A stretch of DNA of 63,764 nucleotides, counting the filler, from Choristocarpus tenellus KU-1152 (taxonomy: Eukaryota > Protista > Phaeophyceae): NCBI GenBank assembly GCA_964200185.2. It is 8 parts of 8 records of this genome, joined end to end, with 100 filler letters (N's around TTAATTAATTAA, not from the genome) between each part and the next. Parts side by side here need not be neighbours in the genome. Positions count along the whole stretch, not along the records: positions 1 to 17,938 come from CAXNAD020000605.1; 7 more parts are not named here. The stretch is one strand, 5' to 3'. A program made the translations under genes and the position numbers. The stretch's first letter is position 1. Every line of letters starts with the position of its first letter. The notes beneath the pieces were generated by a model. The model had not been told where the DNA came from, searched no databases, and worked only from the letters and a program-made list of their open reading frames with translations. Of the stretch, positions 1 through 63,764 are shown piece by piece.

Positions 1-1380
1 CATTCGTAGCGGGGCCCTTCAAAAGCGCCACAACATTTACAAAAAGAACTATATAGGCACTTTCTGTGCACCATTTTGGGTCAAACTCATCCTCCATAGT
101 ATGCTCCATCCTCAATTTTGGTGATTGGCTCTTTATACATGCTATTCATTATTGTCACAAAATCCTTAAAATATCACAAATATGCACTAGAGGTCTATGA
201 TCCAGACAAAACAAATTAATGAACCTCAATCATAGCCGACTGTTGGAAACATTATTGGTGTGAATCTGATGTGTGCTTCCTCACACAGCATCACATGCAG
301 AGAAACCAGTAGACCCTGGACATCCAACCCTTGTTGACTCGACATGATCAAAAATGGAGGTAAAGCAGTAATTGAATTTCTGGATCAACTGCTCTTTAGA
401 CTCTTCTTGCCTCTACTCTTCATTGCTAAACCAGTCATTTACTTGCCTGTGTTGTTCCTTTTGACAGTTACCAACAATGAGCAATTCTCTTCTACTACAG
501 TTTTCAAGGTTGTTTGAGTGAACTAAGAGAATTGAACTCACACATGCAAGTACATTACCTCATGTTTAGAAAACACTCACAAGAAGAAGAGGGGGACAAC
601 ACTGTACTACTTTCAAAGCCGAACACAATCGTTCGGGATTAACACCCACCACAAGAGGAAGGAAAAACACACCAAGGAGAAACACAGTTTAAGTTCAAAT
701 ACAAACATTTATCATAGTACTACATTACTGTTGTTTCATAGTCCAAAGAAATGGATCACAATTTCATATATAGAACCAGATACTAGGAACATCTACCTAA
801 AATCATTCTATAGGGCAGCAGAGAGTTTTGTTTTTTGAGCATATCCACGCCTCAGAGTATTGCAAATGCATGAGGGTTGTTTCGTTGCATATTGTCTCAC
901 ATGTCATTAGACGGACTCTGGAACCAATTCTATCTTTGGCCCCCACCTGACAACAAGCATGTACAAAGTGTAAGTACACACACAGAAATAAGTTGTGGTG
1001 TGTCGATATCTGGGCACCCTGATCCCTTGGTACAGGAGAAAAAACATTATAGACTTGAAAGTACTTGATGTACTACTGTATTAGTATTACCAAATTTTCT
1101 ATAAGCACAACCACCACACCCCATCCACTCACAGCAATTCTCGTTCAGATAAATGTACAACACACAACCCTATTGTTTTTTGCTTCTGCCCACATTACAC
1201 AATAGGGTATCAAATATTCTCTACCTTATATTTCTATTATACGAGTACCTCATTGGAGGGTGGCGCACACAACAAGTAACGAAAAAAGGCGCCTACTTTG
1301 TTTTGCCTGGAAAGAACTGAAGGGGGTTACCCCCCTCCATTTGAAGGCATCCACGCATTTTGGGATTTAACCCCTAACCA

Positions 1381-3770
1381 TCACTTCTTGGGATCGTCTT
1401 TTGCAGAGGGTGCGGAAAACATTCGTTTCATTGCCTCCACATCAGATTGGGAAGCCATTTTCGGTTGCTTGCTGCCCTTCCGTCTTGCTCTATTTCGTGC
1501 AGCCTGCAGCCGTTCCGCCTGACTTGGTGTCCTCCCCTTCAAGTATGGAATATTACAATGAGAATGGTGGAAAGGCGACTCAGGAGGGAGGTAGCTACTA
1601 GATGACATAGGACAACATCTGCTGTAATATTGCTGCCTGCTCTGGCACCCATCAGACTGTTCACATGTCCACTTGCAGATGTATGCCTATGTTGCTGGAC
1701 TGAGAATCTTGACTTTCAAAAACATTTGACCCTCTGCTTCAAATCATACACAGTATACTACAATACCTCCCTCACTGAAGACTGAAATTGATGCTGACAG
1801 CAAAGGTGCAGTGAGAGAATAACACAACGCAGTTTTGGCTTAATAAATCTTCCTCCCCTCCAACCTTTGTCATCACAAAGCACAACCCAAACTTTAATGA
1901 CCTTCAAATAACAAGATTCACCTCACCCTCGATCCCTTACCTTCTTAGAGCTGCTGTCCTGATCTCGCTGGAGCACTGCTACGTCTCCCTCAAACCTATT
2001 GCCACCAACACAAGACGTACAGAGTAGGTTTATATATTAGAGGAGGCATAATCTATAAAATTATTGTCATAATAACTTTTGATTCACACCTTTGAAACAT
2101 AGGGTCTTGGCACGAGCCAACCATCCTGCCCTACTATAAATAATGTGATATCCCTAAGATTGTGTTCCGCTCCCAACACTTGACATTGAGAGTTCTTTGG
2201 TTCCCTTCTTGCACCTTGCTTGGCGTCGCCTCTGCTTCAGTGCTTTCATCTTTGCTTCATGTTGCTTCCGCTTCATTGCCTCAAGGTCGGCTGCAGACAT
2301 TTTCTTCGATGACTTTGGTTTCCTCTTCTTCTGGTGATGGGTGATGTGTAGGGGGGTGGACCATTAACGGATGTAAATCTCAGGAAGTTTGAGCAACAAA
2401 GATCTGGCATAGTACAAGTGCTTCTGAGGTCCCTGGAATTCTTACGATCTGACATGGCCAAAACCCAAGACATGTTCCTCAGGACATTCCCACAGTGTTT
2501 TGAAACAGAATGTAGTGCTGCGTCACTGGAATGTATTGCTCAGTTTCACTTGTTTTTCTGCATGGTGTACAAGGAGCATGAAGTTTTACAGAAAAAGACA
2601 TTACTTCATGAAGATGTTATCTGTACCAAATAGAGTATCTACAGTGGTGGCAGGTCACATTATCACAAAAAGAGGTGATTACTCCTTCGTGACTTGTACA
2701 GCTACACATCTAATTAATGCCAAATGTCTTACACACTTCAAATAAGACTAGGTGAAAGCTCAATCTTGCTAGTCCAATCTATGACACCATACCACCCTCA
2801 CCTTTGGACTTCCCACATCCAACTTCACGATCTTGGACCTGATCTCACTGTTATGATCTTCAGATGCCAGTTGCTCAGCGGCACTTTTGGCGCTGGAAGC
2901 AGCCCCCTCAAGACGCTTGTTCATCACCTTACAAGGACAAGAATAACGTGAACAGTATACCAATCCACCAGAAGACGATTTTGGGGATGGTTGAGTTAAC
3001 TTTAGAAAGGGTGATACACAGAGGGACATTACTTTTCCACCATGCAATAGATCAAGAGTATTAAAAAGTGTGTATTGTCGGCAGGATATTCATGAGAGCA
3101 GAATTGTGGCATTTGATGACTCTAGGGCAGTGAAACCAAACCTGTAGATCGGAACATTATCACCTCCCTCGCCAACAACTTGGCAATGGCTGCATCATCT
3201 TCGGGGTTGGAAGCCTTGAAGATCTTTCGGATAAAATTGCTGATGCCGTGTCGGATGCGGCTTACGCGAGAGGTCTTCCTGTCTCGCGCCACCGTGGGGG
3301 GGAGGGTATTAGAGGCAAAGGTTGGTATAATTCATATGTTTAGTTTAGCGGCACCTTTTACAGAGCGCGCTAAGGAAGGCGTGCACGACACCCCTCTATA
3401 CTGAAACATCTATTTCTATATGGACAGGGTTGCAAGAGTGGAGCAGGGCAGGGAAGGTGAATGTCGACCTACATTCATCCTAAGCATCACCACGAGAACC
3501 AACGGCACCTGAGGCGAAGGCATATTTCCGAACTTACTCTGCTGCATTATTCCTGTCTTGCCCCGACATCGACAACCTCGCTATACCATGTGTACAGGTG
3601 GAATGAGCAGGGCATTGTAGTCGAATCGCGCCAGCGATGGAGGATACAGGCTTGGAACCAAGAGGATTCCGCCCGCCGAAGGTCACAGCTGGGTTCAACA
3701 CGAAACAAAGCCCTGGTGAAACCAAACTTGCGACGCACGCTGGCAACAAAACCTGTGATTTGAAACCCAT
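1381..3770 (-). CDS. Unknown basic (K/R-rich) protein, ~260 aa, probably plastid-targeted; 6 exons
   Basis: Hand-spliced exons 3770-3538, 3278-3164, 2927-2802, 2330-2215, 1995-1941 and 1518-1381 join with GT-AG introns in consistent phase into one open frame. The N-terminus MGFKSQVLLPACVASLVSPGLC|FV looks like a signal peptide with Phe at +1, followed by an S/T/R-rich transit peptide. No family recognised. Confidence 0.72.
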
Positions 3771-4474
3771 GGCTTCCAGCGGAGAAAGTACATCAAGTGG
3801 CCAAGGCGAAAAGATAGTGTTGAAACAAGAACAGGTTTAAAGTGCCCCCTTCCATTCAAAGTGAGCGAGAATTCCCTCGAGATCACATGCACTCCCGCAA
3901 GGAGAATGAGAGACTGTGATGGGCCAATTGTATTGTCATGGATGATGGTAGTGTTTATCCTGAAGTGTCCTATTCGTATTTCAACATGGTGCTTCACACA
4001 ATAACACAGCAGTCGCCCTTCACCCCTTGCTTAGGGGGTTGCTATGCATATCCAGCCCACCTGTTCTTATAATATCGAAGTTCAAATGAATACTTGGGAA
4101 CCTTGAAATGGACAACTGAGAGAGGTCGATGAGGACTTGGTGGATATTCGTTCAATCCAGTTTGATGTTGTGAGAGATGGACAGGTGGCAGCATGCCAAT
4201 ACCTATACTGAAGAAGACATTAACTTATTGTTACAGTTTCGAGGTTGACATGTGAATAAAATTATGTAGACATAGAGGAGAAGTTTGTAGGAATTAACTT
4301 CTCAACAACTTCAAGTATTAGTGAGAGTAATAACATCACACCACAATAATGACATATATACCCATTACGTACTACATTTATTGCGGTAATAGTTACAATT
4401 GTGATGAATAGTATGAAGATTACAAAATAGTGGTTTTCTGTGTGAATAAGTAGTGAGTTGTACTTAAAACTTGT

Positions 4475-7400
4475 ATGCGGTCAACGCTTTCTTTGAAGGC
4501 TTTAGTGGCTGTGCTCGGCTGCTCGGTTCTCTGCGTCAACCTGACAGCGAGACCGCTGAAACCGGTAATTAAGGCATTAGGAGGGGTCACGACTCGTCCA
4601 GCTTTACTTGCGAGGGTGGTGGGTACCCATCCAGGATGGGGTACCATATGGGCAGGTCCAAGACCATTTAAGGGTCGATGCCTATTCGCATCGCTCATCA
4701 ATGGTCCTGCTAAGGAAATGAAAAACCTGGAGAGACGCATCTACGACATCGCTGGCCGAGAATTTGATATCGGGAAGCCGACACAACTTGCGAAAGTGGG
4801 TTAAGAGTTACGGAACCCCACAAAAAGTTTAACACTAATGTTTTATTGGGGTTCTTTCCTCTGCAGTAGGGGCGCTTATGTTTTGGATTGAAGCTCATTG
4901 TTCCTCATTCATATTAAGCAGAAATACGAATGCCCCTATCGTAGGTCCTGTATGAGGAAGTGGGGGTGTCCAAGTCCGATATCGAGGGAACTGAGGTGGG
5001 AAAAGAGATCAATGTGCGCTCAAGAGCTAAGAGTGTCTCGACTGCCACTCTCCAGACCATCCTCGGTGCCCAGTCAGACATGCACAAGCGCGAGTTGATC
5101 TCACTTGTGCTCAAATGGCTGCAAGCTAATGCTCTCTCTAAAAGGGGGGGTTTCAAAGCATTAGGTGGGAACTTCTCCCTAGATGTTCTATATATCAGAG
5201 GATCATAAGACAATGCCGTCGCTAATGTGCCATGCTTCCTGAAGCCATGCTCCGACACTATCGGAGTGGATAATTTCCATCCAGTGCAGGAAGAACTTGT
5301 AGTCCTCGTCGTTAATTGCTCAACTTGTCCCCTCCCATCTAAAGATCTGTTCATGTCTTTCTGTAATAAGAACAGGAGAAAAAACATGACGAAGCGGGAG
5401 GTAGGAGAGGGGGAAGGAAGTGGCAAGACTAGCTAGTGCTTTGAAGTCACTACTTTAGCTTGCACTCTACATGCTGATACACGTACGAGAATAGCAAAGG
5501 CAACACTGGAGGTTTCATGACACTCTCCGCCACTTTTCAAGGAGACACACGCTCGTAAATGCCGACAAAGGATCCAACCTATAGCTCCCTGCCACACCCT
5601 AGTTCTCATTGATGGTGTTCTCACACACTTCCCCAGGTGCAAGGGTGGTGGACGTGCCGGACTGGAGGAGTAAGTTGATCCCAGATGGCGAGAAACTCCC
5701 ATCAGATCCCTCTTCCATACCGCTTGTCCTTATCGATGGTCACTATCTCATATTCCGGTCTTATCATGCGATGCCGCAGCTGACGTCACCGGATGGGACT
5801 CCTGTGGGGGCTTTGGTGGGATTCTGCAATGTGTTGAACAAGCTGGTGAGGTCGAGATTCAGGAGGGTCAGGGTGTAGACTATGAGCCCCCCACGAGGTC
5901 TTGATGGCATGTCCTTGGGAAAGATGCGTTTTTACGACTTGCACTCCTCGTTTCTCTGTGCTTGGGTGCTTCAAGTTCTGAGTACCACTGCGTGAAATCA
6001 AGTTATGAAATATTTCTGTTCTTCCCCCGTACAAAAGGATACGAGACAGATTCTGTGGGCTTAGGTTGGTTAGCCCAGTGCACAGTACACTTGTGTGTGT
6101 ACTCGTGCGAGAGTACTATATCTGGTTGATATCAATATTGCACTGCATGTAAGTAAGACTGGGAGGTTGACCAGCTCCAGCACTTCTCCCTAACTGGGTA
6201 CTGCTACTGTTGTGTTTGAAGTCGTGCTGCACTTATTTTTTTTAACAGGAGCCCTTGTTGGGATTTTCTTGGTTTTTTTTTAAGATCGCTGTTGCAGTAT
6301 TACGGAGAATAACTCTTGAGGTGAATCAATCTGTAAATCACAGTTTTGTTGATTCATTTTTGGGGTCAATGTTGTGCAAGGAACTTGTTAGGGGATGCGA
6401 GACAAATGACTAGGTAATGTTAAGGTGCTTTGGTAGACTATTGATGTGCACATCGAAATCATGTTTGTATATATTTGGAATCTTTAGTGGAGAGGTAATG
6501 AGCACGCAAATGATGAAGGGACATTAAGAAAGTTTTATGCAAACATTAGGTGCAGGATATGCTGATCCAAGTATATAGAGGTGGAGAAAGAATGGCCAAG
6601 AGTATTTCATGATGTAGTATTATTATATGAGTTGAATTACAATGCATTCCCATGAAGTGACAGCTTAGTACTAATGGAATAGTTTGTACAGTACGTGATG
6701 TGACCACTACAATCCATTGTAAGATCCTCTTTTTTAATTTATTTTTTCCAACACTTGACGCTACATACACTACAGTGCAGACATAGATCCAATCCAATTT
6801 ACAAAATTTCTGACGCTTCTGCTCGGAAAGCTGTACAAACAATTTTGTTTCCCCCCCAACGCCCCACCCCTTCACACCGCCATCTCAATATTTAGATAGT
6901 GCAACCATGGGTAGAGGGAGGTGAACCTGAGAGGCGAGTGGTGGTAACCTTTGACTCAGGGGGAGTCAACTTCCGACACAGAATATACCCAGGGTACAAA
7001 GGGGATAGAAAGGAAGTTCCAGAGGACCTCCATCCTCAGTTTTCCCTCATCAGGGAGGCATGTGAGGCATATGGGCTTAGGGTCGTGGACCAGTCAGGGT
7101 TTGAGGCGGATGATGTCATTGCTTCGTTGGCTGCTCAGGTCAGAGGTTTTTTGGGGTGAACTGACTGTTGTTTTTTTTAGTGGTTAAGTTAGGGAATGGT
7201 AGATGTGGTGACAGACTGACTATTTTTCGAAGATTTTGATATGTGAAAAAGAAAAATTGTCACTGACGCTTCCATGGTTGTGTTTCATCATGCAGTGGTT
7301 TCATGCATATATGGTAACTCTAGATGCCATATTTTGTAGTAGACTTGTGTATGTGTGTGCTGGGGGGTGAATACAGTATAATATAGATGTAATATAATAC

Positions 7401-10400
7401 GAATTTGTTAACACTGCTGCAGAACGCAGGGTCATACGCTGTCATTCCATTGGACCTATTACACATGACCGCTGTTGAACCAGGCTCTTCATGCCCGTGT
7501 TGCTCATATACTTGTTTGTCACAACAGTAACCAAGCATCCCTGCTGTGGAAGCAGGTTGTTCACCTGATTGTCCGTGGCAGTCCTTGGTGGTAAGGGTCT
7601 GTTGAGCCTTTGAGACAGGTTGAGTCTTGATGGTGAAGAAATGGGACCAACCACAAAGTGAGCTGTAGTGAGAGCTGTAGCAGGGTGGTGGCTGGTGCTG
7701 TGACGGGCAAGCAGGTGAACAGCCTGCTTCCACAGCAGTGGCACATGGTGGGTGTGGCAAACAAGTATGTGAGCAACACAAATGTGAACAAACTGATTGA
7801 AGAGCAGTGATGTGTGGTCACTGCCCATGAGAATAACAGGATATGCCATGTGATCTGAGAGACACAGGGGAGTGGGGAAGAGAGATTGTCAGGGCTGACA
7901 CTGCCGCTGGTGGTAGCGTTTTGTAACAGTGTGAGTTATGATAAGCGGTCAGTGACCAGGGCAGATCTCATCTTTGCGTTGTTAGTTGATTTTTGTGTGG
8001 AAAATCGTGTAACGGTCAGTTGTATAGTTGGTGCCTGTGTGCAGTGTTTTCTGAGTTGGGGTTGGGGTTAGGGTTAGGGTTACCTGAGTTGCAAGAAGTG
8101 CAATCTGTGTAACATGCATGCTGACTATTTCCATTAAGGCAAAGAGGTGTTTGACCTAGAGGAATAACAGAGGGCATTGTGAATGGTGAGCTTGGTATTT
8201 TGCTGCTTTCTTGTCAAGTTGTATCGATCTTTGTACTATTCTACCAATTGAGTTGGTGACTAGTGTGTGGTGAGAGATGCTTATCTCCACCCTACAGTAC
8301 ACTCACGGGAGACATGGGCTTACATCACTGTGCCAAATTTATTCTTACTGGTACATGGGTACAAATTCAAATTTAATTCATTTTCTCAAAAGGCAGGCGA
8401 GAGTATGATGTTTTTTATGCCATTGATTGTAGCTTTGATTGTTGATTGTTCTGGGTGGTAACAGAACAACAGAGAGTAGCACTACCGGGTGGATGGATAG
8501 ATCCATGGATAACATGAACAAGAGCTAGAGCAAATAGTAACTCCTCCTCCTCTCCCTCCTCCTCCCCGCACCATTTGTTATTGTATTACAGCTTGTGCTA
8601 ATCCCACCCCCTCCATAGTTTGCCTATCAATTGTGACCTGTCCATGCTGCCAGTGTGTGGCGGAAACCACTTGTACAGTAGTTCTAAGTTTCCTCAAGCC
8701 TTTTTTTTTCTTTTCTGGTGGCTTTTTTTGCAGGCTGTGACCTCAGGTAGCACAAATGTCACAGTTGTGAGTGCAGATAAAGACCTAGCACAGCTGGTCA
8801 CTCAGAGAGTCAGCCTTCTCAATGCCTACACAGGGGAGAGGCTTGGTCCAGAGGAGGTACACCTTGTTTGTGTGTTGGATGTAGTAAACAGAAGATGTGC
8901 AGTACTGCTATTGTGTCACTGTACTACTGTATGCATAATGTGTTGGGTTCAGATGAGGTATACCTTGTGGACATCATACAAAGTCCAGAGGTGCTGCAAC
9001 AGCAGGGGTTCTATAACTTTACCGCACTTTTTATATGCATGCTTTTTATGCCCAAAGGAGGTATACCTTGTATTGATGACTGCTTATTATTTGTTCAAGC
9101 AAGATGATAGGCAGAGAAATGATCTTGAATTGCCCTGGATACTGTGTTTTGTGTTCTCTCTGTCTACATGTGTACATATGGTGTACACTGAGGATGCTAG
9201 TTGATTGTTCTGTCTGTAGGTGTGTCACACTAAGGCAGTCTGCATCACTACAAGAACCAAGTGATCAATCCATTTTATTTTTTGTAACTTGACAAGATGC
9301 AAGCAAGAGAGGAAAGGAGGGGTGGGAGAACTGCTTCCATGGTTTGATCAATTTTTATTTTATTTGAATTATATTTTAACCTCTCGTAGCATTTGAGAAA
9401 AGTTGGTGTTTTGATGCTCTGATTGATCAACAGATTCATTGCCTTTCATGGCTTGTTTTTGAAAAAAAGAACTTAGAAAGAGCCTGAAAGGTTGCGTGGA
9501 GAAGGCAGTGGTATTTCTCAGCAATGGAGAAAAGTTTGCATCTTCCTAAATTACATGAAAAGCAATTGACATTTACAATGTTTCCCTTCAGAGATTTGGG
9601 GCAGATGCACAGTACTTCACTGATACTGCCCCCCCTTGATAAATGGGCAATTTTCAGAACTGTCGTACCAATAGTGATCATGCCACCCTCCCCCCTTCCT
9701 CCTCTTTTGAGTGGCTAGGTCACTTTGTGTTGTCTACTTTAAACACACTGGAAGGAGTAAGCAACAAAGCTAAGGCAGCAGTCATTTTTTGGGGTGTGCA
9801 TTATGCAAATGGTCAGATACATTCTCACATCATGCCGTTTGTCACTGTGACCTTTACCATTGCCACCTTTATATAATATATTCTTACTCCTTATGCACCT
9901 TCCCATCCCCACCCCAACCCTGACCCCCTCTCCGTAAGGTTCTCTCAAAATATCTTGTCCCACCCGGTCGCATAGCAGACATGCTAGCAATTGTGGGAGA
10001 TCCAGCAGACAGCATCAGGGGAGCAGATGGGTATGGTCCTGTTAATGCGGCAAAGGCAAGAAGAATCCCCTCTAACCCTCCTCCCTCCCTGTGGTAGTCG
10101 TTGAGGGTAGATCGTTATAATCAATGAAATTGTTTCCACAAGTTTTGTGTAAAGGTGAAGCAAGCCAAGGAAATTGAGATAAGGAAGGAGTTGGGTTTTT
10201 TCAGGTCATGTGTGTTTTTTCCACTCTGTTTTGTTCGTTTTTCGTTTGTGTGTATTCTGTTGAGGCTGTTGGGCACAAGAATGTCCGTTGGGTTCAATAT
10301 GCGTCTAGTCTTTGGAAGAAATAGTGAAGCTATAGTGACCAGAAAATGTGATATGTTCTGTCAGTCGTTTTTGGTCAAACTTCTTTATTATTTGTTTATT

Positions 10401-11707
10401 GTTTGCGGCAATGAAGGTGTTGGCCAAACACTCCACCCTGAACGAAGCTGTGGAGGAGATACGTCAAACTCTCAGCAGGAGGAAAGGTTCAGTGAGTGCA
10501 GCAGTAGTACGTGGAGTCTGCATTAGGGGCCTCCAGATAGTTTTTCAGTTTTTGATGTGTAATTTTCATCAAATTTGAATGTATACATGCATCGATAGAT
10601 GTATGTGTCGATTTTATCGTGAAAATGAAGTTTTATTATCTTAATAGTAGAGTTCTGCGCTCATTCAAATTGCCAGCATCTGATTCATTGTTTCAGACCG
10701 ATTTTTTTGTTATTCTGTGCGATCTGTGTGTACGCACCTCCGAAATTTCCTGTTTGTGTTGTGCATGGTGACATGTACATGTGTACAATTTTAGCCTCAA
10801 CCTCCTTCCCCCAGTGTGCCTTTCACTAACTGAGGGGCCTAATATATCTCAGCTACATCCCTTGCCGTCCTCACAAACATGTGGCTGTGTGCTATGACCC
10901 AGATGATTAATTTTAATCAACTGGCTATAGTGAACATCTGAATCAATTGTACTTGTCATTCGCAAGTCCTCTTGGTTCACAACTCTAGTTAGGATTTTTT
11001 TATTGATCCATTTGTTTGTTTTGTTTGATTGATTTGTGATCGGAATACTCTGGTTGAGAAAACCGATAACTGGAGCCAGGGAAAGGGAGTTTCTGTGGTG
11101 TTGAAGCCAAAGCAAGGGATATCAATGGTCTTCATAGGTTAGCTATCCAATCAGTAAGAGTGTTCACACACCTCACAATGACCAGTGTGCCATGCAAAGT
11201 CCACCTAAAGTTGTTTGCTTGACGGAGAAGCTTCTCAATCATCAAACAAGTATCTCGACCTTTACACATGAATCTGCCTTTCTGACACTCAACAAACCAA
11301 CCTCCATCCCAAAGGTGCCACCAGATCATCATTTAAACCTCTTTTGCTTCACCTCTGTCCTCTCCTCTTTCATGTTCTCCCTGCCTTGGCCTTTACCTCT
11401 ACCCTACTCTGCTATTAATATGATACTGACACCATATTCCTTATTGATTGAATCGGTGGGGGTTGAACTACCTTCAAAATGTACAACTAAACAGGCTTTT
11501 GCCGAGGAACAGATGGATAAGGTGTTGCTCGCAAGGGCAGTGGTGGAGCTGCGGACAGATGCCTTTCCACCAAGAGAGGTTGCCAACCTACTGAGCAATA
11601 TCGATGCCTTTGAGATCAAGGACCCATCAACTGTCCTGTCATTCCTTACCCGGCATGGACTGGCAGACCTGGCAAGGCGAACGTCAAGACTTCTCATGAC
11701 TGATTGA
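4475..11707 (+). CDS. Organelle-targeted 5'-3' exonuclease/flap endonuclease (Pol I N-terminal domain family) with an N-terminal Pol A thumb-like segment
   Basis: Exons 4475-4795, 4945-5120, 5376-~5420 (uncertain), 5637-5845, 6896-7138, 8734-8856, 9939-10055, 10417-10491, a possible small exon ~11057-11128, and 11495-11707. Motifs: LVLIDGHYLIFRSYHA, VTFD, FRHRIYPGYKGDR, GFEADDVIASLA, SADKDLAQLV and H3TH GDPADSIRGADGYGPVNAAKVL; all catalytic acidic residues are present. The N-terminus is hydrophobic and followed by an R/T/P-rich presequence. Confidence 0.9.
7461..7815 (+). ncRNA. Long intronic foldback, candidate (polycistronic) miRNA precursor
   Basis: Collinear inverted arms 7461-7581 and 7698-7815 with three duplex blocks (7461-7483/7793-7815, 7497-7523/7753-7779, 7541-7581/7698-7738). 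Transition mismatches in the two best blocks are G-U pairs on the host sense strand. Confidence 0.6.
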
Positions 11708-13048
11708 CAGACCAGTGCTGGTACTAGTGGTACCAAAGATAGGTCAGAAACAGGAAATAGGGAGTCAACCTTTGGGCGATAGAGACTGTAGAGTGGTGAT
11801 GATGCTTTGTTGTCACAGCCTCCCCTCTGTGCAAGTCAGGGCGCACTATTTATAGAAGAGCAAGCCAGATGTATTATTGTCTTAATTGAGGTGCTTCCAA
11901 GTATAGCATTCATTGGTTGTGCAATTGTTTTGTGCTTTCACATACTAAAATGGAAGACCTCTTGGTGAAGATTAGTCTACCCCTGTTTTGATGTTGTGCT
12001 TAAAATATATAAATGTTAACGATCTAGACTGGAGAAGGACTTCATTACTGCAACACTATGACGTACAGAATTGAATGGACGTGACCATCTATAGTACACC
12101 TGTATATGTAGCCATAACCCATTGTGATCAATATTTTAATTTTCCGTCCTAAGAAAGTAAACGGAGAGTTTCCAATCCCCCCCAATCCCCCTTGTATGGA
12201 GGTGTGATGTTTTGTAGCACAACTTCGTCTACAATGCATGCACTTCACCGTAATCATCGCAGAGGGAGAAAGGTAACACCAATAAGTGAGTTATTTGTCG
12301 GTGCCTTAGATTTTTGGGATTTCCGTAGACTTGTCATTATAGTCTCTTTTTCAAAGTGTTTGGTCATACTTCGTAGTTCGATGAATGGATAGTTCAAGAT
12401 GTGAAGGAAAAAACTATTGTTCATTTTAGTGTGTGACAATGAATGTTCAACAATAGTAGTTAGTGGTATCAGGACATGATCGGATTATATTCTACAATAC
12501 AATACACCTGGTTTTTCATAATATTAGTGAGGAATGATCCTCAACACATATTTCATTTTCTGAAGTTGTTTCAACAATAATAGGAAAACGTTTACACAAA
12601 ACCTTTACTATTTATTGTTATTATTGGCAGTAGGTATACTTTTCTCCTGGAGGAAGCGAGTCCTTCCAGTTGCACTGTGGTGCAGAGAACTAGAGCCATC
12701 TGTTGTAGAATTTCAAAATTGGGGAATCTATAATTTCATCGTGAAGAGGTTAAATGAAATAATGGGTCCTTGAATGTGTTTGATGGGGACCTCAAAATTC
12801 TGGTGCGTTGGGGTTTTCTAGAAATCACAGCTGTTTACGAGATACATGTGATCCCGCACAGGGATATCATAATTGGGGGGGGTTGCGACAGGGTAGATCA
12901 TGGTAAAGTGCAATACTAGTCTCAAGATATATCAACGGTGTAAGTGGTTAAATGGAGAGATCAGGATCCTTGTGTTCTACAGGTATACTTTCCATCCTCC
13001 AGTATAGTTGATGAGAACCAAGTGATCCCGCAAAGGCGTATTACAATT

Positions 13049-13225
13049 GGTTTAAAGCTCCTGGGGGGGGGGGGGTTATACACCAGGGTATCCATTCGGG
13101 CCCTGACCAGGAGATGTGCACTTACATCATCGATCCCACGCATGCAACCAAATTCACCCAAAAATCGCGACATGGAAAATGGGCCCCGAATGGATAGCCG
13201 CAACACACACACAGATAATTGAGCC
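13049..13225 (+). mobile_element. MITE family B, full-length degenerate copy
   Basis: Poly-G left end followed by TACACCAGGGTATCCATTCGG; right end CCCCGAATGGATAGCCGC...CAGATAATTGAGCC. Aligns with copies at 42835-42940, 44272-44381, 49740-49799 and 61209-61326. Confidence 0.7.
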
Positions 13226-15462
13226 TTTGGGTTTGGAGGACCTTGCGACAGGATGGATTATGGGGAAGCGAATGCTCGGGAAGGTAGAGGGTGTAAGGGG
13301 CCGATTTTCTCGAGAGGGAAAGAATACAAAGACCGGATTGCTAATCTTGTGTGAACAGCCAAATGTGCCCTTAAAAAAAGGTTTCAGACGAATATGACCG
13401 AGGAGAACGAAGATAGTGAGCCGAGGGAGGAGAAATGCATTGGTCCTGCTGGGACTGAGGATGATAGTCCTTGGGCGTAGAGGTTGAGAAGGATGTAGTG
13501 AGAGTGGTGAAGAGCAGGAGGATGTGGGCGAAGAGGTGGATAAGGAAATTGCAACGTGTGTAGAGATAATGAGCTTACATGAGGATCAAACAGTTCAATG
13601 CGTCAATTCCTCACTGACCCAAATGTCAATGAGGATGGCTTAGAATGCCAGCAAGACAGTAGCAACATGGGAAGATACATTATTGTCTGCTACGAGCAGA
13701 ATGCACGAAAAAAGGTCTGTGCTCTCTTAGCTGTTCATGCCTTCAACGTCAAATAGTTCTGTCAGTACCATCCATACTCACACAAGTGTTCTAACATACT
13801 CTCTCTACCCGTCTTTGCTTCATGCAAAACCTTCAGGTATGACTGAGGAAAAGTAAACGAGAAGTACTCAGCCTTCGACTGTTCTGGAATTACGACACTT
13901 TTCTAATCTTCGGCGATTCACTCATATTTCAAAGGATCAATAACTGAAGTGATTGGAGATTGTTGATTTCTCAATTGTTTGAATTTTTTTTACAGAATAT
14001 AGAAAGTTCCCTGCACGTATTTCTACAATACGCCTAAATTTGCACACAATTGTCAGCATCCCAAAAAATATAACCCTGGATACCTCTCGCTAACTTTGAC
14101 TCAACCGTTTTTCCCAACGCCGGATTTCTACCCTTTTCCAACAATATCCGAACATCCGTATTAGCATCACAACATGTGCTACCTCCAGAAATTCATTTTC
14201 TGCTCATACCAACAGATGCCCCTCGCCCTCAGCTTTCACTTCACACATTGTTTATCCAAATTGAGCAAGAACTGGAAAAGTTATGACCACATGCTTCATT
14301 TATCATACCTAATAGTTCCGTAAGATACCATTCATACATAGCTTGAAGTATTAGGAGTGATTGTACACAAGTTTTATTTTTATGTAAGGGTGCATCTACA
14401 ACTCTGTCCACCCATGATAAACTTGCTAATGAGTGATCACATTGTTGTGGCATGGCATTCACTCTTGCAACATGTGTACTACATTAATAATTGATCCAGA
14501 TACATTTCTACAACACGTAGCCTGCATTTGCAAATAGCACTGCCACTCTAGGTATGTTTTTCTCGTGCCGTTTCAATCATTTTTATACACAAGATACCTC
14601 CCCTGTTAAACCTGTCCCATATGTGTGTAGCAAGAGTTTGTGGACTTACGTAGATATATCTACCACAAGAGGGTGAAATACATTGAAACAACTGAAGGAT
14701 ACAGAATGGAGTGAGATAAATTTGGTTCTGGTCTAGTTGTGTTAACAATAGAGTTACACCATTTCAAAGAACAGAAGATACTACCTACTAGGAGTAAGAG
14801 GTAGTGCACAACGCCATGTTCATATCAAACACAAAAATATGACATGATTCTACCACACAAGTGCATCCCAAGATACGATTATATCACAGTCAAGTCATCT
14901 GCAACAGTACCCAGTACCGAACCATGGCTATTCAGTGCTTGTCATGCTTCTTACCATATGTTGCAACATTGATACCAGTGATGTTTAGGAATGCGAGAAA
15001 CAATTGTATACCCTGACCCCATTAAGAGCATCATGTGAATGTAAATTATACCCAGTACAACAGAAAGGAGCAGAGAGTGATGGTCCTGAGTCTTACTGCT
15101 CATGTGATTATTTTCCAACCCACAGGTACTCTCTGTTTACACTCTGACCAGTAACAAATTTGACAAGAAAAAGTATTACACACGCATAAATTTCAAGTCA
15201 ATTTCTAGCACAGGTGTAGTCTATTGAGTTGAGGATGCCACCATAGGAAGGGGATTTGCCGTGCTTCTTATGGAAAATAGTTTAAAATCTCTCTTGTTAA
15301 TAAGATAGACACACACCAGGCTGCAACAAGAAAAGCACCACATCACATCAGAAACTAGACAGAAAGAGTGGATTCTCTCGGCAGTGGTTTCATCCTTTCA
15401 AGGCAATCACCCCCACCCCTCATATCCACATCCCTCTCCCCACCCTGTGCTTAATGTGGTCT

Positions 15463-16587
15463 TTAGAAAGCGGCATCAGCAATGGTGACCTCGACCTCAA
15501 CTCCAGGCTCGATGGAGATGGAAGTGATCTGCTTCACAATCTCAGAAGGAGAGTGGAGATCAAGGATACGCTTGTGGATGCGCATCTCAAAGCGATCCCA
15601 TGTGTTGGTTCCCTCACCACAGGGAGACTTACGGGTCACAATCTTAAGCTTCTTGGTGGGCAGACGAACAGGGCCAGACACCTTCAGCTTCTTTTCCACC
15701 GCCCCCTTCTTCAGGTCAGCACACACTGTCGTGAACAGGGGAGGGGGGCGAAGGGGGGTTATCCGACATGCCTCTCCCGTTACATCAATTTGAGGTAAAC
15801 CACGATTAAACACAATGCATCAGAATGCAGTCTTGCAACGATGACAAGAATTTGATGGCAGTGGCACAGTGTCATTATTGAGTATGTACAGAAGGGACAT
15901 GACAATGACACCCTGTGAACTTTCTCACACAGATGAACAGGAATGCATATAGTAACACGATATCGGGATTGAATTAGAGAACAGGCTAGGCCTGCACAGG
16001 CCAGGGCGCAAAACTCTCGGGTTGATTTATGCTCACGGTCTTTTTCAGTTGGGCTTACCAAAAAATGGATGCATATCCAAACACACATATGGACACACAT
16101 TTAACTGAAGTCCAGAAGGAAAGAGTTTCCAATAAATGTGAAGGAGAGGAACACACGTCAAATACATTGCTGCTTGCGAACCAAGCGCATCCACAGCATA
16201 TCCAGAGATCTTGAGAGCAAAGTTCCCTCGAAATCTACTTAGTAAACCTCGGCATCAACGGGTGCGCGCTGCGAGTATAGACTCCGCCCTGACCTATGGT
16301 CGTTCGTTTTCTCTATTCATCCACTTGGCGCCTACAACACCAAACAACTATATCACGTTCAATAATAGACCATGGGCTAGGCTCTTTTGATGAGAGACCA
16401 TCACTTACCCTTCTCGAGGTTCTTGACGTTCCTCGATGTGAGGGTGATACGGATGCGGTGCACCCGCGCCTCCTCCTCACCCAATCCCTTGCCCTTGACG
16501 TAAGAAGCCATAGTTGCAGCCTGTTCTCGGACGAGGTGCAGAAGACAAAGGGTCTCTGCAGTAACCTGCTAGGCCGGCGGTTACCAT
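15463..16587 (-). CDS. RPS20: 40S ribosomal protein S20 (uS10)
   Basis: Exons 16587-16585 (ATG only; an alternative in-frame start is at 16511), 16520-16409 and 15725-15463. The protein includes [31 protein letters not shown] and [26 protein letters not shown]. Confidence 0.97.
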
Positions 16588-17698
16588 CAAGGCAATAGTT
16601 GTTGACACGTGAAGTCAGAAGGTGCTAAAATGGATGAAGTCTCAATAGCAGAGAAAGACGAATGGTCCGCGCCATCAGTTGATTGGGAATTGAGACGGGA
16701 AATCAAATACGCTACTAAGGGTGATAGAATGGAGTAGCACAGTAGGTGAGCCAGCTCCCCTGAGCAGACCAAAATGAGATTTAAACAGAAAGAGGGTGGT
16801 ACGGGATGCCTGCACTGAGAGCCGGATAACGTGAAGAGAAAAATGTAATATCTATATCTCGTCTACAGAAATGCAAGACCCAGATACCGTGTGTCTCTAT
16901 CACCCCGAAACCTACCTGATCCGCGGTGTGCGCTTGTAGAGGCTTTAAAACACCACTTCACGACCATTGAGTGGTGTTGTGGGTCTCCTAGGGATGGAGG
17001 CATGCCTAATGAACAAAGACGCCTCCTTGCTTAATGAACCATTCAACACTATTCTCCATTTTTTCGGGACTGAGTTGTGTATATATATCTTACATACATA
17101 TTAGTGAGAAGGAGCGTTTGTTGTCGCGGTTGTACACAACTGGAAGAATCGTGATAAAACCGGACCACCAACTATTATCTGTCTTCATGGTAGTATCAAT
17201 CTCAAGACCTTCGTGGCGAAAAGGCGTCTTGGGAAGCAAGCAGAGACCTTACTTGATGAGTTGACCACCTACCATGTGGTAGGGGGAGAGGATCCGTGTG
17301 AGGGATAAAACAGTGGTAGCAGGAAAAAAAGGGGATGTCAACCCTCGTTTGAGACAAGTAGATAGTATCTATATAAAATGTGTAACTAACTGCACAGGTA
17401 TCTAGTTCAAAGAGGGCCATGCATTTCAAGCTGGAGACACCTACCTGGCTGGTGGGGTACCAAAAGGTTTTACAGATTCTTAAGATTCTTCCATCACTCC
17501 TCGCCCACCTCCTGTAGCGTGAAAATTGAATCGTAGGGAACCATGTCCTAATGAACCTTGCTGTATATATTTTCTTGAAAAAAGTGCTACGAAGTGAATG
17601 CACTTTTTTTTGCATTATATATTTTTTAAGACTTGATTTCGATCTTTTCCCTCCCCTGATACTGACAAAATGTCATTTCGGCATAGGAACAATACTAA

Positions 17699-17938
17699 CA
17701 TGCCCGAACCTGCACCAGGGCAGGGGGACAGGTACGACTGCACTCTCCAATGGTAAGACGCCTGCACCAACTATGCAAGGGGATGGGCATCCCTTGCACT
17801 ACCGAGGACGGTAGCCCTTTCACAGTGGACAAAAATCTCCGCATGGATCTGGTGTTCCACGCAGGGGCACTAGCGGACGCCGGAACAGCTCCCTTCAAGG
17901 AAAAGGGTCTTCTGCTAGACGTCACCTTCGCAGAGGTA
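17699..17938 (+). mobile_element. Fragment of an RLE-type (CRE-like) non-LTR retrotransposon, cut by the contig end
   Basis: HARTC...H.PMVRRLHQLCKGMGIPCTTEDGSPF...LRMDLVF...GLLLDVTFAEV; closely similar at DNA level to ~47826-48062. Confidence 0.7.
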
Positions 17939-18038
17939 NNNNNNNNNNNNNNNNNNNNNNNNNNNNNNNNNNNNNNNNNNNNTTAATTAATTAANNNNNN
18001 NNNNNNNNNNNNNNNNNNNNNNNNNNNNNNNNNNNNNN
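17939..18038. other. Artificial contig spacer (N run + TTAATTAATTAA + N run)
   Basis: Identical 100-nt linker with stops in all six frames. It recurs at 29082-29181, 37247-37346, 42735-42834, 47088-47187, 49800-49899 and 61038-61137. Confidence 0.98.
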
Positions 18039-20190
18039 TTCAATCTATAAATGAATAAAAAAAGTCCTCTTTTTTTTGTTTTTGCACAAAAACCCCCCCC
18101 CCTGCACCCCCCCCCCCCCCCCCCCCCTCCAGATACTTTGACTCCATGCTCTTTTTGCAATCACCATATGCACTACTTTTATGAAAGAGAGTTCTACATA
18201 CGACCCATTACAGTATGCAGCAAAAACCCACTTCCTCCTTGTAGCCCTCTCAAGCTCAAGCCAGGGAGTTGTGTGTGATTACCTTCCTCTGGTTGAAGCA
18301 AAGCCACTTCTCCCTTTGTCCTATACAATTACAGCTTCCCTGTTGAATACCTCATCAATAGTCCTCTGAATTGTACGAGACCTTTTGAACTAATCACACT
18401 TTCATGGATGAGTGGCGTCCCTGAGAAGCTGCAGTAGCGAATGTAGGTCATGCGAAAGAAGCAAGTATTGCAGGCCCAAGCAGATCAGTGCACATGCACT
18501 CTCACCACTGCCTACTTAGCGCTGCCTTCTCATCATTAGCTCTTTTTTTTGTTCAAGTGTTGTTCTTGTGATGAGTGATCAGTGCCTGCTTTCTCTTTCT
18601 GGTTGACTGTTCTAGTGATGAATGGTGTTCACAGGTTGGACATGTCAGTGTGACAACAATTTTCCACCCTCTTTTTCCTCTAGGGCTTGGCAATGTGTAA
18701 CAACTTTGAACTCCTATCCAAGCATATTGTGTTAGTGGATTACACCTGGGTTTCTCTTGGCTGCCCTTTTATTTTCCGCCAAATGAAGCATTTCCTCTTT
18801 CTTTTTTCCTTGCAAACTCCAACTAGTACTTGGTATTTTCTCAAGCATTGCTTTCCCTTCATCTCTAATCCATAGGGTTGAGTGAGACCCCAAACACAAC
18901 TGTGAACAAAACATCCATGTTCCTGGGGACCTGCAAGGCTTTCATGCATTGTCACATCAAGGCAGCCCTTACTACAATATATATAGCTGATGACATTATG
19001 GCAAAATATCTAACCTACTGACACTACATCAACCCCAAGAAGAAAGACCGGATGTGGAAACCATTGGTAATTACGTTCCATCAACAACAGCAGACCTTGT
19101 CCAGATCCAGGGAAGAATACCCTTGCATGACCTACCATGGGTTACCTTCATAACACACCATAAGATCTTGGCATATTATATATAACCATTATGGGGAGTG
19201 TTATTCTTGCTCAGGGGTTTGCTCGAGTCTACAAAAGCAAAGTCTGAAGGTTTACATCTCCATCCTTACCCTAAATACCTGATTAGGCCCAGTCCCCCCT
19301 CTCCTGATATGATACAGCACACACAGGTCAAGATCCTCAGCGAGACCACTCATCCTTACCTTGCACTCGATGACTGGAACTCTCTTCCACACTAGCACTC
19401 ATGGTACCTTCTCATGTCCATCAATTCACCGACTTTGTAGAGATTACAAAGTAGAAACCATGGGAGATTCAAACACAGGAGCTTGCTTTATAGAGAGTCC
19501 CGAGTAAAACCTCACGCAACAACAATTTGGTACTTGAGGACTGTGTCCTTGTGAATCTTCATGGCAGCTATGGCTTTTTTTTGTGGAACAAATACAAAAT
19601 CTATAGTATATTAGAACTGCAATACTTGATAGCACAACAGATGTTTTCATAGCTGAGACCATAAATTTAACAGCAATACACCAATGACTCAAGAGGAAAA
19701 GCACGCATGAGGAACAGCTTCAATACTAATAAGTCACCTCAAGTATGAAACTCACTTCAAGGCGCTCCTGTACTTGTGATAGGCTCAGCGTGTTGACAAG
19801 CATTATTGGCCATCCCACACTCTCTTGCTCCTCTCAACCCTACCACAGATTGGTACCAAGGGGGTAACCTCCACAGCAATTCATACCATGGGTCATTGCT
19901 TCAAAGTCACATACATCAAAAAGACACTGTTTTTCATTTCCTTGTACCAGCATGAAAGGTTCAAGAAAAATTCAACACGCTGCTGCTATTACAGCCAACC
20001 TTTAGTCCAGGGTGCATGTGTGGTGCAATGGGTCAATAATCAATTCACTTAGCTTCTAGATTGCTCTACAGCAGAACCTCCACCCTACACTGCAAAACCC
20101 CAAGCAAACAATAAAGGTGAGGAAGACACAGCACTGCCAAGCAACAAAACACATTACAAAAGGCCTCTAGGCTCTGTGTGTAGTGTACAT

Positions 20191-26844
<6,654 letters not shown>

Positions 26845-27169
26845 TTCTACGTGGTTGGCAGAGTCACACTTTCGGGTTTTGAGGTCCAGGAGGACTGGGT
26901 TCAATATGAAGTAGTAAGCGATACGTAGAATCAATCTCCTATATAATAAATCAGTAGGGTTTCCACCTCTATGTTCAGGCGTCCTTCAATGACACAAACA
27001 CACAATGTTGCTAGTCGCCTCCTGCATCAACTTTGTCGTGCCATAACTTTTGATCAACGATTTTTTCATGGAAATTAGTCTGTTGCGATCGCATCAGCAT
27101 TGTTAGCCATATTCGATGGGTCTCTCTTGATCAACCTGCAGTAATCGTGATACAGTGCCACACTTAAAT

Positions 27170-27760
27170 CAAGTAGTCCGCGCGCGAACCGCGCATTGAA
27201 GGATGATTTTGACGCCAGAAGAGGCCATCTTCACCCGGAGAACACGGGCGTTGTTGTCTCTCCATTCTCTTTCCAGTATTTCCCGTTTGTGCGATGATGT
27301 CAACTGCTGGCTAAGGCTCTGGGGGCCCAGGCCTCTGAACCAGACAATCCATGCCAAGTCAAATGAGGTATTCTGAAGGTGCAAGCCTCTTGTGAGACTT
27401 AAATGTCTTGTACACCTTGTCCAATTTAGTGCACTTCATGCCTTTCTCGTTGGAATATATGAGGTGGTAAGCAATACTCATTCTGAAGAACATCTCTATA
27501 TTTACTCTGGACAACCCCCCTTCTGACCCATTCCTCTGGAAATGTCTCCGTCCTGACAACATACGACAATGAGAGCGCATCAGCAGGTAGTTTTTTGACT
27601 GCCTGTTCTGAGAAGACATGCACAGCCACTTCCACAATGTCGCACCAGCGATGGCCTTGGTGGGTCTCCCCTCTGAGGATGGATAGACCGACTCCAGCGA
27701 GAACATCAGTACACATTCTTGCGAAGTGCTGCTCCTTGATCTCGTCTGTGAGGTACATGT
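27170..27760 (-). mobile_element. Decayed transposase-like remnant (possibly piggyBac-like DDE C-terminal region)
   Basis: Frameshifted coding-like stretch HRWCDIVE...ALSLSYVVRT / GLSRVNIEMFF...EYLI*LGMDCL, loosely resembling piggyBac-like transposase C-termini; contains stops and frameshifts. Confidence 0.3.
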
Positions 27761-28119
27761 ATATATATATATATATAGCTGGGCGATCGTGTTCAGTTAG
27801 GAACACGGGAAAGAACGTGCTTTAAGGATGAGAAAGATTTAGGGTTAACAATGTATCGATCTGCGATGACAGCAAGGGTGTCATTGAAAAAACAGTGATA
27901 GAGTATGTGATCAATGATGACGGGATCTGTAGGGAGTGCGAAGTTCGTGTCCATGCGTGGGCTAGGCAAACGTGAGATTATAAGGGCGAAGCGCTGCTGT
28001 CGTCACGAGGACGGCGTGGCGTTTTCCGTGGAGACTGCTATTTGCGAACATGCATCGAACGGTAAACCCCGCCAACATGGAAGGAATATTGAATATGAGA
28101 ACGCACCAATACCGTAGGC

Positions 28120-28586
28120 AGATGAAAAGGATTTACGCGCCGACCCAAGTTAGATGTCGAAAGGGCAACCATGCACAGGTTTGTGATTGACATATAAAGT
28201 AGACAGTAATGAAGAAATTTGATGTGTTATGTCGGACAGCAAAGACCATTAATTTCCAAAGCACGGCAAAACAGTTGGGGGTGGTGTGTACCCATTTGAA
28301 ACAAGAGCCCTAAGCAGGAAAACATTAAGTTGACCCGCGAAAGTGAAAGATGAAGATGAAAAGAATTTACGCGCCGACCTGGGTTAGATGTGGAGAGGGC
28401 AATGATACACAGGTGTGTGTTTGACATAGGGTAGACAGAAATGAAGAAATTTGATGCGCTATGTCGGATGGTAAAGGCCATCAATTTCCAAAGCACGGCA
28501 AAACGGTTGGGGGTGGTGCGTACCAATTTGGAACAAGAACCCTAAGCAGGAAAACATTAAGTTGAATCGCGAAAGTGAAAGCATGA
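28120..28586. repeat. Direct tandem duplication of a ~233-bp unit
   Basis: 28120-~28350 and ~28354-28586 align end to end, with mostly transition differences. Confidence 0.9.
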
Positions 28587-29181
28587 GTGCACCAGTTTGA
28601 AACGAATATAGCAATTTTGAAATGTACTTCGAAGTAGAAAATTGGTATGTTCTGCCAGTTAGCAGAAGCTATCATCAAATTCTAAAGCGAGGTCACCGCG
28701 GTTTTTTACTAAGCTACGCGCGCGTGTTGTTACTGATGCGTGAGTTAAATTGAGATTGTGTTGCAACGCGATACAAACCTTATCGGAAAGGTTCCAATCG
28801 TATCAGAGTCCTAACACGTGCTTATCGATGGTGTCAACACGTAACATTCAACAGACGGGTGTTGTGGTGCATGGAATTGGATCAGTTGTCTGATTACTCT
28901 CAAGATATTGTTCGATTAGACTCTTCCAACTCTATCGGACAGTTATGGTAAAATATGTATGGAGTAATGGAATAATCAATTAGTGGTTGAGTTATCAGAA
29001 CCTTTTACTAGTGATTAGTTGAATGATAATTTTTCTCATATAAAAGGAAATATTTCTGATTTTATAGGGCCTTGCATGCCCNNNNNNNNNNNNNNNNNNN
29101 NNNNNNNNNNNNNNNNNNNNNNNNNTTAATTAATTAANNNNNNNNNNNNNNNNNNNNNNNNNNNNNNNNNNNNNNNNNNNN

Positions 29182-29210
29182 CCCCCCCCCCCTCCCAGAT
29201 ACTTTGGGTC
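29182..29210. mobile_element. MITE family B terminus at contig start (similar end at ~18100-18143)
   Basis: Poly-C followed by CAGATACTTTGGGTC, the shared terminal inverted repeat. Confidence 0.6.
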
Positions 29211-29823
29211 ATGATTTGTTTGTAATGATAAGACGCCAATAATGATAATAGCATGGATAAAAGTGTAGAAGTATGTGTTAGCGCTACATGGTGGTAGAGT
29301 GAGCAAAACTCATGGCAATCCTAACCCTAAGCTGGAGAGTCAAATGTAACTGACATAACCTCCAGAATTCTGCGCTGTCTTTTTGTTCTGCAGTCAGTTT
29401 CTTTTGATAATAGTTTTTGGATCTAAAGAGCCTGAAGCAAGGGTGCTACTATAACCAATGCTCTTTCTTTTTTATTTATTATATTTATCACTGTTCTGAC
29501 ATGTCCGAAAGGGTCAGGGAGAGGGGACCTGATTGTTGATTGTCACGTTGAAGAGTATCCAAGTTCTTGTGATTTTGTCTTTGTGGTGGTGTACTATGTA
29601 CCCTACTGTGTTCCTTTTTGTGTTATTGGTACATTGCAGATACAACAGTTACGGATACACCTTTTCATTTTAAAATACTGTTCCTATTTGGGAAGAAAAT
29701 ATATTTTTTGTATTCCCATCACCATTTTTTCTTTTTTTTTCTTGCTCTGCTGTTGTTCTATTTTTTTGTAACTGTTTGAAATGGTTTCATGCCTTGGTCT
29801 CATTCTGTGTGTTGCATGTGCAG

Positions 29824-32800
29824 GGCTTTATTTTGGCACTATCGAATTTCAGTTACGTGAACGCCCCCCTCAACTTAGGAGAACTATCTGGCAACCGTTT
29901 CTCCATTGTGTTACGGAACATCAGTCGAGAAAAAGAAATAGATTGCCCTGGGGCAACCATGGGGCTCACCCCTGGTGCTGATCAGGTCCGAAATAATGAG
30001 GGGACTGAAAATGGTGGCAAGTGTGATGGTGCTGTTATGGAGGAGGCATCAGAGGTCACAGAGGAGGAGGAAGGTAGGAGGCTGAGGGAGATTGTGGAGC
30101 AGCGTTGTTGTGCTGTTCGTGACAAGGGTTTTGTGAACTACTTTGGGTTGCAGAGGTTTGGTTCGGGAGGGTCATGCACGAGTGGTACTGGTTTGGCCAT
30201 GGTTAAGGGGGACTGGAAGGAGGCAGTGAAGCTCATCATGAAGCCTAGGTTTGGGGAGAACGAGGCGACGCATGAGGCCAAGGTATTTCTTTTTTTTTGT
30301 TGTTTGTGTTACTTGTATTACTACTACTATTTTTTTGTTATTACCAGTAATAAAATAGTCATGCCAACAGCATTGTATGTGGTCATTGACAGTATCTCAT
30401 ACTTTGTTAAATAGTTGAATAGCGTACAGGGTTAGGGTTAGGGTTAAGGTTGTGACTGCAAAGAAAGAATAATGTTGGGGACTGGAAGTGGAGGCCAACA
30501 GGTGGCTGGATGGTCTTGTTCCCTGTGAAGTGTATGTAAATTTTCTAGACATGGGGAATAATGTGATAAGAATTTTGAATGTGAATGGGTAAGGAAGGTA
30601 TTCTGGTAGGTCTGGTGTGTGTGTGTGTATATATATGTATATAAATTTTTTGCTTTGGTTTATGTAGGAATTCTTACTGCGACTTGGAGTATGTGTGTAC
30701 AGGTTGGATGGTGGAATGTTAAGTTTTGTTAATATTTTAGGTTGAAACATCAAGTTAAATCTTGCACTATCTTTTCGGTTTAGTTCTTTTGAACCTATAG
30801 AAAGTTTTTTTTTTAATTGAAAATTTTGTGCGTCTTTATTGTTTTAAAAATTGTTTAATATTTCGACATACACTTGTGTGTAGTAAGTCCAGAATTTGTT
30901 GTCTCAAATTGGTGACATTGGCATCTTTGGGAATATTTGTGTGTTTTTTGTTTTGGTGCTCACTTCATTCTACGTGAGCCTTTAGCATATAGATTATCTG
31001 TGAAGGTCGTGGTTTGCAATCCATCTGTTTTGAAGGTATGGAACTGGTCTAAGAAGGAGATGCTACTCTTCCTATGCTGTGTCCTTTGTCAAGAGATGGG
31101 AGAAAAAATAAAAATACGATAGCAGTTAACTTCAAGGACGATCATGCACTTACGAACCCCAAAATGTAAAATATCTTGTACTTTTTATTTACTGTTGTCA
31201 CTCTATACATCTGTTTCGTATATAATATACATATATATATATATATAAATATAAATATAGTTTATGTTTGTAGGCATAGTCAGCCTTTCTGAGTTAACAT
31301 AATTAATTCTCTTGTGTAATGAGACCAAAAGTGTATCCTATTTAATTCGGAATTAGTAGTAGTAGTAGTACTTTTAGAAGACCTTTTTTGTAACTGCCAT
31401 CGCTGAGATTGAAGATAAGATAGATGGGTATAGTCCTATCCATCCTCGAGGCCAAATGTGATTTGTGCATCAATTTCATTGGTGTAAATGAAAACTTTTT
31501 GTACCCTCTGTCACGCATCTCTCTACTCCAACAAAATAATTTTCATTTTTTGATTAAAAAAAAAAATTGTGCTGTCAGTAGTTCTATTTAACCACACAGT
31601 ACGGTGTGGTTAGAGTTTGTTCTTGTCTCTCTCACTTTTGTGTCCATCTTTTCAGGTCTACTACCAGAAGAACCCCTCCGATCCGCAGGGAGTGCTCAAA
31701 CGCCTTCCTTTTTTTATGGATACTGAGAAGCTCATGATGGAGACATTGGTGTCTGCAGGTGCCAACTCGCACCTCACTGCCCTTCGTGCCATCCCCAAGA
31801 ACCTGCAGCTGATGTATCTGTGAGCAGACTACGGGTTTTGTAATGAAGTATCCACTTTTATGTGGACTCTCCGTACCTGTTTTACTTTTTGTTTGAAACA
31901 GGTTGTTGGAAGTGTGGGAAGAGCAATTGGCAGCACTTGGGTGATAGTTACGTAAGAATAGTAGGGTTAGGGGGTGTTAGTCAACAACGTTGAGATGAGG
32001 TTTATAGGGGGGGGTTTTCTTTGTTGGTGGGTGTTGTTTTGAAGTATCAAAGTGTCCAATGCGTTTTTATTCATGCACAACTAGACACTAAGCACTAAAT
32101 TTATTCGCCTGTGGGTGTATTTACCTCTTTTTTTTGTTTCATCCCCCTGCTGTGCAAGGTGCCCTCCACCAAATAGTTTGTTGCTTGTAACATGTGTTCC
32201 CGTACACGATCTCATACAATATATACACACACAGGCACGCCTTCCAATCTCTGCTGTGGAACCTTGTTGCTACATGGCGTGTGAATACCTTTGGAGTGGA
32301 CAAGGTCGTTGCGGGAGACCTTGTCATTGCGAAGGGCACAAAGGCTGTTCGTGAGGACGCTGAGGTTGGGGGGTTGGTGTATGCTGCTGATGATGTCAAG
32401 AGTGGGAATATTGAAATGGCAGTAGGAGGAGAGGGTCAAGGGGATGGAGATAAGGCTAATAATGACTGTGTTGGTGGGGAGGGGGCTGGGGAGGCAGGGT
32501 TGTTGGTGTCGAAGAGGGCAAGAGAGGGGGGTGCAGAGGAGGAAGATGCGGAGTCAGTGTCTAAAAAGGCACGGTTGGGAATGAACAGTTCTGAAGAAAA
32601 GGATGATAAGGTAAATGGTTCTGAAGTTGAGGGCGAGGTGGGAAGGGGGTCATCATCATCCCTTCCAGCAGTACATGTGGTAACAGAGGAGGAAGCAAGG
32701 GAGGGGACATTTGATGTACTTGATATCGTGCTGCCTATGCCTGGGTGAGTTGAGCTGGAGTTGAGGGATTTGCTGTAGTTGTACAAGCAGTTACTGCTAC

Positions 32801-35035
32801 TGTTCTGACTTGTTTTAGGGGAATGTTGAAGAATGAGTGACCCAGGGTGAGTGATAGGTAATGTTTTTTGAAGTAAGGTAATGGGGTTATATGAGTTTGT
32901 AGTGCAAATCAAATGTGTCAGATTGGCTGATGGTGAAATGTGTGTTGAGAGATAACCGTTAATTGTTCTAATTGATGATTTACTTGTTGAACTGCATCTA
33001 CACCCATAAAGTAACTCTAGCTCTTGTTGGAGTAGAAGTGATTACTGTGGAATGTGCTGGGTTTTGTGGTGTGGTGTTGCTGAGGAGCGGGGGAATTGAA
33101 TGGTTTTTGTCATTTGAGTGGGATGATGGCTGGAGGGTTTTTGAAGGGATGCCAAGAATGTACACAGACAGGGGCCTTTCGGTTGCTTTTTGCTCTAAGT
33201 TTTATTAACCACATGCTGAAAGGAACCCTTTCAGCATAGTAAAGCATGTATGTTATTTCTAGTTTTCCTATGCCTCCTTGGCATTGCTTCGATTTTTACA
33301 GCAATGGCAATCAAATAATGCTCATAATATCTTCTCCTTTAGTGACTGTGATAACTGTGTGGTAATAGCCCAGTACAGATAATTGTAGCAGTGGATAGTG
33401 ACTGTTGTGGGAGCTTGATACTTTGTAGGTACAACACATCCCTTGACAATATCACATGCCATGATACATATGATATCTGTGGTATTTATGTATTAGAATT
33501 TGTCACCCCCTTATTAACACATCCACCATTTGTGACTCCCTTGTCTGTGGCAGTACTGGTATCATGTACCCAACAAATGGAGCAAAGGAGTGTTTTGGGA
33601 AGGCCTTGGAAGATCGAGGGCTGACCTTTGATTGTTTCAATTCTTCATCAGAGGGTGCCTACCACCTTGGGGGTGCCTACCGCAGGTGCAGTGCAAGAAT
33701 TGTTTACTACAATAAAAACTGTTTGGCCACCATCCTCACCCTTCACATTTCGGGAATGACATTAGAGTGATTTCTTGGTAGTAGGAACAATCGGTAGCTA
33801 CGTTTAATGTTCTCATCCTGAGTAGTAGTAGTGACACAATAGCTACAGGGTCAGGACTGAGCCATCAAGGTTTGAAAAATCTCGGCGATATTGTTTGTTG
33901 GCTCACCCTTCATGCTCTCCTTAAGGGTGCATCACCTTGGTTGGCACATGTTGTGTTGTGACATGGACTTTATGAGGTTGCCACAGGAGGTTGCAGTGGA
34001 GAATGTTGTGCACTGTACCATAGGGGAAGTGAAGACTTGTTGCCCCTGTGGGAGAGGGGCAGGCCCATTTCAGGTGGGCTGGTATGACTTGACACTAAGG
34101 TTGTGTTTGTTAGTATTTAGGTGAAGTTGGTGCCAACAAGATTTTCTGGGAAGAGTCAATTTTCCTTGACTGGATAACGAGCTCATTGTTGTGGTCAAGT
34201 TTTGTGGTTTCAATCTCATGACTGCAAGTGCCTTGTTCCTTGAACCGCCTACAGGTAAAACCGTTCTGAAACTAGATTTGTTCTGTGGTTTTCAGAGAGG
34301 GAAGATGTAGGAGAGAGTTGCAAGTGTCCATCTTTCTGCCTGTATCAAGAGATATCACTCTTTTGAGTGACTTTTTTTTCCTTTCCTGAAGCTGCTGCTC
34401 TCAAAACCCCTCCTCTCTAACACCAACTCGTTCTTGTGTACACTTGTGGGGTGACCCTTGATCAAAACGCTGGTGGTGATTCCATTGACGCTGGCAGACT
34501 TTTGGTTATCCCACAAGACATGAAATGGGAAATAAAGTGCTACGAAGACAATACCCTGCACCTGATCAACACGGACATTGACACTCTTCTGGACATAGAT
34601 GATGCACGCATTGCAGCAGAGGAAGAGAAGAGCAAGAAGGATCAACATACAAGCAATGTCGATGTTGCCCCCGATGATGGCTCAAGTCAGCCTCCTGTTT
34701 CCACTGCGAATTCTGATGCAGTCGTGGCTATGGATGAGGAGTCAAATGAGCCGGTTTTGAAAGAGGAAGTGCTGGAAAAGGAGCACAATGCAGGGACAAA
34801 ATCGGGGAAGTTCAAGGCACTATGCCTGGAGTTTACACTCCCCACTGCTTCGTATGCCACAATGTGTGTGCGAGAAATTACGAAGCAGACTACTACCTCA
34901 TCATACCACACCAGTCTTAATGACTTGCCTGCAGGGAAACACCCAGGGTCGGCTCCCAATGGGGCCCAGGCTACCCCTGAGAAGAGCAAGGAGCAAAAGG
35001 GAACGGCCATAAAGGTTGGAGCAAGTATCAAATAG
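29824..35035 (+). CDS. PUS7: Pseudouridine synthase PUS7/TruD family, 5' partial
   Basis: Exons 29824-30282, 31656-31819, 32235-32744, 33554-33685 and 34498-35035 in consistent phase. Motifs: LGELSGNRFSIVLR, GFVNYFGLQRFG, MYLHAFQSLLWN, DIVLPMPG, GAYRRL and FTLPTASYATMCVRE. Confidence 0.95.
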
Positions 35036-37730
35036 TTGGAGGGAGCATTCTTGACCATATCAGATCTGACTGAGTACAGAGGCAACATACTTAGTGTGGA
35101 TACAGGGTATTTGTTTTGGGGATTGCATTGTGTTCTTGATCATTTTGTTTTGCTTTTGGAAGTGCAAACTGCCGGATACTGTGGAAGTACTCTAGGCAGA
35201 TTTGAACAGAAGATTACTTTGTTGCCTTTGAGGTTCAAGGAGATCAATGTAGGACTATGGTGAAAATGCGAGAAGAGATGCAGATGTCTGGAGCTAGGCA
35301 CAATTTCATGATAAATGATTGATCGATCAGTTAGACTATGTGGCAAAAATCCAGCAGTTTCGATTGATGAAATGCTCTGTAGTATTGATATTTTACGTAT
35401 CTTTAGTAGTAGTATAGGATTGATTTTTGAGAGAGATTACTTTTGCATTCTATCCCACCTACTTACTGCAAAGACTAGAAGCGTTTTTTAACTACTTACA
35501 GTCCACCAGTATCAAGGGACAGTTCTCTACTGGGGAACCTTGCACCACCTTCCTTGCTCGCTCCACCCAACAGGTGCCCTTGATAGTAATAATTATTGTG
35601 GTTAATGTCACATGTAGGGTAGGTCAGAGTCTTTCTCCATTCCCTGCTTGTACCTACTGCTACCATTTATTTCATACTCCAGAGCATATAATATGGGTGT
35701 ATTATTATTATTTTGGTAGTGTCTTATCTCGCCAGGTATGATCTTTTGAGTTGTTGAGGAAGCATATCATTTCTTGATGGAGTCAAATTGATCGAGATGT
35801 AGACAGGTTTGGACCCTTTTGCATTCTAAGTTGTCGTTCTTACCCTGTACAATATGTTTACAATAGTATACACAAAACTGATATTCCCCCATTCCACGCA
35901 CAAGGTGAAACAACAATCCATCAAAGGCTCTTTCTGCAGTTGGCTCATGCATGTATGTATATATACATATTTACGTTGTGATCGGGATTATTATACTATG
36001 CTGCATGTTAAGGTCGAATGCACAAGACGATGGTTGCATACAGATTAAGAGGGGCTTTCTTGTACACACTCAACAATGCACACGTCTCATCAATCAGTTA
36101 TGGCAGAAAGGTCAGTAATGCAAAGAGGTTGCACCAGTGAGGTAAGGTGCCAATGCGCCGAGCAGCACCATCAATCTGTCGGGTATGTTTTCAACCAATA
36201 AATTCATTGGTGTTATATTGATACCTACAAAATTGATTTAAGAATCAGCCTCGAATGGATGCAAGAGAGAGGAGGGACACTCCAGAAGAGTATTGTAGAT
36301 CCATGGTGGTGGTGGTTACACCTCATCTTTCGTAAGAGCTGTTGATAGAAAAACTCTTTGCCATCCTTGTTCTACCTCATATTTTGGGGCTAGATAGTAA
36401 GCCGTACGCATTTCTTGAGAAAAAATGTGCACCATATACGATTTTAGCAGAGAATGGAAACAACAGCCAAAATTGACTGGGATAAAGTGTCGATGTGTTT
36501 GGNNNNNNNNNNGGTCAAGCCCATCCTCAATGAAAAGCTCCATCCTCAATTTTTGAAATCGGCTGTTAGTAGTAGTTAAGTGAGTCCACAGGGTGCACCC
36601 TGGTGTATGGTAGAGGTAATGTAAACCTTGACCTAGAACTAATGGCAAGGAATTCAATGCATAGTGCAAGAAGACAGTTTTCTGAGTTAAGAGAGTCAAA
36701 CAATGCCTCATGTAAGGAGGTACCCTATCTTAGGTGATAACGCCTTTGATTGTTCGGGGTCCCTGTCCTTTTCTGATGGTACATAAATGAGCTTCCAGCA
36801 CTATGGAGGGCAATTTCGCGCCTATACTATGTAGACAAAAGTACGTCTTCTCATATACAGCCACAGTCTCGGAAGGGGGTTGACTGCATTCAAGGCTTAG
36901 AAATAGGGTGTCAGACAAAAGGCACTAGAAAAGAACTCTAAATATTCAAAATGTCTTGATTTGACCCCCCTCAAACGGGACTCAAACAGACGGAGGAAAT
37001 GCAATATTGATACAATTATCGAAGGTGGCAAGGAACAAACTCCACAAAGATTTCAAGAGAACTTGGAATACTTTTATTGTATCACTACTGCTCCATCATC
37101 GGCAGGAGTTAAATAGCCACAAGCATCCGAGTGAGTTCCAATTTCCCTTCCCATGATGCAACACGCACAATCGGACCTGCGCTTTGTACCCTTTTCAAGC
37201 ATATATATGCACACAACAGGGGATTCGCAAAATTGAGGATGGAGCGNNNNNNNNNNNNNNNNNNNNNNNNNNNNNNNNNNNNNNNNNNNNTTAATTAATT
37301 AANNNNNNNNNNNNNNNNNNNNNNNNNNNNNNNNNNNNNNNNNNNNGAGGGGAAGAGAGCGGGGGAAGCAACGCCACGCACACACTTGAGTAAACGAGAA
37401 AGGACACAATTCTTCTAGAGCCATCTCGTGTGGTGGTTTAAATAATATTTCTATTAGACGATGCAAGGCCACCACATAAAACTCTCATTCTCACCGTGCG
37501 CCAGGTTGTATTTTAACAAACCCCAAATGCACACAAAAAAGCAACATATTTTTAAGGTTGGGCCTAAGTGCCTTGAAGGGAAAAACTGCCTGCTGAAGCT
37601 TGAAGTTCATGTTTCTGTTTCAACTCTTCAGGGAGAAGAAGGGTCTCTGATTGAAGGCGGCTTGTCGGTGCTATTCCGGTGCGAAAAGTTAAAACATTTG
37701 CACTGGCTCAATTTATATACATGCCTTGAA

Positions 37731-39379
37731 TCATCTGTCTCCACATGTCAAGGGATAAATAAGTATGTAGCTCAGGTGACTCTGTTCAAGCCAGGTACTC
37801 TTGTTACTCCAACCACCTAAGCGCCACCTGTGCTGTGCATAAAAAAATACATGAACTCAAGCACCAAAAAGGGATCGAAGTGACCATACCCGACAAAAGC
37901 CTTCCAATGCGATTATACGCATGAAATGAGATGCAACTAGTTGAAAAAAAAAATAAATATATATATATATATATGCCAATGCAAACTACTCATCACCCCA
38001 ATCAAAAACCATCCAGGTCCAGCCAGCCTTGCCCACACATAAAGTACTCATCCTTCTCGTGTCAGTGTATGTATGAACTCAAATACTACATACCCTCAAC
38101 ATTCCAACCAACTCTTCCGGGCTCCAGCCTTGTTCAAGAAAACACTACATGCATTACTACTCTGTACCAAGTATGATAAAGTCTATAGCGTTTGATTGTA
38201 CGAAAGCATCCACCAGAACACTTTGCCATTGAAGGACCCACCTCTAGGGTAGCAACAGTGATCTGAAAGCCCTAGTGATTTGGCGGAGATGCAAAAAATA
38301 GCAAACAAAGCTAACATTTTCTTGTTCAAGTGTTATGAATAGCTCTACATGGATGTAAGTATAGAGTGTACATATGCCAATACAATCTAGCTAGCTACCC
38401 ACCTTCAGCTCGAGGTGATAGTCATACCACCCTTCCTTCCATGTTCTTGCCACTGGCCTAGCTGCCACATTGTTATCGGAGATACTGCCTATCAGCTTTA
38501 CAGAGTCAACATCTTGGTCTTTCACCAGGAACCTACAATAAAGTAGGCCATTAGGAAAAAAATGAATGCAAACCAGAGCAGAACTAGGGTTTGTTCCCTA
38601 GTGCAGGTGGTAGGAGATGAGGGTATAACTTGTAGCATCAGGAAGACGCTACAGTGTTGTTCATCTTGACCCATCCAATTTTTCCATTTCATGCTTTGAT
38701 CATATTCCACACTGTACTACTCAGCATAAAGCTCAATGAAAGGATAGATAGTATCCACAAAAGAGGGGTGTGTGTGAGTATCAAGTGGACATGGGATAAA
38801 ACAGGGTTTTGGTGGACTCATGATCTTGGGGAAATACTTACCTGCTGTTAACCAGTGCAGCAAGATGCACTAAAGAGGCAACCCCACAAAACCTGTAAGA
38901 TAAAAGTCTCTGCATTCATCCAAGGCAAGTCTAACAGGTAAATAATGGTTATTGTGTACACAAAAGAAAACAAGAGCAATCTCATTACCTTCCCCCCTGC
39001 CCGTCAAATAACAAGGTACAGATGTATCCATTGTTGAGGTCAAATTATACTACACTACAGAAAAATATCACAGCCTCACCTCCCTGCCCCCTTACACAGT
39101 CACCCCCCCCACCTAACCAACTCTGATTACGCACCCTGCAGTCACCAAACCCACAATCAGTAGTGCAGATGCCAGCAAGGCGTAACTGACCCAGGGTCGC
39201 ACACATTTTCCCCTCCCCCTCTGCCAACGATGACCATCCTCCTTCCCCTGTTGAGGCCTCTGCCCTAGTTCTTCCATATCATCTCCCAGACTGGAACTTG
39301 AAATGCACTCCAAAGAGCCGCTGCCTGGCCTTCTTGTCAACCCAATATCTGAATTTTGAGAGTTCGGTAGTGTATCCAT
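37731..39379 (-). CDS. Unknown membrane protein, ~205 aa; 5 exons
   Basis: Exons 39379-39135, 38892-38842, 38532-38403, 38262-38168 and 37827-37731 splice in phase with GT-AG introns. Hydrophobic segment WVSYALLASALLIVGLVTAGFCGVASLVHLAALV. Start codon uncertain. Confidence 0.55.
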
Positions 39380-40958
39380 ATCATGTGTTTCGTGCTCGGT
39401 CTGCTGTACCAACTCCCAATATCCTGGCTGCAGTTAAACTGCAGCTGAGACCATCTGTATCTATGATTTGGGGCGCAGGTTCAATCCGCCAGAGGAGGTC
39501 CTATCTCTACTCTTTTTTCTCCCTTGGCTCAAGAGCTTTGGGGAGAAAAAAAAGTTGGGGGATAGTCGGTGGTTAGACTGGGGTTGAGGATGAGGAAGAT
39601 GGGGGTCATTGAAGGGAAGATATGGAAAAGCAAAGAATGCAAGTGAAGAGAGAGAGAGAAATGATTAGGCGATACAAGGATAAACAGTGATGTGTAACAC
39701 AATCTTGCGGTTTTGACTTTATCGTATACTGCGGATTACCTACTGTCCATGATTACAATTCTCGCCAGAGGAAAGTCTAGTGCATTCATGCCCCCAGTGT
39801 CTCATTCCAGCAAAGGCAACAATGATGTGTCGCCCTTGATAAACTTCAGGTGAAACATGAACATCGCACGTAAATTGTCTTCTGTGTCTAGCCTTGCAAT
39901 GAATCTCGCCAAGTGAATGACTTGACTTCAATATTCCTTCTCTGGTAAGTCTTTCCAGCACAATAGGTTCTCAACCTTACGAATGTTTCATCAGTACACG
40001 CTCTCCGGCTTTACAAATAACATCCTTAGATTACATTTGCCAGCTATCAAGCTAGTATCTATCACTCCACACATTGTTCAACGCGCGACGAATCCCGAAT
40101 GAAGGTGTGTCCGCAGCATTGAAGCAAGATCCACGAATCCACCGCCACAAATTTTCTGCATCAAGAGCTTCAGCTGCCCCCTTACCTCTAAATTACCCCT
40201 CTTTTCCTCTCGGACGGTTAGGCTCACAACAAGACCGATGGTTCGAGATGATGAGGTGTGGTGTAATGTTACCACTTTCAAATCCACCCTCGACTTCACC
40301 AAGTCGGAAATCAGAACTAACCTTGCGACCACTCCCCACTTTCCAATCGCCACAAATTGCAACACTGGAGAGAGCCGGGTCACCCTAGAGCTTCCCAGGA
40401 ACCTACTGAAGTATCCTTGAGTGAAGCAAACTTAAATTCCGTTGATACTGACTACTGTATGTATAGTAGTAGCAGTAGAACTGAGGAAATGCTTGGAACT
40501 CTTAACGATGAGTCTTTGTTTTCAAAATATACATGTGATACAGTTAAGAAATGTTCAATAAATATCACAAGATTGGCTGCATAAATGCCTTCCAGGTAAC
40601 AGTACAAAGTCGTTGATCACAAGAGGCAGTATCTACATCATCACAACACAAACGTTGTCTCATCTCCCATCCACTACTGGTGTGAGTTTGTGTTGTCTTT
40701 GCTGTTTCATTCACAATATCCTGGCACCTCGTCGTGGGGGAACGGGTGCGCGTATTTCTCCCCAGACAACGATAGGGCAGGGGGAGGTTGGGAGGATTCC
40801 GTCCCAATCGAAGAAAAGATACAGAACACGTCTCTCGAGAAGGATCGGGAATTGTGAAAGCCAGGAAGACGGGTGGAAAGGGTTGGAAGGTGGAGCGGGG
40901 ATTTTAATGTTGGTTGTATTGTCACTGTGAGAAGCCTCTTTCATAAACAGGAGGCACA

Positions 40959-42734
40959 ATGAGGACAGCACGACCATCTAGGGGGTGGGATCGCTTCCGC
41001 CAACAGCGAAGTCGTCATTGCTGTGGTGGGGGCAGGGTAGCGGCCTTCATGGCTGGGGCCATAGCGATGATGCTCCTTTGGTCGCAGCTCCACCTTTATA
41101 TCCATCAACCCAGTGTTGATACGGTCGACATATACAAGGATCTAAGCTTGAGAAATGGAGATGCATCGATGTGAGTGACCTATTTTTCTATCATTACATG
41201 GGTAAACAGATATTGGAGTCGGGGAGGTGGCCATGTTTTGTGGACCAACTTTCACTTCCCTGTGTAGGCTTAGGACTACACGGCAGAGACGGTTGATCTC
41301 ATCAAATGGACATTACTCATTACTCTCCCGAGTCGGTATACGATCGAGGGAGTTGGGCAGAGCCGCAGCTCACCGCTCAGGCTTGCAATATATGTGACTT
41401 TCCTAAGCAGCTGATGTTGCAAGCAAGAGCTAGTGGTATTTTGTGGATTTCCGTGTCAGTTGAGAGCTCGAATGCATTGGGTCAGGGACAGAAAAGATGA
41501 TGAAATTCAGGCGAACCACAGGAAACCTATTGATTCCTTAAGACGAGGAAATTGGATATAAAAAATCTTTTGCATGATTTTTTTAATGCTCCAAACAGTC
41601 TTGAAACACATGGATATTTTTGTACGTGGGTCCTTGTTTCTCATCCCCCCTTCCCCGTCCTCCCCCCTCCACTCCCAACAATTATTCTGTGTGCGAAAGG
41701 AGTTATGCCAAGATTTATAATAATATCATTGAGAAATAGTGGACTCGATGTAAAAAGCAGCTTTTAGGCTAATGTATTTACCCAAGTACCTATATCTAAC
41801 TGTTAATGTAATGCATCCCCTCTGCAACGTTCCCTGCCACATCAAGATCAGAATCCGAATGCTCTCTTTAGTAGAGTTTGGTTGAGGTGTTGATATGTAG
41901 TACTCTATACAATATGACCTACTCCGCACACTAGCCCTATCCCAACACAATGCAGGGTGGTGGAAAGCCGATCCTGTGTGCAAAAATTGAGTTGTTAGGC
42001 AGTGGAAGGCGTAGGAAAATGCGTGCAAGGTAGATACGATGATGTCTTGCACACGGTCCACTGTAAATAGTTTTAATATTGTATCCTCTTCAAATGAGGA
42101 ATGCATCCCTCATTGCATATATAAGCATGTGCGTGTGTGTGTGTGTATCCTAGCACTTCGCTGGAGTAAATGGATTGATATTACCCTCAAATGTCATCTT
42201 TCAGAGCTTTTCTTGCAGGTATCTTGCTTGGTGTAAGGATGTATGCTATCAATATTGCAAAATTTAAGGTGTACATTGTAAAAACACCCACAAAGTAATT
42301 TTCATTTTTTTGTGTCCAAACACTACCATCATCGTCATCAATGCAATGTATGCATGGCATCTGTACTCGAACCTTAACATTCCACAAGATTGGACTTTAT
42401 TGTGTAGGTGTTACCAACACTCAACTCCCTAAATCACAATGCTTCTGTCACCCACCTCACCTACCCCGCAACCCTCACTCTGCCATCTATCCTGGACCGT
42501 ATATCCTGGCAGGAAGAAGGAGCTACAAGATCGAATCCAAGTGCTGGAGGCACAAGTAGCTGAGGTGAATGCTGCCTTGTCTTCTTGGCAATCTCAACAG
42601 AGAGGTGAGCAAGGAGAAGCGGCAAGACAAGAAGTAGGAACTGGGAAAGAAGGTACTGGAGCAGATGTGAGAGAGGAACGGGGGGGGGGGTTGCGGGGAC
42701 AAATAAAGGCTGGTTCAGCAATAGGAAGGGGGGG
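40959..42734 (+). CDS. Putative type II membrane protein (basic tail, single TM, coiled-coil stem), 3' truncated
   Basis: Exon 40959-~41170 (MRTARPSR...VAAFMAGAIAMMLLWSQLHL) ends at GTGAG; probable exon from ~41268; exon ~42513-42734 reads KKELQDRIQVLEAQVAEVNAAL. The architecture is typical of Golgi enzymes, but no catalytic domain is seen. Confidence 0.5.
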
Positions 42735-42834
42735 NNNNNNNNNNNNNNNNNNNNNNNNNNNNNNNNNNNNNNNNNNNNTTAATTAATTAANNNNNNNNNN
42801 NNNNNNNNNNNNNNNNNNNNNNNNNNNNNNNNNN

Positions 42835-42940
42835 TTCCATACGTTGGATGGAAAATGAAAGTGCACTTTTCCTGGTTTTTTCCAAAGGAACCCTCTGGTG
42901 TAGACCCCCCCCCCCCCTCCCCCCCCAGATACTTTGGGTC
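42835..42940 (-). mobile_element. MITE family B, partial at contig start
   Basis: Reverse complement reads GACCCAAAGTATCT-polyG-TCTACACCAG...AGTGCACTT, matching the 13049 copy. Confidence 0.75.
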
Positions 42941-44271
42941 AATTGAGTGGTAGGCAGGGTTGCATTTTAAAGATCTCGAGAGAGGGCAAAAATCGCCTAT
43001 TTTGTACAATTCCAGAAAGAGTCTTTGCCTAATTGCACTACCACTACGTTGTGTACGGAAAGGGGGGATGTTAATTTGACCGTACATTATTGTGCACACC
43101 TAGCAATGAAGTGAAGTGTTTTGCACAGGGTAAGAAAGATGGCTTGGAATGCAAAAGGGTTCAAACCTGCTAACCTCTACCTCTCAATTTGTTTGACTCG
43201 TTTATATGAAGTGGAGAGAAATATCGGTCTTGTCCCCACACCCCACATAATCAGGGGAAAACTAACCCTAACCCTAACCCGTGTCCTAAATGAACAGTGC
43301 TAAAAAATATTACTGCTTGAAAGGATAGCTTTATGGAGGAAGCGGGCCATTCCATGGAGTGTAATTGAGCAAATGGAACCAAACGCTGTTCTGGACAGTG
43401 GACATTAGGGAGGAAATGTACTCGAATGTTCACTGGATAACAGACGTCATAGAGTAGAGGGCACTGAACATTGCCCCAACAACTTACTACGTTTTGTGCA
43501 AGCCTTGTGATAGAGAAAAGACACTACCGAGCAAATGGACTCAGGTGTTACATACATGGAAATGGACATACCAACAGACTAGCCTCAGAATTTTGGTCTT
43601 ATATAATAGAGGCTAGAGACAAGACATCCCAGGCATTGTTGTCCTGCATTGTCGACAATATAGGGCGAGTGTGGCTAATTGACACAATGCAGAAATGCAA
43701 AGAAATGAACAGACAAGAAAATATAGTGAGCTTTTACAAGAAACTCTTGTTGGTATAGAACTCTATTTGAAGGACTTACCTGTAAGTAGTTGTGTGTTTT
43801 GTCATTTTTCTTACCTTACATGTTTCCTACCATTATTCTCTCCATGCCAAGAGCTGCAAATGTCAGTTGGGGATGATAACGGAGAAAAGTGTAAGAGAAT
43901 GTAAAAATCCAAGAAAAGTCTAAAGACAACGTGATACTATTAATAGAATAGACATGTTATCATGGAAAAGGAAATAACCTGCACTGCCTAACCTGTGATT
44001 AGGAAGGCAACTTTATCACACGCAGCAGTGTGACAGTGTGAAACTATTGTTGTACCATTGTTGTCAGCCACAAGGGGTCACATTTGCTTAGAACCGGATG
44101 CACCTGTGTGACACCCCTGTCCACAACATTTGCAGTACTATAGAGAGTTATTCATTTAAGTCATTATATTTATGTGTATCTATCTTTCTTTGCTTGGTCT
44201 GTATTCTTCTGAGAACACTACTAAAGTACATGGAGCATGAAGTATATATAGGACTGTAACCAAGGTAGTAG

Positions 44272-44381
44272 ATGTGCATCGGTGCATGCGTCAGATAGAT
44301 AATGTAAGTGCACTTTGCCTAGTCAGGGTCCGAATGGACACCCTGGTATAGACGCCCTCCCCCCCCATATACTCTGAGCCA
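44272..44381 (-). mobile_element. MITE family B, partial
   Basis: Reverse complement aligns with 13049-13160 over ~110 nt. Confidence 0.7.
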
Positions 44382-45230
44382 AATGAGGAGGTTACCTGGG
44401 AGAGAAGGCACGAGGTACCTACAAAGAAGAAGGCAACAACCTAGTAAGTGAGGGAACAGTGCCAGAAGAGTATATTGTACTGTATGCAGGTGAAGTGATA
44501 ATGTTGTTATGCAGCCAATGAGGATGGTACTGTGTATGTTTTCTCTCAACTCAGGTATTACCATCGTAGAGGTTAGTCTCGGGAAATTGTTCCCCTGTCT
44601 TTTTGTAGCTAAGAACACGGGTCAATAAATGAACAGTGCAATCAGTAAGGCTACTAATAACTGATCTGACATATCATAATGTTGGCAGTACCGTCCATAG
44701 TGGCATACGTACCTTGCAATTTCAAAGCTGTATTCATATAAATAATAATAGTTACAAATCGAAAAAAAAATTGGCTAGTGCAAAGTACACCCCTGGGAGT
44801 CTTCTTTGACCAAAAAAGTATTAAACTGGTGACAATAGGAAAATGAAAAATCTCTTGCTTTTGTCTAGTTTTGCCTGATCTAGGAACAGTCGATAACAAC
44901 GACCAAGTTTACATCCCCTGCCTTTCCTAAGACTTCATCCCTGAAAAAATACATACCTCACTGGAGAGTCTGCAGCACTGTCCAGGACTACTATATACTT
45001 GCACATATTGCAAGGACAAGAGAGACAATCCTCTTGTGGCTTAAAAGACTACTGGTTTGTTTCACCCTGTGAGGCATCAAGCATAGCACACACGAGCCTA
45101 CAAGTCCCAAAATGTCCCAGCGATATGCCTTGGAGCATCTCCTCAACAAACCCACTGAAGCTTACAATACAAGCTAAAAAACATGTGTTCATCAAGTGCT
45201 CTAAGGTATAAGCGATACCTCATACTGGAC

Positions 45231-47004
45231 TCATTTCCCTATGCAGAAATCACGGAAGATAACATCTAGCAGCTCTTCAACCCCCACTGCCCCTGTTATC
45301 CGACCGAGTTCGCTGCTGGCAATGCGCAATTCCTCTGCTGCGAGATCCATTGGCAGGGACGGATTCCCTGCTGCTCGCAAGGCCTTCAAACACCCTTCCA
45401 CATGCTCCCTGTGCCTTCGCCTGCAGGAAAAAGCATGTGCATTGGACACATTTGTACATAATACAGTTAGGTCTGTTCTGAGTGACAGAAATGTACTGAC
45501 CTTTATCTACACACACGAATGTAGCTGCTGTTGAACCCAATACATTCAATTTTGTCGGACAAATATAACAAAAAGAAAAAGAGATACAGTCATATCAAGG
45601 AAAGAGAACCAATGAGCAGAGCCTGCCCAGCCACAAAGCATGTTTACCTCATGTTGCCCCATCACCACACAGGAACTCCTCAGTGATTGATCATACCTTT
45701 TTCCCCCGTCCCCAGCTGCCTGTCTTCACAGCGATGTATTCTCGAGCCCAACTGCTATGTTCAACAGGTTAGCTTGCGTAACTTCTCTCTATTACTCAAG
45801 AGAACACTAACTACTACAGTTTCTTCTCACAGAAACACCAGCAGCATGACACCGAAAGCCAGCCAGGGTGTAGCGCAATACCAAGCACACCACCATACAA
45901 CCACCAATAACTCCTCCCCACAACATACCGCCTGACCAAAGCCCAATGAAATTTCACACCTGCAAAGAAAAAAAGAAAAAACTACCGGAAGCACAATATA
46001 GCCGGTGAAGAGGATTGATGCATTAAGAGACACGAGACACATTGCAGTGCTCTCTACGATTCAAAACAATAGCATATTCATCCACACCCTTGCTTCCTCC
46101 CGAAGTACATCTCACCCCCCCCAAAACCATCCAACCTTACCTAGTAATAAGAGGTGACTCATCATCTGCTGTGCTCTGAAAACGTGATTGTACTTCTGCT
46201 TCAAGGTGCCCCACGAATTCTTCCAAACCTTCCCTTGTCTTGCACGATAGTCTCCACATTTTTTCCCGTCCTCCCTCCACCCCCACCCCCCATCTACTCC
46301 GTCTGGCAGCAGCATGTCCGTCGTCTCCCTCCTCAGCACTCCCCCCTTTCCCCACCAGCAGGTCAGCCTTATTGGCCACAACAATCACGTCTGTCGCCAT
46401 CCGCGGAGAGGAAGACAGAACTCCTGTCCCAGACAAAACCCCAACATTATTGTTCATCCCATGGAACATACAACATAAGGAAGTATGTCACATATTATGC
46501 ACATCCAAATCACACATGTATGCAACACATACTCAAAGGGGACACGGAGATATGATACATATGCACGAATACAGACAGGGGAGTCAATTCACGTCAAGAA
46601 GACAAAGGTTGGAGATTCTACAAGTCTCCCCTTGATTAAGCGCCGTAGGATTGAATCCAGGTTACTCAGAGATAAATCATCGACTTCACAGGTCTCCAAA
46701 GGGGGTATGCGGACTCAAGGAGAGAGAAACGCCAGAAATCCAAAATATCTTGGGGGAGGAGGGAGGGGGAGAATAATAAGAAAACTTCGTCTCACCATCA
46801 CCCTCTTCTCTTGTGCTGACGTCACAATCAGTACCAGCCTCTTCCCGGACCTGCTCAAGTAGGTCCAACGCATCATCACCATTGGGATCAGTGCTATCCA
46901 TCACGAATATGGCTAGGTGGGCATCAGACAACACCCCCCGGGCACGACGCATGCCCTCCCTCTCAATCTCATCCTCTGTGGACTCTCGAAGTCCTGCTGT
47001 GTCA
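45231..47004 (-). CDS. mnmE: tRNA modification GTPase MnmE/TrmE (GTPBP3/MSS1 family), 5' partial
   Basis: Exons 47004-46796, 46423-46141 and 45420-45231. Motifs: DTAGLRE (G3), [16 protein letters not shown] (G4), LSCKTREGL (G5) and the C-terminal DLAAEELR...[15 protein letters not shown]. Confidence 0.96.
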
Positions 47005-47187
47005 CTGCATTCAGGACAGCAAGGAGAGGGAAATAAGGAGAGGGGGGGGGTGGAGAAGGGGGCACATCTAACATGCTGACAAGTTGCNNNNNNNNNNNNN
47101 NNNNNNNNNNNNNNNNNNNNNNNNNNNNNNNTTAATTAATTAANNNNNNNNNNNNNNNNNNNNNNNNNNNNNNNNNNNNNNNNNNNN

Positions 47188-48627
47188 GCACAGAGATGAC
47201 CACAAGTGCGGGGGGGTTGGGTCCTCTCCTCTATGAAGCACCACCAACATGCACAGCCTTCGTAGGATTACTAGTGGCTACTCTCCCCACCCTCCTAGGA
47301 AGGGCAAACAAGGGTCTCATAGCAAGTATTTCTGGCAAGCCATCTGTAAGAGCCCAACAATAAGGACCCTGGGATCATCCATCCACATCCTTCTCTTTAC
47401 AAGAGTCCTCTCAGAAGACTTGGCGGAAAATTATTGCCCAAGGCAGGGTAACCTGGGGGGGGAAAACATCCCCTACACCGCCCCCAAAGGTCCACACTCT
47501 GGCAAACCATGATGCCACGATTACAAGGAGGGTGCAACACGAGATCACCCGCCTCCTAAACGGGATCCACTTCGACTCTTTCCGGATGCAATTGGCCACC
47601 TTACCTGATGAAGTGGGACAAGGGAAGGAATGTTCCTTGCTAGGCTTGGCACGCCACTGGACCAATGTGGACAAGGGGCGAATGCACATGGGCCTCAACA
47701 CAACCCCTGGAGCGTGCCTCCGTCGAGCTTAAACTCACCACCAGTAGATCCCTAAGGAAAGAGGAGACCCTATCGAACAGGTTCCCGGTGACTGGTTGCA
47801 GGAGACAAAATGTAGACACACCAGATATGCGTGTACCTGCCCTACGGCAGGAGGACAGGTTCACCAACACACACCGATGGTGAAGCGTCCGGATCAACTT
47901 TGCAAAGGAATGGGCATCCCTTGTACTATGGAGGACGGTAGCCCATTTACAGTAGAAAGTAATTTCCGCGGATCTGGTCTTCCATGCTTGGTCAATTGCA
48001 GAAGTCGGATCAGCTTCCGACCGAGACAAAGGCCTCCTGCTAGATGTTAGGTTTGCAGAAGTGCAAGCAGCCTCTCCATCTGCCTCATTCATCCACCAGC
48101 AAGGGTGTAGCTGGTGCTGTAGCTGAGGCGCGAAAGCGCACCTACTACGGGGGATCTTACCTTGTAGTGATAACCTCAACATCTTTGTGGTAGAAAGTTT
48201 TGGGCGCCTTGGTAAGAAAGCGGAAAGTTTTCTGGATGACCTAGCTACGTACGCAATAGGGGGGAAGAGGAACAGGAGGCTACGGCAGAAAAAGGCTGAT
48301 CAAATCCCGTCTACGCCAGGTAGTCTCAATCACAATACAAGTACCCCTATCTAGACGTACCATGCGTTTTATGCTGGAGACACCAGAGAGATGGGCAAGG
48401 AGAGGCTTGTTAGATTCTTGGGATGCTTCCCTAGCTCCCCACCGTTTGCTGCAGGAAGAGGAACAGGAAGGAAGTGGTGCAGCATAGGTGGTAGTAATAT
48501 AGTAAATAGATTAAAGTCTGTGATATTTACGACAACTGTTTTTTTAGGTATATTTCTTACAAGTGAATAGTTTTCATTGTTTTTTCCCTGACACAACTGC
48601 AAAATGTCAGAGGACATAATAATAAAA
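47188..48627 (+). mobile_element. Degenerate RLE-type (CRE-like) non-LTR retrotransposon, 3' portion with 3' UTR and (ATA)n tail
   Basis: Frameshifted motifs GGLG, a Cys/His knuckle-like region, DLVF...LLLDV, AEARKR..Y, FVVESFGRLG...FLDDLA and RLRQVVSITIQ, typical of restriction-like endonuclease C-termini. Ends in CATAATAATAAA. Confidence 0.72.
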
Positions 48628-48632
48628 TTATG

Positions 48633-49090
48633 TATTATTATGCACTCTGACATTTTGCACTTGTGCGAGGGGGGAAACCAATGAAAACTATACACAGTCA
48701 GTATAAGCCCTAAAGAAATAGAATGTCATAGGTGTGAAAAACCCTAATCCATTTGTTACTTCACCATCTATGTTGTACTACTGCCCTCCTCTGTCTCCAA
48801 TTTACCTATACCTGTGCCCCGAGAGGAGGTATCCCAAGAATCCAATAAATGCCTCCGTGCCTATCTCCCTGGTGATTCCAGCTTAAAACGCATGTCACGT
48901 CTAGACAGCGCCATTTGCGTAGTTACTGAGACAAATTGGCGTATAGGCGGGATTTAACTACTCTTTTCCTGCTATATCCTCTAGTTCCTCTCCCCCCTAC
49001 CATGGGAGTAGCCAGATCATCCAGGAAGCATTCCGCTTGCTTGCCGAGGAGCCCAAAACTTTCCACCGCGAAGGTGTCGAGGTTATGACA
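48633..49090 (-). mobile_element. Second, 5'-truncated copy of the same retrotransposon, inverted tail-to-tail
   Basis: Reverse complement aligns collinearly with 48165-48625. Confidence 0.8.
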
Positions 49091-49142
49091 AATATGATGT
49101 ATTGTTACTGCTCTTGTGCTACCGACTACATAAAACCATACT

Positions 49143-49226
49143 TCGGATTATACTGACATGTGTAGTTTTCATTTGTTTTCCCCCTGACACATCTGCAAAA
49201 TTTCAGAGGGCATATTGATTAAAAAA
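49143..49226 (+). mobile_element. Third, extremely 5'-truncated 3' end of the same retrotransposon
   Basis: TAGTTTTCATTTG...CCCTGACACATCTGCAAAATTTCAGAGGGCATA plus an A-rich tail matches 48568-48627. Confidence 0.7.
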
Positions 49227-49739
49227 CTTCGAAGTAGAACATACATGTCAACGTGAACGTCACTCTGTGACCAGTGTTCTCCATTGCTCACTCGTAACAA
49301 GGTTGTCTTGTGAAGAAACCTAGCAAATTCCATCAACCCAGTTATTATCGTTGGATGTAGGCATCGCACTCCTTGAGTTGCAAGGCACTAGGAATACAAA
49401 TTGAAACAATGGCCTTTCTTGTATTCCAGCAATATCCCAAGTGTGTACCTGCAGTGTTTCTTGCCACATTTTTTGAGCGCAACGTCGATTTCACTTGATG
49501 TACACACAGTTTTCCGAGCAGAATATTCACATCTGTGAAGCGTTGTCTCGATAAGTTCGATGATGTGTCTCGATAATGACTCTCAAGGACACTTCATCTA
49601 GATTTTCCATTTGGCAATATCGATAGTGGTGGACTGCTTCAAATGTGCCATGTAATTCATTTCTTTTCTACTTGGTTTATGCTGGCTCTGAATACTTTCC
49701 TAACTGAGATAAGTATTCTGTGTTACTGGGGTGGTCATT

Positions 49740-49799
49740 GGCCCAAAGTATCTGGGGGGGGGTGGCGGCTGTCCATTTGGAGTCAAATTTTTCATGTCG
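49740..49799 (-). mobile_element. MITE family B right end at contig end
   Basis: GGCCCAAAGTATCT-polyG-TGGCGGCTGTCCATTTGG is the reverse complement of the right end of the 61209-61326 copy. Confidence 0.75.
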
Positions 49800-49899
49800 N
49801 NNNNNNNNNNNNNNNNNNNNNNNNNNNNNNNNNNNNNNNNNNNTTAATTAATTAANNNNNNNNNNNNNNNNNNNNNNNNNNNNNNNNNNNNNNNNNNNN

Positions 49900-50714
49900 C
49901 CCCCCACCCAGTCTTCCCTCTCCGCGTTGTCCTGGTGTGCACATCTGCAAACGACACATACTTGTCCTTCAGAAGCAATCCAGAAAAAAAAATGCTTCAA
50001 CAGCTAAACTCAAAACATTCCGTTCCACATCACACCTCCCTTACTACAGATCCCACTGAGACAACACTTTCCCCCAAAGGCATCACAGTCAACAAAATAC
50101 ACACAAAAACACACAAAAACACACACAAACACACACGCACACATATGCTGCATGTTTGACCACCATTAAACAGAAAAGACAGCAAAATATCAAGAAAATA
50201 AAAACAAACACAAAAGCAAAAAAAATTTGTGGAAACCCCAACTCAACCTTCACGGTACAAAACCCTCCTAGAGATCATCTGATTATTATCCAATTCTGTA
50301 CCTTGTTACCTACAACTACCAATGAGACCCCCACACCCCCATTTTCTACACTACATTGATAATATAATTGCACCAAGTGCTGTGAAGTGATGCTGCTCAA
50401 CCTTCTTAATCAAACTATCCATCTCTCCCTCTCACAATAGAATAGTAGAGGCTACCTGCAAACTATGCAAAAACCTACAACGGCTCGACTATCCCTTCCA
50501 ATTGTAATTGTCAATTGATTGACATCGGCCCTGGGAATAGTGTACACAAAGTGAAAAGAAAGGGACAAAAAATAAAATGTGATAATAAAAATGTGGAACG
50601 ATTCTTGCACCTGAGGATGGGCACCCTGTCCTTCAAATCTGTACCAGACAGATGGGCAGTCAGAAGCCACTCAGGAGAGACAACGAAGGCGGTCTTCCCC
50701 TTCTCCAAGATCAT
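49900..50714 (-). CDS. Possible fragment of an unknown multi-exon gene
   Basis: Candidate exons ~50714-50611, ~50495-50456 and ~49966-49900 with GT/AG boundaries splice in frame (MILEKGKTAFVVSPEWLL...RDSRAVVGFCIVCR...). No homology recognised. Confidence 0.3.
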
Positions 50715-51360
50715 CTACCACCTAACCTACACACAGCTCTCTCTCTCTCTCTCTCTCTACGCTACACTGGTTGCGACTCAAACCACTGGGGGTTTCATCC
50801 CCTCCACGGTTGTCTCTCCATTATTCATTTCTTCATATCAGCCTCACCTCATTATCGGCACGCCTGAATTAAGACATAGGAAAACCAACAAGAACATGAA
50901 TTGAATTGCAAATTGAAATCTTGAAAATGATGTTTTCTGTACTGAACCAAGTGCAGCATCAAAAATGTAGAGTAGCGCACACAACCGATGTATCAAATAC
51001 ATTAATACCAACTAAAATTGTACAATGATCTACATAGCTGCACACCACAAAACAGGTGTGATAACACTACGCAACCACGGCAAGGAATGCAATGTAGAAG
51101 CTAGAGGGGCTAGAGATAAAGCACAATAGACGGCAGCCTTCTAATGGCAGTTCAAGTTATATGTGTCACTAATACTTCCCAAGTGCAATCCATGATACAA
51201 TCAATAGCAAGAGACAGATAGGAACAGAAAATAGGAACAGCACAAGAAGAAAGAACTCTTGTCCTAACCACATCGGCAATCACTCTTCATCTTCCTCCTT
51301 TGAAGTAGTTCCTTCTGTCACCAGAAACAAACAAGAACCCCCTTCCCACATCATACTTGG

Positions 51361-54300
51361 TCATCCAAAGATCCACTCGCCTTCCAGCATGAGATTTTCC
51401 AGGTTGCTCACAAGGAAGGCCAGGTCCACATCATCAACATTGTCAGCAACACGCATTGATTCCCAAGAAGCCATCCCTGCAGGCCATGAAGCCACCCCCC
51501 ATATAAAGGTGTCAAGGCACCGGTGTAAAGAAAGAGCACAGGGAGGGAGGGAGGAAAAGACCAGAACGAGATGAAAAATTGTGTCAAAATGGGGGAAAAA
51601 ATATCGCAACAGTGCCAAGAGCAATGATGTGTATGAGCCAGCCTAGTGCATAATGACAAGTGTCAACTTCAGCACAAGGCATGTAAGTTGAGCACACTGC
51701 TCATGCATGGGTAGTCTTACCAAACACCGATGAGAGATTAACTACAATTTAAAAAACAGGAACAGCCTTATATAGAGTACTTCAATAAAGAGAGTTTCAC
51801 TATTCTAGGTGCTGGACCGCTTCAAGGCCTACACACATCCAATCCTATCCAAAATCTCCTGTTGCTGGTGCTTCAGCAGGCAATCCTCTTGCAAATAAAC
51901 AGGGATCAAAAACATACAGGAAATTGAATATGTTCTCAAAACTGACTCAAGAAATTATTTTCTAGATGGACTCTCACCTAGCCGCATGTCTAGTACTACC
52001 AGTTCATGATCAATTATCAGAACTGTGATAAGTGAACACCCACATTATTGTGCACAGTTAACACAAGGTTGGTCTGAATTATGTCACTAATATTTTTTTT
52101 ATATGTTCCATGCTCAAAGGAAAAAAAAGCAACCAGAAAACAAGAGTATTAGCTATTGAACCTCTTTCCAAATACATACCTGACCAGAAAACCCTGGAGA
52201 GTGACTTCATCATGCTTTCAAAATTTCACTCTTGGAAAAAAAAATAATAGTCATGGTAGACTTGGCACACAGCACCCGAAAAAAAAAAGAAGTGTATTTA
52301 TCCATCTTGCTTAGGATCACTTTGTAACGAAAATGCACAAAAAAAGTATTGGAAATATGAACTTTAAGCTAGCAAAAAACTGGGAAGAAGATCCAAAAAG
52401 AAATCTAAATAACATGCTATATAACATGACAAAACAAAACATGAACAAAAAAAATAATAAATTGCTTTTGGTGCTCGTGGAACATATCATCTCATCTCAA
52501 AGTGGAAGGCACAATAGATACATAATATTTTCAAAAACTTCTTGTTTAATTCTTGATGTGGCTTGAGAGGGAAGACATGCAAGACATTACCAATATAAAC
52601 ACTACCAATATGTATACAGCTTAATGGTTGGATGAGTGACAGCAATCACAACAGTATCTCTGCATTTTTTCATTTCGGGATACATTTCTACTGCTGCTAA
52701 GGGTCCATGTCTCCAACAACAAAGTCGTTCAAAGTTTTGGAGGGGAGGTGGGGTAAGGGCAGGGGATGGATCTTGTGAATCCGATCTGAATTTCCAGAAC
52801 AGAAATAGGTCTAAAAAAGTATAATTCTTGAAAATAGATTCTAAGAAAAAAATGTGGAACACATACACTTAAGGCATGTATATTTAAAAAAATATAGAAT
52901 TCTAGATATGCACAGAGCACCAAAATAGTAAGTCGACAATAAAAAAAAGTAGGAGCACAATCAGGAAAGTGATCCTTAAAAAGAACCAGTACTGTCACTA
53001 AAAACGAACACCATACTATACTTTGCACATGTTAAGCGGTCTCCTAACAATCAATCAAAAATTCTCAAAAAATAAAGGGTGTGCACAGAGCACACCTCAA
53101 CCTTGGTCACAACGCTCTCGAGGATACTAATACTTCAGAGATTCATAGGAGAGGCAAAACATACACTACATATTGCACTACCTATTTTCTTTTTTCTACA
53201 ATTAACAAAGAGTCACAGCAATGTAGTGTAGTCCTGATTTTTTATTTTGACTCCAAACTTCTTTGTTTGCTAATAAAATGTGTTTGAATTTAATGGTGCA
53301 GTAAGAACATTCATTTTCTAAATAAGCTATCAAATCGAACGTCTTTTTGTTCAATATGAATTAAATTTTCAGATTATAGGTAAGGCTGTAATTTGATCTT
53401 TGGTCCTCTAGTTGGTTGTTTTCTACCAACCACAACGATATTGGAACCCTTTACTTGACTCTTGGTGGTTCTACTGGGGTTCAGGGAACAGTTATATCAG
53501 TAACTTCATGTTAATTAAGTATGCCACAACCAGATGAACCTCACATGTTGAGGTCAACCTTCAAGGAAATGTCCCTCATGCTCATGCCAACTACCCCTCC
53601 AATAGCCCTTGGTATTAATTGTACTAACCTCTTGGATCTTGCCACCTCCTATCGCCACCTCCACCACCTGCAATGTCACGACCACCCAGTGCCCAGCGTG
53701 TACGCGCTTCCCTCCCCCACCCCACTCCATGGGCATTCACATGGGGGAATGAACGCCGCGACAGTGTTGGAGCAGGCTGACTATCTTTAACATCATTACC
53801 CTCAGCGTCTAGGTGTGCGTAGAAACAACGCTTCCCGAAAGGACAGGTGTTACTGCCATCCGGACGGTGGTACCTGTAGGTTCCAAAACAAAACAGGTGC
53901 GTCACACGATTCGGACAGGTCATCGATGGGGCTACATTTCATTTCATTTTGAGAGAGAATTGTTCACACGAGGAACGCATCGGCGTTCCATCCGTTTTTC
54001 AAGAAAAGAAAACTACGTGATGGACTACTGGAGGTTTAATTTTGCGAAGTACCTCTTATCTATTTCATGCATAGCGATATCTATTTCATGCATAGCGATA
54101 TCTATTTCACGCATAGCGATATCTATTTCATGCATAGCAATCACACAACTGGGAAAAGTAAAAGAGCAAGAGTACGTTTCACGTTTCAGCTATGAATTGT
54201 TTTGTATCAGACTCCTAGTTGAGTTCTCCAATTTCCTTTTCCTAAAATGTCAGTTGAGTCCAAGGGTGTTCATACTAAGAAGGTTTTAAACGTGGTAGGT

Positions 54301-55471
54301 GGAAATACTTGCTTGCAAGGTCGACTCGCAAGCCGCTCCTTGTAAGCATTAATGGCCTTGACTTTTTCCTCCCCCATGAGGTGCGTCTTAGAGGGCACCA
54401 CAAAGAAGGACATCTGACGACACTCAGGACAACCACGGCACACATCCTTCAGCCCTTTCGAGTTGCGCCACTTGCGGATGCACTCTGCGGGCAAGGAGGG
54501 GAGAGGGGGGGGGAAATGCAAGGGCAAGGGTGAAGAGTATCCTTAATCCATCCAGCTGCAGATTTCTTACCACATAACTAATGTTCTCTTAGATCCTCAT
54601 CAGATGTGTCGGCACACTTCCTAGGGTGAAAATGTCAATAGAGAGTGTTAAACTTGTCGGCATAACTAATCGCAAATGCAATACTATCAGAGAGAAAGAA
54701 CTAGCTCTATGAGGAGGGCAGGACAAAAGATGAGGTTTATCCCTTACGCAGGACCCACTGCCCAATAAGAGGGGCAATCGGATGACATTCGATTGAAGGT
54801 ACTGCAAGTAGGGAAGGAACAACCCGGGCCGTTCTTCTATCAAGTAAAGCAGAAACTGACAAATGTGAAGAGGGGTAGTTCAGTTATTCGTCGTACCCAA
54901 GCAGTACACGTGGTCGCAGCTGAGCAGGCCGAACCGCTTGCCACTGGCAGGGACATTCTCCAGGCATATTCCGCACTCCTCGCTTCCTCCCCCCTCGTAA
55001 GCCACTGCAGCTGCAGATTCAGGGGTGGAACTGGATGGGGGTGCAGCTTTTGGAACGACCGTTTTAGCATCAGGCTGCTGTGTATCGTGTTGAAACTTAC
55101 AGCCTTCACCGTATCGGCAGCTCTTGTTCTGCTCGTAAAACTTGCACACCGGACGCCTTCCTTGAACACTGTGGCTGAATGTACACATGGCTCCGAACTT
55201 GCACTTGCCCTGGCAATTTGTTGAGGCATGTTGATGGTGTTACTATCTGGGAGACAAGGTTGATTTCCAAGTTGATTCAAATATTCAATAACATGTTGCC
55301 TGACATTTGAGAAACTCCCCATGACTAGCACAAACCCACCAGAAGAAAGAAGCGGCATGGGGGACGGGTGAGGTCACCAGCACTGGTCTCGTCCTCTTTC
55401 CCTTCTGACGAGGAGGTCGACCCCTCCATCCTCCTCGAGCGGTTGCTCACATTACAGTTGGTTCTCACCAT
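51361..55471 (-). CDS. MKRN: Makorin-like CCCH zinc finger / RING E3 ubiquitin ligase, ~325 aa
   Basis: Exons 55471-55340, 55209-54897, 54484-54313 (GC donor), 53873-53629 and 51476-51361. Two CCCH fingers, RING CGICLE...RFGLLSCDHVYCLECIRKWR...CPECR, then FFVVPS and a C-terminal CK...CPFGKRCFYAH finger. Confidence 0.93.
54058..54141. repeat. Minisatellite, 4 x 21 bp (ATCTATTTCATGCATAGCGAT), intronic
   Basis: Four near-identical adjacent units with no spacers. Confidence 0.95.
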
Positions 55472-56070
55472 TTCTCCAATGTCTTGACAACTAAAATAAA
55501 AAAATGTAGGGAGAGAAGGAGGTGGTTTGTAAGGGCATACAAGGTTAGACTCCAAGGATCAAAGAGGTGTACATTGAAGAGAGGGTCAAGGAGTCGCGAA
55601 AGACCACTTCAGACACTGCTATAGCTAGAACACATTTCTTACATCAATGCACAATTTATCCAGCTAGGGACGTAGTACAACTATGCCGCAGCGAAGTCGG
55701 TCACTGTGTCCAAACTTACCCTCACTAACTCTTCTGTCACAGTCCTTTACGTTCTGGTAAATGCCACGATGGAGGGGTTTGCTTCTAATATTACTTTCTA
55801 ATTTCAACTTTCAACCAAACCTGTTCAGATAAAAATAGAAAAAACAATGTAATTATTTCCAGTACAAATACATTCAACGATTCAACACCAATAAATGTAA
55901 TTCAAAAAAAATATTTTCACATAACAAAGAGCGAAAGATGAGTCAAACATGAGGAATTGGTGGCGGTGGTTCCTCCTGTAAGCACACATGTACACAAGTA
56001 CAAATATACACAAGTACTATTAATACAGCTGGGGACAAGCACGCTCCCACCTTTGATAGTCACGTGTGCC

Positions 56071-59000
56071 ATGAATTCTAGGTCTCCAGGTTCCTCGCAA
56101 TCGACGAGTGCGAGACATCATCATCACAGAAATAGACAAACTCCACCTCAGAAGGTTCCACGCCACAAGGATGAGGGGTTGTCGGCTTCCCTCCAACTCC
56201 AAGAAGAAGTTTACAAAGTTTGTGCTCTCGTGGAGAACAGAGCAAGAGAAGTCTGCATTGCTACCGTCAACAAAGCAAACGCATCCGTCCTACAGGTGAT
56301 TTCTCGTTGGTGAGGGAGAAATTTGGTGCTGAGAAATCGACCTCCCTCACAACACTTCTGGCTTCGGTCCCTCTAATGCAGGAAGATAATAAATAACCTC
56401 CTTGTCAGTGAGACACGCAGGATTCTCATTTCTAGCCCTGTTTATTTTATAGAGATCTCCTTTAAGATGAAAAATCATTCACCTGATGCGTATTGCATCT
56501 TCTATGCTCTGGTAGCTGTCTCTAGACCTTTCATTTCATCTCCACGAGCAGTCACCATTCCTTCGATGTACCCCAACTTACCCACAGCTAAGCTGTATCC
56601 AAGACTCACAGAGCTACATGAAGACTTTATCAGCCATTGAGGCGGTGGGTGCAAACGAAATCCTCCTCCATGACGGCACCCGTGGTCGGGTTCTATCGAC
56701 CAAGGTTGTAGATGCTTTTCACGGTGACAAATCCAGGGTGCTCTTTGTCTCACGACAATACTTCGACCAGGACAAGGTGTGTGCCAGGCTATGATATCCT
56801 TCTGCATATTTCAAGGAGACTAGTACTTTCGCTCTTGAAGATGGCAGGAGGGTGCCTTATTTTGACATTTGAGCAATAGGTAGTACGACAATTACCTGGA
56901 GTGAGCCTTGATATTTCCTGAAGTCCTGGTTTGTTAGGAAGTGTCATTATCCTTGTTCCGGATACAACTTTTCATAACGTATACATTTTACCTACTCCGA
57001 AATATTTCGGAGTAGGTAAAATATCATAAAAGAACCCATGGAAAGCCAAGACTCAAACGGACAAACAGGGCAAAACTCATACCCTCTAAGATACAAGAAT
57101 ATTGTAGAGCTACTACAAGCAGTCGCAGGGGCCACCTGCAGTGGATCTATGACCACAGCTACTCAAGGGGACCCTACTATGCCCCCCGTACGGACTGCAG
57201 TTACTCCTTAAGCTGTTGTCAATGTGAACTTCAAGCAAGGCTCGCATAGGAATGGTGTTCTGCTTCTCAGGCAAACAGGGCACAAATTGGTACTAGGGGG
57301 GGGTGGAAGGTGGGGAATGTCTGGGGGTAATAGCATGTCATCAACAAATTTAGGTTGATGGTCATAACTCTAGTGCTTTACTATAGTTCCTGAAGTAGAT
57401 TATTGTGGTTTGCTCACCCAATGTACAATAATAAAAAAGCCCAACAATTCCACAACTTACACAACTTTACCCAATTTCAAGGCATGTGATTGTTGCAAGT
57501 ACTTCTGAGGTAACCTGTCGCCATTATGCTCAAAATGACATGTTCTTGCCTGGCTTCAAATGATAAAATGTTTTCGACAGGGCGCAGAGCTCCTCAAGCG
57601 ACTGTCAACAGCGCCTTTGGAAGCAGATATGTTGGCTAAGTACACATCCTTGGCTGCATCCTTTTGCCTCCTCCGATACATCGAAAATGCCCTAGGACAC
57701 ACCTTTGCCAATGATAGGTAAGGACACGGCTGAAAGAATTTGCACAATATATGCAACACATGTGGAGAGATTAATTGTTTCTTTTGGTGGGATGTTATTG
57801 GTTGATAGATGGATAGTGCTACAGTTGGCTATGTTGAGTTCTATCTTAGAATCTTGGTGCCAGGTTTTCATGCTTTAAAGAGTCAAAGTATCTTAAAGGG
57901 TAGGACCGCGTCCTTTAGGGGCCAAAATCCAATATTCCGATTATGATGTAATTTTGACTGCCGTGTTTTTAAAAAGTGTCAGTATCCTTGTTCCAGACAC
58001 ACCATTTCATAAGGTGTACTTTTTACCTACTCCAAAACATTCTGGAGTTGAAAATTTTATTAAAAAATCGATGCGTAGCCAAGTCCCAAATGGACAAACA
58101 GGGTAAAACTCGTACCCTCTAAGATACTTTCACTCAAATGGTCACTGTGGAAAATTGAATGACTGCTCAATCGATAGACACAATTTTAATTCATTTCACG
58201 AAGCAATGAAGCTGGAATAAATGGTAGAGGTTGCCAGTGAGAAAGAAGTAACATACAACATGCTTAGACCTGTGACAGATCCTGCAAACCAAAAAGAGAG
58301 TACAAAAATGGAACAAATATACATATACTTCGAAGTATATGCAAATGCAACAATCAATACAGAAAAAAAGCAGGAAGAAAAGAGATGTAGCAAAACAAAA
58401 ACCATAGAGACTTTGAAGGTAGAAATGCAGAGAGAAAAGGACATTAAATATGTGAAAAGAGAAAGGCCCAGCTATCAAGTTCAACAAGGAAAATAAGTAT
58501 CAATTCCAGCTTCAAGAACCACGATTCGTCTATGAATGGACATACGTCCACTCACAGTCACGTGTCAGCCAGATATCAGGTCAACTCCTGCGCACCCATA
58601 ACAGTAATACCACTGCCAGGAACATAGATACCAAAATCAGTACCATGAAGAATGTAACAAACGACGCAATATTTGATCCTAAGGCTATTCTCAAGCAAAC
58701 TACTCCTTTCATCAGTATGCTAAGTTTCTCTCTAAGATACACCTTTTTTATTGAAAATTCCACAAGAACATATCCACACACTCCAGCGTACCTGTATTGT
58801 GTTGACAACAGTTGACAACAAAATATTTGCACTTCTACAAGAGTAACTCTTCATCTGGATCCATTGTCTTTTTCAGCACTCACACCATACTCTCCGTCTG
58901 CTTTGTCAGTTTGCGGATTCAGACAGACTCTGGCGGAGAGGGTTGTATGACAGTTGACGTGAGCACAGTTAAGGAGCTGGAGCTAATTGCTGATTCTCGG

Positions 59001-59099
59001 TCTGGGGGTCAAAAGAAGAGTCTCTTTGGAGTAATCAATCACACCAGAACCGCTGTGGGTGCAAGGCTCCTGCGCTCCAGCATCCTCTCTCCTTCCACG
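56071..59099 (+). CDS. MSH4: MutS homolog 4 (meiotic), 3' partial
   Basis: Exons 56071-56295, 56588-56776, 57581-57717 and 58910-59099 in phase. Motifs: ENRAREV, DSQSYMKTL, SRQYFDQDKGAELL, LLRYIE, VDVSTVKELEL and SLFGVINHTRTAVGARLLRSSIL. It lacks the mismatch-binding domain I, as MSH4/5 do. Confidence 0.88.
56929..57094 (+). mobile_element. MITE family A, 5'-truncated copy
   Basis: Contains the perfect central palindrome TTTTACCTACTCCGAAATATTTCGGAGTAGGTAAAA and the right end ACCCTCTAAGATAC. Confidence 0.8.
57880..58135 (+). mobile_element. MITE family A, full copy
   Basis: TIRs GAGTCAAAGTATCTTAAAGGGT / ACCCTCTAAGATACTTTCACTC. Confidence 0.88.
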
Positions 59100-59167
59100 G
59101 TAGGTCAAAATGTTTTGTGAGTTTGCAAAGGTGGTGCTTAGTTCCCTAGCAAATGCAATAATTATGG

Positions 59168-59429
59168 GAGTCTAAGTATCTTAGAGGGTAGAGCCGTGTC
59201 CATTTGGGGCCAAAATCCTATGTTGCGATTCTGATGGAATATTGGCCATTGTGTTTGTTTGGAAGTGTCAATATCCATGTTCTGGACACACCTTTTCATA
59301 ACGTATATACATTTTACCTACTCCGAAACGTTTTGGAGTAGGAAAATGTCATTATAAAAATCCCATGGGAAGCCAAGCCCCAAATGGACAAACAGGGCAA
59401 AACTCACACCCTCTAAGATACTTTCACTC
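59168..59429 (+). mobile_element. MITE family A, full copy
   Basis: Same ~22-bp TIRs, subterminal GTCCATTTGGGG/CCCCAAATGGAC and the central palindrome. Confidence 0.88.
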
Positions 59430-60427
59430 ATGGTGCACCGTGTGTTTCATTCCATATCAGTTTTTTATCTACTCCTTGGTGTGACTGACAAAAAAGTTCA
59501 TTTGAGTTCTTTTGCACGGTTTTTCTATAACAAGGCACCTCATAGCTTAGGATTATCGTACATCACTACCTATTGCTGACCAAACTGGACTACATGCAGC
59601 AATGCCAACTGTATCCTTTACAGACAGCCATAACAAGGAAAAAAACTTTGATTGAGCTGTGTTTCTATCAAAGGTTCACCCTAAATACAATAGGGTTCAA
59701 ATAAATGTGTCCATAAGACATGCAGTGCAGTGGGAAGAAATGCGCTATACTGTGTGCATATGTACTCATTCCCAACAAAAGAGAAAGGCTAAGCTCAGAC
59801 ACTGGACAAGTCTTGCCCTTTGTGTTTCCACAGCACTTATTAAAATTGTATGAAAATATGCACAAATGCGCACACACACATACATGGATCTCTCATTTTG
59901 GTGTTGCTGCTGTTGGAGAGTGAGTTTGATTATACACTAGTACTAACAATTGGTCAAGCAAATTTTATTTGACCTGATGTCAGTGGTGTTCCTGATGATA
60001 TCCTGAGACTCAAAGTTCTCCAATGTGTGTTTTGGTGAGTTTTGCTCAGGCTACTCCTTGTCCATATGTTTGAGATGGACGATGAATGAGTCAAGATCTA
60101 CTCAGGATTGCAGCAATGAATTCAGATATCCACGCATGTTGAGAGAAAATGACTCATGGTACTCTGCTTGGAGTAGGAAGAGGAGGGATCAGGAGGAGAA
60201 AAGGCCAATGTTGTTTGCATCTATTGAATTAGGGTTATATAGGGTGGTATCCCCTAAGATGAGATACAAACAGTCTCTGTGATTTGGAAACAGCACATAA
60301 TATCATATGGGATGATGGTTGAGAAGGTATCGATGTAAAGAGAGAGAGGACACGTCAGCTGAATATGGAAAAATGAAATCCTAAATCAATACTCTGAGCT
60401 CTGAGGAGAAGAATCATTGCAGGAGAT

Positions 60428-60640
60428 GAGTCAAAGTATCTTAGAAGGTAGAGTCGCGTCCATTTGGGTACCAAAATCCAATGCTGCGATTTTGATTTAA
60501 TTTTGGCTATTGTGCTTGTTAGGTCGTGTCAATATCCTTGTTTGAACATATCTTTCATAGCGTCATAAAAAACCCGTGGGAAGCCAAGCCCCAAACAGAC
60601 AAACAGGGCAAAAATCACACCCTCTAAGATACTTTCACTC
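60428..60640 (+). mobile_element. MITE family A, internally deleted copy
   Basis: Both TIRs present; central palindrome missing. Confidence 0.85.
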
Positions 60641-61007
60641 AGATGAAAGAGCTGGAGCTTACGCCAAGGCTAACTACAAGGGCTATCAATTTGTGGTCCG
60701 CTAGTGTGTAACATCCTTGAGAAGCTCGTGCTCTATCTGCATTTTCACAACTGCAGACCTCAATTTTTCGAATTGAACTGATCCATGCATTTTTGTATCT
60801 ATGCGACCTCCTATGGTATCCACTCTGCTATTACATCAGCAGAACCAGCTCTAAAACAGAGATTTCTACCTTGCCAGAGTATATACTTCGCCCATGCTGC
60901 ACCCCTGATAACCTTCTAGTAAGAAATTTCGAAGGTGGGTGGATGGGAAAGACTGCTTAAATGTTGAATGTCTCTCTCAGCCTACCTCAACATTTTTTTT
61001 CTATTTT

Positions 61008-61037
61008 GAGCCAAAGTATCTTAGAGGGTAGGGCCGC
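61008..61037 (+). mobile_element. MITE family A left end, cut by the contig end
   Basis: GAGCCAAAGTATCTTAGAGGGTAGGGCCGCGTCCATTTGG-type left terminus. Confidence 0.8.
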
Positions 61038-61208
61038 GTCCATTTGGTGGCCAGAATNNNNNNNNNNNNNNNNNNNNNNNNNNNNNNNNNNNNNNNNNNN
61101 NTTAATTAATTAANNNNNNNNNNNNNNNNNNNNNNNNNNNNNNNNNNNNNNNNNNNNATCTATAGCGGTACAGGAAAAAGTTAAAACAAATTGCAAGTAC
61201 CCTGCTGA

Positions 61209-61326
61209 GCCCCAAAATATCTGGGGCTGGGGAGGGGGGGGGGGGTCTACACCAGGGTGTTCATTTGGTGAAAAAATTGAACACCCCCAAATGGACAGCC
61301 GCCACCACCCCCAGATACTTCGAGCC
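61209..61326 (+). mobile_element. MITE family B, short full copy
   Basis: CCCAAAATATCTGGGG ... CCCCAGATACTTCGAGCC, flanked by TGA on both sides. Confidence 0.75.
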
Positions 61327-61879
61327 TGATACAGCTGAATCCCAACCCTAATATTAGGAAACTCAACTTACACGAAATCATAGATGGTGAACTAGACTAG
61401 ACCTCTACAATAAAAACAAATTCCAAATCTTCTCAACTCAACCCCCCTCCATCCCCCTGCAATTGCAACCAGCCTCTTTAATCCCTCTTTTCACAACCAT
61501 TCTATTGATAACTACACAACAGCTAGCTCTCAGCACATGCAGGAAAACATCCATCTCCTCACATCAAGACCATCGAAGACCGAACCGTGTAAGGAATTCC
61601 CATCCTCGTCCCTGCTCTCCTCCTGCCACAACATCATCCACAGCAAAGACGACCAAATGCACAAAAAAAACTTGTCAGTGCTTTCAGAGTTCAGTCCTAC
61701 AAAAAATAAATAAACTACGCACTTCTCAGCACGCAACTCATTTCCACTCTCCATACCATCTTGTTTGTCACCACCCACACCACACCATAGTAGTATTATC
61801 ATGGTCAGTAAAAACAATTTCGCTCTGGTCAGCGCACGATATGCAAAACACGTCAACATCCTCCATGTCTCACACTCCT

Positions 61880-63764
61880 TTCAACAGCAGGGGCTCCATA
61901 TCGACACCCTCGTCTTCTGCAGGTCCTGCACTTAACTAAATCGTCACCATTCAAGTAAGTTCCATCCTTTGAGTGACTTCCAAAAACCAGTACACCTCAT
62001 TCAACGCTGACTTGTTCAGTACCACTGCATTTAGACCCCCCTCTCCCCTCCCCACCCCCCCAAGCGACCTCTCCTCAAAACCAATAACCATCCTTAAAAG
62101 TACAATATCGATGACCGATTATGCTCCAAAACTCCCTACTGCACAACACATTAAGTCTTATCTCACCAGCCTCTGCTTTGCCATCTCAATCTTCTCTTCT
62201 GAGTCATTCGCATTGATATCGACCAGTACTCCCTCTTCAACCTTTCGATACTTTGGAGCAAACGTTGAACCCTGGCAAGAGGGGTTTGGTATTTGCTTTA
62301 GGCGGGTTAACACTAATAGTTCACTTGTTTGCTAGGGGAGAGGTGGGTTCACTTGAGTATTAAACCATACACATGATGCTGACAAGGGCAATCTCAAACT
62401 GGAAAGAGCCGGTAGCAAAAATAAATAAAAAGTAGGACGGATTCCCCCCCCCTCCCAAGGGCATCAATCACCTACTGTATGTACCCCAGTACATCGATAT
62501 AACTCCCTACGAGAGACCACCGTTCCACATGCAAAAAATGTAGTTACTTTATTCATGAGCTTGTCATTGCAACCAACACAAAACACTATAATCTTCCCAG
62601 AAAATTTTGGCTTTGTTACTTCTGGTTGTGACCGACATCTAGTACACAGTACAACAGTCCGTTTCAATTTTATGTACCATCTGATCCGCATCCAAGGACC
62701 AATTCTGTTGCTTCAACTCTTACAATTTGGTCATTTCAGAAATCATTGTGGGTTTTTCAGGGCCTTTTTCCTGGACAGCATCAAGTCTCCTGGACGACCC
62801 TTACCAGCCCTTCAATCTACACCATCTCCCATCTAAAACCATACCTCAGGGACACTCTGTTTAGTATTGGGACAACTCTTTGTCATGCAGAACACCTAGG
62901 GTTGGTTGATTTGAGATGCTCTAGAGCTAAGTTTCCAAAGTCGTCTTATTCTCACCTGCACCGTGAGATTCATCATTTTCATGGCATCCTGCACGTCCCT
63001 GGTAGACTTTGCCTTAAGACCCTTAAGAAGTACTGACTGGATACCTGGTTGACCATCAATCATCGAGTACACCTTTTTGATTACATGTTAACATGCGAAA
63101 TGGAGTGCACCAAGGGGGAATGGCAAGGGGTGGGGGGTGGGCGTGAACAGAGATCAAATGAGGAAATCAAGTATCAGGTGTCAAGCAGGACCTACATGTA
63201 TATATATACTACTCTCTACAAACACAAGCATTTACAAAAAAAACACAGAACAGACGAGTCGAATTCTTTCCATTCACCAACGCACTTCACGATTCCAGGG
63301 TGGACAGCCCTAACCCTTCAATGAGAAAAACAAAAAACTATCAAAACACCCTAACCCTATCATACTACCCCCTGAAAAAAAATCATAGGCAGTTAAACCC
63401 TAACCAAAACCCTACAGTAAAGGAACAATACCCCTTTTTGCTCAGAATCAATTCTAAACATTTTTTTCTTTTTCTTCACCGAGATCCGATTCAAACTGAT
63501 GCTGAACAGAGGAAACACTATGAACCAGTTCAAACTGATCAAATAGCTCAAAAACCTCTTTCCTTCCCCCTCCTCCCCCCACAAAAAGAACCACTCAACA
63601 TCCACCAAAAAAACAATATACTCCAGCAAACAATATTAAGAGAGTACATTCAAAGCAGCAGCACCTCTGAGAAGCCAGATCCCCCCTCAGACCCTAGCAG
63701 TGACATCGCCGCCCCAAGGGCCTTGACCCCCTCCGCAGGGACTCTAGGTACACCAGAACCCCCC
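61880..63764 (-). CDS. Possible 3' part of an unknown multi-exon gene
   Basis: Exon-like segments with AG/GT boundaries: ~63044-62957 (IQSVLLKGLKAKSTRDVQDAMKMMNLTVQ), ~62716-62678 and ~62271-62167 (GSTFAPKYRKVEEGVLVDINANDSEEKIEMAKQRL). No family recognised. Confidence 0.35.

Follow-up and report, generated by a model that had tools for sequence, protein, structure and literature searches.

Gene structure and transcripts

A single expressed gene of eight exons lies on the plus strand at 4475-11707 of the window, that is, of the whole stretch of 63,764 nucleotides analysed, on a 17.9 kb contig of Choristocarpus tenellus (CAXNAD020000605.1, positions 1 to 17,938) that was taken whole. The 506-aa protein begins with a presequence of about 75 aa that is disordered. 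Next comes a module homologous to the thumb subdomain of family A DNA polymerases (aa 76-173, about 100 aa), and a conserved 35-aa linker leads from it to a complete 5' nuclease. The public protein CAM9201306.1 (P0001) is also 506 aa long and has exon 4 at aa 251-331, matching the prediction of the model. This protein was used for the full-length protein analyses, and exons were otherwise searched singly. The features are collected in Table 1.

Table 1. Features of the thumb-nuclease gene, in positions of the window
Feature	Position	Strand	Evidence
5' UTR; short upstream ORF inside	4357..4474	+	X3 transcript contig begins at or before 4357
Exon 1, first part: presequence, about 75 aa	4475..4699	+	pLDDT <50, 24% mean identity
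Exon 1, last part: thumb start, aa 76-107, helix H, F-D-I-G-K-P loop	4700..4795	+	PDB phmmer, tblastn, Pfam
Intron 1, GT..AG, 149 nt	4796..4944	+	Joint 4795>4945, X3 contig
Exon 2, thumb continued, aa 108-173: variable tip, S-T motif, long helix I equivalent	4945..5142	+	PF00476, AF2 helices, Foldseek
Exon 2, end: start of conserved linker (K-R-G-G-F...)	5143..5164	+	Joint 5164>5637
Intron 2, GT..AG, 472 nt	5165..5636	+	Joint in X3 contig
Exon 3: linker remainder, 5'-3' exonuclease N domain from 5723, first catalytic Asp D214	5637..5845	+	PF02739 E 1.1e-11
Exon 4: nuclease N domain core (D270, E320, D322, D323)	6896..7138	+	PF02739 E 7e-24, joints, invariant columns
Exon 5: nuclease N domain end (D346, D348)	8734..8856	+	Domain search, joints
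Exon 6: H3TH part (G-D-P-A-D, G-Y-G-P motifs), then GC-AG intron	9939..10055	+	PF01367, joint 8856>9939
Exon 7	10417..10491	+	Start: read overhang; end: inferred from GTGAGT donor; total 506 aa as in P0001
Exon 8: C-terminal nuclease helices, stop 11705-11707	11495..11707	+	Acceptor inferred; P0001 sequence

The RNA evidence comes from one study and one public run (X3), for which the library type is unrecorded. Spliced contigs from this run carried GT..AG joints between exons 1 and 2 and between exon 2 and the exon in which the nuclease begins, and contig joints connected exons 1 to 6. One contig of 687 nt covered both of the first two exons and reached 30 nt into exon 3. The preliminary description of this locus had proposed a thumb-like peptide encoded by two exons that are spliced to the sequence from 5637 onward; the peptide was found (exon 1 ends in ...PTQLAK and exon 2 opens at 4945 with VLYEEVGV...) and so was the splicing, although the second exon had been ended at 5120, from where the junction would be out of frame. 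The true donor is GTGGGA at 5165, and the exon end at 5164 adds ...LQANALSKRGGFKAL. Intron 2 was also present unspliced, at lower depth, in the X3 contigs. The intron after exon 6 is of the GC-AG type, with a loose contig end at 10056 matching the sequence from 10418 onward; exons 7 and 8 were placed by inference, the start of exon 7 having read-overhang support.

The presequence has a hydrophobic N-terminus followed by a stretch without acidic residues, and we saw no obvious Phe at its presumed signal-peptide cleavage site. Residues 1-75 were disordered in the AF2 model.

The C-terminal part is predicted to form a Pol I-type 5'-3' exonuclease/flap endonuclease that is complete and in which no acidic active-site residue is missing. 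Two exonuclease domains were found in the expected order at aa 210-460, after the thumb, and both were above the curated cut-offs (PF02739 at aa 210-377, 166.4 bits, E 5.6e-49; PF01367 at aa 379-460, 48.7 bits, E 1.1e-12). Across 51 family members D270, E320, D322 and D323 were invariant and D214, D346 and D348 were present in at least 90%; the G-D-P-A-D motif is at aa 392-396. The nuclease domain was modelled with pLDDT >90 throughout, and its fold matched M. smegmatis FenA by Foldseek (E 1.4e-17), as well as ExoIX, Taq, T5 FEN and 'plastid-localized exonuclease 1'. The placing of the thumb N-terminal to an intact nuclease that ends at the stop at 11707, as first read from the DNA, is therefore borne out by the domain searches and the exon model.

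The remainder of the polymerase is missing from the contig, again as had been claimed. A tblastn search of the contig with full-length bacterial Pol I proteins gave no match anywhere to the 3'-5' exonuclease, palm or fingers, the matches being confined to the nuclease exons and to 4712-4798 (Pol I residues ~505-565). The match of P0001 to the DNA_pol_A profile did not extend past profile position 89, and the palm/fingers motifs A, B and C (about 100-381) were missing. Devoid of palm and fingers as well as of the 3'-5' exonuclease, the protein cannot polymerise. We also found no Pfam match to other domains, such as a decayed 3'-5' exonuclease, in the long N-terminal extensions of the diatom members described below.

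Apart from family A polymerase genes, this is the sole Pol I-type 5' nuclease (PF02739) gene found in the 164 Mb assembly; exon 2 was present in one copy and no paralogues were found. Exons of family A polymerases (PF00476) lie on other contigs (C841, C2221 and C23878). The thumb-nuclease gene is thus a spliced nuclear gene that encodes no polymerase domain and stands apart from the genes for the organellar polymerases. We considered whether the thumb exons had been copied recently from one of the family A polymerase genes of the alga itself and rejected this, as tblastn of exons 1-2 against the exons on these three contigs gave, at the right place, only an alignment of 24% identity (E 3.4).

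The thumb module

Residues 76-173 share true homology with the thumb subdomain in bacterial-type family A DNA polymerase I. The Pfam profile DNA_pol_A (PF00476), in which the thumb occupies positions about 6-100, aligned through positions 12-89 to aa 79-172 of P0001 with E 2.4e-6, at a score of 27.2 bits that is under the curated gathering cut-off of 34.3 bits. An equivalent partial match was obtained in all nine of the other N-extended homologues tested, three of them above the cut-off, and the scores reached 34.3-38.8 bits in some diatom members. Searched by themselves with phmmer, the 34 aa encoded at the end of exon 1 matched 30 Pol I chains in PDB (E 5e-4 to 2e-3), in each case at the thumb start, the alignment to Bst Pol I (E 5e-4) covering chain residues 212-238. 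By tblastn, residues 538-565 of a Pol I protein (P0134) were 57% identical to this exon-1 tail, whose F-D-I-G-K-P loop corresponds to the Pol I motif F-N-I-N-S-P-K-Q. With exon 2 as the sole query, Pfam returned no Pol A match, the PDB phmmer search only flagellin noise and the ESM Atlas nothing usable; the thumb signal therefore needs exon 1 or a profile.

A profile built from 43 N-terminal modules matched only family A polymerases in PDB, in the thumb every time (Bst Pol I at E 1.4e-15, Taq at 6e-11, Klenow at 6.5e-10, and also Pol theta and Pol nu). In the reverse direction, a local HMM of the family thumbs scored the thumbs of full-length Pol I proteins at 40-64 bits. The AF2 model had pLDDT 90-96 in the thumb helices (102-112, 140-149 and 153-173), and when the module was modelled in isolation the top 50 Foldseek matches were all Pol I large fragments, with TM about 0.56 over about 96 columns. 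Pfam, the PDB profile search and Foldseek thus agree with the family A thumb identity first suggested. The full model had a pTM of 0.77, which hints that the thumb may be positioned relative to the nuclease.

Conservation within the module peaks at the Pol I motifs F-N-x-N-S-P-K-Q, S-T and Y-R, which we take to be DNA-backbone contacts in Pol I structures. In brown algae the Y-R motif of helix I has lost its Arg (W-L instead). The tip of the thumb is missing from the diatom proteins and varies among brown algae (36% identity); the classic thumb-tip contacts may therefore have been lost. The modules are basic, with a median pI of 9.3.

Distribution and origin of the family

A thumb upstream of the nuclease was found in 76 of the 302 proteins fetched, including those of seven further brown algae and four named diatom genera, and the fusion also occurs in MMETSP transcripts marked as complete. 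Orthologues keep the segment. The architecture is not unique to C. tenellus but that of a family conserved in both brown algae and diatoms. A word search with the diatom thumb region added few named taxa. Among eight brown algae, identity was 59-66% in the thumb helices and 64-71% in the nuclease domains, and fell to 24% in the presequence; the linker residues R174, G175, G176 and F177 were invariant.

The thumb-then-nuclease proteins formed one clade in the maximum likelihood tree (SH-aLRT 88.8), and in a FastTree tree a brown-algal clade stood apart from a diatom clade. The order shared by brown algae and diatoms, together with the single clade, suggests that the fusion predates their split; a single origin of the family is likely, with moderate support for the union of the two groups in the maximum likelihood tree. 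Its ancestor would most likely have been a Pol I gene that was stripped to the 5' nuclease and the thumb and permuted meanwhile.

Among the closest known counterparts are the organellar 5'-3' exonuclease/flap endonucleases OEX1 and OEX2 of Arabidopsis (10.1101/2024.11.05.621957; Plant Cell 2025), which are likewise nucleus-encoded, stand-alone descendants of the Pol I 5' nuclease (PIN-like and H3TH) with an N-terminal targeting extension, and are a proposed source of the nuclease that organellar POP polymerases lack. In that work, however, a thumb is unmentioned (0 occurrences) and the N-terminal extensions are taken as targeting only (10.1101/2024.11.05.621957). Plasmodium PfExo is similarly a stand-alone Pol I-type FEN in a red-derived complex plastid, beside a family A polymerase without a 5' nuclease, but its own peculiarity is an insertion within the nuclease that alters DNA binding, and no polymerase-derived module was reported (PMC11260460). 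The red-algal plastid protein CmPolI (5'-3' exonuclease and polymerase) differs in retaining the full polymerase domain in normal order (PMC4166229). Bacterial Pol I (Bst, Taq, E. coli) has homologues of both the 5' nuclease and the thumb, whereas here the thumb comes before the nuclease, its tip is altered, and nothing is left of the 3'-5' exonuclease, palm and fingers. The stand-alone bacterial FENs, M. smegmatis FenA and E. coli ExoIX, were the top structural matches of the nuclease part but consist of the nuclease only. The thumb is also unmentioned in the Moriyama & Sato review, the family A 'encyclopedia' and the complex-plastid POP paper, as it is in the OEX1 preprint and the PfExo paper, and further literature searching brought up nothing relevant.

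Proposed function

From these comparisons we infer, with a probability of about 0.7, that the protein is a flap endonuclease directed to an organelle, comparable to OEX1 and PfExo, in which the Pol I thumb survives as an accessory handle on duplex DNA. The 506-aa protein would be imported into the plastid and/or the mitochondrion, and would supply there the nuclease for flap and primer removal that is missing from the organellar polymerases, in the manner of OEX1/OEX2 in plants and PfExo in Plasmodium. Most likely the kept thumb would still grip duplex DNA as in Pol I, and it would give the nuclease an in-cis hold on the upstream duplex of the nick/flap junction, such as the polymerase domain supplies in intact Pol I. 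Organellar primer removal, with the thumb in a DNA-binding or a polymerase-docking role, would be consistent with this being the sole PF02739 gene found in the assembly.

The main alternative, to which we give a minor share of the probability, is that the thumb is a protein-docking module which tethers the nuclease to the organellar POP or to another replisome protein, so that a Pol I-like holoenzyme would be rebuilt in trans. Plant OEX1, which is thumb-less, binds POL1A and POL1B in yeast two-hybrid (10.1101/2024.11.05.621957). The diatom-type members have a conserved C-terminal tail ...E-D-Y/F-x-D-V-P-F, like the partner-binding tip of bacterial SSB, and this suggests that the family may be wired for protein contacts. 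The tip of the brown-algal thumb is a lineage-specific insertion. Thumbs of other family A polymerases bear partner-binding insertions, such as the thioredoxin-binding loop of T7, and both points speak for docking. However, conservation is highest at the Pol I motifs that presumably contact the DNA backbone, and within the thumb it is lowest at the tip, where partners usually bind.

It is improbable that the thumb is a functionless remnant of a decayed Pol I gene, a mere spacer between presequence and nuclease. The sub-threshold PF00476 score, the deleted or variable tip, and the fact that plant OEX1/2 and PfExo function without a thumb would all agree with such a leftover; yet the thumb has been kept in two ochrophyte classes with invariant residues, it is as conserved as the H3TH domain and far more so than the presequence, and it folds confidently in models. 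That two adjacent genes were misfused, or that the likeness to a thumb arose by chance, is hardly credible despite the failure of exon 2 alone to find a polymerase, given the one spliced contig across exons 1, 2 and 3, the fusion repeated in complete-marked MMETSP transcripts and seven other brown algae, and a profile match at E 1.4e-15 with an agreeing fold.

Returning to the nuclease with a retained DNA-gripping thumb, we would tentatively go one step further: perhaps the thumb, elsewhere just a subdomain within a larger fold, lives on here as an autonomous module that lets a polymerase-less nuclease recognise the 3'-OH side of the nick/flap junction, or dock onto POP, and the coupled nick translation of Pol I is rebuilt from two proteins in ochrophyte organelles. 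If true, this would be an undescribed route to a structure-specific nuclease and a rare domain permutation through polymerase decay.

For algae with red-derived plastids there has been hardly any study of how primers and flaps are removed in plastid and mitochondrion. The known organellar FENs, plant OEX1/2 and Plasmodium PfExo, are plain nuclease domains, whereas the version in brown algae and diatoms, both of them ecologically dominant, kept one piece of the lost polymerase. The family therefore offers a testable handle on how a stand-alone FEN locates its junction or its polymerase partner, and, for protein evolution, an unusual case of a lone subdomain retained in permuted order. Members of the family have already been labelled 'DNA polymerase I' by annotation pipelines, and the present analysis corrects this systematic mis-annotation of proteins that are unable to polymerise.

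Gene model and transcript

Positions 1-17938 of the window are the entire contig C605 (CAXNAD020000605.1) of a 164-Mb assembly in 27,310 contigs from the early-branching brown alga Choristocarpus tenellus. The gene's product is deposited at NCBI as CAM9201306.1, with the label 'unnamed protein product [Choristocarpus tenellus]'. Three public sequencing runs were mapped over window positions 4350-10300. Two of these were genomic-DNA-like, while the third (X3) had its depth concentrated on the exons, contained GT..AG joints in its contigs and was therefore taken to be RNA, the library type being absent from the record; the RNA support for the gene model comes from this one study. The X3 joints were 4795>4945, 5164>5637, 5845>6896, 7138>8734 and 8856>9939, and an overhang at 10056 that resumes at about 10418 implies a GC-AG intron. 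Because a single 687-nt X3 contig runs through exons 1 and 2 and 30 nt into exon 3, and with the joints in agreement, the thumb exons are joined by splicing to the nuclease exons, as the preliminary description had proposed. The peptide read there across exons 1-2 was also confirmed on the sequence, but the end of exon 2 had been wrongly placed at 5120, which gives an out-of-frame junction; the true donor adds 15 residues.

The resulting model has 506 codons. Exons were queried singly. Exon 4, in an exhaustive protein search, retrieved P0001, the public 506-aa protein of the gene and the only full-length protein used; it has exon 4 at residues 251-331, in exact agreement with the model.

Features of the gene and its surroundings, in window coordinates
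Feature	Position	Strand	Basis or remark
Short uORF in 5' UTR	4400-4430		about 8 codons, before main ATG 4475
Exon 1	4475 (ATG)-4795	+	sequence; joint 4795>4945 (X3)
Exon 2	4945-5164	+	X3 joints; donor 5165
Last two exons	10417-10491 and 11495-11707	+	predicted from splice signals and frame
Intron 6	10056-10416		GC donor (GCAAGA), AG acceptor; junction backed by overhang at 10056
Unspliced X3 contigs, introns 2, 4, 5	5144-5664, 7110-8760, 8829-9919		5-25% of exon depth
Long antisense open frames, intron 4	7320-7850	-	135-153 aa, Cys/Pro/His-rich; no Pfam match
Two short repeats, intron 4	8048-8087 and 8539-8569		
Mismatch, intron 4	8692		C in window, A in 3/3 runs
Neighbouring-gene exon	15466-15813	-	ribosomal protein uS10/S20e (PF00338, E 2.6e-23)

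The unspliced X3 contigs are one of pre-mRNA, intron retention or DNA carry-over, and the mismatch at 8692 reflects either a mistake in the assembly or a difference that is fixed in the material sequenced. The antisense frames and short repeats of intron 4, the latter passed over in read mapping, may be a repeat or transposon relic.

Thumb and nuclease domains of the protein

The N-terminal module had been described as a family A polymerase thumb, and this identity is borne out by five agreeing lines. Exon 1 alone matched PF00476 (DNA_pol_A) positions 12-41 with E 0.02, and its last 34 residues matched 30 Pol I PDB chains (E 5e-4 to 2e-3), in each case where the thumb begins. Residues 79-172 of P0001 correspond to PF00476 positions 12-89 with E 2.4e-6, at 27.2 bits, below the 34.3-bit cut-off. 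An HMM made from ten modules found full-length bacterial-type Pol I thumbs (approximately residues 480-650) at 40-64 bits. When a profile of 43 modules (A3) was compared with all PDB sequences, the matches listed were family A polymerases throughout and always to the thumb, with Bst/Geobacillus Pol I at 1.4e-15, Taq 463-540 at about 1e-10, Klenow at 6.5e-10, Pol theta at 2e-7 and Pol nu at 1e-5. AlphaFold2 predicted four helices (77-93, 102-112, 140-149 and 153-173; pLDDT 90-96) and a poorly defined thumb tip (113-139). With the model of the module alone, all 50 of the 50 best Foldseek matches were Pol I large fragments (TM about 0.56 over about 96 columns). Exon 2 alone was not recognised as a thumb by Pfam, PDB or ESM Atlas searches, having diverged too far. 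Sequence comparison with the alga's own family A polymerase genes, whose exons are on contigs other than C605, led us to reject the module as a recent copy of these genes.

The nuclease domains follow in P0001 as PF02739 at residues 210-377 (E 5.6e-49) and PF01367 at 379-460 (E 1.1e-12). The acidic active-site residues D214, D270, E320, D322, D323, D346 and D348 show little or no variation among 51 family members, and Foldseek matched the fold to M. smegmatis FenA, 'plastid-localized exonuclease 1', E. coli ExoIX and the Taq and T5 nucleases. Residues 1-75 are disordered in the model, with a hydrophobic start and zero acidic residues, and would fit a bipartite targeting signal. Alignment of complete Pol I proteins to the contig gave matches only in the nuclease exons and at 4712-4798; the 3'-5' exonuclease, palm and fingers are absent from C605, as had been claimed. 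Neither a second PF02739 gene nor a second copy of exon 2 was found in the 164-Mb assembly.

Distribution and conservation of the family

Many of the top matches of the exon-4 search had the nuclease 250-600 residues from the N-terminus. The order thumb then nuclease is kept in 18 of the 19 proteins tested with Pfam (P0001 included; the exception is the homologue P0046), each with a partial PF00476 match (profile about 6-100) directly upstream of PF02739 and no other Pfam domain there. In 76 of the 302 fetched proteins the thumb precedes the nuclease, the two being separated by no more than 85 residues, and a further 114 are Pol I of the usual layout, in which the thumb follows the nuclease. 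The architecture is that of a family and not a one-off. Members are mostly metagenome or transcriptome proteins, the named range being diatoms (Thalassiosira pseudonana, Chaetoceros neogracilis, Fistulifera solaris, deposited as 'DNA polymerase I', and Nitzschia sp. Nitz4) and brown algae (Discosporangium, Ascophyllum, Ectocarpus, Pylaiella, Laminaria and two EukProt entries). An Alexandrium entry in one 90% cluster with the Thalassiosira protein is probably contamination. In FastTree a long-branched brown-algal clade stood apart from a diatom-type clade with unsupported nodes between them, and in IQ-TREE (LG+G4) all 30 sampled family members formed one clade (SH-aLRT 88.8). The simplest reading of these sequences would be a single origin before the split of the two ochrophyte classes.

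Mean pairwise identity among eight brown-algal proteins was 24% in the presequence, 59-66% in the thumb helices, 36% in the thumb tip, 66% in the linker and 64-71% in the nuclease domains, and on these values the module is constrained like the catalytic part.

Nearly all complete diatom-type members (homologues P0153, P0012, P0014, P0008, P0009, P0017 and others) have a conserved acidic C-terminal tail, ...P-x-P-E-D-Y/F-x-D-V-P-F, absent in the brown-algal proteins including that of the window, and similar to the C-terminal tip (D-D-D-I-P-F) with which bacterial SSB binds its partners. Diatom N-terminal extensions (P0153, P0015, P0023, P0012, P0002) gave no Pfam match; they are long and otherwise low-complexity acidic, with short conserved motifs such as M-P-P-T-V-S-x-Y-D and T-P-S-F-M-E-P.

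Possible role of the thumb

In intact Pol I, the polymerase domain with its thumb grips the upstream primer-template duplex and the 5' nuclease, tethered to it, cleaves the displaced strand, and bacterial-type FENs chiefly hold the downstream duplex via H3TH. Conservation within the module is highest at the F of F-N-I-N-S-P-K-Q, the S of S-T and the leucines in V-L-F and L-E-A, with a Y-R motif also conserved in diatom-type members; these motifs we take to be DNA backbone contacts in the Klentaq and Bst complexes. The modules are also basic (median pI 9.3). Because of these motifs and this basic character, we favour the reading that the thumb would have been retained as a duplex-DNA handle acting in cis. 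Against this, brown algae have W-L where Y-R is expected, and the tip, which diatoms have lost, varies among brown algae. The main rival is that the thumb is a docking module toward POP, the organellar family A polymerase, or another replisome protein. A functionless relic is unlikely, given the identities of the thumb helices, and so is an artefact, given the spliced X3 contig, the profile matches and the fold.

An organellar stand-alone Pol I-type FEN is a known kind. Organelles with a family A polymerase without 5' nuclease import such a Pol I-derived enzyme, as with plant OEX1/OEX2 (10.1101/2024.11.05.621957) and Plasmodium PfExo (PMC11260460), and by analogy the C. tenellus protein is probably their ochrophyte counterpart. 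Database traces of the permuted version with a thumb consist only of automatic Pfam matches and 'DNA polymerase I' labels, and no description of it was found in the papers on OEX1, PfExo and POP, in the family A surveys or by full-text search. The reversed domain order suggests that it may have arisen as a Pol I gene, duplicated or rearranged, decayed.
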